The notes beneath the pieces are model-generated. The model had not been told where the DNA came from and made no database searches. It saw only the letters and a list, made by a program, of their open reading frames with translations. This document shows, piece after piece, positions 1-49,932 of a stretch of 49,932 nucleotides of DNA. This DNA comes from Catajapyx aquilonaris (lineage: Eukaryota). The stretch is taken from NCBI GenBank assembly GCA_000934665.2, contig KZ538751.1, positions 1 to 49,932 of the forward strand, written 5' to 3'. Every line of letters starts with the position of its first letter. The first letter of the stretch is position 1. Made by a program: the position numbers and the translations under genes.

Positions 1-1281
1 AGTAAAGGAAATTCGAGCGCGAAACAGCGTCGGGCCCGGTTTCATAGTCGATTAGCTGCTTCCGATCCATTTTCATGGAAGGGAGGTAACTGCACAAGCT
101 TTCTATTTTTTTTTTGTACATACTAAGCTGACAATAAAAGTCAAGGACAGGCCAAGGACTTGGACCTTGGAAATAACAGCAACCGCGAAAAAAAATAAAT
201 AATTGTGCTATTCGATAACAATGGGTTATACGACACGGTTCCTTGTTAGCAGGTTGGCGAATTGCCCTCCGGAATGATTAAGAACTGAAAAGTCGTCTAA
301 TCTTAGGGAATGTCTGAGCCGCGGATTCCGCTTGCCAAGTTTTGAAGCGTGAGAATAATTGCAACTGTTTACACCACGCGATGGTAATTTACTGCATTGC
401 ATCCACATGCATTTATAAAATTGCAAATAAAAAAATTATTTAGGTCGGTGCATAATTTCGATGCACTTTTGGGTGCCGTATACATTCCTCCATTTCCCCG
501 ACCCCAAGCATCGATCAAGAAAAGGAACTCAGGGGGCATTACCATAGCAAATTTTTATTCAGAGGGACCTGCCGCGAAAAAATGTGGGGCCATGATAATT
601 CATATCGTCGGGAGTAAATGAGAGGACTATAGGCACAGGGAGTAGGATGGGTTTGCTGAGGATGGTATGGAGGTGGGAGGGGGGGGGGGAGTAATAGGGT
701 GCCACTCGCTTATTGATCGGAACCCCCAGCTTTAGGAACAGTGAAGAATTGGCCGGAAGAGACGTGGGAGGTTTGGAAATAAAGGAAGACGTGTTTATGG
801 ACTGGAAGGAATAGGCGGCAGATCTTGGGGATGGTCCGCGTAATTACGGGGTGTACCGTTAGGGGGGGTTTTTACAGCCCTGGAGGTGAAAATGTCGAAT
901 TTTGCACACTTCAAGGCTGTAGTTTGATCCTGGGTTTGTAAGTAGGCTAAGTACGGTTTATTTTGAGCCGAGCATATTAATAAAAAGGGCAGGTGGATGT
1001 TTCATAACGTGGCACGTGATTTACATCTGGATTTTCGTCCTTATTTCCTGGCTTGCTCAGTCCACTGCCCTTTGGCTCAAGGACCTCAGCGAAAAAGATT
1101 TCCCAGGAGTGAGAATGAAACCTAGATGAACCGAGTCAAGATTTGCCATTTTGTAGCCTCCCAAACGAGTGGGGCGCGAAGGGTGATGGCGTCACCTTCT
1201 TCTTTTTTTTCTAAGTGGTAATACTGCATGAGAATAGCGCTCCTAATGGCATTGTAAGCGCAGCCATGCAACTCTTTAGCC

Positions 1282-1292
1282 NNNNNNNNNNN
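1282..1292. other. Assembly gap (N run next to a poly-G tract)
   Basis: 11 N. Other ambiguous bases occur at 5265 and 12560-12568. Confidence 0.95.
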
Positions 1293-4200
1293 GGGGGGGG
1301 GGGGGAGTACTGGTATGAAAAATGCAGGCGGAGAAAACCAGTTCTTAGGGCGCCACCAACCTGCTAAGAGATAAGAGAGCCAAAAACCTGCACAATGTAA
1401 CCAGGAATTGAATATTCTAAATAAAAAAAACGCAACAGGTTGGTGAACAGAATTTAGCTCAAATGACGTATATGTTGGATATTAATTTAAGGGTCTATAT
1501 AGCGTGTGTTCGCCGAAACATTTTTTTGCAATCGGAGAACGTAGAGTGTTGCAATGCGCACGGCCTCGGGGAAAATAGTCCCAGTGATTTGAGGGTCTCG
1601 GTACAGCACGGGCATGAATATCTGGGTTGAGATTAAAACAAGTTGTGCCCGGCCACCGAATTTGCGGCCCAGGAGGGAATAGTCTCAGCATACCATTATG
1701 AGTCGGGCTGGTGTGAGTTACGAAGCACAGTGCCTGTTCCATTACAAAACTCCCCGCCAGTGCTTGGAAAACAAGGATGAGTATTATAATGAGAATTGAA
1801 TGGAACAGTCGGATGGTGTCTTGGGGTTCAATTAACAGTGAAAAAAAAAAATTATTTACATGCTAGGTGCGAATTTGATTAGTGGGGAATGAGAGTGTTT
1901 TTAAATGAAGGTGATCCGGATCAATCAGTGGTGTGTCTCTTGAGGGACGTGCGTCTTTATTTCGGCGAACTCACGAACCCTGAGCAGGTTGTCCCGGAGT
2001 GGAAAAGCCTCGTATCGAAGTCATTGACCGGATTGGAAGTGGAGGGGAGCTTGCAACAAAAGCCCCGCGGGACGGTCTGCCAACAGAAGAATGCGAATCC
2101 CCATGGTCGAGGCCAGATAGAGATCGTAATGAGTTAGGACGCAAGCTGAGAGATGCATTCTCTGAAAGAAAAAAAAAATGGCTGTTCGGTATGGTGTTCA
2201 CATCCCGCTAACCGAGACGCGATGGTCACCTCATATGATGTTTGGGTACTAGCATCTGAGTAGCAGAACATCCCTTAGGCGTGATGGAAAGCTGATGTCA
2301 TATTCCCGGTGGAGAATTTTCGGGGGAGCGGCCTGGGAGCGGCCGACTTCATTGGTTGCTGTAGCAACAGGGTTCTTATTCGATTAAAGGCGGGGACGGC
2401 AGCACGGACAGGTACAGAGTAATGCAATCTGTAGGACGAGGCGGTGTATGGGATGGTTTGGCTATGGCTAAATGGACGGAAGTAAACTGGGAGGCTATAG
2501 AGTAGGTGCGGGGTTTGTTGCCAATATGGCGGATGCCCTCCGCTTCTCGACACATTTGGACCTGGGGCTCATCAATCCTGTTGATTTTGGCACGTCCATT
2601 TGTAAGCTGGTGATACCCCCCTTGTCACTTTTCGGCCAGGATTGGAGGTGGCCCAGACTTTGCTTCTGATAATAAACCGGGCGCTGGGGAAATGTTTTCG
2701 GACACCTATCTGTCCCTGAGGACACTGGTGGTACCCAATTTTTTTTTTTTTTTCAACAAGTGGGTACGGTACCGTCGGTATTGAAAAGTAGCACCGTTGT
2801 ATGTTGTTCGACTTGGTTGTTTGCCCAGGCCTGGAGAACACCCGAGGCCGGATAAATGAGCGCAAGCGTGATGGTGTCCTGGTCCGTCCGCAGTTTGGCC
2901 TCGCCGTCCTTTCCCACTAGGGAAATTACGGACGAGTCCCCAGGTTTTATGTGCTTGCACCAAGGCGAAATATGACACCCCGATGCTGGCTGTCCCCCGG
3001 ATCTTTTTGTGCACCGATGGGATGTACTAACGACCTGCCCCGAGAGGATCCGGGGGAAAACCCAACAATATATTTGACACGGTATCAGAATAGGGAAATG
3101 AAGATAGTTTTTTCTTTCTTTCTTGGGAGGCAACAATCGATTCGGTGGGTGGAAGAAAATTAATTTGTGGGGGACTGTACCGCCACCTCCGCCATCTAGC
3201 TGTGAACGATGATTAAACTCGGGGTCGAGACCGCGAGGGTGATTGGCGGGCCGGGAGTGACCTTTCTCGGACCCTTTCAATTTCTTGGGTTTTGGGCGGA
3301 ATGCTGGGAATTCCGGGGGTGTATTAATATCTGGTGGAAAATTTTCCCGGGGGCTGGTTGCCCTCAAAATTGATTTTGATCCGGGGGTATCCATCAACCT
3401 GTGGGGTAGTGCAGCCTGCGTGTCGGGCCAGTAATTTTTTCTCACGGGGAATTGAATTTTGGCCGGCCCTCCCCCCCAGTAATGCATAACTCAAGCGGCT
3501 ACTTGCTTTTTCTATTACCGATATATGGGCTCAAACTGGCAGAAGGCACGCACCGAGAGTTATGGGATGTATGGGGAGGGTGGAGAAAAATATGGGCAAA
3601 TTCGTGGTATCAGTGAAAGCGATGGAATGTGCAATTTACAGCTGGGTGGAAAAACTATTTACTTTTACTATAGTGAAGGGGAAGGATGCGGTTTTACAGG
3701 GTTGTGCAACATGTATGCGGGCCAAGGCTCTGGTGACGTAAGTGGTAGTCCTTCCTATATGGCTTTTGTCTCTGGAAGCGAAAGTCGAGCAATTGCAGCC
3801 TCAAGAATTCTGTCGATTTCCTGTTAATCGCTTGTAAGGAGTGGGGAAAAAACATTGTTTGGTAATTGTTGCCCAGGGGTGGATCATAATTTCGAAGCGA
3901 AAGTTGGGCCCAATTAATATTCCCGCGAGTGATTTGCGGGCTTTGATGATGGCGACGGATGTACTCGACATGAAACTAGGCCCGTCTTTTTCGGGGGTGC
4001 AAGATGTACGGCCGTTTGTCATGGCGGGGGCCTGCAGACGGTTTTATAATTTGGCACGGGTCGAAATTGCAGCTGCATAATTTTTTTTTTTTACTGGGAG
4101 GGATTCCATCTTGGTTTAATTTGGTGCTGGGAGGGGAAAAGACTTGGGAATATGAAACTAGGATTTGGCAAGGTGCAATGGGCGTAAGAAAATGTAGCAA

Positions 4201-5851
4201 GTGCGTTAAAAATTATGCGAGGGCATAAATATTGCGTTGGTTTTATTTGCAGAACCGGTTGACCTTTGTAATCTGGAGGCTCTAATTTCGACACGTCATT
4301 TTTCACACGTGCAGCATAGTTTATAGCTTACCGCGGTACCTAATTAGGGTAGTGTGCAATATACTGATCCTTTAATAGCCAGGATAGGGCTGATGTACTG
4401 GTACAATAACCGAGTAAATTAGTAATTGTGACCATTTTTTTTCACCGGATGCGACAAGTTAAAATTAATGAGGCTACATTGCATGTTTTCTTGATAACCC
4501 AGTTGGAGCGTGTGTATTGGTGCCGAATGTACCGTTGCCACCCCGCATGTTTTACGGAGGATTGCCTTTTGACACCTACTTCGTCGCGAATCATCTCTAA
4601 TAAATTAGCGGATTCCCAACCGAGCGAGGTGTCGGAGCTGTACGACGTACGCATGTGTCAATTGGGACGTGCAACCTGTACAGTTATCAAATCGGATTAG
4701 ACTGTACGTCCTCTGATTATCCTCTTGGAGCTGTGGCACTAAATGGCTACCAGTTCTTGCAGCGTAAATGATGGCGTAAACATGCGCATGTAGGCGGTGA
4801 TGGTCGGCATTGTATCATCCTGTCCCTGCTGTGCCATTAAAATTACTCGGAACCTACGCCGACATGTGTGTGGACCATATATTTATTTAAATACATAGTC
4901 GTAGTATAATGAAATTTCGGTTGCATCAGGCACGTCCGGTGTGTAGGGAGTGGCCATATGGCGACTTATACACCGGTCCATTGCGCGAAAAGGACGTGGG
5001 TTTGTTTACGTCACGTATAGTTTATGCACCGTTGCATAATATTCAGTAGGGTGTGGAAGGCTTACTTATCCGAAACGGTGTAAGTCACCTGTTAAGGGCT
5101 GGGAATTTCAAGGTAAGGTAAAAGCTTTTTGAAAGGTATCTGCGTTGCAAAACACAAGGACATAATATCCGGCCTAGTGAATCACCGTCAGAAATAACGT
5201 TTGCGACTCGACGCACAGTTGGCCAGACGTTAGGGCGTCCCCGGCGTCTCAGGGCGCCCTGAGANTCCCGAAAAAAAAAAACCCTGCATTATTTTCAGGT
5301 GCACAAGAATAGTGTGTGTTCCTTGGCTCATTTTCCAAAAAGTTGGAAGAGCGCGCAATTATGAAAGTTATTTGCGTTTGCTCTCTGGGCGCCTGTATGT
5401 CGCATCGATTTTTTTTTCTTTTTTTCTGGGTGTTTGAGGTAAAAACTATCCGTCTTGGGAGGGCCCGCTGGTTATTACACGCGTCGGAACCAATATCGGT
5501 GGCTGTATAGCATGAGTAACGCATAAAAGTTGAAGCGCTTTTGCTCGCGTGGCCAACCAAAGGCTACGTATTGAATTACCCTAGTCAATAGCAGGCTGCG
5601 GGGAAAAACTACTGCCAGGTTTCACGGCGGGGAGGAGGCCTTTTATGCACGGGTGTTTTCAATTCCGGATGGGTGGGTGGGGGGGGGGGAGGGGGAGGCG
5701 CTGAAATTGGCGCTATGATGGCAACACATTTTATGGTACTGGTTTCAGAGATGGGGAAAACACGCCATCTGCAAAATTTCATGCTGTTCGAATATCCAGT
5801 CTGGTAGATGGCGTTGTGGAAGCCGGTAGAGGGCGCGAGTTGCTGAGAGAC

Positions 5852-6195
5852 ACCATGGCCTCAACCAGCCCCCGGACACTTTCCCTACAATCTTATCGCC
5901 TGCCGGGGCGTTTTGCATGAGGTGCTCACCTGAGAGCGCCATGAGACCTTTCACTGCTGTATTATGTGGCGACCCTACCAGACTACGCTGAACTTTATAG
6001 GTACAAAAGGGAAGCGCTATTGGGTGACCCAACTTGGTCGCCGGCGGCCATGTTGGGCCCGCATGGTCGCCACGTAATACAGCAGTGAAAAGCTATCTCA
6101 TGGCGCTCTCAAGTGAACATCTCGTGCAAAAACGCCCCGGCAGGCGATAAGAGGGAGTGTCCAGACCTTAGTATTCTAAGACCATGGCCTCAACC
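5852..6195. mobile_element. Foldback/MITE-like element with ~85-bp inverted arms, flanked by a 15-bp direct repeat
   Basis: Arm 5891-5974 (tcttatcgcctgccggggcgttttgca...tgtggcgacc) is the imperfect reverse complement of 6065-6152. ACCATGGCCTCAACC occurs at 5852-5866 and 6181-6195. Confidence 0.7.
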
Positions 6196-9100
6196 CAAGA
6201 CCGCAACAAACATTACAATAAAGAAGTATTACTGGCGTGAAACGTAGGATTGAGTACTGGTACGCCTGTGGTAGTAACGCCGCCATTAGCAGTTCCGTGA
6301 TCAATAACAGGCACTTCCAGAGAGCCGTCTCGCCTCTTCCTTCCACGTCTTAACATCCGGTCTTCCCTCCCTCTTCTTCCCTACCGAACAATAATGTTTA
6401 GCAAGAACCCCTAGTAACAAGCTTTAGAAATCAGGAGGGTAGCCTGTGGGCCTCCCTGGAGAAACGTAAACGGGAAGTCACGGGGAAGCACACTTCATTC
6501 ATGATTACGTAATGCATCCCGGAAACATTCACTTACAACGTCAGACTCTTGGGATGCAGCTTGTGCTCCAGGGTTGAGAGGGTGGTGCAGTACACTTGAA
6601 ACCCCCCGAAAAAAAAGGAAGGGAGCCGTGAAAAAGCAATTAGAAATGGCGGGTACGACCAGAGATTTCTGTCAGTGGGAGCGTCTAAGCCTGGGCCCAG
6701 TGGGGGCGCAATCGTGCCAATCCTCTTTGCACTCTATAGTAACGAGATGAGCCTGGGTAGTGTTGAGGCCTGGTGCAGTGTTGTAAATGACTAACTTAAG
6801 GACCACGTTAAGGTGCTGGGTTTTTGGGCAGCCACCGTGTGTTCCTATTTTTTGGGGGGAGGTAATTCAATAATCGAGCTCCCATGTGGCGGTCGGTGTG
6901 TACCATGCGTGAAACAAGTCTTACGGTGCAAATTGATGTGGGAGTTGGACTGACCAATGCGGTGGTCAGTGGAGCAGCAGACATGGGAAATGCGCCCCTG
7001 CAATGCTAATCAGGGTAATAAACAAACAGAGGGAACGGACATTAATCAGATTTTGGGGACGCCATATTCTAGCGTGTGTCGTAGAACAATCTAACGTGAG
7101 GACCAGACTAAAAATGGCGAGTTTGGATCGATCGGGGATTTTACGGTTGCGGTCCGCTTCATGCAGCATGGTATAGACCCGAGTTAATGAGTCGAGGGAT
7201 TCTCACGGCACTATTGAAATGGGGTAGGAATTTTCAGAGAGTGGGGTGTTGGGGGGGATGGGGGTAAAAGATTTATGGCAACAAAGTACTGGAGATAAAT
7301 TCTGAAGGTTCAAGTTTGAGGGAACCAAATCAGCCCCTGGCTGGTCATGCGTCATGAGGACCAGGGACAGTTCGGTAGCCAAGAGGGAGTTCATTGTTGA
7401 GCGTCGGCAAGAGCATCAATTACCAGGGAGGAATGGGGGGAGGTGCAAAAGTTTCTGAAGATGGGCCAAGCAGTTGGCATGCAATGTTTCGTAATCTGAG
7501 TATTATGCAGATTGGAGTTTCCCCTGGAGTTTTTTGGCGGGCGGGTTGGGAATGCGATGGTCCGTGTCTTCTGCCGGTGTAAGTGTAGTTGAAGTTTGAG
7601 AAATCTGGTGTCATTGTTCGACACCTTTTGTGCTATTTTGGAGAGCCGGGATATAGACCTTGGGGGCGGGGAGGTTGCCAAGTGGAACAGGGAATTGTCA
7701 AAACAGTCGGAAGCATGTAAGTGACCCGCATGACAATGTTTGGGGCGGCTTTTTCTGGAATAAGCAAATATGACATAAGTAGGGTGACGCAATATGCCGA
7801 TTACGTCACTAAAAACCAGGAAGTGTCTCCGCGCCTTATGACGAATATCTTTCTAATGTTCAGTCCCATTTAGATTTCCAAGGCCTCCTCGGAATGAACC
7901 GAGTATATACTCCTTTGGAAACGACCCAAGGATGAAAGCTGTGTGCGGAGATCATGGGCATAAATCCTTTGTCAAGGACACTTTTCCTACCCCCCTCTCC
8001 GCCGTTGATTCGTGCGAGGATATCAAGCATGCAAGTGCGCCGCGACACTGACAAATTGTTAAATTATTCCCATCGCGCCTGTTTTATTTTACTTTTTTTG
8101 CACCCCAGACGCGACATTGTCCCGTGGTTTTGCGACAAGACATACATGGCTGAGAGGTGCCGCCCATTTTCAGGCCGTTCGGAGATGATCCGCGGCAGTT
8201 CAGCGTTGCGGAATTCCCATAGAAGACACCGGGAGCAGCCTAATGAGGCGTTACCTTTTTAATGAGATCGGGCGCTAATGGTATAGCCTCTGCAGGCTGG
8301 GTCAGATGAGTGCGTGTAGGCCTGGTCCTTGGTTTAAAGTTGACCCTCTTCGCCGACAGTTCGGCCAAGAACATGGAGCTAATTCATTTTTAAAATGGAT
8401 TGGTACAAACAGTTTCGTGCCGTCCACGCCATCTCTTGGCGGATCTCTTCGGCAATATTAGCTGATATGAAAACATTTGGAGCCGATGTTTTTTGTTTCA
8501 TTGGTGCAAAGCTATTCCGCAATGGGCATCAAATGGCCATCATTGGTACACAACAAGGGGGGTTGGTCGCAAACAAATTGTGTCAAGTGCAAATGGCGAT
8601 GCGAGATACATTTTCCGGCTGTCCGCCGAAATGGGCTGGGGCTCTGGACAAAATGTCCATCATTACTGTCCCGATTCATAGGCGCGTTAGGTGCTTGAAC
8701 AATGAGAGATAGCGGGGGCGTCCCAAAGGCTAGGGGCTTTTTGCGGCGTCAAAATGAACTGTTTTGTTTCGAACCCATGTCGTTTTTCAGGGACGGACCT
8801 CCCCGGTATACTTCCAGCGCTGCATGTTGATTACTGAAATTCTATTTCATCTGCTTGTTACTCCGCGAATGTGGGCCCTCTGCCGCAATCAGTGATAATT
8901 GCTAACCCTAATTTTACACCCATGAAGTCGTTAAGCTGGCCGGTAGCTGATTGGTCCCATGGCTGTTATTTACCACGCACTTTTTTTTTTTGTAGCAATG
9001 TAAGTTACAGGACATAGCAAAAATAGATGGCGAAGAATCGAGGCTCATATGACTGAAAAGTGGACGCTCGCTTCGTTTCATTACAATGCATAATTGAAGC

Positions 9101-12100
9101 CGTAAAGTGGGCATCGCTTCGTCGTGGGATGGCGACGTGAAGGACCGGAATTTCATTATTAATTAGTGCGGAAAAACGCATGTGCTGAATTAGGTTCGGC
9201 GTTTTGGGCGATACTTTTTTTTGAAGGGTGTTAATGTGTTATTTTGTGAGTGATCTTGGGGGTTTTATGTACTTTGGCACAATTGTCCATTTGTTGGTAG
9301 ATGTACCGAGCGTCTGTAAAAATGTCATGAGCGTGATTGTGCTTGACATGGGCTTCAACAATGTTGGTCATTAGAGTAACTTTATGGAGCGTACCCACGT
9401 AACAGTGTGTAATTTTTGAGAATAATTTACATTGATGTGCCAGGCCGGAAAATGCGTAAACAAGTGCGCCGTTACATAATTTAGCGATTTGGTTCGGGTT
9501 TTGAGGTTTCAGATTGGAAACAGGCAAAAATTGGCTATTTGCGCCGTTCTTTTTAAATAGCCAGAGTCCAATCAATATATTACAGCAATAGCCCGGGCGT
9601 GTTTTTGTGTATAAAAAGTGAAGGGCTGTATGGCACGGTGCATGTCTACCGTGAGCCCCATGGCAGTTGGGCTAATTGCAAATACATGCCAGTTGTACAT
9701 TTCCCGTCTACTGCCATTTTCGCCTGAATTTGACGCAGATAATCTGCTATGAAAGTTTTCCCCGTGCATCACGTGCATTTATTGGGGCACCCCAAATTTT
9801 TTTTAGACCCCCCTTGCCATTTGCCCCTCGTGAATACTAATTTAGGAAACTTTTGTGGGTTCTTGTTAATTAGGGCGGTCGTGCGTGTGCATAATTCGGC
9901 GGGAGTTATAAGCCATAGGAGGTGTTGTACAGGGCGTCGTGGCAACGCGGGGCCTTGCATGGCAAGAGGCTGACATCAGCTCAGCCAAATTGGTTGATGA
10001 GACACAATGGACGCTGGGGACATCGGGTCTGGGATGGTGGGGGTCGGCCATTATCTGCGACGTGCCCCGAATTTAATTTCTAGAAGGGTAGGAAAAGAGG
10101 TAGCTGCGGACATGCGATAAGCAAGGGTTTATCACCATTGAGAATAGTAGGTAAATAAAATTATTTATGACTCTTGGTACAGGTTTTTTTTTTTCAGGGG
10201 GGCGGGGGGAGGGTCGTATTTTTTGGAGGGATTTTCTGGGAATTGGGGAAGAGGGAAGTTTGAAAGCTTCTCTGGAGCGATTACCGCTAACTCACTTAAT
10301 TAGGCGCGGATTCTGCCAAGCGGATGGAAGTTTTCGGGGGGTTGTTTGGATGAAGGAACCGTCGTCCCTAAAAGAGGATGTGTTTATCTTTTTCACTAGG
10401 AGAAACCTGAGGGACAAAGTTGGAAAACGTTTTGGACGTGATTGGAGTTAGTTGCAAAGGGGGTGGGAAGGGGGGGGGGGCGTTAAGAAATGTTGTGGCG
10501 TAGCTAAAGGGTTTGCATACGAATGGGCTTGGTCATAACCCTACTATTTTTGGGGACGATATGCAAATTTAGATGGGGAAAAAACAGTCAGAATTTGCAG
10601 TTTCCTCTCACGTTTTTAGTCGCTAGTTGCCAGGTCGGCTTCTTCACTTTTTTTTTTTTATCTGCAAGCTCCGGCATCCTTTTTGTCACACTTTGACGCA
10701 ACCAGACCCTCCCACCCGCTCATTAAGCGGCCTGAATACGATTTATTACAAAGCCCAAGCGTTAGTAAATTTCCATAATGGATGGATTCTCGGCGCGCCT
10801 TTTCTTTTTCGTCTCCAGAGCTTCTAATCGTAATTGAGCCAAGTACAGGAATAATGAACGATGTTAGTCTTTTTTTTTCCGTATCTGCTGCAGCACATTT
10901 TTTTCAGTGGATGGGTATTATAGGCGGGTAAATGAAATTTAGCGACATTTAGCGAACTGCGGATTTAATTTTTGGAGACGATTGTGAAATCGGTTGTTGC
11001 TAATATAGCGTTTGGAGGATGGATGGTTGTCTTTGGTGGCAACGGCTACTCCCAGCGAGTTTGGCGCACCCTGCGAGACCTCATTAGTCAAAAGCATAAA
11101 AATATGCTGGGGTGGTAGTGTTGTCTGGGGCGTGTAGGGGCGAGACTGATGAGCCGTACGGTGGAACAAGCCTCCCTCGCCTATTTAGCCCGCCCCTCCC
11201 TGGCCCCCGAAGAGAATAATGGGGTAGCCCGGAGAGTGCCAAACTCACCTCCCCCCCCCCCCCTTTTTACTAAGAGAAACTGCTTTGTCGCCTTTCTTTG
11301 CGATTTTTGGAAGAGGATTGGATAGTGGGGGGAGTGATGGACACCCGGAGGGGAGCTTTCTAGCTTCTTCACCAAATCATGTCCTAATGGGGATTAGAGA
11401 CTCAGGTGAAGAAAAATATTTCAGAGGGGGGATACTGTAGTGTAATTAGCGTGGGGCAAGGAAAATGTGTGTGTGTGTTTTTTTTCTCTGAGGGAGTTTG
11501 AGGTAATCGGATCAAATGGGTCTGCAGTGGTAAACACCATTGTGGGGGTGGGTTGTCGGTAATCGGATGAGTAATCAAACGCAGTGCAGAGGAAAAGTAG
11601 TGCCCCGTGGGGTTTACACTGCTCTCCGTGTGCCACCTGTGCAAAAGAGATAGCCGGAGCCCAGATAGATTATCGGTTTTTTTGTGCAAGTACCACATGT
11701 TGATTCCAACTAGTATGTTCATATTCTCATCATATTCTACCCCTTGCCCCCGAGGTGGTTTAATTTTCCTTTTGTTATCTTTTTCCAAGGCGGCACTAAT
11801 TGAAGCAATACATCGCTGTTATATCAATAATGTGGTACCGAAGCTGCGGAAGTCGTGCATCTTTGAGGGTCATGCTTGGCGGAGTGGACAAAAAGAGGCC
11901 TCCCATAGTCATGTTTCATGTCTAGTTTAATGGACGAACGCATTGACGCCACGAACTAACTCCGGCTTTCAATTAAGACAGGTTTTGGTTTATTTTTTTT
12001 CGACGCGTTTTGGGCCGCGCCCAGAGTAGCATTGCCCTTCAGATGAACCCGATATCACTGTTATTGCGCTGTATGTACGTCAGAATGCACCTGAAAATAA

Positions 12101-12559
12101 TAATTAATGTCAGGGGGAGATAATGCGTTAAAGTTGGTAGTTTAGTGGCCCGATGATTAGATGCAAATTAAATGCAAATGAGGCCTTTTATAGGGCGAGA
12201 ATAATTTTGTTTATTAGCCGCGGTAAAGACCCTGGCAGCGGTTGCCATGACCGGGGTCGTTATAAGCTGTTTTGCACGTTGGTGTCGTATTTTTTTTAAA
12301 AAAAATTAATGGAGGCGCTGTAATACTGTCCTCTGGGTGCGTCGTGACATTTTGAATTTTTGTGCGCAACATTGTCGTGTTGCCTAACCTTTGGCGCTTA
12401 TTAGGGCTAACTACAGACGCTTAGACTTAGGAGGAATTAATTAGGCGTAATTAGTCGTGGATAGTGAAAGGAGGGGGCGGAGCAGGTTTCGGCAAGGTCG
12501 GTCCCAGCACGAGCTGCGAACAAGTGGAAGGACTTCTGGGGGTCCAAAAGGTGGAGGGG

Positions 12560-12568
12560 NNNNNNNNN
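12560..12568. other. Assembly gap
   Basis: 9 N following a G run. Confidence 0.95.
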
Positions 12569-13795
12569 GATAGGCCATTGAGTCACAGGGACCAGGCCCT
12601 GCTTTTCTTACCAGGGGCCTCCGAGTGATCAGTTATTCATGACTCGTTTGAAGGTTTAATGCGAGGGAGTCATGAATGTTTCATGATTCTCATGGAGCTT
12701 CTTGTTGGGTGGGTATGGGAAGGCGGGGGAGGGCGTCTAACCCCCGACGACCTCTCGCTTTCTTCGGGCGGGTTGGGCGCCCGGGGAAAAGCTGGGGCCA
12801 GGATTGATGCCGACACCGAAATGGGGGCGGCACTTTTCGTGGAGGTCCCTAGATACATGGTTAAGCACAAGTTTGCGGCTAGGAGCTTAGCCACATGACT
12901 TCGCCCCAGGTCCGCTATAGTTCGGGCGATAAAGCGGCAGCCTACGCCATCTGTGATGTACTTCGCCCTAAAACTAGACAGGAGCAACTATTATGAATTT
13001 TAAATATTTTTCTAGGATGTCACAGCATCTCTCAGGTTTGTAGGCCATATTTTTATGATCGCCATCGCACTTAATGTTCGAAATGTAGATGGATTGGATT
13101 TTTTTGGGGGGCTGCTCTGGATTGGCCGAGCGAGTTGGTGTTTGGAGGATTGATAGATCCGACTGCGAGGTCATAAAGGGGAAGTACAGTAGATTGGGCT
13201 ATGGAGCGGAAGGAACATTAAAAGGGCTGCTCGGGTACGATGCACCAGGGAAGCAGAATCGATGCCAGCTTCTGGTAAAAAACTGGTGGAGGCGTCGTCA
13301 GATCCTCGGGAGGGAGACAGTTTGTGAAACTAGAGTCTGTCGATTCGGAGAGCATCACCAAGGCGTCATAAAGCAGCTTTACCGGACACCGTTCTCCAAA
13401 GTGATGGATCGATATTGTAAAGCGGCGGTGGGTTTCCTCGAAGGTCTCTGCTTCTTGATGGATGTGGAAGTGCAAGTTCGGAATTCGCAGCCCGCCTTTG
13501 CAATCCTCGGTCTTTTGTTTGAGGCCGATAACGGAAAGGAGGGAGAAACAGGACCCCGGAGACTGGCAAAAGGATGCCAGCTTCTGCTACACGGGGACTC
13601 CTTCTCTGATGTGGTTCAAGAAGAACGTGACCGGTCCGGGAAGATTACGTTGAAATCGGGCCATAAATTCGCCCAATCCCACCTCGGCGCCGCCTAGACC
13701 ATAAAGTCAAACTTCATACGGCCATTTTCAGGCTCCTTTTTTTTCGGGGGAAAAGCTGAAGACGTAGGCCAACCTGCTGGTAAGTTAACCCGAGT

Positions 13796-14139
13796 TACTT
13801 ACAAGGGAACGTCCAATGTCGGTCGCCTCAGATTTGGTTGAAACTCGCTTGAGGGGTCACTCATGTGCGATAGACACTGTGGTGAAAGTTCTAGATGACA
13901 CTGTCCAGCCGTTTCCGAGATATGAGCGACAGAAACATCCTAATTTTGTCCGCGCGCCGTGCTGGGCCTGCTTCCCGCCCGACGCCTGTATACGCGCCGG
14001 TACGCACAGCCATATCTCGGAAACGGCTGGACAGTGTCATCTAGAACTTTCACCACAGTGTCTATCGCACATGAGTGACCCCTCAAGCGAGTTTCAACCA
14101 AATCGGAGGCGACCGACCTTGGTCGTTCCCTTGTTAGTA
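13796..14139. mobile_element. MITE-like foldback element, copy 1 (129-bp inverted arms, TA at both ends)
   Basis: 13796-13924 matches the reverse complement of 14011-14139 with 4 mismatches. Termini are tacttacaagggaac...gttcccttgttagta. No coding capacity. Confidence 0.85.
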
Positions 14140-17100
14140 AAGTTCATAATTCGCCAGAAGGAAATGGGATGTTGCCCGACTTCCTACAACATTTATCGAT
14201 ATTCTTGGGTGGCGTCGATTTTTGGCTGGTGGCTATTATGCAAGTCCGGCGGCATTTATAGTCGGGTCTAATCACGGAAGATGCCCTTTGCTGGGTCCAA
14301 GGAAGTATAAACAGGGGTGGTTTATGACCATAATTAATCGGGGGGTACTTCGGCAACTTTATGGCGGTTTCATATTTGTCGGGGGGTCGCTTATCGCGAT
14401 GGTCAAGTGGAAGCGATAAGCTCCGGATACACCTCGTCGTAAAGGCGGCGACAAGAGGGCGGCGAAGTGAAAAAATACGTCTTTAGTGTGCGGTAGCGAC
14501 GCCTTCGGACCATGAGACAAATGAGTTGGCAACCGCATATGGTCTTTTTTGTCTTCTCCCAGGATGTCCGGTCCGATATGGACATTCCTACTGGTATAAT
14601 TAGTCGGACCTCTGGCGAGATGAAATTCGGGGGTCGGCACGTGCTGGAATTGCTGGAGAAACCAGGAATTTCCGATACGAGTCGGGCTAGAAAAGGGTCG
14701 ACCGGGGCTCTTTGTCAACCGAGCGCCTTGTCCGTTTTCAAAAGACGGGTTGGGCTGGCACCTTGCCGGGGAGATGGCTCTTCAAAGAGACCACAAGAGC
14801 AATCCGGATATCGGTCAGATTTGGGAAGCCCGTTTGATTTCGCACGTGAGAGGCCAATATGGGGGTCTGGTAGAATTTTGGTATGCTTTGTGACATTTTT
14901 GCAACATGAGTACATACACCTGCATGAATGGCATCGACTTTACTGACGTGTTTGCGTATATTATAACAGCCCCCCCATTCATTCTCGACATGTATTGCTG
15001 ACAACAGCCGGCGGCAGAATATTATCGCACATTGCACATGTTGCTCCACTACACACCTGCTTCAAACGCTGTAATAACCACACGTTGCCAGATTGATTTT
15101 AGTCTACAGAAGCGCATACTGCTTTCAACAAAAGGAAAGTCTGTTCGGAAGACAGTGCAAGCCATTAGCGGGTAGGAAAACGAGAGGCACATTTACAAGG
15201 CGACTGCATGCGAAAGGCCTATTCTAAAGTTTCCTGCCATTGTGGGATTGAATGGAGGTATTTTCCCTCCACGCCGCGGAAAAGCCTGGCTGCCACAAAC
15301 AAAACTTTTCGACAATTGAGGGACGAAAAGCCGCGAGCTGTTACATCGGCACGGTTGAACAAATACCGAAGCGCGTGCTTTTGCGGCCAACCCAAGTGTT
15401 ACAAAGCTATTCGGCCACGTTATAATCTTAATAACCGAAGAGTTGATTAGTGTTCGGCCAGTGAGTGATGGTGCAGATGGTGCCGGACAGAGCGAATTTC
15501 TTCTGCTGGAACGTGATGGTGCATTGCGGGCGTCTTGAGAGGGGAATATGTCGATCATATTTTAACGGTGGTTCCTCCAATAGCTTTACCCTGTACTGAA
15601 TCCCAAATGACAGTTTAATTTTGCATTTGAGATGGCTGGGGGAAGCCGGAGAGCTCTTTGTGTGGTACTTGATGGCGGTCATTGGGAGGTTGCTAGGGGT
15701 GAAAATTTTTTCAGGAGGGTTTTCTTCGTCGAATATTGCTCATTAGCATAATTTGGTATTAATAGTTGCTAGTGGGCGGTTGGGTGTTAAAGGACGTGCT
15801 GGGGCGGTTGAATAACGGGGTGATGACGATGGAGGAAGTTTATATACAGTAATCAGTATGCATGAATCATATAAAATTGCGCGAAATGCTTTATAAGGGA
15901 ACTGGACCCCCTGGCTAAGGGAAATTCTCAAAATTGCTGTGGTTGGCTCACCACATGGAGCCTGGTGAGTAGTTTATGATGTCATATCCATTATGTGGTT
16001 GGCAAGACTGCAGAGAGGGATGATGTAGTGCATCCGGGGCTCAGAAGTAAACAACAACAATGACCTTTGACCCCGCGTCTCATTCCAGAGGCTGAGGAAA
16101 AGAATGGTGGGGGGGCTTCCACATTAAGACTGGCACCTATTAGTCTGTTGCCGTAGTAACCGACTATTGATTGGGCATGCAATCGGCTTGCCTGTCACGG
16201 AGGCGACGGGGAGGGGCCCACCAGCAGAAGGGCTGATGCGTGGGTGGGGTCGGCGGAGGGGCAAATACCCACAAGAAGTACGCCGGAGACGGGCTGGGAT
16301 TGTAGGGCACGCCACATTCATCGGCGGTTTTTTCCCGCCGGCGAATCGCTCAAGGGAAGACACACGGTACCCGAACGATTTTTTGGAGGGGGCTAAATGC
16401 GGAACCTGTTGATGACTAACCCGGATAAGTCGGGTAGACTCGAAAATAATTATTGGGCATTACGTCAGAGTTAATCAACTTTTATTCGCGAAATTTTTGC
16501 AGAGCCGCGAATACGCTGTTTGTTTGCTATGTTGCACTCGGCTGTGGCCGCAAGCTCATCATGGCGTGATTAACATGTCCATTAAATGACGCGACGTTGG
16601 TTTTGGGGGGTGTGGGAGGCTGAATATGACCTGGGTTGAGGCTAGAAGGATTATGGACCTGTGGGAAGACTCGGGTTGAGGCTATGGATAAATCTAGGGT
16701 TGTCATGGCAACCTGTTGCTTGAACCGGGCGGGTGGAGTCGGACCGGATTGTTTGAAAGAGGCGCAGATTAGGCCCAATTTTCATTCAGAATTTCCAGCG
16801 GAAGAGATTAAACGGTGGAGGGGGGCGTTTTTGCGTTGGGTGATGCATTTTCCGCGTCGTTTCTCCCAATGCGACCCACCCTCGCGCCCTCTGCTCAGTA
16901 AGAAGGCATTGATCCGCTTAAAGGGCTCTCTCGGTTTTATCGTCGCGAAGACGGTAAAACGCAGCTGGGAGGTCTTACAAGGTTGGTCCTTCCATTCATA
17001 TCGATTCACTATTCGATGGGCGCCGACTGGATGACCGGCTCTAAAGTGACGTTTCGGGACTGGGTCCAAAAAGAAGAAGAAAAAAAAAATGGTGCTGGGT

Positions 17101-18631
17101 CCGGATTTTATAAACGGCATTAACATGTAGTGGCTGGCCAACCGGGGGGGGAGTAGGATTACCGGACCGAAACGTCTAGTCATGAATGAAGGGGTAATCA
17201 ATATGAATCATGGCGATTGAATTTGTAATTTGGTTAGGAAAGCCCAGATTGAGTGGGAGGCTATGCGGTTCTGTGCGGGGGTTTGGTTGAGGCTATATTT
17301 TTATTTGGTTGAAAACTTATGGGAGAATCATGAAGTGTGCGACATAATGGGGTCTTTCTAGTTTCTGGGGCGTCGTTGAGCGTCGGTGGCGTCTGCAGCC
17401 TAAGGGGGCTTATGCGCCGCCTGCGCCGAAGCGAGAAAGCGAGCTCAGGTGTAATTACATAATTGCACAATAAATTTCGGCACCCCGGCAGTTTCGATTC
17501 GGCAATCCGGGGCAGAGAGAGAGAGGGAAAAGGGGAAGAAGAGAGCCGCAATGCGGGGAGGGACTATACTAAAGGGGGAGAATTAGTTTGAAATTGGCGC
17601 TGATTTTCGATTGGTCATGCCTGGTCAACTAGTTCGGTATTCACCCGTCTGATGCCAGCGGCGTCCAGGGAATAGTGCCATCTTTTGACAGCGTCCGGGT
17701 CGATATTGCAATCTGGTTAAAATTTTAATTGGTTTGGCACACGCTCAGTTCCACGTCCGAGTTTGGAGTAGAATGGAGCGTATGTGGAACTATGACGGTG
17801 TCGGATTGGAAACCGTTATGGAATGGGGGAGGTGTCTTGGAGAGAGCGTACAAAAGGGAGCTGGTGCGCCCATGGCGCCTGGTGTCAAGTGGGATGGCGG
17901 CAAAGCACCCGAACGTGACATGGCCCGGAAACGAGAGGTCTCAGGAGAGAGAAAACTGGTTCCCCTCTCCCAGTAAAGTTCTGCAGGAAATCGAAGGCGC
18001 ACCAGACTGCAACCACCATTCAAGCCTGCTGCACGGGGTATTAGTTTACAATCAGGTTGGGAGGCCTATCAAAAGGGGAAAAGTTTAGGAAATATGGAAA
18101 CGCAGAAATTCCCCTACTTCCTGGATGGTGGTAGGGCCATGGGGGGGAAGTATGAATCAATTTTGGTGGAGTAATCGTCACGGTGCGTCGTGCTCGGATG
18201 ACCCGGGTCGACACCCATTTGCATAACGAGTCGGTGCCCTCACCTTCTCACCTGATGCCTGAGCCAGAAAAATTTAACGAGCTTTTTTGGGGGCGTTCAG
18301 GTGGGCCATCTTCCCTTTCCGCTCCGGAGACTAAGTGGGCACTAGTCTCCAGTCCTGGTGATCCGAATCAATGGAGAGCCCCCATAAGAAAGTTCCTTTA
18401 TGGCTGCTTCGTGTTCTGCAGCAGCTGCGACGGAGTTTTTGGGGAGAGAAAAAGGTGTCTCGGAATCTGTCGTAGATCCTCGCTTGGGACATACTCAAAT
18501 GTCATCATTTCTTTCGGGGAAGTGACGGGTCTATATATGAGCCGGGTCGCGGGCACCCGGTACAAACAGCTTAATTATTTCCAGTTTTCCGGGTTTATAG
18601 GAATATCGGATGGCACTCTGGTAGTATGCCG

Positions 18632-18980
18632 TCCTAATAAGGGAATGACCAAGGGTGGTCACCTCCGATTTGGCTGAAATTTTCATGCTGGGTCAATAAT
18701 GTGCCATAAACACAGCGGTGAAAGTCCTAAATGGCGATGTTCAGCCGTTTCCGAGATATGAGTGACAATGCATCCGAATTTTGCCGCGAGCACTTGCCCC
18801 TTTCCCGCCCGACCCCTGTACGCGGGCCAAAATTCGGATGCTTCTGTTGCTCATATCTCGGAAACGGATGAACATTGCCATTTAGGACTTTCACCACTGT
18901 GTTTATGGCACATTATTGACCCATCATGCAAATTTTAGACAAATCGGAGTCGACCACCCTGGATCATTTTCTTGTAAGTA
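18632..18980. mobile_element. MITE-like foldback element, copy 2 (same family as 13796-14139)
   Basis: Inverted arms of about 150 bp. Shares ggtgaaagt, cagccgtttccgagatatgag and the spacer motif ttcccgcccgac with copy 1. Right end cttgtaagta is the reverse complement of the left end of copy 1. Confidence 0.85.
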
Positions 18981-18990
18981 GAAACACCCT

Positions 18991-19108
18991 AACTCCAAAA
19001 CTAGTAAGGGTGAAGATCGCGTGCATGCTCTGTACTAATCCCCTCTGACTCAGTAGGGGATTAGTGCAGGACATGCATGCGACTGTCACCCTTACTAGTT
19101 TTGGAGTT
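18991..19108. repeat. 118-nt near-perfect hairpin (short inverted repeat)
   Basis: aactccaaaactagtaagggtga pairs perfectly with tcacccttactagttttggagtt (23 bp). The stem continues to actaatcccct/aggggattagt, closing a loop of about 10 nt. Confidence 0.85.
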
Positions 19109-20241
19109 TCTTTTTGGGACGGCAGCGCAAGAATTTTGGGCACGTGGTTTGTCTTTTGAATGCGGAGTTTATAGCGGACGGTAGTGGAAAGCAATTCGTG
19201 TCGTGCCATTATTTGCTTTATGAGCTGTGGTTTTTGTGGGTGGTGTTACGGCATGGTTTTTGCAGAAAAATGGATCATTAATGTGAGTGCTGGAAATTGT
19301 GAAAGAACTTGCGACAAGATTATGTGCGGGTGGTTAAAAAATTGTGTGGAAACTGTTTTGATAGGCTGGTAAAAATGATGCAACAAATTGCAGTTGCCCC
19401 TTTTGAAAGCGATGGGCCGTTAAATGTTCGTGGCAGCGTGATAGGGTTTTTGTGTGGTACAATCAGGTAGTGTGAAGTACTTGAAGTAGTGTAGATTTCC
19501 ACATATAGGACTAAATGGTACTTCTGGGCTGAATCAATATTTTATAGTACAATTTTTTTCGTCCACCGCCATGTTTCGTAGGCCATGGTTAAGTAAGCAA
19601 GTAGCGCACACTCAGGGAATTGGGTCCCGTGACAGGCGAAGGGATAGTTAGGGTACGGAGGCAGGACTGAGAGGATTGGATGGCCCTAGGAGAGGCCGAG
19701 ACGCACCCCCGAGGAGCTCTTCTTCTCTTCCACGGCGCTACCAGGGCGCTCCCAGTGCACTCACAATTCAGGGGTTCCGCCGCCTGTAACAGAAGGTATT
19801 GTGCGCTCTGTGTAATTGACCAATAGGAAACTCCCGCAATAAAACCGGGGATGGATGGCTCCCCTGGTACCGCCGGAGACGGAGGCATTAAATTTACATG
19901 ATTGGTGCGCGCATTAACCCGCGTTTAGCCGCGATCTTCAGTGCTAGCATCAATATTGTCGCATGTCTTGGGCGAAGCGCCTGCGTCGGTCGTGACGTGG
20001 ACGTGACACGCACGTGACTCAAAGTCGAATGGAAATTTAGTTATGAGCGCAAATTGCAAAGCGGCCCTCGTTTTAGGGAGCATCAAAGGGTTGTATCATC
20101 GAGATTGCCATAAGAAGATTAGAGGAGATTAGGAGACTGCTGCCTGAGTTATCCTCCGTAGCAATTAGCCGCATCACTGAAGGCAACTGCCGATATTTTT
20201 TTTTTAACGCTGTTTTCTTCATTTTCTACCCACTTTCGTAG

Positions 20242-20412
20242 GGCCGGTGTAATCGAGAGAAGCCACCATGCAAGTACTTCCATCCTCCGCAACACTTAAA
20301 GGACCAGCTGCTGATCAACGGCCGCAACCACCTCGCCTTGAAGAACGCCCTCATGCAACAGATGGGCCTGACCCCGGGCCAGCCCCTAGTTCCCGGACAG
20401 GTGCCCACTGTG
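20242..20412 (+). CDS. mbl: Muscleblind exon: C-terminal half of ZnF2 and conserved helix
   Basis: tag|GGC...GTG|gtgagt, 171 nt, phase 0/0. Translates [57 protein letters not shown], the characteristic arthropod Muscleblind sequence. Confidence 0.97.
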
Positions 20413-21869
20413 GTGAGTTCGCACCTTTCTGGAGCACTTTTTGACACATTTTGCACACACACATCATGCTGATCAATGTCTGGGGGCACCACAATTGACG
20501 TCACACCTTGCACACTTTTATATATATATAAAAAAATATTTTGCAGTGCATGCACAATGGGGACAAAGACAGTGGGGAAAGAGGGACAACAGACCCATAA
20601 AGTGTCTGGTGGAACGATCCAGGAAAAGTGTGGTAAAACAAGCATTTTACAGTTCGAGAGCTATTCATAGTCGCAGGTAATAATGGTAAGGGGGTGGGGA
20701 TGAAAGGCGGTCCGGCGAGCTACTTTCGGGAGGCTGTCGAGCTGCCGACAGGAATGCACCCTTGGACACCCTTCGAAATTGCTGGGTGTGCAACAAGGTC
20801 GTAGGGACGTTAAAGAAACAGCAATAGGCCCGACCAATTAACGATGTAGTGGAAAAAGAATTAATGGTGCCGAGGGAAATCGTAGGAGGAACTCGTTTCG
20901 GGGATTGCGGCTCCCGTCAAGGTCTATTTTTGAGTAGAAAACCAGCTGCGCGAGGTAACTGAACTGACTTAACTGCTCAGACAGCTTTGAAGGTGAAAGC
21001 AGGTCTTTATGGGGGTGATAATTGGGCTTTCATATGTTGGTTGCCTGGCACAATTTTTTGGACAGGTCAGAAGACAGCTTCATGATAGGTGCATTATCCG
21101 GTGTGTTGAAGTAAAGCAAGGGTAACGTGGCCACATAAACAGTCATTGATCAGCGGTGCGCTCATACACAAAATGCTGCTTATGAAAAGGTGCATACAGG
21201 GTGGGACGTAGTTCCCTGCATTATGGTGAGCCGGAGAGTGATTACAATAATAGGGCCATAATGCAGGAGATTGTGAATCACCCGGTGCTGCTTGAGTGTT
21301 TTTGTGTATTATTGGGGTGGTTCTCACATTGCAAGTTTTGTCATGTGTAGATAGATACAGAATGCAGGGGTTGCAACCTTTTGATAATCATCGGATCTAT
21401 ATATAGTAATTGCAAGCTTTTTTTCCGTATTGTTGTCAGATTGCATGGGGTGGAGTTTGGCTTGTGCATGTTGGGCTTGTGCTGGTTTATTGTCTTTGTA
21501 TTTTCCAGTATATGCACAGACTTATGTAGTTTTGGACAGACATATAGCTCACTATGAACTTGGTGGGACAGTTTCCTGTAGTAAGATTAAATCCCTCCCC
21601 CTTTCACCCGCGGCACATCTTATGATTTGATTTTGATTAAGTTGCAAGAGCAGGCCGTAATTTTTCCACATGACAAAATATTCGCGATCCTATTAGTTTG
21701 TGAAACAAAATTTTTTTTTTGCTACAGCCAGTCTCTCAACCACGTGGGAGTCTACCTCACGAGTTAATTCACTGGCGCATGTGGGATCCTCTGGTAGCGT
21801 ACACGTCTTGTTTTAAACCTGTAACAGTCAACTTTATGCTTTGTTTTCTTTTTTCCTTTGTTTTTGGAG

Positions 21870-21929
21870 GTCTCTGGGAAGCTGCCGTACCTTACTCACC
21901 TGCCGCTTGGCCAGCCTGTAGGCCTAATG
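21870..21929 (+). CDS. mbl: Candidate small in-frame cassette exon (60 nt, or 48 nt from 21882)
   Basis: Long T-rich tract at 21833-21865 and donor ATG|gtaatg. Phase 0/0, encoding VSGKLPYLTHLPLGQPVGLM. The acceptors (GAG or AAG) are atypical. Confidence 0.3.
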
Positions 21930-22582
21930 GTAATGGTTCTGCTTATGTACTTAACATTCTGTTCCACACCTTGTTCCACCCACCTCTTACAGATTTTTAG
22001 TGTTAATGTTCATGTGTACAAAATTTTGTTGATTCCTTTTTGTGTATTGCTGTATGTGAGTGTTGTTAATAACCTCATATAATCAGTAGTTAGTGTGGTG
22101 CCTTGCTAATAGAAGGGATGGGATAATTTGGCAGTAACACACAAACTCTCATTACTTCACAGTAATACTTTGCTTGGGTGTCATGTTGGTTTCACAAAAA
22201 AGAGGTTATAAAAACAGTCGAGTCAAATGTCATAATTCACCACAGAAGTGGTCTGTAAGTGTCATCCGCTTATTTGATGGATCCAAAGCGTTAATGGATT
22301 GTTGGATTTTATAGTGGTACTTAATTTGTGCCTCCAGCACTGGGGTCATGCACATGTTTTAACTATTTCCCCCCCTTCTGCTTGAATGGAAAAGCAGACT
22401 TTAAAGTTGCATAGGATGCTATTCTGTCCTCATGTGGGCTCCACATTGGCATTGCTACTGACAGTCCATTAGTACCTTATATGAGATCCCATGTATGCCA
22501 AGGTATAATTCAAAAAGAGAACAAAACCGGGGAATTCCCGACTAATTAGTTTCTCCCTGGTGTTGCCTCCATGACCCAGCAG

Positions 22583-22759
22583 GCCACCAGTCCCTACCTG
22601 ACAGGTGTACCGCAGGTCGGTAGCACTTTCAGCCCCTACTTCAGCCCAAGTCCCCTGGTGCCCCTGGTGCCCCCTGAGGCCGCTGTGGCCTCCCCATTGG
22701 GTGTGGTTCCTCAGTCTGTGGTCACGCCACAGAAAGTGCCCCGATCAGACCGCCTTGAG
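22583..22759 (+). CDS. mbl: Muscleblind linker exon ending in RSDRLE
   Basis: cagcag|GCC...GAG|gtatgt, 177 nt, phase 0/0. Translates ATSPYLTGVPQVGSTFSPYFSPSPLVPLVPPEAAVASPLGVVPQSVVTPQKVPRSDRLE. The tandem CAGCAG acceptor also allows a start at 22580. Confidence 0.95.
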
Positions 22760-24102
22760 GTATGTCTAGATTAGTTCTATTTTTTCCATTAACTGTAACA
22801 AGTCAGCTTCTTATGGGTAGTTTTGTGTGTGGTGAATGCCCTAGTGTCTTTTTGGTCGACAACCGCATAGGGTTAGGCTCGTAGTTTGTAGTGGTTTATT
22901 GGTTTTGGCCATGAGTGTTGAGTGGCTGTGTGAAGGAATTGGTCTGGCCTCTGACGTCGTTTGAGGACATGACTGGGCCAGTGTGTCCAACTAAACAAGT
23001 TTGTTTCAGAGCTTACAGGTCCAGATTACTAGACATTAAGGACACCGGGGTGACATAACTTGTTTATTTGGTTTACAGGAGACAGAGGGTGGCAGTACAC
23101 AACATACACATCTTTCGTTCAACACACTTCTTGCCAGAAATGTTGACAGTCAGATGAAAGGGTTTTATTTCATGTGGATGGTTGAGGATTATCATTTCAC
23201 CATGATTTGGTTTCCCCTGCACCCGAGATACAAGGAAACAAGTTGCTGTTGATTTCACACGTTTTGCAGGATGAGAAGTTTCCCTTGAAATTTAAGAGGG
23301 GGAGTTTCACTTCGTTGGACATCAAGATGCTGGCATATCACAAATAATGAAGATCAGTCCAGTTACGGAAGAATTCAGCTAGCAGTAGAAGACATAATGG
23401 ATTGAACTGATTGGTGGTTTACTTTGCACGTGACTTGTCAAAATTTTGTACTGTTATGGAAAATATCACGTGCACTTGGAAAAATTATGCTCAAAATTAT
23501 GTAAAATTCACCCTCAAGGTCAAGAGGGGCATGCGTTTATATCTGTGTAATGCTGACAGTATTCAGCAATATGAAACACCCTAAAAAAAAGTGATGGGCT
23601 GGTGGTATGCCTGCTTTGAATATTGGCTGTAATAATGTGATTAGGAAGTCTCTACTTTATGACATTGGCTTGGCCCAAAAATTCAGTCATTAAATGCCAC
23701 GACCAAAGTGATCATGTAGCTTTGCGTTTTGTGCAGGGTTGTGCTGTATTTTATTAATGATCTTCCTGAGGAATGCAAGTGTGCCATCAAAAATTGCAGA
23801 GACAAAAGTGGCTTTTTGAGGTGCAGGAAATAGGTGCATTGGCACGAGAATGGCACAGAGCAGGCATTATCAGATGACCATTCGGCATGGCAAGATGCTG
23901 TCAACAAGAAGCGGAAGACGCCATAAAGCAGAATCAGCGGCAGTTCTTGGGCTCGAGTAGCTTTCTTGTAGCTGCGCTGAACTTTCACACCTTTTCTTCT
24001 CTGTTCTTCGTACCTCTCTATATAATTTGATTCTTTACCTGTACCGCTCTACCTCTTTTCTCTCTCTATCTATATTTCTCTCTTTCTCCCATTCATTTTC
24101 AG

Positions 24103-24108
24103 GCTCCC
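24103..24108 (+). CDS. mbl: Candidate 6-nt microexon (Ala-Pro)
   Basis: 129-nt AG-free, pyrimidine-rich tract (23972-24100), then ttttcag|GCTCCC|gtgagc. Frame-preserving. Confidence 0.35.
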
Positions 24109-25859
24109 GTGAGCCAGACTCATATTCTGTATCTTTTGCTTGCCTTTTTGTGGCCCTTCCCACTATTCTGTACTTACTTGGCTCTCTCTCTCACGCAGCT
24201 GTTCTTCCCACATCATATAGGCTACCACCAAACAAGGCATGCAGGATGTCATCAAGGTTGACGCTTTGGGCATTGTCCTTCTGCTTTTTGGATCTGCACC
24301 AGTATTTTACCCTCATGCATACCAGCATTTTCGAGTGCCTTATTTCCTTCAGCAACAGTGATTCCCCCCACCCCCCACCCCGTACTGCTACTTATAACCA
24401 CTCGAGGCTCCGTCACAGGCACTGCACACCAAGGGGAAATCTGTGATGGAACTCTCTGGGCATTGGAGATCCACTCCTGACACGCTCACAGTTTGCCTGC
24501 TCTTTGATGTTGGGAAAGGGGAATCGGTATTATGCCTCAAGTACCCAAGGCGTGTGCATCTTGTTTATACCATGAGTAATAGCTTAACTGTGCCGTTAAT
24601 ATGAACTTTTGTTGAGGTAGTAATATCGCAAGATTAAATGGAAGTAATGAACTGGAAGAGCCTTAGGTTGATAGCACCTAGGAGAGTGCAATGGCTTCAC
24701 CAAAGAGCATTGCTGTAGGTACTTAATGCTTCAGGAAAAAAACTGGCCTGGCAAGTAGAATCTTGTTGGGAATGTCATTGTACTTATTTGGGTACCACTG
24801 ACCAGATGATCCTCAGGCTATTTGACTGTATATTTTAATGTGTAGGTCGGTCTTTGATTCATCTTGAAGTCTAATATAATTTTAGGGTTATTTTTTTAAA
24901 AAAAGTGTGTCATTACTGTGTTTTCCACTAACCAGTTGCTGTGAAAAGTTCTTTAAAATGCTAGGCATAACCAAATAATAACAATGTGATTTTTGCCCAA
25001 TTTTGTGGGAATGTAATATTTCTAGAGGGGTAATAATATTTCCCAACACAAATGCACTTGGAGTTGCTTTATCACATCAGATTACGTACATGGACAGGAG
25101 TTGCATACCAGATTTGTGCCCTGCTTGAGTGGCAGTATGGTTGTACCTGCCTGCGTGCGATACACCTCCCCCCTGCCCCTGCCCCCCCAGTGGTAGTATC
25201 CTCCCCCACCTGCTATTTCTGCTGTATGGTCTGCTGGCTTGGACAAGTAACCCCCTGCATTACAATACCTCAAGCTGGAATGCCTTTCACTATACCCATG
25301 TCTTCCATGATCCCTTCCTAGGGTATGAGCACTTCAGATGAAAAAATTTGCAGAACTTGACAATAACTTTTTGTTTAATTAGAAAATGAGCATGTTCTTG
25401 TTCCATGCTCTGAAATTGCCATGGTAAGCAATGTGATGTATTCTCAACCGTATGCATTGCTCAGAAATCTTGGTTAATTTTGTGTGCTCCTCAGAATCAG
25501 CAGATCCAACAGATAGAGTTGTACCTTGAGAATATGACATTCAGCAAGTGGGGTTTTTCCGATATCTGAAACATTCCATGTGAGGATTAGTTGAATAGTG
25601 TTCCAAGTTGGTCCATGCTGACACTGAGTGATGCTTTGTAGAGTTCAGGAGTGCTGATCCCTGAGTCGATCCCACCAGACTCTGAACCCTTGATTGTAAG
25701 AGGGCCACCACCAGCAACCTCCTGGCCAGGAGCCCATCTTAGCCTGCTGCCCCCCCAAAGCCCCCCAGCCCCCCGCCCCCCTCTTAGGCCCCAAATCCCC
25801 AAACCTATGGGCATCCCAGTGCTGTAGCTGTAGCTTGGCTTCATTCCTCTCTGCTGTAG

Positions 25860-26084
25860 GTCTGCCGCGAGTATCAGCGAGGAGCGTGCAAACGTGCGGA
25901 GAGCGAGTGCCGCTTTGCCCACCCCCCTGACTCCGTGACGGCCAACGAAGACGGCACTGTCACGGTCTGCATGGACGCTGTGAAGGGGCGCTGCAACCGC
26001 GACCCTTGCCGCTACTTTCACCCCCCTCTCCACCTCCAAGCCCAGCTCAAGGCCGCACAGTCACGGGCCGCCGCTCCCCAAGTG
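25860..26084 (+). CDS. mbl: Muscleblind exon: second tandem CCCH zinc-finger pair (ZnF3/ZnF4)
   Basis: tag|GTC...GTG|gtaggc, 225 nt, phase 0/0. Translates [75 protein letters not shown], with CX7CX6CX3H and CX7CX4CX3H spacing. Confidence 0.97.
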
Positions 26085-29000
26085 GTAGGCATTTCACGGT
26101 GCAATTCATGCTGTCTGCTTGTAGCAAGGTCTTGGGGTTCCTAATCTCTCATCTCTCTATCTTGTTTTTTGATTTCCCACCTTTTCTTTATTGGGTTTGT
26201 TTTCCTTATGATTTTTCTTAATCTCCACCTCCTTCCTCACCTCTTGATCACCTCCTGGGTTGTTCACTTTTCATGGGTTTGGACTAGTAGGATGGCTAGT
26301 AGCTGTAGACTCTTAGGCCCTGTTAGACTTTGTTTCTCTTGGGTTTCACAGTGGCTCTTCCTGTTCCTTGCTCCTCCTCTTTCTGCTTACTCATCTGCTT
26401 CAACTCTAGCACTCTTTAAGTCTCACTAGGCAACAAAACTGTACGTTTTGCCTCCTGTGAAACGTCCATTCCATCTCCTGACAAACCTCCCACCTTCTGA
26501 CCAACCACCTTTTTTTGGCACTTCTCTGGAGCCATGGCATTGCTGCAGCCTTCAAAGGCCGCAGGACTAACAACTGTTTTTCAGCTAACCAAATTGCAAA
26601 TGCTTTTTTACTACATTTTGATTCCTACACTCATCATGTGCATTTGTCAAGTGTCAAAACAGCATGGTGAACTGACACACCAGTGTGTTGACATATTGGC
26701 TCCAAAAATGATTCTCGCTGCAGTTGAGACTTGTGCCTGCTTGGGCGCCCAGAGTAGCATTTTATAAAAATGTATCCTTTCTGTCACAACTGGCAGCAGC
26801 AATCTGGTAGAAAATTTGAAAATCAGTACATCATGCTCAGCAGCTGCTGTAACATGCAATTGTTCTCGGGAACCAGGCAGGGATCTGCTCCAAGAGTTGC
26901 CATATGCTACATCCCCCTCCACCACCCTTTTGCCGACACCCAGCAACCTCTTCCCAGCATCCATCACCACCTTTTGCTGCCTTCTAGCTTGGCACTGACA
27001 AGCCTGAGCGCAGCTCAGTGTCCAACCATCATGCGGCCCAAATCGGCATTGCGACTTCACTGCCCCAGCTCTTCCTGCTAGCCAGCGCCACATGCTTTGC
27101 TCACTATACTCTTTCGGTACAAGGGCTCTTGTTTGAACAATGTAATCGATTCCTAACAGCGTTGCAGACGAGGCTGTTGTTTAAGAGAGTGCTCAATTAT
27201 GCCATGTATGAATTTTTCTCTTCCTGGATCTGAGTGCTGAAAGTGACACCAATAATGCGATACCTAGTTCAAAGAAAATATTTGTTCATTCTGTCTGGTG
27301 GATAATTGTGTCACGTGTCTGCAACAAGTCAGCTGAAATTACATTGTGACTGCATGAGTGTCTTGACAGTAGTCTTGTCCCTTCCTGCGTCCATTGTGCC
27401 CCGGACTGCAATTGGCATTTATCCCCCTGCCCCCCTTTTCATTGGCATTTGGGAACCCTGGGTTGTAGTACACCACACTGCACAGACGTCGTAGCACTGT
27501 TGCTGTTGCCCACGAAGCAGACCGTGGCCACAAACCAAAAGTGCGGCTTCCCTCTCCCATAACCTAATGCCCCCAACACCATGCGTCGCCGTTGCTTAAA
27601 CTCTCTTCCCAAACAAAACCAAATGGCGTGAGAAAGGTATACAACAAAAAACATGGACAGCAGTGAAGAATGCAAAATTGACTCAAGAGTGAACAGAGAA
27701 AAGCCAATGTGCGATCAGGGGAAGCCACTCTAATTTTGCCATTAATGGATTTGTCGAGTGAGGAGGTAATATGTAGACAATGTTAATGACCCTAAACACT
27801 GAGTAGGTTAGACTTTGTTAAGAAAAATTATAGTCCAATTTTAAAGAAGAGATCAGAACTTTAAATGCTTTTATTAATGGATGCAAAGTATGGAAGGTAG
27901 GTTCATTGATGGCAGTTTTTTCAGAATATGATACGATCACCTAGGTCGGAAGAGCAGTTGTGGAGATGTTATGACTCCCTCTTTTTCTTTCAGGGTAAGT
28001 AGTGGAGGCACAGGGGATGCAGTGTAACGTATCTTACAATCATGTACAACTTATGGTCCTCTTGACTTAACTTGTTTTTGTAGATTTCTCTCAATGTGTT
28101 TTGGACTTATGAAACTGTGTGTGCACGAACCAAACCTCATAACAACTGGAGGTGCATGGTTGCTTGTAGCATTAATCTTCGATTGGGTACTGTAAATCTG
28201 GAAAGTAATGTTCTGTATCATTATGAATGACAGGAGCGTTTGAAACATACTACAGTCATTCAGTCCCAGGTGGTATTGTAGTAGATATACTGTGAATCCA
28301 CAGTTTTTCTCATCTGTAATACTTCTTGTGTGATTGCATGAAACTGGTAGAAATTTTGAGCACCAGTACAATTTTTGGGACAAATTGTGTGCCCTGTGAT
28401 TGATGTCTGGTGACTTCAAGTTCCCTTTTTAATGTCAAATGTTGATATTTCATACATCTTATGCATGATGTAAATTGAAAATTAACTACTATGACATGTT
28501 TCAATAATGTATAAATATATTATTTCTGTAATATCAAGCGTGAAGTTACATTGATGTTCTTTACTGACTTGATGAGGTATGAGTCACTTGGATAGTACTA
28601 ATGTGAAGTATGATAATGTGTGCAACTCAAAAAAGTCTAATTGTGGGTGCTGTTGTAAACGAGGCTCTTGGGAGGCGTTTTGATAAGGTGAATAGCCAAA
28701 TACACACAACCATTCTGAATTAGTGATAGGTCCAAATTCTGTCTGCTTATAATCATACATAGAGTTGTGTGATCAAAGCTGTTGTGCGTGTTTTGAATAA
28801 AACGCTAATGGCCTACATTACCATTATAAAGAGAGGCGTCAGGGGCGAGCTGACTGTAACCTGGGGACTGATACATAATAATAATAGTCGTGTGTGGATA
28901 TTTTGGATGATGCAAGGTTTCATGAAGAAGAGTGTTGTTAATCAATGGTAATGCCAAAATGGAAGTGAATGTGGGTATTCAATTCTAATTGCACTCTTTC

Positions 29001-30132
29001 AGGCCTTACCTCGTATGGCTATGATAATGGCATGTTCCGTCTTAACACTAATCTCGATTGCTTTCTTTGCTTTCCAGTGCATCTGCCCAATTCAGAAGAG
29101 AATGGGAATGTTTATTAACAAGATTTTCCCCTGTGCCTCTGCACTTAGGTAGGATGCAAGTGGCATATGTATTTCCCAATGCAGTAATGATGACTTTTCA
29201 GTACTTCAAGCACAGTAATATTGTCCTTCATATTCTTGCTGAACTGTTCCTTTCATGTCAGTCCTATTTCACATATCTTTTCTCTTAACTCTCTTTACAA
29301 CTGAATCTCAGAGGCAACGAGTTGAAACATTGCGTAGGGATCAATGGCAATAATTTACCTGTAAAGTTTAGACCTTTTTTTTGGGGGTCCTTCATGAATA
29401 CAACTTCCAATTTTTGTATGTGTGATACAGTCACTTCAGACAGCTATATGATATTTACTTTTGCAACCGCTTTAATTTTTTTTAAATGTGATGTCAGTGC
29501 CGGATTGGTGGTGTCCCCCATTACCTTGCTTTTCAGGTATCATGCATGCTGTGCTACAATGACTTGAGTAATGTAGGTTTGTGGATCACAGTTCTGTTAC
29601 TTTGAGCAAGTGGCCTTTCTCTTAGATATCACATGCACCACTTCATAGCTGGATAAAGTCATGCGCGCATTCTTGTGACAGTCAAAGCCCCCAGTGTTGC
29701 TTTTCTTCAGTATCTGTTTGCCGATTGATGAAATGCTTCTGCTTCGAGAGCAGACTGAAAGTTGCTAGGCTCAGCAGTAGTGGATCTCAGCTCCTTGATT
29801 TGGATGTGCCTTTTAAAATTGGTTAGAAATGAAGTGTGAACCGCCATGTATATCTCGGTGTGCTAGATCCACCACTGACAGCTGCTCTTTTTTTTTTTTT
29901 ACGTCCCCCTCGACCCTCCCGCACCAATCACCACTGCTACAGTTAGAACTGCAAGGCCTGTCTCAGCGTAACAGCCAGAGCTGCATGATCCACATGTTCT
30001 TCCTCATTCTGTGATCACACTAGATTTCATTCAGTCGTTGCTCCGTTTGTGCCATCCAAAGCAGTTTACTGGTGTTGTGGTTATTGTTACTGTGGTAACC
30101 AGTGCTTTTTGTGAGGATAGGTCCCATCAGAG

Positions 30133-30289
30133 GCCACAATGTTTTTTCTTTTTTTAATTACAACCTCTTTTTTTTCGTCTCTTCCGGATTAATTATTGCC
30201 TTTTGATTATTTTTCTGATTTGTTGTGCTCATTTTCTTCCCACTCGGGCCTCCCTGATGCTTGGCTGCTTGCGTGCCTGCTACTAATAG
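30133..30289 (+). promoter_or_regulatory. AG-exclusion zone with YGCY cluster upstream of the 78-nt cassette exon (putative Muscleblind response element)
   Basis: No AG from 30133 to 30287. YGCY at 30197, 30226, 30258, 30266, 30274 and 30278. The pyrimidine tracts are displaced upstream (30142-30242). Confidence 0.65.
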
Positions 30290-30367
30290 CCCGTTTCCGT
30301 CGCAACCGTTGCCGGCGTGGAAGTGGGGAAGAAACGCGGCCGTGACCCTAGCGATGACATACTACTG
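30290..30367 (+). CDS. mbl: Muscleblind 78-nt cassette exon with basic NLS-like motif
   Basis: tag|CCC...CTG|gtacca, phase 0/0. Translates PVSVATVAGVEVGKKRGRDPSDDILL. It is a GC-rich island in AT-rich intron and sits just before the KRPA exon, like vertebrate MBNL1 exon 5. Confidence 0.8.
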
Positions 30368-33183
30368 GTACCATAATGCTTTGCATGTCACTCCTTTTTG
30401 TTTTTTTTGTTTTTTTTATATACAAAAAGTAGGAGTAGAGGTGTAGTGTAATGCAGGGTCACATGACATCACCTATGGATTGCAACTTTTGTTTTTTCAT
30501 TTTTTAAATTTTCCAATTGGCCTTTGCAGAACTTGTTCTGAGTTGTTCAGTACTTGCCACTAGTCAACTCTGTGTCACTCACCAACTTGTGAACTACGGG
30601 CAGGCTGACATTTAAAATACAAGTATAAACTCTAAGACTCAATTATCCTGCCATCCTACGGACGACAGTACTGATGAGTACTGAATGCCTGTCTCAACAA
30701 TCAGCCTTCATGATATACTGACGATTGGGAGTCACAGTTTGGTAGCCTCTTGCAGAGATTTGGTTTTTAAAATGTGATTTAATTTGGTGACAGTCTCGTA
30801 TATCCAAAATTGGGGACATCTTGGGGACCTATTTTATTGCTTATTGTGATTTTATTTTTGATTATTTGTATGGAAAAGCATGGCTACCAGCATTGCCCAT
30901 GATTACTCATATGACTACCGGCATATGCAGTAGATATAAAATTATATGCTTATGACATGTACATGCAAACGTTAGGCACTTTCAGATAGTGCAATTCCTA
31001 GACCAGATTTGTTAAAAGCTGTGTGCACCATGGATAGGTAAATATATTTGGTGAGTGATTCAGTATGAAAGCATGCCTGGAAACATTTGTCGGATCTCCC
31101 GAGTTAGTGCTGCCATTTTATTACCTCACTTATTTCACATAATGTAGGGAAAAATCCATTGCATCTTTAGAGATGACGTTCATGTCATGTGATCTTACCC
31201 CCTTTACATGATATTATTTATTGCACAAGCATTCTTTTTGAGTGAAGCTTAGTGAGTGTCACTGAACCAAAAAAAAAAGGCATTTGTTTATTTACTTTAT
31301 ATTTAAGCTTAACCAAAGTAGCAATGCTGTTTCCTTGAAGGATGTTGGTAGTGGTACTAGCCGCATGCAAGTCAATCCAGTTTTTGCGGTGAGATTCTCA
31401 GCTTCACCACCATTACACCTGCTGCTGTGCATTTGACACAAAGTACTGTATCTCGTAGATATTTGGGTGCTTCTGATTCTCAGTCTATGGTTAGGGGTCA
31501 CAGTGTTTCTCTCTTTCTTTGCATGATAGGCCAGCTTCCAAATTGCCACGTACGGGAAATACAGAAAAATAATAATTGCACATAGCGGCTGCCATATCTC
31601 AAGCATAATCCTGGCCCATTTCCTCACACTCCTGCCTTTCACTGCCTTGGCCATCAAAATTAAATTAATTCGCTCTGTGATGAATTGCGTGAGGAGCAGA
31701 AGGAAATCAGCGGACCACAATGCATGTAATGCTTCTTTCTCTTTCCTGATATTTTTATTTCTTTTTTGGAAAAAAAGAAAAGAAATCTGCCTTCATTTGT
31801 GATTTTGATGCTATTGTAGTCACCAGACAGCAGTAATGCTGCGGTGATGGATTCAGTTGCCTTGACCTGTTGTCTTCTCTTCCGAACCTGAAACAATTCG
31901 TGTCAGTGTTATATTGACTGATTTTCAGTTTGGCTGTGCTTTTTGCCATTGTCTTTCCCCCCCTCAGTGCCTACCGAACTACGCGGAAGTTTGTTACTTA
32001 GAACTTCATGTTTGCTGTTTTGTTTGTGCCCAATGAAGTGATTATTGTGAGCTAGGTAAATTGTTTTTGCTTCATGGTTGCACTTTTCCATTCTTTATTA
32101 GGACACTGCCATCGACCCACCTAAATGGTGCATAATTTTGATATTATTCGCCTATAAATTATGGCAAATATGTAAGTGTGTAGGTTGTACCTGGTGAGTA
32201 TGTGTTATTTTTATTCGTGGTGTTTCAGTATGCAACGAGTTACTATTCACTGATACATAATTTACCAGTATAACTTGAATCCATTGTATTTGTTCCAAAA
32301 ATGATGATATTTTCAGCTAGTAAATGCTTTTCAAGTAGGGAATAGGAGACCAGGTTGTTACACTTGTACAACTCTGTTTTAGCTTAATAATTAGGTCCTT
32401 AATTCCTACTGTTAAGTTGCTAGTTTAGAGAGAGAGAGGAAAAAAGTTGTGTATTTTCTTTGCCACTACTTACTGTGTCGTGTGATTTTATGTGTGGTGA
32501 AGACACATGAATATATGTGTAATTAGGCTGTTGCAATTTTAGGGTACATGCATAAATCTCCGAGTTATTAGTGCATGTCAACTAATGATTGCATAGGACA
32601 TCCAATTTGTCATCTAATGTGTGCATCACATGCATTTTGGCCAAGCTTCTGCCTCATGGGGCTTGTGGGGCAGGTGTGTAAATAATTACCCATGACCCAG
32701 TTTACCACCAATGACTACCACCCTGTAACATGACTAGTAAAAATGTTTGACTGTCACATTTGTTTCATGCAGGAATTGTTTTTCGCTGGTAATTAACAGC
32801 GTCCCATAAATTGGCGGTAAGTGCATTGAAATAACTGTGACCAACGATGTTGCTTTTCTTTTTTTTTCTTGGTCATCGTCATCACAGCAGCAGCGTCAAG
32901 ATATTTGTACCAAATTATGTGTGAAGTTGGATTATTACATTACACAGAAGTAGGTTATGATTTACCTAGTAAGAGGAGATGAACTGCATGTCTCCAGACA
33001 AATACTTGTTTTTTTTTCCTTTTTCTATTGTTTATGGAGCATCAGAAAGGAAGACGTGCAGTTTTCCCTGTAGGACATAGGTTAGTGTGTAGCTTGTGCA
33101 TAGAATGCGAAAGAGTTGTGTAATGTGTGAGAGCGGAGGCTATTGGCAGAGGGGCAGATCTGTAACATGGTCGTTCCTTGCAG

Positions 33184-33310
33184 GCCTTTCCAGGCATGGT
33201 GCCATACAAGCGGCCGGCAGGGGACAAGTCAGGAATGCCAGTGTACCAGCCCAATGCCACCGCCTACCAACAGCTGATGCAGTTGCAGCAACCGTTTGTG
33301 CCCGTGTCAT
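33184..33310 (+). CDS. mbl: Muscleblind KRPA exon, short form using the internal donor
   Basis: cag|GCC...TCAT|gtgagt, 127 nt, phase 0/1. Translates AFPGMVPYKRPAGDKSGMPVYQPNATAYQQLMQLQQPFVPVS. Confidence 0.92.
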
Positions 33311-34329
33311 GTGAGTACCAAGGAGGCGCCTCCTCCTCCTCCGCAACTTCCACCCCCACCCCTGCGGCCCTGCAGCTGGACTCTGTTGTGCCCGCCCCCC
33401 ACCACCAACAACTACAGCAACTACACCACCAGCTACCTACCCCGTCCGCTTACACTGCACAGCAAAACAACTTCGCAGCTGTTGCCACTTCCTCATCCTC
33501 CGACAGCCCGTCTCCAACCCATGTCAAAAATGATAAAAGTGATAATCCTGAGATATCCACTGCAGTTACTGTGGCTAGTGGGACCACCACCAGTTCCACC
33601 TCCTCTTCCCCAGTGCTGACTCGCAAGGTGAAGGACACGGTGCCACCCCCTCCTCCTCCTCCACCCCCGCCACCTCCCCTTCCCCCAACCTCTTCTTCTT
33701 CTGCCCTTCTAATGGGAATGCGGCCTGCCACTTACCCACCAACAATCAACCCTGTGACTGTCCTCTCCTACACAGGCGTAGCTCTCAACAAACAGCCAAT
33801 GGTGGCTGCTCCTCCTCCACACCACCAGCAGCACCACCACCATCCAGCTGTCGCTGCTCAGTACCCATTCTTTGCAGCGGCGGCTGCTGGCTTGCCACAG
33901 GGTGCGGCTTTCCCCTTGCATGCTGCCCATAGTTTCAATCATCAGGCCCATCAGGCAGTATCTGCTGCAGCCTACCCCCACCACTCCCACCCAGCAATGG
34001 CCAACTCTGCGGCTGCAGCTGCTGCTGCGGCCGCGGCTGCTTTGGCCAATGCTCAGAGGCCGGCCAATGCTGCTTTGATGCCCCAGTTCGGGGCAGCCGG
34101 ACTTGGGGCAATGGGCATGGCTCACCCACAGATGAGCCAGCAGATGGCTGCTGCTGCGGCAGCTGCAGCTGCACATGCACATCACCAGGCAGCAGCACAG
34201 CAGGCCGGCCTCATGAATAACTTCTTGAGTCAGTATCCCTTGGGCACCACTGCCACCACCACCAACAACAACAACCTTCTCCTTCTAAATGCTAATGTCC
34301 AGCCTGCCAAGCGCATGAAAACTATGTGA
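33184..34329 (+). CDS. mbl: Muscleblind long terminal exon (donor at 33311 unused): low-complexity Ala/Pro/His/Ser tail ending PAKRMKTM*
   Basis: The frame stays open for 381 codons (ORF track 33178-34329). Contains poly-P, poly-A, SYTGVALNKQ and a basic C-terminus. Confidence 0.88.
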   Translation, partial: AFPGMVPYKRPAGDKSGMPVYQPNATAYQQLMQLQQPFVPVSCEYQGGASSSSATSTPTPAALQLDSVVPAPHHQQLQQLHHQLPTPSAYTAQQNNFAAVATSSSSDSPSPTHVKNDKSDNPEISTAVTVASGTTTSSTSSSPVLTRKVKDTVPPPPPPPPPPPPLPPTSSSSALLMGMRPATYPPTINPVTVLSYTGVALNKQPMVAAPPPHHQQHHHHPAVAAQYPFFAAAAAGLPQGAAFPLHAAHSFNHQAHQAVSAAAYPHHSHPAMANSAAAAAAAAAAALANAQRPANAALMPQFGAAGLGAMGMAHPQMSQQMAAAAAAAAAHAHHQAAAQQAGLMNNFLSQYPLGTTATTTNNNNLLLLNANVQPAKRMKTM

Positions 34330-36455
34330 GGAGGATGAGGAGGGTTGCGGCAACCAGCCGGGGAAAGCCTGAAAATCCTTCCCAGTACACACACATACAC
34401 GTACATATACATGCCCATCCACCCCCGATCCACGTTGTGTTTTTTTTATGCGACTCTGGTGGTGGTAGATGCAAGTCTTTTTTAAACATTTTGTGGGCAG
34501 GCCCAGTGCAGTGACCAAAAAAGAAATTCCAACAGAAGTAGGGTGAGAGAGGCTCGCCCTTCCCAGACGCACCTGACGTTATTTTTTTGCACCCTTGCTT
34601 TCTGCATTTCTTTCATAAGAGCCACTAGGCACTCACCCAGTTTTATAAAATCTTATTACCTGTATATGCACACACCAAGCTGTTGTGTGGGAAAGGTGCT
34701 TTGGCGGGCGTGTGATGGACCAAGCTGTAATTTGTTTTTTTCTTTCTGTCTAACAATCATTGTCGTCCCCCCTGGACCCCCAATCTCCAAATGATTCCAT
34801 TGCCTTAAGCACACGTCTTCCAGAGTGTGTTTCTAAGGGGAGTGAAAAATTGACAAAACGTTGTAATGCCATTGTAACAAAAGGGAGTCAGAAGCATTTA
34901 AAGAGATTTGAACAGGTGCGTTTCCGAGGGCGAGCCTGCTGGGCCGTGTCACACCTTTGCATAACAATGCTAGATGTTTGACATCTAGTCACATTTTAAA
35001 ATTCCAAGTCACAAAGTTTATCATTTGTAAACAAAAATGTTGTGAAAGTATTAATATTTTTTGTAGCTAATCTAAAATAGTACTGTGATGTGTTAGTGAA
35101 GAAAACACTAAAATATATAATATATATTATATATATAATAATATCTATATTCCTATGTCATGGTCACTATTATAGATTTTAGTTGAAAGATTGTTTTGAC
35201 ACTGACAAGATTTTTATCCTTGTTGACAATTGAGGGGAAAAAAAGGAAAAAAAAAAAAGCGAGAAGAAGTAAGCATTTTTGTGCAGTTTCGCTCCCAGTG
35301 ATGTTTACAAAACTAGATTGCAAAGCGGAAGGAAAATGATGATAACTGATTGGGTATGGGGAGACCAAGTGTCGCTTTTGTTGCTTTCCTGGTGCATTCA
35401 ATTTTTCCGCAATTGTAGTCCAGTGCAAGGTGCAAGAAAAGGTGGTGGGTTCTATCCCACACTAGCCTGCGTTTGCATGCTGCTGTTGGGCTCCCACTTA
35501 AGCCAGGCAGATTTTAAAAAGCTTCCAACATTTTCCAGCTAAAGTACAGCTGTGATTTTGCTTGGCATATTATATTGGTTGTATTGTTGAAGTTGTACCT
35601 CTGTAGTGCCAAAGTAGTGTCAGCTGTTTTTTTAATTCCTATTATTATTATTATCATTCTTATTATTATCACCATTATTGACTTTTTATCACGTATATTA
35701 GCCTATTGCAAAATAAAAATCATGTGGAAATTTGATGAATACATGATGTAGAATTAAGCGCATCTACCAGTGATAAATCATAACCTTATTGCTAGGGTGA
35801 TGCAATATTTTAATCCACGGATTATGTAACCGATAACCGAGTTAATAGGAGCCCCCTTTTGCTGTAGCAAAATAATGCAGTGGCGAGGATTTTTCCACTG
35901 TGTTGCCATACCCAAATGATGGCTCTGACCCGAATCTGTGACAGACAACCTCGTTTTAATGTACTTAATTTTATAATGCTATTTTTTTTAATTTTCTCTT
36001 TCCACACTGAAAATAACCTGCAATCGAGTTTTATGAAATCTTTTAAATCGCATGCCTGCCATTTCTAATTTGAGATAGATGTTGTACGTAACAGTAACTA
36101 GGCATATTAATCAGTACTGTTAGTGTACAGTAATTTTTTATTACTTTAGCAATCATAATACACAAAGAGTACAATTTGTAGCATGCAGGGTTTGTAAATA
36201 GTAGGCCATAATATTAGTGTATCAGTTGCACACTTGGCGACCGAACGTGTTAATATCATTTTAGTAAACAAATAGTAGGTAATCGCGAGAGAGCCTTTGG
36301 GATACAAGAATAATGTTAAATATATGTTACGTTTAGTTACATTGCATTAGACATGCGTACAATAGGATGTTGATAGCTATTGTTGTGACCAATGATGTCA
36401 TTTTACTACAAACATTCGCAATGATAGTCCATGACTTTGCTGCTTTTTGAATAAA
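34330..36455 (+). other. mbl: Probable 3' UTR of the long-tail isoform, with candidate polyadenylation signals
   Basis: AT-rich sequence after the stop. AATAAA at 35712-35717 and 36450-36455, and a Pumilio-type TGTAAATA at 36193-36200. The true end is unknown. Confidence 0.45.
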
Positions 36456-39400
36456 AATTTCACAATCATGAAGTTGAGGGAAAGTCACTAGTGTCACCTG
36501 CAAAGTCAAAAACTAGTCGCAGAAGCATTTTGCAGTGCACAGGTTTTATTATACTTTCTGTGTACCATATGAAACTTGGCCATAAAATGGCATGTGAATG
36601 ATGCCGATAATGTTTTGAAGTAGACATTTTTTCTGGCTGATGTTCTGGATCGTAGGTCAGAAAGTTTTAACTCTAGTCGGACAAGGGGCTGTGTAACGTA
36701 GTAAAAGAGGCCCGCCATGTAATAGTGCACCACATCATATATACCTTTGGTTGGAATGCTATTGACACAGTTTGATGATGCAAGGAATCATGTGCGGGAC
36801 AAGCCTCTCTAGCAGGAGTAAAGAGCAAGAACAGCGGCGCTGCTTTGCATTGAGCTTGAAATTAATGAACATGGGTGCTGGGGGAGAGAGGGGAGGGAGG
36901 AGAGAGTCTTTTTGCTTTGGCACTGACAGGGGCAAAGAGCAGGTGACGTGTGTGAGCCAGGGAGGTAAGTGAGGTAAGGTGGTGGCACATGTGAGTTTCC
37001 CAAGGTATACAGAATCCAGTGTGGACAGAGTTGCTTCTCGGACCAAATTTCATCCGTTCTTTAGATAGATAAAAAAAATATACAAGCACAGATTCCGGTT
37101 CTTTGATCGAATCCGCAAGGATATCAATTGACAGTCGAGTCGCCTTAAGAGAAAGAGCAAAATGAAAAGAGAAGGCATGAAAAAGTGGAGCAGTCCTTGT
37201 CGGTGACCATTTTTGAAGTTGTAGCATTATTTTCAACTTCTTCCAAAGTGCAGTTGCTGATATTTTGCTTTCATTGTCCTCTTCTGCTGTCCAGTTTGGG
37301 TTACAAGGTTGAACTGTAGCATAGCTTGCTTCTTAAAGTATATACCAGTGTTGTATACAGTGCTGTACACCTTGGGATGTGTAATGTAATGTCTAATCTT
37401 TGCTGATTTTTTGTATGTAAATCAGCAGCACAATAATAATGCTTAAAAGTGCATGATAATTGTTTTATTAATCCTTCTCTCTTCAAGATTCTCTCTCCTA
37501 AAACCCTGTATTGAGTTCTGGACTTTTTTTGAGTTTCGCCAGTGTTTTTTTTTTACAAATTGTTTTTTCGGTTCCTTTTGACTTGCATTTTGTGCGTGCG
37601 CCTGTGCCAGAGGTAAGCAACTTCCAGATGTCTACTAACCCTCTATTAGCTTTGGCCATAGGCACTGGTAGCTTCTGCCGCAGTGGAGTAGAAACAAAAG
37701 AATCTTGCACACCTTTTGACCTGATGGTTGGGATGGGATGGTTGTTGCCGGCTATTCAAGCTTGTTGCTTACTAGGGAGAGGGCAGCGAAAACCATGGGA
37801 CACGGTCCGCTCTGTACCGACATGTGCGGGACAAGGTCCGACACCATGTGTGTGTGCGTGTGGGTGTGAGTGCGTGCGATATGCATTGCAGGTCTGCTGT
37901 GTCATTTCAACAGGGCTGCTTTTTTTCACCTGGTGTGCATGGCCTCCAACACTTGCCTTTAGAGCCCTTGCAGCTTCTATTGTCTTAAGTGCTGCTGTTG
38001 AAATGAATCAGTGACCTGCCAGTTACATTTGGAAACTAAGTGGGGGTGCAATCACCTGACGAGAGAAACTCTAAAAACCAGCTTCACTCTACCTACCGCC
38101 AGCAGCATATCAGAATAGTAGCAGAAATGTCGTCCTGGAGCGACAGTAATTGTGCAAGATCATTGTGATAGACTGTGTATAATAGTGACGCTTACTTGTC
38201 GCGTGCGAATGCAGATGGTGCGTGTGTAAATGTGACTACAGATGTACACGTTTACTTTACAGTAGGTGTGCATTCCTACATCGACCCGAGGCATCCTGGT
38301 GTCAACTGGGTGGATTCATAACAGGGAACTAAATACATCTCACCAGGAGAAATTATAAGCGCAAGATGCCAACGGCTCGGAGAACAGGCTCGAGCAGCGG
38401 AGGAAAATGAAAAGAACTCTTTTTTCCAAATTTTTTGTGTTTTTAGTGTGGTGTGATATTTAGGAAAAGAAAAAAATAATGTTGATTCGTTTCTTTTGGA
38501 CAATGAAGAAGTCAATTATATAACGTCTTGTATCTCATTCAAGTGGCTTACCTCTCCAAGTATTTGAATCTTGCGGAAATGTTTTCTTTTTTTTTCTTCT
38601 TCGTCGTGGACTCCTTACTGGTCACGTAGGAATGCACAGTAGCTTATAAGAAGAAGACATTAGTGAAATCAGTGCACTTGTCCCATGGTTTCATGTCCTT
38701 TTCCGGAGAGCATATAAAATCTGGAGTAACGTAGTGTGGGAACCACTGGATGGCTAGAGGCACTAGCAAATGGCATTTGATTTATTCTCGTTAGGTCAGG
38801 TTTTTTTGCCCGGTTCTGTTGCATGTTGCAAACAGAACGTTGGTTGGTAGAACAATTTGTTGTTCCTAAAAGTGCAAGAGACAAAGGGGGAGTAGCCAGT
38901 ATAAAAGATATAATACAATATGATGTCAAGTGTTGTTTGTCATGGTTGAGTTACATCAATTTTTACATCAGTGCTTGGCCCTGAACTTAGAAAATCTAAT
39001 ATTAGAAATTCATGTCCAAGAACTCACGGGTCAGGGGCATTGGTGGTAAGTATTGGTCTCTGTGAAAAATATATGCAAAAAGTGATGTTAATGACGTTAT
39101 GAAAAATGGAATAAAAAAAGAAGCCAAATCAGCAACAATCAAATGGACGGCATACAAGTTTGCTTTCCTCATCCAGGCAAAAGGCGCACAGGTGCACATC
39201 TCAATTATTACGACTACAGTTTTGCGAAGTGTTTCCGTTAGTTTTCATAGTTTAGCACATCTCTGCTTATTCTGAGTATGTTGGCTTGAAGCTATTTATT
39301 TATTTATTTTGGTTTCTTTGGCACCTTTTTTTCCAGTACAAGCCCATGTTTTTGACCACCCAAACGCTGGTTATCCATTCATGTATTAGTGAAGCTGTCA

Positions 39401-39496
39401 CGTGGAAGGTACACCACAGATGGTTATGTTCCCCAAACAACACATTTTTTGCCCCAGGTGCTTTCATAACCTCATTTTAACAGCGACGACTTCAAG

Positions 39497-40251
39497 ATTT
39501 GTTGTTTTGCGCACGTTGTATAATGATTTTCTCATTTTGTTTCGTCTCTTCCTTTTTATGCTTTTCTGGCGATGTTTGGCTGTTGACTCTGCACCTTCCC
39601 CAATTCCTGGCTTCCTGAACATCCTCTGCCATCTCATTCCAACCGCACGTCATGCTGCGGACACCTGCCCTCACCACCATCCGGATGTCCTGATGTTTCG
39701 TTCTGGACGACTCCCAATCCCAATCCTCACGAATGGCTTGGAAAATTACCTCATTCAACCATGGTCATCCTCTCCACATACACCCAAAAAAACCAAATTG
39801 CAATGCGGTGATGGTAATGTGTTAACACACTTTTCCTATCTGCCAAACTCTGGTGTCTGTTCAACATGGGCAATACTTTTTGGCCCTTTTTTTACCCCAC
39901 TCATCTCCCTCGTATCGCAATATGTTTGCGTGGCCCTTGGAATCAACACTCGGCTGCAATGCAAACACACTAACACCCTCTCTGTACATTTTTTGTTGTT
40001 GTCTGGGTTGCAAAATATGCTGGGGTTCTGGGGGGTATGGTCACCTTTTTGAAAACAAAATAATAATGGGGAGAAAAATGGCAAAACAAATCCTGTTGCG
40101 GTTTGGGTGGATGTCCAATACTCTGCTCTGCTGCGTTGGCACGGACTACCCCCACTTCGACCTTCCTGGCCTGGCCTGTTGCACTCGGTGTGACCCTTGT
40201 GCGCGCCGGAATGACCTGCTGCTTGGCTGCTACTGCATGGTGGGACGGTAG
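39497..40251 (+). promoter_or_regulatory. Very long AG-exclusion zone with candidate distant branch point and YGCY cluster
   Basis: No AG in 39497-40071, one GAG at 40071-40073, none in 40074-40249, then TAG at 40249-40251. CACTAAC at 39968-39974. YGCY at 40124, 40129, 40204, 40217, 40220 and 40228. Confidence 0.75.
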
Positions 40252-40310
40252 CCTTGCACGCAGTGCCCAGTAATGTGCATAGTGTTGTCTACACTGATGA
40301 AAATGGACAG
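40252..40310 (+). CDS. mbl: Muscleblind 59-nt frame-switching cassette exon
   Basis: tag|CCTTG...GGACAG|gtagac, phase 1 in and phase 0 out. Translates (S)LHAVPSNVHSVVYTDENGQ and joins the KRPA exon in frame to LLDTLPVCQDF. An in-frame alternative acceptor gives a start at 40264. Confidence 0.85.
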
Positions 40311-41264
40311 GTAGACCCTCTCCTTTTTTCTATAGTTACTCTTGTTAGAGTGTGTTCATGGTGAGTGTTTTTTACCATTTTGAAAGGGGCTGGCAGGGAC
40401 GGGAGATGCCGGGGGTCGAACAGTTTTTTTTTTGGTCTGTATTATGCAAGTTGCTTGAAAATGAGAATTCTGTTTCTGATTGTGTCTAACGCACCACCAA
40501 GAATGTTGTTTGCATTGCAGCAACCGAATTTACATTTTCATGCGACTGACTGGCATCATTTTTCTAAAGCATACCAGGATGGCCCCTCTCCACCTCCCCT
40601 CCTCTGCACCCACATTCTTGTAGCCTTGTTGTACACTTATTGTAGTGGCAAATTACCTCAATTTTTTTTTATTCTTACATAATGCACGACTTGTTATTAC
40701 TGCCGTATTAATCTGGATTTTCGCTTTGAACAAGAGAGCGTTCTTTGCAAGGATGTCATTGTTGGGTTAAATTTTTTATTTTTTTTGCCGCTTCTAACCA
40801 ACACTTTTTTTTCTCAATTGACAAGCTTTTTGCATTTTCCTGAAGCCACAAGGCCTGCCCATTCCACACGTCACTTAGGTGTCCTCTTCCTGCCGTTGCA
40901 GGTGGTAAGGGAGAAGGTTTTAATTTTTTGCCGATTGCTGGATGGAGCGTGACAATCCTTCCCATTCTCTTTCTTCCCTCCTCTGTTCAGAAAAAGAAAC
41001 GCGTCGGACATTGTTCTTTTTACGAAGATAAATTTTCTCATTATGCAGAACATGAAATACGTTTTTTGAATGACAGAATCGCCCGGGCCTTGGAGTTTGT
41101 TACATATTATTGTTATTTATATTTTTGTTCCTGTTGTAAGTGTCATACCGGTTCTTTGCGGAATTGCCATGACACTGTAGTTTGTTAAAAGATGCAGAGC
41201 AAGACTTGTTTGTTGGGGGGATGTATGCGTAAAAAGAAATGACAGCGCTTTTCTCTTTCCATAG

Positions 41265-41349
41265 TTGCTGGACACCCTCCCGGTGTGCCAAGATTTTAAG
41301 CGCAGTCAGTGCCGATGCCCATCCTGCAAGTACGTGCATCTGCTCGAAG
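41265..41349 (+). CDS. mbl: Dual-frame Muscleblind exon: ZnF5 (phase-0 entry) or FAGHPPGVPRF* terminus (phase-1 entry, stop 41297-41299)
   Basis: ttttctctttccatag|TTG...GAAG|gtacaa, 85 nt. One frame reads LLDTLPVCQDFKRSQCRCPSCKYVHLLE (CX7CX4CX3H). The other reads T+TT GCT GGA CAC CCT CCC GGT GTG CCA AGA TTT TAA. Confidence 0.92.
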
Positions 41350-41561
41350 GTACAAAACCTAGCCGAGATGAGGGGGGGAAAGAGAGGGAGCTATACTGTG
41401 TAGTAGAGAGAAAGAGAGGAGAGGGCTTTTTCAGGGTGGGGGAGTGGGAATAGTGAGAGTCCAGTCTTTTCCTGCCTAATTGTTGTTGTTGAGATACAAG
41501 TCCATGACTTTTCCACTACTATTCCAGTTTTCTTTTCTTTTCTCCCCATGGCCCTTGGCAG

Positions 41562-41968
41562 ATCACAAGGAGGTGGTGGACAGCAAGGTGACAGTGTGTC
41601 GTGATGCAGAGAAAGGGCAGTGCTTTCGTCCCCTGTGCAAGTACTACCACATCCCCATACCTTTGCCCCCTGCTGGCGACATGGCCCCCCACCACCACCA
41701 CCATCACCACCATCACCTGGCCTCGACTGGAAGCAGCACCATTGCCGTCAGCACCAACAACACTACGACCACCACAGCGGCCGCCTTCTATCCGGACGGT
41801 TGGGGGGCCTGGGTGCCTATGGACGCCATAGTCCCCTGTGCGGGTGGCTGGATCGGAGCTGCCCCTGCTCATTCTATGATGGATGCCACTATGCAGGGAG
41901 AGTTGCATGCAGCATCTGCTGAGGATGGGTTCCGGGTGCTGGCTCCAGTGCTGGCTGGAACAGGCTGA
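41562..41968 (+). CDS. mbl: Muscleblind terminal exon: ZnF6 and poly-His tail
   Basis: cag|ATCAC, phase-1 entry matching the donor after 41349. Translates DHKEVVDSKVTVCRDAEKGQCFRPLCKYYHIPIPLPPAGDMAPHHHHHHHHHL...AGTG* (CX7CX4CX3H). Confidence 0.9.
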
Positions 41969-43153
41969 TTCAGCCACGCCACCAGGTCCGGCGGCAGGTC
42001 TCAAAAGCAAGGCGCGAGAATTATGGGGAATTATTACATTACGTCTGCAGGTTTGAAAGAGGACTCATGATCAAGGCAGCCATGTCCCTGCACACTTCAC
42101 AACATGGTCTATGCATATAACTATAGACTTAAATGTCCTTCCCTCCTTCTGATTTTAGTAGGCATGGAATTTATTTTCCAATACTCATTTTAACCAGCAA
42201 AACTTTCCATGTCTGTGGCCATGATATTATTTGCATTGACCAAAATTACAACCTTTCCTTCCCCCCCAAGTTTTCCAGTATTTTGCTGCACTAGGTTTTT
42301 TTTTTAATGTTGGTCATTTTGTCATATATTTAGAACACGAGGCCACAATCCAGCAGCATTGTTGACAAGGGTGCAAGTGTGTTTTTTAAAAATTTGTTTA
42401 GTTCTGGGTTTTGCCAATTGACATGACTGTGTGCAGGGTTATCAAGACATCATGGCCCGAATGAAGGACCAGGATGAAGCTGTGAGTCTGTGCAAGTGTG
42501 TTCATGTTGCCACCGGGAGTGACAGTGCAAGATTTTTTCCGAGAGAGATTTTTTCCAACGTGGTCCATTTGTTTTGATTACCGTTGCTATTATAATTATT
42601 ATAACGATGATTATTATTTACTTGAGGTTACATGAAACGAAGCCTTCCTTCCAAAACAAATTTAAGGGAGAGAAAAAAAAATAATGAAGAAGCAACATGG
42701 CTCTGGGTATGGTAGGGAGTAGCTCAGAATCGTAGGTGTTTGCTGTGGTTCAGAAGAGACCAACAAGAGAGTTGTACCGACCAGTAGGGTCCCCAGTAAA
42801 TCCCCCCAGTGAGAACAATGTTTTAACAAAGCAAAAATGAGCCAAGTTGTAAAAAAAAATTGTGTTAGGACATGTGGTGTGTAGCATACATCCGTTTAGC
42901 CTGTTTGACTGAATTAACGCTGCACTAACTGTCCAGAGTTTGCAGAAGGAAGGAGTTTGTTGGGGTCCGGTTCGGAAGGGGAATATTAAAAGTGAGCCAA
43001 GTCAAGTCGTGTGAGTCACAGGCGCTTCGGAGGGGGGTGAGGTGGCCCGCAGATGACAGATCCACCCACCGTTGCCACTCTAGCTCATTCTCTGTCCCCC
43101 CCTGTCTATTGTTGTTGTCATTGTTGTAGCCTCTTCCTCAGGCTTGTACACAT

Positions 43154-43196
43154 TAAGAAACGAATAAATGAAAGTAAGAAACGAATAAATTGAAAG
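43154..43196 (+). repeat. Tandem 21/22-nt duplication containing two AATAAA signals (candidate polyA site of distal isoforms)
   Basis: taagaaacgaataaatgaaag followed by taagaaacgaataaattgaaag. AATAAA at 43163 and 43184. Confidence 0.55.
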
Positions 43197-46100
43197 TAAA
43201 TCAGGGATGCTTCCCAGGACTAAAACTCTGAGTCCGCATCCAGGAATACTCATGTGCAATGCATTGAATGCACCTGCCCATAAAGCACCTTATATGTGGA
43301 GAGAAATTGAATTGTAAATTTTTCAAAGTAACTTACAAACTTGTACAAGAAACACAAGATTGTCCATTATTCGGTCCAAGGAAATAGAAAGGATAAGTTT
43401 TAACCATTCCGCATCCCTATATTTCTTTCTATCCATAATAGTACGCCATTATGTGCAGAAGGGTCTTGCATGTGCGTTTTCTTGGGCATGGATACGCAGG
43501 GTTTAACTTTGCAAAAGAACAAACTATGCAATACATTGGTAAAGGCAACGGTGGAGTGTGCCACTCACTGCCCTCTGGCAGAAGCGCAAGTGACTTGGGT
43601 GCCGATCGGTTCTAGTCAAACGAGTGAAGAGGGCGGCCAGGTTTTTTTGTTTTTTATTCCTTCTCTCTCCCTGGCGCGTTCCTTCCCTAGAGGCTGTGAG
43701 CACTGTCCCGGAACGTGTTTATTATTAATAATATTATTACTATTATTAGTATAATTTTTTGCGGCTACTCTCGTCTTCATTGAAGGTGCGAAGGGGGTGA
43801 GGGTGCCTTGGACAGCATGAAACTGATGTTTCCCCCACTTCCTTGCTTCCTCCCTCTGGGTTACTCCCTACTCCTGCTACACTCCAAGCACATAATAATT
43901 ATGCAACTATGGAAAAGCTATTTAGGCAGGAGAGGAGTCACGCATGGGAAGAGGAGTCAGCAGAGGGAAGGCAGGAGGAGGTGGGGGGGAAATCGAAGGA
44001 ATCCAGTCCGAAGCACTCCCGCTGCCCAAGGAGTATCCAGTGATAAAAATATCCCTTGTATTGACATGAAGTGCCACAATCGTTTTTTATGTGTACATTT
44101 AAACGTGAAAAAAATGAATGTTCCTGTACAGCATTTAAGAATCAAAGATAGGTCAGGGCTTAGGGTACCACACTTTTTGCCGGCTTACTTGCAGAAGCAT
44201 TTTGTTTGACTGCCCGCTTTGATCATTCTGCTGTCTCGTCGTCGTCATTGGTTTTCTGGTCAGCAGGTGTTGCAACCTGTGTCGCACACAAGACACTTGC
44301 AGGCCAGAACCATTGCAAATGGGCGTCGACATTAAGGGGGCCTCTGTTGCCCATCAGGTTACATTGATAGCCGTCATATTATGCATGCATTATTATGCAG
44401 TAGGGACATTTTAGCTCTCCACATGCCCCCCTCCCCGTGCTTATCCCATCCCCTCTACCCGTAACACCCTGCCATCTAGTTAATTCCTTCCGTTTGCTTC
44501 CCTTGTTCCCTCATTTGACTTTGAATATTTTTTGTTTCCATTTGAAGTGGAGTTGAACGTGTAAAACGAATCTATCAAATGTCTATTTTGAAAGTTCCTG
44601 TGCAGATTGGCTTTGTTGGTGTATATATATGTGAAAAAAATTTGATGATCACTTGTACATATTATATCAGATGTTCCCACCTAAAATCATGTATAATAGT
44701 TTTTACTATTTTGTTAATTTTATTCAGAGTTGTAAATGGTATACATGATCCAGATTGACGGGTTTGGAGGACTGGAGCATGTGTGAGACAGGCAGACTCG
44801 TAACCCTAGCACTATGATAAACCTTTTAATGCCAACCAACCTTGAGATGGGGGAGCTTCCAGAAACATTGACAGGGTCCGTGGGGTTTGGCTTTTACAGC
44901 ATGTGGGTGCTGTTTGACTGGGGGCTTAAGACGGCTTGCAAAAGGACGGAGCAAAATAAGAGGCTTGTTGTTGCTAGGGAAGATTTAAAAGCTCATTTAG
45001 TTCCTTTTCAAATTTGATGCTTTCTTTTGGGGCAGCACAAATTGAAGGGTTGTATTGATCACAACCAGCAGCACCATACATTTGGAAGTGAAGTGATCTG
45101 GCAAGTGAGCTTGGGGATCTGTAAAATACTTGTAGTGACCAGGCAGATTACATTGTTGTTGCAAGGGTGTAATGGTGCAAATGAGAAAAGTGAATTTCGA
45201 ATTGCATAATTTCGAAATACTGATACCAACAGAGCTAATACGATGATTACAGAATGTGACATCCCTCCAAGCAGGATAACGCTTAGGAAACCTCATCAAT
45301 TTTCAGTCAGTTTGTCATTGACTCAAAATATTATTCCATCCACCAGTGATAGGAAACCCTGCATTTTTTTGTCGTCTGGTGGCCATTTGAAAATTTGAAT
45401 ATTGCTCGGTTGATTGCCAAGATTTTAAAATGCAACATTTCACTTTCCTCATTGACACTTATTATGCATCCTTTCAAAGAAAAATAAGTGCTCTACAGAT
45501 TCTCTCACTCACTTGCAGGCTGCTTAATCTTATTGTGGCTGAATTAGAGGCTTCAAACATTTTTGGGTGCATTAAAAGGCCAAATAATTATCTGCGTTGA
45601 CCCCCCCTCACTTTTGGTCCCCCAAATACATCCCTCTCCCATCCCCACCCTTTACGCCAGCGACAGATACCAGTAACCCTTTTGCCGTAACCCTGCCCGA
45701 ACCAAGAGAGCTTGTTGAAAGCAAAAGCAACAAAGCAGATCCATTCTTGTGGACAGGTCAGTTCCCTCCACCCATGCCCATCCATTAATAGTTTTGCAGT
45801 TACTATCCATAGCCATTAGAGTGTAGGTCTTCAAAGTCACATAGGTACAAACTCGTCAAGCACCCAGGAAATTTCCCATGGAAAAATGAATCAAATGATA
45901 ATGGCAGTACATTTTCACAGGTAGATTTTCATGCACTTTAGGCAATGGAAAAATTGACCATGGATTTTCGCGTAGTTTTAGTAGTGACGAGTTTCAGGCG
46001 AGTAGAGAACATAGATACTACGATGAGGGAGCTCTGGCCGCGTTGGTGGCCTGGCACCTTGAACACCCCTCCCACTCCCCCAATCCCTCCTCTAACAACA

Positions 46101-49100
46101 GATCCCTCATCAATCGACATGTGCACAATTAAGTATTATCTCAAGAATGGGCATGCTTTGTTAGAACTGTGCATACGGTATGTTATTGCATGTAATCCCA
46201 ATATAATCACAGATTTAAGAGTAGTAGGTAGCTTTTGCCTTTCCTGCCCCTCCCCCTCCCCATCCATCTACCTCCTGTAAACTGCTTTAGAGAAGTGCAG
46301 CTGTAGTTTTTGCATCTTTGGGCCGATGCTTCAGGAAAATTTCTGAAAGTCCTTTACGCTGCTTCCCGTTTTCGGTCAACTTTCAGTCTCTTTCCGAAGT
46401 GTCTGGGCATTAAAAAAAGAGTAAAGAATGAATATGATGTTCACATTTAGAGAGTCTCTTCTTTTGTGGGAAAATCGCGTCATGTCATGCCATGTATCCC
46501 ATCCTCCTTGTAGCCTATATACAGAAAAATTGAAAGGATGTTTTCAAAATATGAAACAAATAAAGGGGGGGAAAATATTACATCAAAAAGGAAACACTTA
46601 GTCCAGGAAGTTTGAATATTTGAATGAGGGAGACAAATTTTTAAATTTGAATATTTTGATCAGAGCAGGTTAGCAAGCATAAGGGAAATTGCTTAGCGTC
46701 GCTGCTTGCTTTTTGCCACTCGCATTGTTCCACATACACTCACACACACACACTCATACACTCACATTTCAGCAGATCTTGCAAGCACAAACAAACTCTG
46801 GAAAGGAACCCCGTTGAACTTGACGCAGGGCCTTGCCATAGGGACTCCTTGCAGCTTTAGTGCAGCTTCTTGGCGATGTAAAACAAATCGATACAAAAGA
46901 CACAGAACAAGAATGACCGTAACCTGCCCTGCTTTGCTCCTCGTGCTGCCAGTGGGACGGTATTTTGCATAGCGCAGCCTTTATTGTTACTCATTTGCTC
47001 TGCCTAAACCCCATGCCACACTCCATCCCGCCACCAGTTCCTTATCGAAATTCTCTCCCTACACATACCTCTCCTTACGTCCTTACTTTCCAAAAGTAAT
47101 AATCCTCTGTTAACCTCCCCTCTCCCTACCCCCATTCCCCAATAAGTATTTCTCGAGTCATCACCAGGTCTTATGTTGTGTTCGGTGGAGTTGCCAAACT
47201 CAATTGTTGTTTTATATGGAAGAAAGAGCATGAGGAGGGGAAGGAGGGAGTTGTTTGTCATATTTGTGGGGTAAAGGGGTCAAAGGTTTTTATTGCCATG
47301 CCTGCCCCTCCTGGAGCTTGTCCACTTCCGTTCCGTTTAGCTCCGGTATGCAGAGCGAGAGGGACTTGATCCTGGTGAGAATCTGTGAATCTAACTGTAT
47401 TTTTGGAGAGCATGATGAGCAAACGAGCCACTTTCAAATGCGGGAGATGAAGACGAAGAAGGGAATCTTTTTTGTATGCCAAGAGACGTGAGGAGTGGCT
47501 CAGTATTTTTTCATTTCAACCAATAATTTGTGATATTTTAGTAATAATTGTTATATTTAAGTCTCACTATGTAAACGATTACTGGTTCAGTTGACAGTCG
47601 TCGGGTGAGTTTTCCCACACAATGCAGGAAGTCTGGAATGAGAAGGCAGTCGGGTGAACTTGTGGGAAATTTAAAAAAAAGGGAAATTAATAATAATAAT
47701 AAGTAAATAAAAAATAAATAGCAGAGAAAACGTGTCTTTCAAGATATTTTCCGAGAAAATAAGTTTCAAAAAAAGAAAAAAGAAAATAATATAACAGTGA
47801 GAGAAAAATGAACGAATAATAAGCTATCATGTTGTAACTGTGTTGGGGAGTTGCTCAAAGCAATAGTCCCGTCCGTCATGTATTCAGTCACATGTTCAGC
47901 TTTTCGAAGATGCAGCGAGTCCCTGGTGCCATCCTGGGTTTCCTCTGTACTTCCAATAACCTCACAACCTTTTTCATAATTATATAGGCACAAAATAATG
48001 AATACTGATCATACACAACCCTCTCTCCTGGGGACTCGTGATTTCCAAATAATTCAAATATATATATATAAAAAAAGAGCAATGTAATGGTCCAGTGATG
48101 CAAAAACGGGGAAATTAGAGTGACGTAGAAGCGAATTCGAACCATAAGAGGAAACCATGTCGGGGATGTATGCCAGGCGGAGGAGGAGGAGGAGCAAGGC
48201 ATTCTCATCACACACACACTCAACCGCACCAATTTTTTCCAATGGGCGTGCCTATATTATATCTTTGAGGAAAAAGGTGGACCTAATTTAGTCGTGTAGG
48301 GTAGCCTACTACTGTAACTTGCAGCATCACCATCCACTCTTCTTCCTACGTACTCTTTGCACGAGTAATCTCTTATGTTAAAGACTGATATGCAAGATGA
48401 ATTTTCAAAGCTACCAACTTTAGACTCTAGAAGTTATTACGGTAATATATCATGTTGAAAACGTGGTGTAAAATAAATAAAAAAATAATAACATAACAAT
48501 TGTAATGAAAAAAAAAAATATCTTGAAAGAATGGGGTGTGTGACAGTTGACTCTCAATTGTGAAGACATTTCATTAGGCAACATTTGAACCAAGACGCAA
48601 TGAAAATGATCATGTGAGTGCCAAAACATTCCAAGGAAAATGTAATTATTTATCCCTTTTCCCCGTCCACCCACCCAACAAACCCTCCACCCGATACAAG
48701 TCCTGCATACCATATGTAATAAAGTCAGGCCCAATGAGGTGTCTTCAAATCCAGCCCGGAGCATCAATCAACTGTACGGACTTGTGTGTGTGCGTGAATT
48801 TGTGAGACGTACGTTACTCCATTACAATGGGATAATATTGTTACACCTTTAGGAAAGTGAACAAGTGTTGAGAGATGGGGGATGATCCCCCCCTTTCTTA
48901 GTAGTCAATAAAATCACTATGTGAGAACATATATTCGCTCTCTTTCATTTTGATTGGCATTTGCCCAACGCATTTTTCAGAAATGTGAGGGGTTGCTGTA
49001 CGGATGACGTCTTACTCGTGTCTCAAGGTAAAAAGTATGTGCATGCATCTAATATTAGTGAATAAATTATTCGCTCAGTAGTAAGGGTTATTTAGGACCT

Positions 49101-49932
49101 CCCTGTTGAAATTCTCAAGACATTAGAAACGGAAAGGACCATGTCCAGCGGAGTTGTCGTGAAGGAGGCAAATGTCATCAGTTTTTGTTTTGTACCCAGC
49201 TGGTGTGGAGGATACTCCATGAATAACATCAATTATCCCTATCCTGTCCCCTGCACCAAATGGTGGTATTCCACCCCCCCTAAGAGGCCCAGGGCCTTAG
49301 CACAGGGTACAACGTACCGTAATTAAGAATAACATTTTGCATGTGCATATCAGCAGACGAGCACATGTTTATGTATTTTATTTTTTTTAATTAGCATCAA
49401 TAAGTAGTGATGTAGTTTTCCAAGACCGCCTTGGCGCCATCTTCCAAGTGTTGACACAACTAATGTTCATTCTTGTGCATGAAACTGAGCGAGTTTTAAA
49501 GCGTTTTATACAATCCAAGTGTAGATTATGTGCACTTATGGGAAGATATGCCGTGATCTGATGTGTGCTGGGCTAATTATTATCTGAGGTACTTTACGTC
49601 CTGAGGGACTTCCCCACAGGTCTTGGGGGAAGTCCCCAAGACCATCAGCTGATGAACAACAGTGCTGTGAAATAGCGATGGGCCTGACTGCTCTTTTTCA
49701 GAAGCAGCTATCACTGCTATTGCTATTTAGTATTAGCAGCTATTTTAAACAGCTAATGCTATTTTAAAGAGCGATTTTTTGTAGAGTAGGAAAACGGCCA
49801 GGTAGGAGGTGCAGGCGTGCGGGGAGCAAAGGCCAGCCGCAGGCGAAATTTTTTTTGGGTTCAAGGTTACACAAGCTTCTGGGAGATTAGGCTACTTGAT
49901 GAAATTGGAAGCACTTTTTCGAAGTATACAAA

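Follow-up and report, generated by a model that had tools for sequence, protein, structure and literature searches.

The closest described systems are mostly regulated exons with MBNL sites nearby, two of them in muscleblind genes themselves. As described in PMC7901844, the branch point of MBNL1 exon 5 is at −141, YGCY motifs occupy a 90-nt region between it and the 3′ splice site, and the exon is repressed by MBNL1, an autoregulation for which that source cites Gates et al. 2011. In the same account, YGCY sites in the intron upstream mediate the repression, by MBNL, of the vertebrate homolog of the KKRxRD exon; according to the data presented in PMC5041496, every Mbl homolog tested, including that of the fly, represses MBNL1 exon 5 in a minigene. 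A nematode counterpart is described in PMC10773944: in Caenorhabditis elegans, exon 7 of mbl-1, which encodes a KR motif, is repressed by MBL-1 itself; putative conserved YGCY sites lie around it, and FOX-1 acts as a co-repressor, with a GCAUG word in the intron upstream of the exon. At exon 5 of cTNT (TNNT2), MBNL1 competes with U2AF65 (Warf et al. 2009, as described in PMC7901844), and frequencies of distant branch points from Pineda and Bradley 2018 are quoted in the same source.

We analysed a stretch of 49,932 nucleotides (the window) that contains an arthropod muscleblind (mbl) gene. Two of its exons are central to the comparison: a 78-nt exon of nuclear-localisation-signal (NLS) type and the leader exon of a third zinc-finger pair, both preceded by the 12-mer TGCTTGGCTGCT. 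Like MBNL1 exon 5, an alternative exon that follows zinc fingers 3 and 4 (ZnF3/4) and encodes part of the localisation signal, the NLS-type exon occupies this very position in the gene. The YGCY motifs of MBNL1 exon 5 are described as lying between the branch point and the 3′ splice site; here, four YGCY motifs fall in the last 60 nt of a 155-nt AG-free zone. By contrast, MBNL1 exon 5 measures 54 nt and has an AAG acceptor that, in vertebrates, lies inside a 212-nt ultraconserved element, whereas the exon in the window measures 78 nt and has a TAG acceptor. The likeness to worm mbl-1 exon 7, as far as PMC10773944 describes it, consists of a KR-motif exon, YGCY sites around it and a GCAUG word, with UGCAUG found here upstream of the leader exon (−18) and downstream of the NLS-type exon (+15). 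The arrangement differs in that the worm GCAUG is upstream of the NLS exon, whereas here the word lies downstream of the NLS-type exon and upstream of the leader exon. Moreover, only one zinc-finger pair is present in the worm protein (Irion 2012, PMC3315501), which, unlike the gene in the window, has no third-pair module.

Exons of the muscleblind gene

The gene model comprises the following exons and splice sites.

25860–26084, forward strand: ZnF3/4 exon, which starts with GT and ends SRAAAPQV; donor GTAGGC
30290–30367, forward strand: NLS-type exon PVSVATVAGVEVGKKRGRDPSDDILL, 78 nt; acceptor TAG/CC, weak donor GTACCA
33184–34329, forward strand: large exon AFPGMVPYKRP...KRMKTM plus stop codon, where the long isoform terminates
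33311–33316, forward strand: internal donor GTGAGT of the large exon (cut at 33310/33311), after ...PFVPVS plus T; route to the third-pair module
40252–40310, forward strand: leader exon (S)LHAVPSNVHSVVYTDENGQ, 59 nt; weak donor GTAG, kept in the metagenome locus L002
41265–41349, forward strand: finger 5 exon LLDTLPVCQDFKRSQCRCPSCKYVHLLE
41562–41968, forward strand: finger 6 exon (VTVCRDAEKGQCFRPLCKYYHIPIPLPP), with a His-rich tail and the stop codon

By homology, 30290–30367 and 40252–40310 are both real exons, their acceptors being backed by colinear alignment with insect Mbl isoforms. The NLS-type exon, located between the ZnF3/4 exon and the exon that begins AFPGMVPYKRP, carries the conserved KR-type localisation motif (KKRxRD) and shows 85% identity to exons of Ischnura and Hetaerina (P0016, P0025). 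Among predicted insect isoforms, it is present in P0016, P0025 and P0121 and skipped in P0058 (Periplaneta), P0003 and P0125. The ZnF3/4 exon is left out of P0025, P0003 and P0125; the last of these, which therefore lacks both exons, nevertheless has the third finger pair. The leader exon is skipped in P0126. Judged by these predicted isoforms of other insects, the NLS-type, ZnF3/4 and leader exons are all alternative.

When 33184–33310, 40252–40310, 41265–41349 and 41562–41968 are spliced together, the product is colinear with an Ischnura isoform (P0122; 79% over 131 residues) and contains two CX7CX4CX3H motifs, at 41286 and 41597. Against the Pfam profile PF22628 for muscleblind-type tandem CCCH fingers (CX7CX4-6CX3H), for which the cut-off is 27 bits, finger 6 scores above it (31.5 bits) and finger 5 alone falls under it (21.4 bits); the same profile matched five stretches in P0121 and six in P0124. 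Orthologous third-pair fingers were seen in Orthoptera, Odonata, Hymenoptera and scallops, and despite this conservation from scallops to insects our literature search found no paper on a third muscleblind finger pair. The preliminary description of this DNA had proposed an NLS-like exon and a third zinc-finger pair, and homology bears out both: 30290–30367 is a conserved nuclear-localisation-type exon, and the leader exon opens onto a conserved third CCCH pair. It had also called both exons cassettes, a term that fits the second only in part, because this exon stands first in an alternative 3′ module that is entered from the donor at 33310/33311.

Repeated motifs upstream of the acceptors

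The motifs and AG-exclusion zones that precede or flank these exons are as follows.

25833–25840, forward strand: third copy of the 8-mer core GCTTGGCT, at −27 to −20 of the ZnF3/4 exon acceptor
30133–30287, forward strand: AG-exclusion zone 1, 155 nt, T-rich, upstream of the NLS-type exon
30258–30269, forward strand: 12-mer copy 1 (UGCUUGGCUGCU), at −32 to −21 of the NLS-type exon acceptor
30382–30387, forward strand: UGCAUG, 15 nt past the NLS-type exon donor
39497–40249, forward strand: AG-exclusion zone 2, of 753 nt, in which one AG (40072) stands against 31.9 expected
40220–40231, forward strand: 12-mer copy 2, at −32 to −21 relative to the acceptor of the third-pair leader exon
40234–40239, forward strand: UGCAUG (an Rbfox-type word), at −18 to −13 of the leader exon

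The layout at the two sites is exactly as first reported: from 30258 and from 40220, TGCTTGGCTGCT is followed by precisely 20 nt ending in TAG (30287–30289 and 40249–40251), both exons then begin with CC, and CTGCTACT lies just downstream of the first 12-mer (30277–30284) and overlaps the second (40227–40234). Both copies also lie inside AG-exclusion zones, of 155 nt at site 1 and 176 plus 575 nt at site 2. With both strands searched and one mismatch allowed, these are the only two matches to TGCTTGGCTGCT in the window, against a chance expectation of 0.31; at least two copies arose in 2 of 100 shuffles. CTGCTACT occurs five times in the window (1.17 expected), a count reached in none of 100 shuffles. 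In 20,000 local first-order Markov simulations of the −60 regions of the eight mbl acceptors, the fraction with an identical run of at least 12 in the same register was 0.00015, so that P is about 1.5 × 10⁻⁴, a value that is nominal only because it was obtained post hoc. The 12-mer has the form UGCU-N4-UGCU and stands about 20–32 nt ahead of the AG; its central GGCU is not YGCY, which weighs against a reading in terms of Mbl.

The 8-mer core GCTTGGCT is present three times in the whole window, its sole copy outside the 12-mers being the one before the ZnF3/4 exon, and all three copies are 20–31 nt upstream of alternative-exon acceptors. An 8-mer common to at least three of the eight acceptor zones appeared in a fraction of 0.0026 of 5,000 simulations; once the two 12-mers are given, P is about 0.02 that one of their 8-mers turns up again in the remaining six acceptor zones. 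These values, too, are post hoc. This third core reads AGCUUGGCUUC (25832–25842) and includes no YGCY, which weakens a pure YGCY reading. Around the 12-mers, UGCU, GCUU and CUGC occur seven times in the −60 to −1 region of the NLS-type exon and eight times in that of the leader exon (percentiles 99.2 and 99.7 of all 60-nt windows). The YGCY counts, four at each exon, lie at percentile 98.6, a moderate enrichment with some circularity to it, since two of the four motifs belong to the 12-mer. The UGCAUG word is common in the window, with 67 copies against 40.7 expected.

AG-exclusion zones and orthologous introns

The length of zone 1 is compatible with a far-distal branch point, for which the TTAAT words at 30154 (−136) and 30189 (−101) may be candidates. 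Before the leader exon at 40252, 176 nt are free of AG, and 575 more follow past the AG at 40072. These tracts resemble a class of exons, reportedly defined by Gooding et al. 2006, that have distant branch points and long AG-exclusion zones. They are like that class in that AG-free tracts of more than 100 nt lie ahead of regulated exons, and unlike it in that the leader-exon zone is extreme and is kept where the introns no longer align.

This retention was seen in a metagenome scan that yielded 12 insect-like loci. The leader exon was found in two of the 12, L002 and L004, which are near-identical at the exon and diverged elsewhere; the NLS-type exon was found in none of the 12. The window can be aligned with L002 only at the donor of the leader exon and over the exon's 3′ end (26 of 28 bases). 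Upstream of the leader exon, both loci have a YGCY cluster, a UGCAUG that starts at −35 (in two near-identical contigs only) and an AG-free zone of 484 nt in L002 and 483 nt in L004, with no AG against 18.3 expected, as counted in L002. The intron ahead of the leader exon in these two loci contains neither the 12-mer nor its 8-mer core, an absence that is weak evidence given that the L002 intron cannot be aligned; for the same reason these loci are not the close orthologs in which the preliminary description would have looked for the motif and its spacing. Conservation at this exon therefore extends to the class of features and stops short of the 12-mer, the core and their position. Our search for relatives in prokaryote genome contigs and viral contigs found none.

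Proposed autoregulation by Mbl and competing explanations

We tentatively propose, at somewhat less than an even chance, that the 12-mers are the 3′-splice-site-proximal parts of Mbl binding clusters, in an autoregulatory layout like those described for MBNL1 exon 5 and mbl-1 exon 7. In the mbl pre-mRNA, each 12-mer would have a distant branch point on its 5′ side and the acceptor of a regulated exon on its 3′ side. At high nuclear concentrations, Mbl would bind the two UGCU motifs about 20–32 nt before the AG and compete with U2AF and with recognition of the 3′ splice site, so that the exon is skipped. The 78-nt KKRxRD exon would then correspond, in arthropods, to the exons of the vertebrate and worm feedback loop (MBNL1 exon 5, mbl-1 exon 7), in which lower inclusion of the NLS exon leaves less protein in the nucleus. 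The same block at the 59-nt leader exon would give fewer isoforms with fingers 5 and 6, and the long isoform ending at 34329 would be made instead. One element may in this way couple both exons, and the identical sequence and register would have a functional meaning. A bolder form of the proposal treats GCUUGGCU, extended to UGCUUGGCUGCU at two sites, as a dedicated self-recognition silencer placed at a fixed 20–32 nt before the acceptors of all three optional modules (the localisation exon and the finger pairs 3/4 and 5/6). A rise in Mbl would then, by a single kind of contact with the 3′ splice-site machinery, reduce both how many fingers the protein brings to RNA (a valency of six, four or two) and how much of it is retained in the nucleus; the constant register would follow from steric competition with U2AF or from pairing across UAG/CC. 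We consider this form distinctly improbable.

The match might instead be a coincidence in two regulated 3′ splice-site regions, both long, AG-free and rich in GC and U, with the exact 12-mer and its register serving no function beyond that of generic motifs. Repeated 12-mers are commonplace in 50 kb, this one was picked post hoc, and outside CCTG.TGCTTGGCTGCT and TAGCC the two regions cannot be aligned; L002 and L004, moreover, keep the AG-free zone, the YGCY cluster and UGCAUG but not the 12-mer or its position. Set against this are the rarity of a same-register run under a composition-matched null and the placement of every core copy before an alternative exon, and on balance we judge coincidence unlikely, although a serious contender. 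That block of 17 nt with 16 matches, together with TAGCC in the same register, could also be the remnant of a duplicated acceptor module, which would give the two intron–exon junctions a shared ancestry. However, the exons encode unrelated peptides, the 20 nt from motif to AG do not match, and each exon is ancient and has its own conservation among insects, with the third pair present in bivalves too. No extended repeat was found, and we rejected this very improbable origin.

A further explanation keeps the motif and changes its reader: GCUUGGCU(GCU) could be recognized by another splicing factor, or act as an RNA stem in which GGCU pairs with AGCC across the acceptor (UAG/CC), which would account for the fixed spacing and the CC exon start alike. 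The YGCY-free third core copy, AGCUUGGCUUC, favours a reader other than Mbl, whereas a literature search for GCUUGGCU or related words together with MBNL1 named no factor for the motif. For the stem, both 12-mer-bearing exons start with CC, and in the minimum-energy fold at site 2 (−23.1 kcal/mol, z −1.63, 12 of 200 shuffles as good) a helix of GGCUGCU with GGUAGCC spans the acceptor; the L002 acceptor likewise lies in a predicted local hairpin. The pairing recalls cTNT exon 5, where MBNL sites are described as flanking the polypyrimidine tract near the acceptor and favouring a stem-loop, except that the fold here is not significantly better than those of shuffles. No stable fold was predicted at site 1 (z +0.83 for 57 nt and +0.34 for 111 nt) or at the ZnF3/4 site (z +1.51 for 111 nt), and among the pieces of about 110 nt and 57 nt folded at the three sites none was clearly better than shuffles, site 2 being the best. 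The entire L002 piece gives z +0.14, the ZnF3/4 exon begins with GT rather than CC, and a stem of 4 bp that closes a loop of some 20 nt is marginal. Taken together, a reader other than Mbl appears improbable.

Within the MBNL family, control of the localisation exon by the protein itself counts as a key feature, demonstrated so far in vertebrates and in nematodes. Our findings leave the general view of how these proteins act unchanged. Because the AG-free zone of the leader exon is very long and is kept across introns that no longer align, it is a promising case for very distant branch points. An arthropod gene of the same layout would bridge the gap between vertebrates and nematodes, and it would be new for the same element to act on a second target, which would tie the feedback loop to isoforms that carry the third finger pair.

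The muscleblind gene and its third finger pair

Most of one muscleblind (mbl) gene lies in the window, on the + strand. The organism is an arthropod, and the top protein matches are insect Mbl isoforms, with identities of up to 93-94% where the conserved part of the large exon begins; no same-species protein was found among the matches. We mapped exons by combining tblastn with six insect isoforms, a CCCH motif scan and inspection of the junctions.

Exons of the muscleblind gene in the window
20242 to about 20415, + strand: second half of finger 2
22583-22759, + strand: linker exon, ...RSDRLE
25860-26084, + strand: fingers 3/4 exon
30290-30367, + strand: nuclear-localisation-type (NLS-type) exon, PVSVATVAGVEVGKKRGRDPSDDILL
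33184-34329, + strand: large exon, AFPGMVPYKRP... to KRMKTM and a stop codon
40252-40310, + strand: leader exon of the alternative 3' module, spliced from the internal GTGAGT donor (33311)
41265-41349, + strand: finger 5 exon
41562-41968, + strand: exon of finger 6, tail and stop

When the large exon is used only to its internal donor (33184-33310) and spliced to the leader, finger 5 and finger 6 exons, all three junctions are open. The resulting model is colinear with predicted Mbl isoforms of Ischnura (P0122; 79% over 131 residues), Schistocerca (P0121), Xylocopa (P0123) and a scallop (P0124). Fingers 5 and 6 are tandem CX7CX4CX3H motifs that Pfam assigns to the muscleblind-type CCCH family: finger 6 reaches 31.5 bits (cut-off 27), and finger 5 by itself 21.4 bits, which is below it. 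This third CCCH pair is an alternative C-terminus of Mbl, and it is conserved across predicted isoforms from Orthoptera, Odonata, Hymenoptera and scallops. On the basis of the exon mapping, the colinear alignments and the Pfam placement, both exons named in the preliminary description, and its 'third zinc-finger pair', are therefore real by homology. In Irion 2012 (PMC3315501), insect Mbl is described as having one pair of fingers or two, and a full-text literature search turned up nothing relevant on a muscleblind with six fingers or a third pair.

Several other features of the gene were recorded. A nine-histidine run follows the third pair in the window, and four exons of the alternative region have weak donors: GTAGGC (26085), GTACCA (30368), GTAGAC (40311) and GTACAA (41350). 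Most insect isoforms have a 14-residue mini-exon, MDMKSVGSFYYDNF, between the NLS-type and large exons; tblastn and a pattern search did not find it in 30368-33183, and it is present in four metagenome loci (L006-L009). GC skew is steadily positive over positions 1-22000 (0.09 to 0.24 per 2-kb window), which are mostly intron, and is around zero or below afterwards.

Shared words and AG exclusion upstream of the acceptors

The preliminary description had reported an identical 12-mer in the same register before the NLS-type and leader exons, and sequence inspection bore this out: TGCTTGGCTGCT lies at 30258-30269 and 40220-40231, each copy separated from a CC by 20 nt of which the last three are TAG, with a second shared word, CTGCTACT, at both sites. 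Even with one mismatch allowed, the window has no further match (0.31 expected; 2 of 100 shuffles held at least two), and the match continues upstream as CCTG.TGCTTGGCTGCT, identical at 16 of 17 bases. When the -60 regions of the eight mapped acceptors were simulated as first-order Markov chains, each trained on the 200 nt upstream of its acceptor, 12 or more consecutive identical bases in the same register arose in 0.00015 of 20,000 simulations, a post hoc value; sliding the real sequence to random registers gave 0.0017, likewise post hoc and an upper bound because the true match is included whenever the registers coincide.

The 8-mer core of the 12-mer, GCTTGGCT, has three copies in the window on both strands together, against 2.06 expected, and is thus not enriched overall. 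All three are on the + strand, 20-31 nt upstream of an acceptor.

Copies of the core
25833, + strand: before the fingers 3/4 exon
30259, + strand: before the NLS-type exon
40221, + strand: before the leader exon

The exons that follow are exactly the three that are included or skipped in predicted isoforms of other insects. An 8-mer common to at least three of the eight acceptor zones arose in 0.0026 of 5,000 simulations (post hoc); given the 12-mer pair, a third zone held one of its five 8-mers in 0.021 of 100,000. The third copy, AGCUUGGCUUC, is without any YGCY.

Both 12-mers also lie within AG-exclusion zones, as had been described, with AG-free tracts of 155 nt before 30290 and 176 nt before 40252. 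Another 575 AG-free nt lie upstream of a lone AG at 40072 before the leader exon, and the 753 nt of 39497-40249 hold 1 AG against 31.9 expected from base composition, a depletion approached by no other dinucleotide there.

Motif counts in the last 60 nt before each acceptor
YGCY: 4 before 30290 and 4 before 40252 (both percentile 98.6 of all 60-nt windows)
UGCU/GCUU/CUGC: 7 before 30290 (percentile 99.2) and 8 before 40252 (percentile 99.7)

The 12-mer itself contributes part of these counts. The densest UGCU/GCUU/CUGC windows overlapping the sites, 30219-30278 and 40174-40233 (8 each), share second rank among all + strand windows, behind a poly-alanine coding stretch.

Two further words lie close by. 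UACUAAU at 30280-30286 is a nearly exact match to a branch-point-like or ACUAAY-type word, but it stops just 3 nt short of the NLS-type exon acceptor AG, too close to be its branch point. The Rbfox-type word UGCAUG occurs 18 nt upstream of the leader exon (40234-40239) and 15 nt downstream of the NLS-type exon (30382-30387), positions from which it would be expected to affect these exons in opposite directions; it is over-represented window-wide (67 copies against 40.7 expected, reached by 0 of 100 shuffles).

The leader exon in metagenome loci

Anchoring a metagenome scan on the conserved beginning of the large exon gave 12 insect-like loci, none with the NLS-type exon; further scans of prokaryote genome contigs and viral contigs found no relative. 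Two of the 12, L002 and L004, extend to the leader exon (SIATVPQNSPYVVYTDEHGQ) and finger 5. Both the 12-mer and GCTTGGCT are absent upstream of their leader exons, and these species are too distant for testing 12-mer conservation: the window and L002 can be aligned only at 26 of 28 bases, over the end of the leader exon and its weak GUAG donor, which is kept. The AG-free tract before the leader exon spans 484 nt in L002 (6040-6523; 0 AG against 18.3 expected) and 483 nt in L004 (ending at 8121); the AG-free property is clearly maintained despite unalignable introns. Upstream of the leader exon, these loci have TGCTTG at -47, UGCAUG beginning at -35 and, over the final 200 nt, nine YGCY. Two other contigs (L010 and L011) contain fingers 1/2 and the first part of the large exon with no introns, and look like transcript-derived or processed copies of insect mbl.

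Proposed muscleblind autoregulation and alternative readings

According to PMC7901844, MBNL1 acts as a repressor of exon 5 in its own transcript, a 54-nt exon that completes a nuclear localisation signal. The branch point of the intron is at -141, and between it and the 3' splice site is a 90-nt region with several YGCY; at cTNT exon 5 MBNL1 competes with U2AF65. PMC5041496 reports that an MBNL1 exon 5 minigene is repressed by each of the homologs from fly, worm, Ciona and Trichoplax. In C. elegans (PMC10773944), MBL-1 represses exon 7 of its own gene, the KR-motif exon, which has putative conserved YGCY sites around it and is co-repressed through a FOX-1 GCAUG site in the upstream intron. The NLS-type exon here has this family arrangement: the exon is the same, its acceptor is closely preceded by UGCU-type motifs, and the AG-free zone is long.

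Given this known autoregulatory layout, the first 12-mer is most likely an Mbl-bound silencer; the same role is plausible for the second, because the acceptor there is regulated and even more unusual. That Mbl-bound silencers precede both exons is a tentative proposal, which we would place slightly below an even chance. The preliminary description had read the 12-mer as one autoregulatory element coupling both exons to Muscleblind level: this finds partial support, by analogy only, and it is binding, direction of effect and coupling that we infer. Coincidence inside two regulated acceptors is somewhat less likely than the silencer reading. Less probable again is that the pair is explained by a different factor or by a GGCU:AGCC stem spanning the UAG/CC acceptor; the leader exon site does fold into such a stem (-23.1 kcal/mol, z -1.63), whereas the NLS-type exon site has no such fold. 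A remnant of duplication is very improbable. The observation itself is confirmed, and it gains some further strength from the third copy of the core and from the giant AG-free zone, which is conserved.

By analogy, then, muscleblind in this arthropod is probably a further case of the known MBNL-family autoregulation, and its predicted extension to the third finger pair may be new.

Follow-up and report, generated by a model that had tools for sequence, protein, structure and literature searches.

Why should 753 nt of intron, directly ahead of a 59-nt exon, hold only a single AG, and that one a GAG? The question is raised by a stretch of 49932 nt from the genome of Catajapyx aquilonaris (contig KZ538751.1, positions 1 to 49932), hereafter called the window. 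A sequence-only reading of this DNA had described 575 consecutive nt without AG, a single GAG and a further 176 AG-free nt up to a TAG acceptor. It had proposed that an unusually distant branch point, together with a long regulatory platform, controls the exon that follows. The extent of the zone was confirmed to the nucleotide, and its parts are as follows, with negative positions in this text counted upstream from the exon.

39495–39496, + strand: last AG before the zone, a sharp 5′ boundary
39497–40071, + strand: AG-free run of 575 nt
40071–40073, + strand: lone GAG inside the zone (AG at 40072–40073), a poor acceptor with G at −3
40074–40249, + strand: second AG-free run, of 176 nt
40249–40251, + strand: TAG acceptor (AG at 40250–40251), without an adjacent pyrimidine tract

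Upstream of 39495 the density of AG is normal, with AGs at −755, −768, −794, −832 and beyond, and from that boundary 753 nt pass before the next AG that is not part of a GAG. The whole window contains 2991 AGs in its 49932 nt (0.060 per nt). Outside the zone, its longest AG-free gap measures 159 nt, and no gap of any other dinucleotide exceeds 347 nt. The sequence-only reading had expected tens of AGs in a region of this size, and rightly so: local base composition predicts 32 between 39497 and 40251, where 2 are seen, the acceptor's own AG being one of them. The lowest AG count in 20000 mononucleotide shuffles was 16, and the Poisson probability of 2 or fewer AGs, given the local composition of 39497–40251, is 5.6e-12. 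Moreover, the depletion is strand-specific. AG stands at an observed/expected ratio of 0.03 in the zone, compared with 1.06 for CT, and AA, GG and TG are raised. Since CT, the reverse complement of AG, is undepleted, the signal belongs to the RNA of the plus strand.

A run of this kind could in principle be the product of chance, of base composition, or of a repeat or low-complexity artefact. The zone is mildly rich in T and C, and nothing more speaks for such an origin. Against it stand the probability calculated from local composition (~5e-12), the undepleted CT and the recurrence of the AG-free property, independently, in two other lineages, which are described below. A repeat search of the zone returned one 16-nt direct pair and one 14-nt inverted pair and nothing else, with no tandem or dispersed repeat structure. 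A chance or compositional origin is thus refuted by the statistics, the ortholog zones and the intact CT, and we give this group of explanations, artefacts included, practically no prospect of being correct.

The window carries the 3′ part of an arthropod muscleblind (mbl) gene. Pfam zf-CCCH_10 matches were found in it at E 5.6e-28 and 1.6e-07, and Mbl homologs were retrieved for the gene. An exon map was drawn by tblastn of 120 Mbl proteins and by inspection of the sequence, and the exons that concern us here are the following.

33184–33310, + strand: upstream exon (AFPGMVPYKRPAGDKSG...QQPFVPVS), placed by tblastn, with donor T/GTGAGT at 33311–33316, phase 1
40252–40310, + strand: 59-nt cassette exon, reading (S)LHAVPSNVHSVVYTDENGQ and followed by donor GTAGAC, placed by tblastn with arthropod and mollusc Mbl isoforms
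41265–41349, + strand: dual-coding exon of 85 nt with a canonical acceptor (cttttctctttccatag)
41562–41700, + strand: exon of zinc finger 6 (DHKEVVDSKVTVCRDAEKGQCFRPLCKYYHIPIPLPPA...)

When the donor at 33311 is unused, the upstream exon continues as a long Ala/Gln-rich terminal exon to a stop at 34329 (ORF 33166–34329). The length of the 59-nt exon is 2 mod 3, and its inclusion therefore shifts the frame of the next exon. Read after the 59-nt exon, 41265–41349 gives LLDTLPVCQDFKRSQCRCPSCKYVHLLE, which is zinc finger 5; when the 59-nt exon is skipped, the same nucleotides give FAGHPPGVPRF and then a stop. This dual-coding exon contains a near-invariant 29-mer. The inclusion form, with the cassette peptide joined to ZnF5, is found in 34 of the 120 retrieved Mbl proteins and the skip form, ending in GHPPGVPRF, in 13, the remaining 73 having neither. 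The skip junction is also present in a spliced contig (L012). Judged by these sequences, which are proteins and a contig of other species, the 59-nt exon is a real, conserved and alternatively used cassette. The conserved exon peptides in the annotated isoforms of those species likewise indicate that the acceptor at 40249–40251 is presumably in use. What follows the AG-poor stretch is thus a small cassette exon of a muscleblind/MBNL gene, entered by a weak acceptor. At six other acceptors of the gene within the window, the distance to the next AG is 17–57 nt.

Is the zone peculiar to this genome? The sequence-only reading had suggested looking for AG depletion in orthologous introns. Among 13 metagenome loci the orthologous exon is present in 6, the other 7 extending no further than 676 nt upstream of the ZnF5 exon, too short to reach it, and all 6 exon-bearing loci have a long AG-free zone ahead of it. 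They amount to three distinct insect contig sequences and one mollusc-like contig; with the window, this makes a small comparative sample of three lineages. The AG-free zone is 486 nt long in L005, L009 and L013, which are identical over the aligned stretch, and 485 nt and 484 nt long in the insect contigs L007 and L011. In the mollusc-like contig L001, 417 AG-free nt are followed by a GAG and another 105 nt. This zone therefore holds exactly one AG, a GAG, as in the present window. The probabilities of the ortholog zones are ~1e-8 and 2e-8, and each zone is 3.2 to 7.5 times as long as the second-longest AG gap in the same contig.

Among the three distinct insect sequences, identity within the zone is 95.9–98.8%, as against 74.6–94.1% in the 340 nt of intron upstream and 89–93% in the downstream intron. 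A higher identity in the zone than in flanking intron is as expected for a regulatory platform. The acceptor of the insect contigs is AAG and that of the present window TAG. Between lineages, a MAFFT alignment of the window, insect and mollusc-like zones yielded no convincing blocks, and 8–9-mers are shared no more often than by chance (2 9-mers in common vs ~1.6 expected, for example). A search for the same pattern in genome contigs and viral contigs returned no match to add as a further ortholog.

Where, then, might the branch point of such an exon lie? Pyrimidines make up 50% of the 40 nt next to the acceptor, which puts this segment at the 47th percentile of the window and bears out the earlier remark that no tract adjoins the acceptor. 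The strongest tract lies at the opposite end of the zone, and the candidate sites are these.

39520–39535, + strand: candidate far-distal branch-point adenosines 39523, 39526 and 39534, immediately ahead of the pyrimidine tract, predicted, with the top-ranked score
39527–39566, + strand: strongest pyrimidine/T-rich 40-nt window of the entire 50 kb (88% pyrimidine, 65% T)
39968–39974, + strand: CACTAAC with its A at −278, a candidate branch point at intermediate distance, with a moderate pyrimidine tract after it

The tract at 39527–39566 lies 725 nt upstream of the acceptor and contains TTTCGTCTCTTCC (39540–39552), which recurs in the pyrimidine tract of a second AG-free zone in the same gene, that of exon 30290. 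Two motifs had been put forward earlier as distant branch points, ttctcAt with its A at 39534 and CACTAAC with its A at 39973, and both are where they were said to be. Candidates were ranked with an ad hoc branch-point and pyrimidine score, which places CACTAAC nearly level with the distal adenosines. Nearer to the exon than the distal group are CACTAAC at −278 and aatgAcc at −37 in the window, and TCGTAAC at −133 in L007.

The orthologs help to choose between these sites. A scan of the 1.5 kb before the acceptor for the best pyrimidine window of 40 nt places its start at −725 in the present DNA, where the zone edge is at −755. The corresponding values are −479 (edge −486) in L007, −478 (edge −485) in L011 and −519 (edge −526) in L001. 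In all three lineages, the best tract begins just within the zone, 7–30 nt from its 5′ edge. The 40 nt that adjoin the acceptor, by contrast, fall at pyrimidine percentiles of 0.47 in the window and 0.58, 0.60 and 0.04 in L007, L011 and L001, such that each has a tract at the distal site and none at the acceptor. A tract at the 5′ edge of the zone in three lineages favours the far candidate (39523–39534, ~720 nt upstream) over CACTAAC as the element that would set the length of the zone.

It is nevertheless conceivable, though we think it unlikely, that the main branch point is an intermediate or proximal one, either CACTAAC (A39973, −278) or aatgAcc (~−37). The strong distal tract would in that case be an occasional decoy or minor site that keeps the upstream 475 nt free of AG; any AG 3′ of the distal tract would then be wrongly used. 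Of the sequences in the zone, CACTAAC comes closest to the U2-pairing consensus, and it has pyrimidines after it, and TCGTAAC at −133 in L007 is followed by a stretch of 72% pyrimidine. HTR4 exons, moreover, are described in the available text of PMC7969005 as combining several distant branch points with weak canonical ones. However, the zone ends at the distal tract and not at the intermediate candidates in all three lineages, and the 400–475 extra AG-free nt would require that the distal site be used often enough to matter. This scheme would in any event be a variant of the distal-branch-point reading and not an alternative to an AG-exclusion zone.

A different class of explanation would place the zone outside splicing altogether, as a hidden coding exon, a structured non-coding RNA or a minus-strand (CT-free) feature. 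ORFs do cross the zone, of 219 and 141 aa on the plus strand and of 150, 119 and 90 aa on the minus strand, because TAG is absent and TA scarce; the high conservation of the zone among the insect contigs would also suit such a feature. However, Pfam gave no match for 4 of the 5 ORFs and only sub-threshold matches for the fifth (E 0.021 and 0.07, under the curated cut-offs), and no Mbl protein aligns to the zone at a meaningful E-value. A coding sequence without any AG in all three frames is, moreover, implausible. Searching the zone against Rfam gave nothing at E<=1. Predicted folding was no stabler than that of shuffled sequences (z +1.61 for the window with 20 shuffles, +0.92 for L007 with 100), and thus nothing suggests that structure shortens the branch-point distance. 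We consider a non-splicing origin very improbable.

We are left with the reading that we favour and hold to be probable: that 39497–40249 is an AG-exclusion zone, bounded upstream by a far-distal branch point and tract (~39520–39566, ~720 nt upstream) and downstream by a weak TAG acceptor. The cassette, the ortholog zones, the position of the tract and the identity among insects all lend weight to the distant branch point and regulatory platform first suggested for this exon, as far as sequence can speak to them. Under such a scheme, U2AF and the U2 snRNP would assemble at the distal pyrimidine tract and branch point. Once the lariat had formed, we infer, the first competent YAG downstream would be taken as the 3′ splice site. 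Intervening AGs would serve as false acceptors and would thus have been purged, with only the poor GAG tolerated. The long spacer may then act as a binding platform for regulators that choose the partner of donor 33310. Joined to the 59-nt exon, this donor would give an isoform with zinc fingers 5 and 6; joined to the canonical acceptor at 41264, it would give the short isoform ending ...GHPPGVPRF.

A 3′ splice site can be made regulable by an AG-exclusion zone with a distant branch point; this route is known, though rare, and the present zone would be an extreme case of it. Zones of 381 nt at PTB exon 11 and of 438 nt in nPTB, the latter with a predicted branch point at −389, are given in the accessible part of Gooding et al. 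2006 (PMC1431707), where distant-branch-point exons of alpha-tropomyosin and alpha-actinin are also included. An AG-free interval of at least 100 nt that ends at a used 3′ splice site was taken as a mark of this class, and here 176 nt separate the acceptor from the GAG. As in the examples available from that paper, the AG-free interval is long, a tract and a (candidate) branch point lie at its upstream end, the zone is kept in orthologs even where the sequence is unalignable, and the exon concerned is a regulated cassette of an RNA-binding-protein gene. The present case differs from those examples in being longer than the quoted values, in being invertebrate and in its conservation from insect to mollusc-like sequences. 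The candidate distance of ~720 nt from branch point to acceptor would exceed any published value that we found, the longest being the 381 and 438 nt of the portion of PMC1431707 consulted.

Two further systems bear comparison. At OGDH exon 4a/4b, distant branch points are accompanied by a 'megaPPT', and a GAG 'spoiler' is tolerated without being used as a 3′ splice site (PMC7969005, in the sections available). The strong far tract, the AG-exclusion zone protected in evolution (~280 nt in OGDH) and the single tolerated GAG have their likeness here. However, the distant branch points of OGDH, as that source describes them, are near the upstream 5′ splice site and enforce mutual exclusivity, whereas the donor in the present gene is 6.2 kb distant and the alternatives are inclusion and skipping of a cassette. 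In the 'REPA' G tracts, as presented in the accessible text of PMC6339879, purine/G-rich sequence parts the tract from the AG, and the present zone does have G runs at 40023–40036. Unlike in that account, GGG/GGGG is unenriched over shuffles in our zone and the separation is one of hundreds of nt, not tens.

Within the gene family itself, exon 5 of MBNL1 is served by a far-distal branch point at −141 and a weak AAG acceptor, and through YGCY sites in the intervening 90 nt MBNL1 represses inclusion (PMC7901844 and PMC4176163, in the parts available). On that description, human/mouse MBNL1 intron 4/exon 5 and the present locus share a far-distal branch point (a candidate here) with its tract, an AG-free interval with motifs of the regulator (candidate motifs here), a weak acceptor without a tract and a small cassette exon that alters the properties of the protein. 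The differences are equally plain. Vertebrate exon 5 is 54 nt long, in frame and placed after the ZnF3/4 exon, whereas the 59-nt exon shifts the frame and opens a third pair of zinc fingers. The present zone is also ~5 times longer (575 nt, or 753 nt across the GAG) than the MBNL1 distance, with its branch point at −141. The 59-nt exon is not the ortholog of vertebrate exon 5, as it is frame-shifting and lies two exons further downstream. The positional counterpart of exon 5 is instead the exon at 30290–30367, which has an AG-free zone of its own. The features of this sister exon and those close to the acceptor of the 59-nt exon are listed below.

30133–30287, + strand: sister zone, 155 nt AG-free, followed by the acceptor AG and then the cassette
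30290–30367, + strand: sister cassette exon of 78 nt (PVSVATVAGVEVGKKRGRDPSDDILL)
40215–40231, + strand: CCTGCTGCTTGGCTGCT, a UGCU/CUGC cluster (−37..−21) matching 30253–30269 at 16/17
40234–40239, + strand: TGCATG at −18
40242–40244, + strand: GGG at −10..−8 of the acceptor, at the same offset in L007

What might regulate the two exons? The string TGCTTGGCTGCT stands at −32..−21 of both acceptors, an identical offset, and the pyrimidine-tract element common to the two zones agrees at 17/18. The analogy with MBNL1 exon 5 and the cluster at −37..−21 would make Mbl itself the most likely regulator; Rbfox and hnRNP H/F-type factors are further candidates. More specifically, Mbl might bind the UGCU/CUGC cluster and elsewhere in the zone and so jointly repress the 59-nt exon and exon 30290. 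In favour are the shared gene family, an architecture like that of MBNL1 exon 5, and the presence of CCTG(C/A)TGCTTGGCTGCT at −37..−21 of both exons with an AG-free zone. CTGC and GCTGC are moreover enriched in the zone of the window. CTGC occurs there 13 times vs 6.5 expected, a count that 1 in 1000 dinucleotide-preserving shuffles reaches, and GCTGC 5 times vs 1.3 expected. In the zones of L007 and L001, CTGC is found 9 times each, vs 4.7 expected (25/1000 shuffles) and 5.6 expected (72/1000 shuffles), respectively. However, no zone shows an excess of YGCY as a class over shuffles (12 vs 18.1 expected in the window), and the common 17-mer is absent from the insect and mollusc-like zones. With YGCY unenriched, the case for Mbl binding therefore rests on the local cluster and on analogy, and we treat joint repression as a genuine possibility, albeit one that we lean against. 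PTB-type motifs (TCTT/CTCT), GGG/GGGG and GCATG were also counted in the zones, and none is significantly enriched over dinucleotide-preserving shuffles.

MBNL1 is the protein sequestered in myotonic dystrophy. The likeness in layout to its autoregulatory element suggests, by analogy, that this style of regulation may go back to the ancestor of the family and operate at more than one exon. A bolder version, which we likewise lean against, would have the longest distance seen from branch point to acceptor (~720 nt, with ~480–520 nt in other protostomes) serve an ancient Mbl self-switch that predates the split of insects and molluscs and co-regulates the exon-5-like cassette 10 kb upstream. In such a switch, Mbl bound to the spacer would pick the short GHPPGVPRF tail or the third zinc-finger pair by way of the 59-nt exon. 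Whatever its regulator, a zone of 575 nt (753 nt), with zones of ~500 nt elsewhere, would stretch the known range of first-AG selection and offer a natural substrate for studying how an AG more than 0.5 kb distant is located in the second catalytic step. The exon that it would guard is the one that sets the zinc fingers of muscleblind at four or six. As for the remaining motif near the acceptor, the TGCATG at 40234–40239, the Rbfox-type hexamer, is also present in L007, where it lies at −35.

On its plus strand the window carries the 3′ portion of an arthropod muscleblind gene (mbl/MBNL). Two ORFs have matches to PF22628, a CCCH finger family: 25860-26144 (E 5.6e-28) and 41480-41968 (E 1.6e-07). 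A search with the former returned 382 proteins; the best 120 listed are nearly all named muscleblind or muscleblind-like, and the highest identities among the matches listed (93-96%) are to beetle and orthopteran proteins. The exons were modelled by tblastn of 120 of the 382 Mbl proteins against the window, together with inspection of junctions.

Muscleblind exons modelled in the window (all on the plus strand), with evidence
20242 onward, +, finger 2 and linker (tblastn)
22580 onward, +, exon (tblastn)
25860 onward, +, fingers 3 and 4 (tblastn, PF22628)
30290-30367, +, 78-nt cassette exon (tblastn, junctions)
33184-33310, +, exon with YKRP motif and internal donor T/GTGAGT at 33311 (tblastn, junctions)
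40252-40310, +, 59-nt cassette exon (tblastn, junctions)
41265-41349, +, dual-coding 85-nt exon (tblastn, junctions)
41562 onward, +, finger 6 (tblastn, junctions)

The donor at 33311 is placed within an ORF that continues past it, and this one donor therefore has three fates. If it is unused, exon 33184 extends as a long terminal exon of ~1 kb, rich in Ala, Gln and Pro, with a stop at 34329 (...KRMKTM); this read-through form resembles the long Tribolium isoform P0037. The YKRP motif of exon 33184 corresponds to the conserved FKRP region, which in Drosophila is described as MblC-specific (PMC2238819).

The 59-nt exon encodes (S)LHAVPSNVHSVVYTDENGQ, a peptide recognisable by tblastn with the 120 of 382 proteins in Mbl isoforms of insects, crustaceans, chelicerates and bivalves. 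As its length is 2 mod 3, inclusion puts exon 41265-41349 in frame LLDTLPVCQDFKRSQCRCPSCKYVHLLE and yields a fifth CCCH finger, the sixth then lying in 41562 onward, whereas skipping makes the same exon read FAGHPPGVPRF-stop. Among the 120 of 382 proteins from other species, 34 are annotated with the cassette peptide joined to finger 5, GHPPGVPRF is the C-terminus of 13, and the remaining 73 show neither form. Since both isoforms are annotated, the frame-switch exon proposed by the sequence-only reading is real. Cassette lengths inferred from these proteins are 56, 59 and 68 nt, always 2 mod 3. A CAG at 40261-40263, 12 nt inside the exon and in the same phase, is a possible alternative acceptor; the resulting 47-nt exon would lose four residues and leave the frame switch unchanged.

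Because the two frames fix nearly all bases of exon 41265, a degenerate pattern for it was used to scan metagenome contigs, giving 13 loci (L001-L013), all of which (13/13) keep both frames. In the window and these loci the alternative readings are finger 5 (LLDTLPVCQDF...) and F(A/T)GHPP(G/S)VPRF-stop. The exon's DNA is nearly fixed owing to this overlap, and a 29-nt core, GACACCCTCCCGGTGTGCCAAGATTTTAA, is identical in 11/13 loci, L001 and L008 each differing by one base. The finger-5 peptide of L003, L004, L005, L007, L009, L011 and L013 is nearest an orthopteran protein (96%), and that of the mollusc-like L001 a bivalve protein (89%). L012 is a spliced, cDNA-like contig in which the finger-5 exon directly follows the YKRP exon and is read in the skip frame, ...QQPFVPVSFTGHPPGVPRF-stop (385-560 in the match orientation, reverse-complemented relative to the stored locus). 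This is RNA-level evidence of the skip isoform in another, dipteran-like species. Human MBNL1 is not known to carry the fifth and sixth fingers. Three lamprey MBNL-like proteins (P0065, P0077, P0078) have both (DTLxICRDF...VTVCRDAAKGKC...), and early vertebrates seem to have possessed the finger 5/6 pair. The Drosophila mbl isoform paper, in its available text, mentions only one and two tandem finger motifs (PMC3315501). A nine-histidine run just after finger 6 (41690-41716, GDMAPHHHHHHHHHLAS) is absent from the orthologous proteins aligned there.

The intron ahead of the 59-nt exon (33311-40251, 6.9 kb) ends in a 755-nt AG-free zone. AGs stand at 39495-39496, at 40072-40073 within GAG 40071-40073, and at 40250-40251 in the TAG acceptor, with none between, in agreement with the AG-free stretch, single GAG and second AG-free stretch that the sequence-only reading had described. 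Its claim of far fewer AGs than chance also held: the 755 nt contain 2 AGs (one being the acceptor's own) against 32 expected from local base composition (Poisson P = 5.6e-12), and the minimum among 20000 mononucleotide shuffles was 16. Over its 49932 nt the window has 2991 AGs; its longest AG-free gap outside the zone is 159 nt, gaps of every other dinucleotide stay at or below 347 nt throughout, and normal AG density resumes immediately upstream of the zone's 5′ edge. Within the zone, observed/expected is 0.03 for AG and 1.06 for its reverse complement CT, so the signal belongs to the plus-strand transcript and not to DNA as such; AA, GG and TG are elevated, as though mutation had removed AGs. 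Predicted folding was no more stable than in shuffles (z = +1.6 in the window, +0.9 in L007), and the zone gave no Rfam match and no repeat structure. A coding role for ORFs crossing it had no Pfam support.

The cassette exon is within reach in 6/13 metagenome loci (L001, L005, L007, L009, L011, L013); the other seven, including the spliced L012, extend only 182-676 nt beyond the finger-5 exon on its upstream side, too little for the zone comparison. The comparative sample amounts to three lineages. AG depletion in orthologous introns, a point raised by the sequence-only reading, was found in all six. L005/L009/L013 (the same sequence throughout the part aligned), L007 and L011 have a 59-nt exon behind 486, 485 and 484 AG-free nt, respectively; the acceptor there is an AAG that lacks a tract (...ggtttgggcaccaag). 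The L001 cassette is 119 or 122 nt (tandem CAGCAG acceptor, same phase), and upstream of it lie 105 AG-free nt, one GAG and 417 further AG-free nt. These zones have P of about 1e-8 and 2e-8 given local composition and are the longest AG gap in each contig by a factor of 3.2 to 7.5; CT is not depleted. The mbl AG-free zone appears ancient. Among the three distinct insect sequences, zone identity is 95.9-98.8%, compared with 74.6-94.1% in the 340 nt just upstream and 89-93% in the downstream intron; in the most divergent pair it falls from 98.8% to 74.6% at the zone edge. These identities argue for constraint on the zone sequence itself, beyond mere lack of AG. Across orders and phyla (window, insect contigs, L001) the zones are not alignable, and k-mers common to different lineages are at chance level; the features kept over this depth are the AG-free property and the layout.

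We scanned 1.5 kb upstream of each acceptor for the best 40-nt pyrimidine/T window.

Best pyrimidine window, zone 5′ edge (nt relative to the exon acceptor) and percentile of the last 40 nt
Window: from -725; edge -755; 0.47
L007: from -479; edge -486; 0.58
L011: from -478; edge -485; 0.60
L001: from -519; edge -526; 0.04

In all four the best window starts just inside the zone's 5′ edge, and that at -725 is the top score of the whole 50 kb. The last 40 nt, at percentile 0.47 in the window, bear out the earlier remark that no pyrimidine tract adjoins the acceptor. At the gene's other six acceptors in the window the next AG is 17-57 nt away. By a crude, ad hoc score (match to the U2-pairing consensus plus downstream pyrimidines), predicted branch points A39526, A39523 and A39534 take three of the window's four highest places, and in L007 and L001 the best-scoring candidates are the equivalent edge positions. 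Intermediate sites may carry much of the splicing, the distal site being a minor one or a decoy that nevertheless keeps the zone AG-free: candidates are TCGTAAC at -133 in L007 and CACTAAC at -278 in the window (A39973), the latter scoring nearly as high as the distal ones.

The layout matches the distant-branch-point class of Gooding et al., in which a branch point with its pyrimidine tract is far upstream of the exon, splicing takes the first AG after it, and the AG-free interval carries regulators; PTB exon 11 is given an AG-exclusion zone of 381 nt and nPTB one of 438 nt (PMC1431707). The kind of element is already known and the mbl zone is a new example, the longest among the values we found quoted. 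One reported zone tolerates a single GAG, unused as a 3′ splice site, and fish orthologues are reported without YAG motifs downstream of the putative distant branch points (PMC7969005); the sole internal AGs in the window and L001 zones are GAGs, which fits this tolerance. For MBNL1 exon 5 the branch point is far-distal (-141) and the acceptor a weak AAG; MBNL1 represses inclusion by way of YGCY motifs in a 90-nt interval (PMC7901844; PMC4176163). A full-text literature search gave, in the titles and abstract openings of the matches listed, no invertebrate muscleblind gene described as having an AG-free zone; literature on AG exclusion zones and muscleblind concerned other matters or MBNL1 exon 5 only.

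From the layout, the GAG tolerance and the MBNL1 precedent we propose that U2AF and U2 would assemble at about 39520-39566, that the TAG at 40251 would be selected as the first competent AG, and that spacer-bound proteins would set the inclusion:skipping ratio of the 59-nt exon. Evidence that Mbl itself is among them is suggestive only. Against dinucleotide-preserving shuffles, CTGC occurs 13 times versus 6.5 in the window zone (1/1000 shuffles reach the observed count), 9 versus 4.7 in L007 (25/1000) and 9 versus 5.6 in L001 (72/1000), and GCTGC 5 versus 1.3 in the window zone; the generic YGCY class is not enriched over such shuffles in any zone. Further possible regulator leads near the acceptor are TGCATG (-18 in the window, -35 in L007) and GGG at -10..-8 in both.

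The other cassette of the gene, 30290-30367, is in frame, encodes a KKRGRD motif and comes immediately after the finger-3/4 exon; some beetle isoforms have it and others lack it. By position it corresponds to vertebrate MBNL1 exon 5, and it is preceded by its own 155-nt AG-free zone. Two elements are common to both zones: pyrimidine tracts TTTTTTTTCGTCTCTTCC (30168-30185) and TTTTGTTTCGTCTCTTCC (39535-39552), alike at 17/18 positions with a 13-mer in common, and acceptor-proximal CCTGATGCTTGGCTGCT (30253-30269) and CCTGCTGCTTGGCTGCT (40215-40231), alike at 16/17 positions, with the 12-mer TGCTTGGCTGCT at -32..-21 of both acceptors. Besides T-rich low-complexity words and two other single matches, only these elements account for 12-mers of 30100-30300 that recur in the window. 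From them, the 155-nt and 755-nt zones look like one design in a short and a stretched form, on which the same factors probably act. The third-longest AG-free gap in the window (159 nt, 26127-26286) lies in T-rich intron directly 3′ of the finger-3/4 exon.

Follow-up and report, generated by a model that had tools for sequence, protein, structure and literature searches.

Sequence comparison supports the 85-nt exon at 41265-41349 of the window as a dual-coding exon, both frames of which are kept in orthologues at the protein and the nucleotide level. The window is the whole 49,932-nt stretch of Catajapyx aquilonaris contig KZ538751.1 that was analysed, and it very probably holds the 3' half of an arthropod mbl (muscleblind) gene, in which a conserved choice among three C-termini is made at the phase-1 donor at 33310.

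Exon anatomy of the mbl window

Muscleblind models of Schistocerca, Ischnura and Pecten match the window exon by exon in tblastn searches. The order of the parts in two RefSeq computed models, Schistocerca serialis cubense X9 (P0001) and Ischnura elegans X9 (P0002), is that of the window, namely TZF1, TZF2, the KRPA exon, a 20-21-residue YTD..GQ segment, a third finger pair and IPIPLPPA. Models of this type are 71-78% identical to the last exon of the window over its conserved part. The features used below, in window positions, are as follows.

20242..20412, + strand: TZF1-end exon, covering the latter half of zinc finger 2 and the beginning of the linker; 171 nt, AG/GT borders, phase 0 to 0, from tblastn of P0001 and P0002
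22580..22759, + strand: linker exon ending ...RSDRLE in phase 0; tblastn mapping, AG/GT borders
25860..26084, + strand: TZF2 exon with fingers 3 and 4, the vertebrate-like pair, in one exon; CCCH at 25863-25922 and 25968-26021
30290..30367, + strand: exon PVSVATV...KKRGRDPSDDILL, phase 0 to 0; tblastn mapping, AG/GT borders
33184..33310, + strand: KRPA exon (MblC-type, 'FKRP' motif), 127 nt, ending in phase 1; preceded by ag and followed by gtgagt, an internal donor
33311..34329, + strand: read-through extension CEY..., low complexity, the third alternative C-terminus; stop at 34327-34329, 381 aa from 33184
40252..40310, + strand: 59-nt non-triplet cassette exon (...VVYTDENGQ), phase 1 to 0; preceded by ag and followed by gtagac
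41265..41349, + strand: putative dual-coding exon, 85 nt, with LLDTLPVC... and finger 5 (41286-41339) in the finger frame; preceded by ag and followed by gtacaa
41265..41299, + strand: overlap segment, read in the tail frame as (F)AGHPPGVPRF and TAA when 33310 joins 41265; recomputed by script
41562..41968, + strand: last coding exon with finger 6 (41597-41650), IPIPLPPA, a His run and a low-complexity tail; ag acceptor, TGA at 41966-41968

Eight window exons with canonical AG/GT borders give a single open frame of 1332 nt through all parts. This, together with the recurrence of both readings in relatives, places the anatomy beyond chance. The marks of an mbl orthologue are present, with a vertebrate-like second pair (CREYQRG... 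/ CMD..KGRC...) in one exon and an [FY]KRPA region. The KRPA exon reads ...PYKRPAGDKSG... and is 93-95% identical to insect muscleblind orthologues. The TZF2 exon matches Pfam PF22628 at 97.7 bits in two stretches and is a cassette in relatives, as within one species, Ischnura elegans, it is present in P0002 and missing from P0005. The first TZF1 exon gave no tblastn match inside the window with P0001 and P0002 as queries, and of TZF1 the window has no more than the latter half of finger 2. The micro-exon MDMK..FYYENF of relatives was not found within 30368-33183, no Rfam family was detected in 39500-43500, and the stop-to-stop ORFs on both strands of 40000-42300 included nothing else with a recognisable relative.

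The three C-termini would arise by different use of the donor at 33310. Left unspliced, the frame would run on to 34329 through a long low-complexity tail; the CEY... continuation after ...FVPVS occurs in 64 of 127 relatives. With 33310 joined directly to 41265, the first 35 nt of the exon would be read one base out of step and give an MblC-type end (..GHPPGVPRF), and the remainder of exon 41265-41349 and the finger-6 exon would become 3'UTR. Where the 59-nt exon is spliced in between 33310 and 41265, its non-triplet length would reset the phase, and the same bases would encode the leading strand and the first cysteine of a third MBNL-type CCCH pair. This pair could be combined with TZF1 alone or with TZF1 and TZF2, for a total of six fingers, since the upstream cassette exons are all phase 0 to 0.

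The initial annotation had read a phase-1 end of the KRPA exon at 33310, a direct 33310-41265 joint giving FAGHPPGVPRF with a stop ending at 41299, and two further CX7CX4CX3H fingers opened from the same bases by the 59-nt exon; direct reading and a script agree with it on all three. When the 59-nt exon is skipped, the 11-residue tail FAGHPPGVPRF is followed by TAA at 41297-41299. When it is included, ...VVYTDENGQ is followed by LLDTLPVCQDFKRSQCRCPSCKYVHLLE and then by DHKEVVDSKVTVCRDAEKGQCFRPLCKYYH, which form the two CX7CX4CX3H fingers at 41286-41339 and 41597-41650.

The third finger pair and the number of fingers

The distal fingers 5 and 6 are a true MBNL-type tandem pair, a reading supported by their spacing, by profile scores and by sequence matches to solved structures. 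The CX7CX4CX3H spacing occurs twice, separated by a linker of 15 residues, the same length as the TZF2 linker of the window; in the first finger of the pair it differs from the CX7CX6CX3H of fingers 1 and 3. Against Pfam PF22628, finger 6 scores 31.5 bits (cut-off 27) and finger 5 alone 21.4 bits, under the cut-off. A phmmer search of solved structures, in which the query was the mosquito orthologue P0079 and not the window sequence, aligned the third pair end to end with the finger 3/4 structures of MBNL2 and MBNL1 (2e5s, 5u6l and 3d2q; E = 1.6e-13 to 2.1e-12). Finger 1/2 structures were also matched, and the matches to 2e5s, 5u6l, 3d2q, 5u6h, 3d2n and 2rpp span ~60-70 residues. Both fingers and the linker align with the solved MBNL TZF domains (MBNL2 2e5s; MBNL1 5u6l, 3d2q/3d2s and 3d2n) at E = 1.6e-13 to 4.6e-9. 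The third pair would be expected to bind RNA. Compared with RefSeq six-finger models, finger 5 (KRSQCRCPSC) and the His-rich tail are the window's own.

An AlphaFold2 model of P0079 from a 20-row alignment was too poor to judge the fold (mean pLDDT 50.9, pTM 0.35). Its only moderate-confidence part, with block means of 68-74, appears to pair the ...VIYTD strand with LLDTLPV, which is a hint only.

The initial annotation also proposed that the locus could encode a six-finger, three-TZF Muscleblind whose finger number is set by one small exon. The six-finger part holds in that such models exist in many animals and the phases are compatible; the window itself contains four complete CCCH fingers only, as counted by a script scan. 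The single-switch part is too simple, since read-through at 33310, phase-0 joints to 41265 and the cassette TZF2 exon also bear on finger number. Phase-0 exons joined straight to 41265 likewise give the finger frame, as in P0006.

All three finger pairs are present in 44 of the 235 proteins compared, from insects, crustaceans, chelicerates and molluscs, and six fingers are also found in one hemichordate and in corals. The six-finger forms seen are all database gene models. No transcript contig among those examined carries TZF2 together with the third pair, and the putative co-inclusion of exon 25860-26084 with fingers 5 and 6 is suggested by gene models only. Six-finger molecules are probably made. 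A rather unlikely alternative is that no six-finger protein exists, the third pair being combined with TZF1 alone in a four-finger protein like fly MblF, and that the six-finger entries are model-building artefacts in which exons have been strung together. Such artefacts would fit with every six-finger sequence being a gene model, and the transcript-derived third-pair ORFs P0164, P0165 and P0167 do have four fingers. Similarly, the cDNA-like contigs, 15 contigs from metagenomes that run without a gap from the dual-coding exon into the finger-6 exon, contain a complete TZF2 pair in L012 only, and L012 ends in the short tail. However, the coral proteins P0189 and P0195 and the hemichordate protein P0150 are compact six-finger proteins of ~380-420 aa, the window exons are all phase-compatible, and the 44 three-pair proteins come from many annotation projects.

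Use of the tail and finger frames in relatives

The end FTGHPPGVPRF directly follows ...FVPVS in 18 of the 127 relatives, and a 19th, P0092, has the same tail after an insert. For several of the tail-frame relatives the full-length ORF (246-320 aa) lies on a 1-5 kb contig from Logan, ENA or JGI. The homologue of the 59-nt exon, a ...V.YTD..GQ segment that leads into LLDTLPVC..., is found in 26 of the 127 relatives, and the finger frame is also entered through a YTD..GQ segment in the Logan ORFs P0164, P0165 and P0167 (contigs of 1.5-2 kb).

The cDNA-like contigs include crustacean-like and lophotrochozoan-like sequences. Ten of the 15 have the direct joint from a KRPA-type exon and read the tail frame, and four more are in the tail frame after an in-frame insert. 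Neither the finger frame nor a frame-shifting exon was present in any of the 15, so the form that includes the 59-nt exon looks minor wherever examined. The direct joint is used in transcripts of relatives; Catajapyx aquilonaris itself would be predicted from its exons to make both the short-tail and the third-pair forms.

An exon placed upstream of the dual-coding exon is not always a toggle, because the inserts in two lophotrochozoan-like sets (L020; L023, L024 and L030) are multiples of three and keep the tail frame. The frame-changing exon is non-triplet: its 59 nt in the window correspond to genomic counterparts of 113 nt (L022) and 47 nt (L039), each length being 2 mod 3 and both counterparts having GT donors. 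The stop of the tail frame stands at the same position in 22 of the 24 loci that hold the dual-coding exon, and the conserved tail peptide shows conservative substitutions, x[TA]GHPP[GS][VLM][PQ]RF.

These observations bear on whether the 33310-41265 joint is mainly unproductive, giving a decay-target message that tunes the level of Muscleblind and is not a source of protein, which we consider improbable. The TAA at 41297-41299 does sit 50 nt upstream of the donor at 41349, before the last exon junction, and the short-tail message would have a long 3'UTR holding an intact finger ORF. Under the mammalian decay rule, which calls for a stop 50-55 nt upstream of a junction, the distance of 50 nt is borderline. 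Conservation of the tail peptide and of its stop argues for a translated product, as does the predominance of full-length ORFs with the tail end among the cDNA-like contigs (14 of 15), which is unexpected for a decay target. Fly MblC is also reported, in the accessible text of PMC2238819, as the isoform with the highest activity when assayed for rescue and splicing.

Constraint on both frames of the overlap

The initial annotation had suggested that both frames may be conserved and that 41265-41299 should be compared for reduced synonymous variation. Both features were seen, at the protein level in the 18 tail-frame and 26 finger-frame relatives among 127 and at the nucleotide level as frozen synonymous sites. 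The synonymous-site comparison used 18 distinct exon sequences, which had been retrieved by their finger 6 and not by the overlap; one tree was common to both site classes, and the comparison is not a formal codon model. The entropy of finger-frame third positions is 0.48 bit in the overlap versus 1.49 bit in the rest of the exon. These positions are invariant at 6 of 12 sites in the 35-nt overlap versus 0 of 16 elsewhere in the exon (one-sided Fisher p ~0.0025, hand-calculated from these invariant and variable counts), and synonymous codon differences amount to 21% and 57%, respectively. Purifying selection is visible in both frames of the overlap segment 41265-41299.

That the frozen sites instead reflect a splicing enhancer or an RNA structure near the acceptor is highly improbable: the constrained region adjoins the 3' splice site, a common location for exonic enhancers, and is just 35 nt long, but all six invariant synonymous sites are first codon positions in the tail frame, among them the T of the tail stop, unchanged in 18 of 18 distinct sequences, the finger-frame changes that do occur (P to Q or R, Q to R) leave the tail peptide unaltered, and annotated and transcript-derived ORFs end exactly at the tail stop.

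Relation to known Muscleblind and MBNL proteins

The window is an orthologue of the fly MblC/MblF isoform architecture, which is the expected, ordinary arrangement, and it has gene family and exon logic in common with Drosophila melanogaster MblC and MblF. The Drosophila models P0162 and P0217 read ...VIYTDASGQ followed by LLDTLPVCQDFNRSMC..., the finger-frame route as in the window. The end of fly MblC resembles GHPPGVPRF, and no Drosophila record ending in the short tail was seen among the relatives searched. The initial annotation was right to allow that the exons may not be new, as a divergent pair in fly MblF (PMC3315501) and a conserved MblC-type end (PMC2238819) are both described in the accessible parts of these papers. 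One sentence in the available text of Irion 2012 (PMC3315501) gives the divergent second finger pair of MblF as 32% identical to the human second pair and cites the review Fernandez-Costa 2011 for MblF. The same text describes mbl genes in which a large intron divides TZF1 and a single cassette exon holds the vertebrate-like TZF2. The available text of Vicente-Crespo 2008 (PMC2238819) describes an MblC-specific region conserved from nematodes to humans, the MblC-type end as the conserved one, and the 'FKRP' motif. The reading of one exon in two frames in fly muscleblind is not stated in the accessible parts of PMC3315501 or PMC2238819.

MBNL1 and MBNL2 are listed, in the available portions of two preprints, among dual-coding regions preserved across vertebrates (bioRxiv 2026, 10.64898/2026.05.28.727796; 10.64898/2026.02.24.707805). 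These regions belong to the same family and represent the same kind of device as the window exon. Vertebrate MBNL proteins are described with two finger pairs only in the accessible text of PMC11837677. A literature search that covered few subscription journals found no description of a third pair or of six fingers in muscleblind, and MblF turned up there in Irion 2012 only. It also found no paper on the evolutionary depth and dual coding of the invertebrate exon, the dual-coding literature giving vertebrate MBNL1/2 only.

Evolution of the arrangement

The arrangement is real and very old, and it is already visible in the gene models of other animals. The third pair occurs in coral, hemichordate, mollusc, chelicerate, crustacean and insect models, and none of the vertebrate entries seen contains it. 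It is plausible, if not quite probable, that Muscleblind in the animal ancestor had six fingers in three TZFs, that the first 35 nt of its finger-5 exon were overprinted with an MblC-type tail and stop before the ecdysozoan/lophotrochozoan split, and that one non-triplet exon has made the choice since. If this is true, a whole RNA-binding module of a disease-related family would be unstudied, since the literature found describes one or two pairs only. Muscleblind and MBNL proteins are splicing regulators that are sequestered in myotonic dystrophy, and work with fly and worm models assumes one or two finger pairs. A conserved third pair that the 59-nt exon switches on, and that the main isoform otherwise carries silently in its 3'UTR, could alter the range or valency of RNA targets in certain tissues of the invertebrate models. 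The 35-nt overlap would also be a clear and ancient case of a dual-coding exon with selection in both frames.

A UGCU cluster upstream of the 59-nt exon

One further feature lies just upstream of the 59-nt exon.

40217..40231, + strand: three UGCU motifs 21-35 nt before the weak acceptor that precedes the 59-nt exon; a candidate site for Muscleblind binding

Autoregulation by Muscleblind through this cluster may be considered as a lead only. The upstream regions of L022 and L039 have no comparable UGCU cluster at the same place and contain scattered YGCY only. The window has four YGCY in 40192-40251, which corresponds to the 98.6th percentile of 60-nt windows.

Exon structure and the two readings of the dual-coding exon

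Ten muscleblind models were recovered when the last exon served as a protein query. Four of them have six fingers: those of Schistocerca (P0001), Ischnura (P0002), Xylocopa (P0003) and the scallop Pecten (P0004). By tblastn, the Schistocerca, Ischnura and Pecten models map onto the window exon by exon.

Muscleblind exons in the window, matched by tblastn and with AG/GT borders
20242-20412, + strand, end of the first tandem CCCH zinc-finger pair (TZF1)
22580-22759, + strand, linker exon ending in RSDRLE
25860-26084, + strand, exon of the second pair (TZF2)
30290-30367, + strand, further muscleblind exon
33184-33310, + strand, KRPA exon of the MblC-type region, 127 nt; reads AFPGMVPYKRPAGDKSG...QQPFVPVS and ends one base into a codon, followed by gtgagt
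40252-40310, + strand, 59-nt exon; acceptor ag, donor gtagac
41265-41349, + strand, dual-coding exon, 85 nt
41562-41968, + strand, last coding exon; TGA at 41966-41968

Joined by coordinates, all eight exons stay in one open frame, 1332 nt long and closed by the TGA. Since every exon 5' of the KRPA exon runs from phase 0 to phase 0, the six-finger combination is at least phase-compatible in the window. Most insect relatives have a micro-exon, MDMK..GSFYYENF, ahead of the KRPA exon; a pattern search did not find it in 30368-33183 of the window.

The initial annotation proposed that the 59-nt exon switches the frame of the exon at 41265. Direct reading of the bases and recomputation by script showed its exon borders and both readings to be exact. 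With the 59-nt exon skipped, the joint from 33310 to 41265 reads FAGHPPGVPRF and stops at a TAA (41297-41299). With this exon included, ...VVYTDENGQ continues into LLDTLPVCQDFKRSQCRCPSCKYVHLLE and then DHKEVVDSKVTVCRDAEKGQCFRPLCKYYH, which together form the fingers at 41286-41339 and 41597-41650, both of CX7CX4CX3H spacing. The annotation also drew on TZF1 for a possible six-finger protein. Of that pair the window contains no more than the latter half of finger 2 (20242-20412); a six-frame scan found only four complete CCCH fingers in the window. Exactly 50 nt separate the short-isoform stop from the last exon junction downstream of it (41349), a borderline distance under the mammalian nonsense-mediated-decay rule.

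Predicted choice of C-terminus at the 33310 donor

A search with the KRPA exon matched 683 proteins; the best 120 were taken together with the first ten models, giving 127 proteins for comparison. Among these relatives, 18 of 127 end directly in FTGHPPGVPRF after ...FVPVS, and one more (P0092) reaches a ...TGHPPGVPRF tail via an insert. The ...V.YTD..GQ segment followed by LLDTLPVC... occurs in 26, a count that excludes the read-through forms P0098 and P0099. The commonest C-terminus (64/127) is read-through of the donor as CEY... into a long low-complexity tail, while 14 have other ends and four are missing the anchor. In the window the read-through frame, counted from 33184, continues for 381 aa and stops at 34327-34329, with an Ala/Gln/Pro/His-rich tail ending in KRMKTM. 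Because this frame is open, 33310 reads as an internal donor of a long terminal exon, with a predicted choice of C-terminus that is at least three-way. Logan, ENA or JGI contigs no longer than 1-5 kb carry complete ORFs (246-320 aa) for several of the short-tail proteins, which for so large a gene points to spliced RNA.

Metagenome contigs were also scanned, using an alignment limited to the finger-6 region so that the overlap (41265-41299, read in both frames) was not selected on. Of the 39 loci obtained, 24 also contain the finger-5 exon; 15 of the 24 are cDNA-like, with the finger-5 and finger-6 exons directly adjoining. The KRPA-type exon is joined straight to the dual-coding exon in the tail frame in ten (L012, L013, L014, L015, L018, L021, L028, L029, L031, L032), the tail frame is reached via an in-frame insert in four (L020, L023, L024, L030), and L019 has intron-like sequence upstream of the finger-5 exon. 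The finger-frame isoform was absent from the upstream joints of all 15. Several contigs hold a full-length ORF running from an MA[MV]VN start to x[TA]GHPP[GS][VLM][PQ]RF and a stop, with the finger pair intact in the 3'UTR behind it. Judged by their other fingers, the contigs appear crustacean-like or lophotrochozoan-like; L012 shares an identical finger 3 with Mytilus P0196, and L020, L028 and L029 share an identical finger 2 with Pecten. The extra insert in the lophotrochozoan-like L020 (1400-1560), L023 (780-910), L024 and L030 is 13 or 22 codons long, lies between the KRPA-type and dual-coding exons, and preserves the tail frame with a longer end, ...VAGHPPS[VM]PRF.

Constraint on both frames of the overlap

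The tail-frame stop is at the identical place in 22 of the 24 loci. The exceptions are the coral-like genomic loci L035 (487-570) and L036 (3479-3560), in which the finger-5 exon starts SSNGLPVCRDF... and the shifted frame has neither tail nor stop, suggesting that the overlap originated after the cnidarian lineage had split off. Constraint was measured in 18 distinct exon sequences (23 with duplicates), window included, by comparing the 12 codons of the overlap with the 16 of the rest of the exon. In the finger frame, third-position entropy was 0.48 bit in the overlap versus 1.49 bit in the rest, codons differed in 21% versus 57% where the residue was the same, and third positions were invariant at 6/12 versus 0/16 sites (one-sided Fisher p about 0.0025, hand calculation). 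As both classes of codon share the same tree, the contrast goes beyond relatedness. Each of the six frozen sites coincides with the first position of a tail-frame codon, and one of them is the T of the stop. Together with the protein ends found in each frame, the shared stop and the frozen positions uphold the earlier idea that both frames are conserved. The exon arrangement is real and under selection in both frames.

Spread and identity of the third finger pair

A search with P0001 residues 352-446 gave 186 matches, of which the best 120 were considered and 29 inspected. Six fingers were present among these 29 in insects, including Drosophila montana P0162 (five by strict pattern, finger 2 being split by an insert), crustaceans (Panulirus P0145, Amphibalanus P0158), chelicerates (Nephila P0140, Centruroides P0149, Rhipicephalus P0173), molluscs (Mercenaria P0151, Lymnaea P0192, Biomphalaria P0221), a hemichordate (Ptychodera P0150) and corals (Porites P0189, Stylophora P0195). 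No vertebrate protein was among the best 120 of the 186 matches. Hemichordate proteins keep the boundary motif in the form ...YYNAQ.Q / L.ETLPVC. Under a stricter pattern, all three pairs are present in 44 of 235 proteins, and another 54 have the first and third without the second. Co-inclusion of all six fingers, as in the three-pair Muscleblind of the initial annotation, rests on gene models.

With the mosquito orthologue P0079 as query, the alignment of the third pair to the solved finger 3/4 domains of MBNL2/MBNL1 (2e5s, 5u6l, 3d2q; E = 1.6e-13 to 2.1e-12) spans both fingers and the linker; finger 1/2 domains align more weakly. The Pfam CCCH model PF22628 scores 31.5 bits on the finger-6 exon, above the cut-off of 27, and 21.4 bits, under it, on the 28-residue finger-5 exon alone. 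The AlphaFold2 model of P0079, otherwise poor, pairs VIYTD (the frame-shifting exon end) and LLDTLPV as predicted strands at residues 71-87 (block pLDDT about 71-74). The small exon may thus add a strand to the structure of the third finger domain.

Relation to published isoforms

Irion 2012 (PMC3315501) showed that one cassette exon of fly mbl encodes the vertebrate-like second pair. The paper calls MblF the only further isoform with two pairs published for the fly, and puts the identity between its second pair and the human one at 32%; this description fits the distal pair. The MblC-specific region is described as conserved from nematodes to humans in an excerpt of Vicente-Crespo 2008 (PMC2238819). 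One or two pairs are spoken of in the relevant portions of Oddo 2016 (PMC5041496), a 2025 review (PMC11837677), PMC6357765 and PMC3965525. Vertebrate MBNL1 and MBNL2 are listed among conserved alternatively spliced dual-coding regions in parts of two 2026 preprints (10.64898/2026.05.28.727796, 10.64898/2026.02.24.707805). Databases already contain, and the literature partly describes, the isoform architecture of which the feature in the window is the orthologue. The literature searched gave no account of invertebrate muscleblind with a third pair, with six fingers or with dual coding, of explicit two-frame use of one muscleblind exon, or of the depth of either element; the third pair reaches back to cnidarians, and the overlap seems to predate the split between arthropods and molluscs.

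The frame-shifting exon and possible autoregulation

Two genomic contigs carry an exon roughly 0.85-1.3 kb before the dual-coding exon: 113 nt in L022, ending ...SVNYFDENKQ before GTATAT, and 47 nt in L039, ending ...SVNYTDEQGQ before GTAAGT. Both lengths are 2 mod 3. The frame-shifting exon differs in length among taxa, with its phase effect and end motif preserved.

In the window, four YGCY motifs lie in 40192-40251, with three UGCU within 15 nt (40217-40231), at the 98.6th percentile for the window. Muscleblind might bind its own transcript at this cluster, 21-35 nt upstream of the weak, purine-rich acceptor of the 59-nt exon, which would suggest autoregulation. The cluster showed no clear conservation in the compared copies, L022 and L039. 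The densest YGCY stretch of the window, seven in 60 nt at 13940-14000, falls in a GC-rich patch 5' of the first mapped mbl exon (20242).
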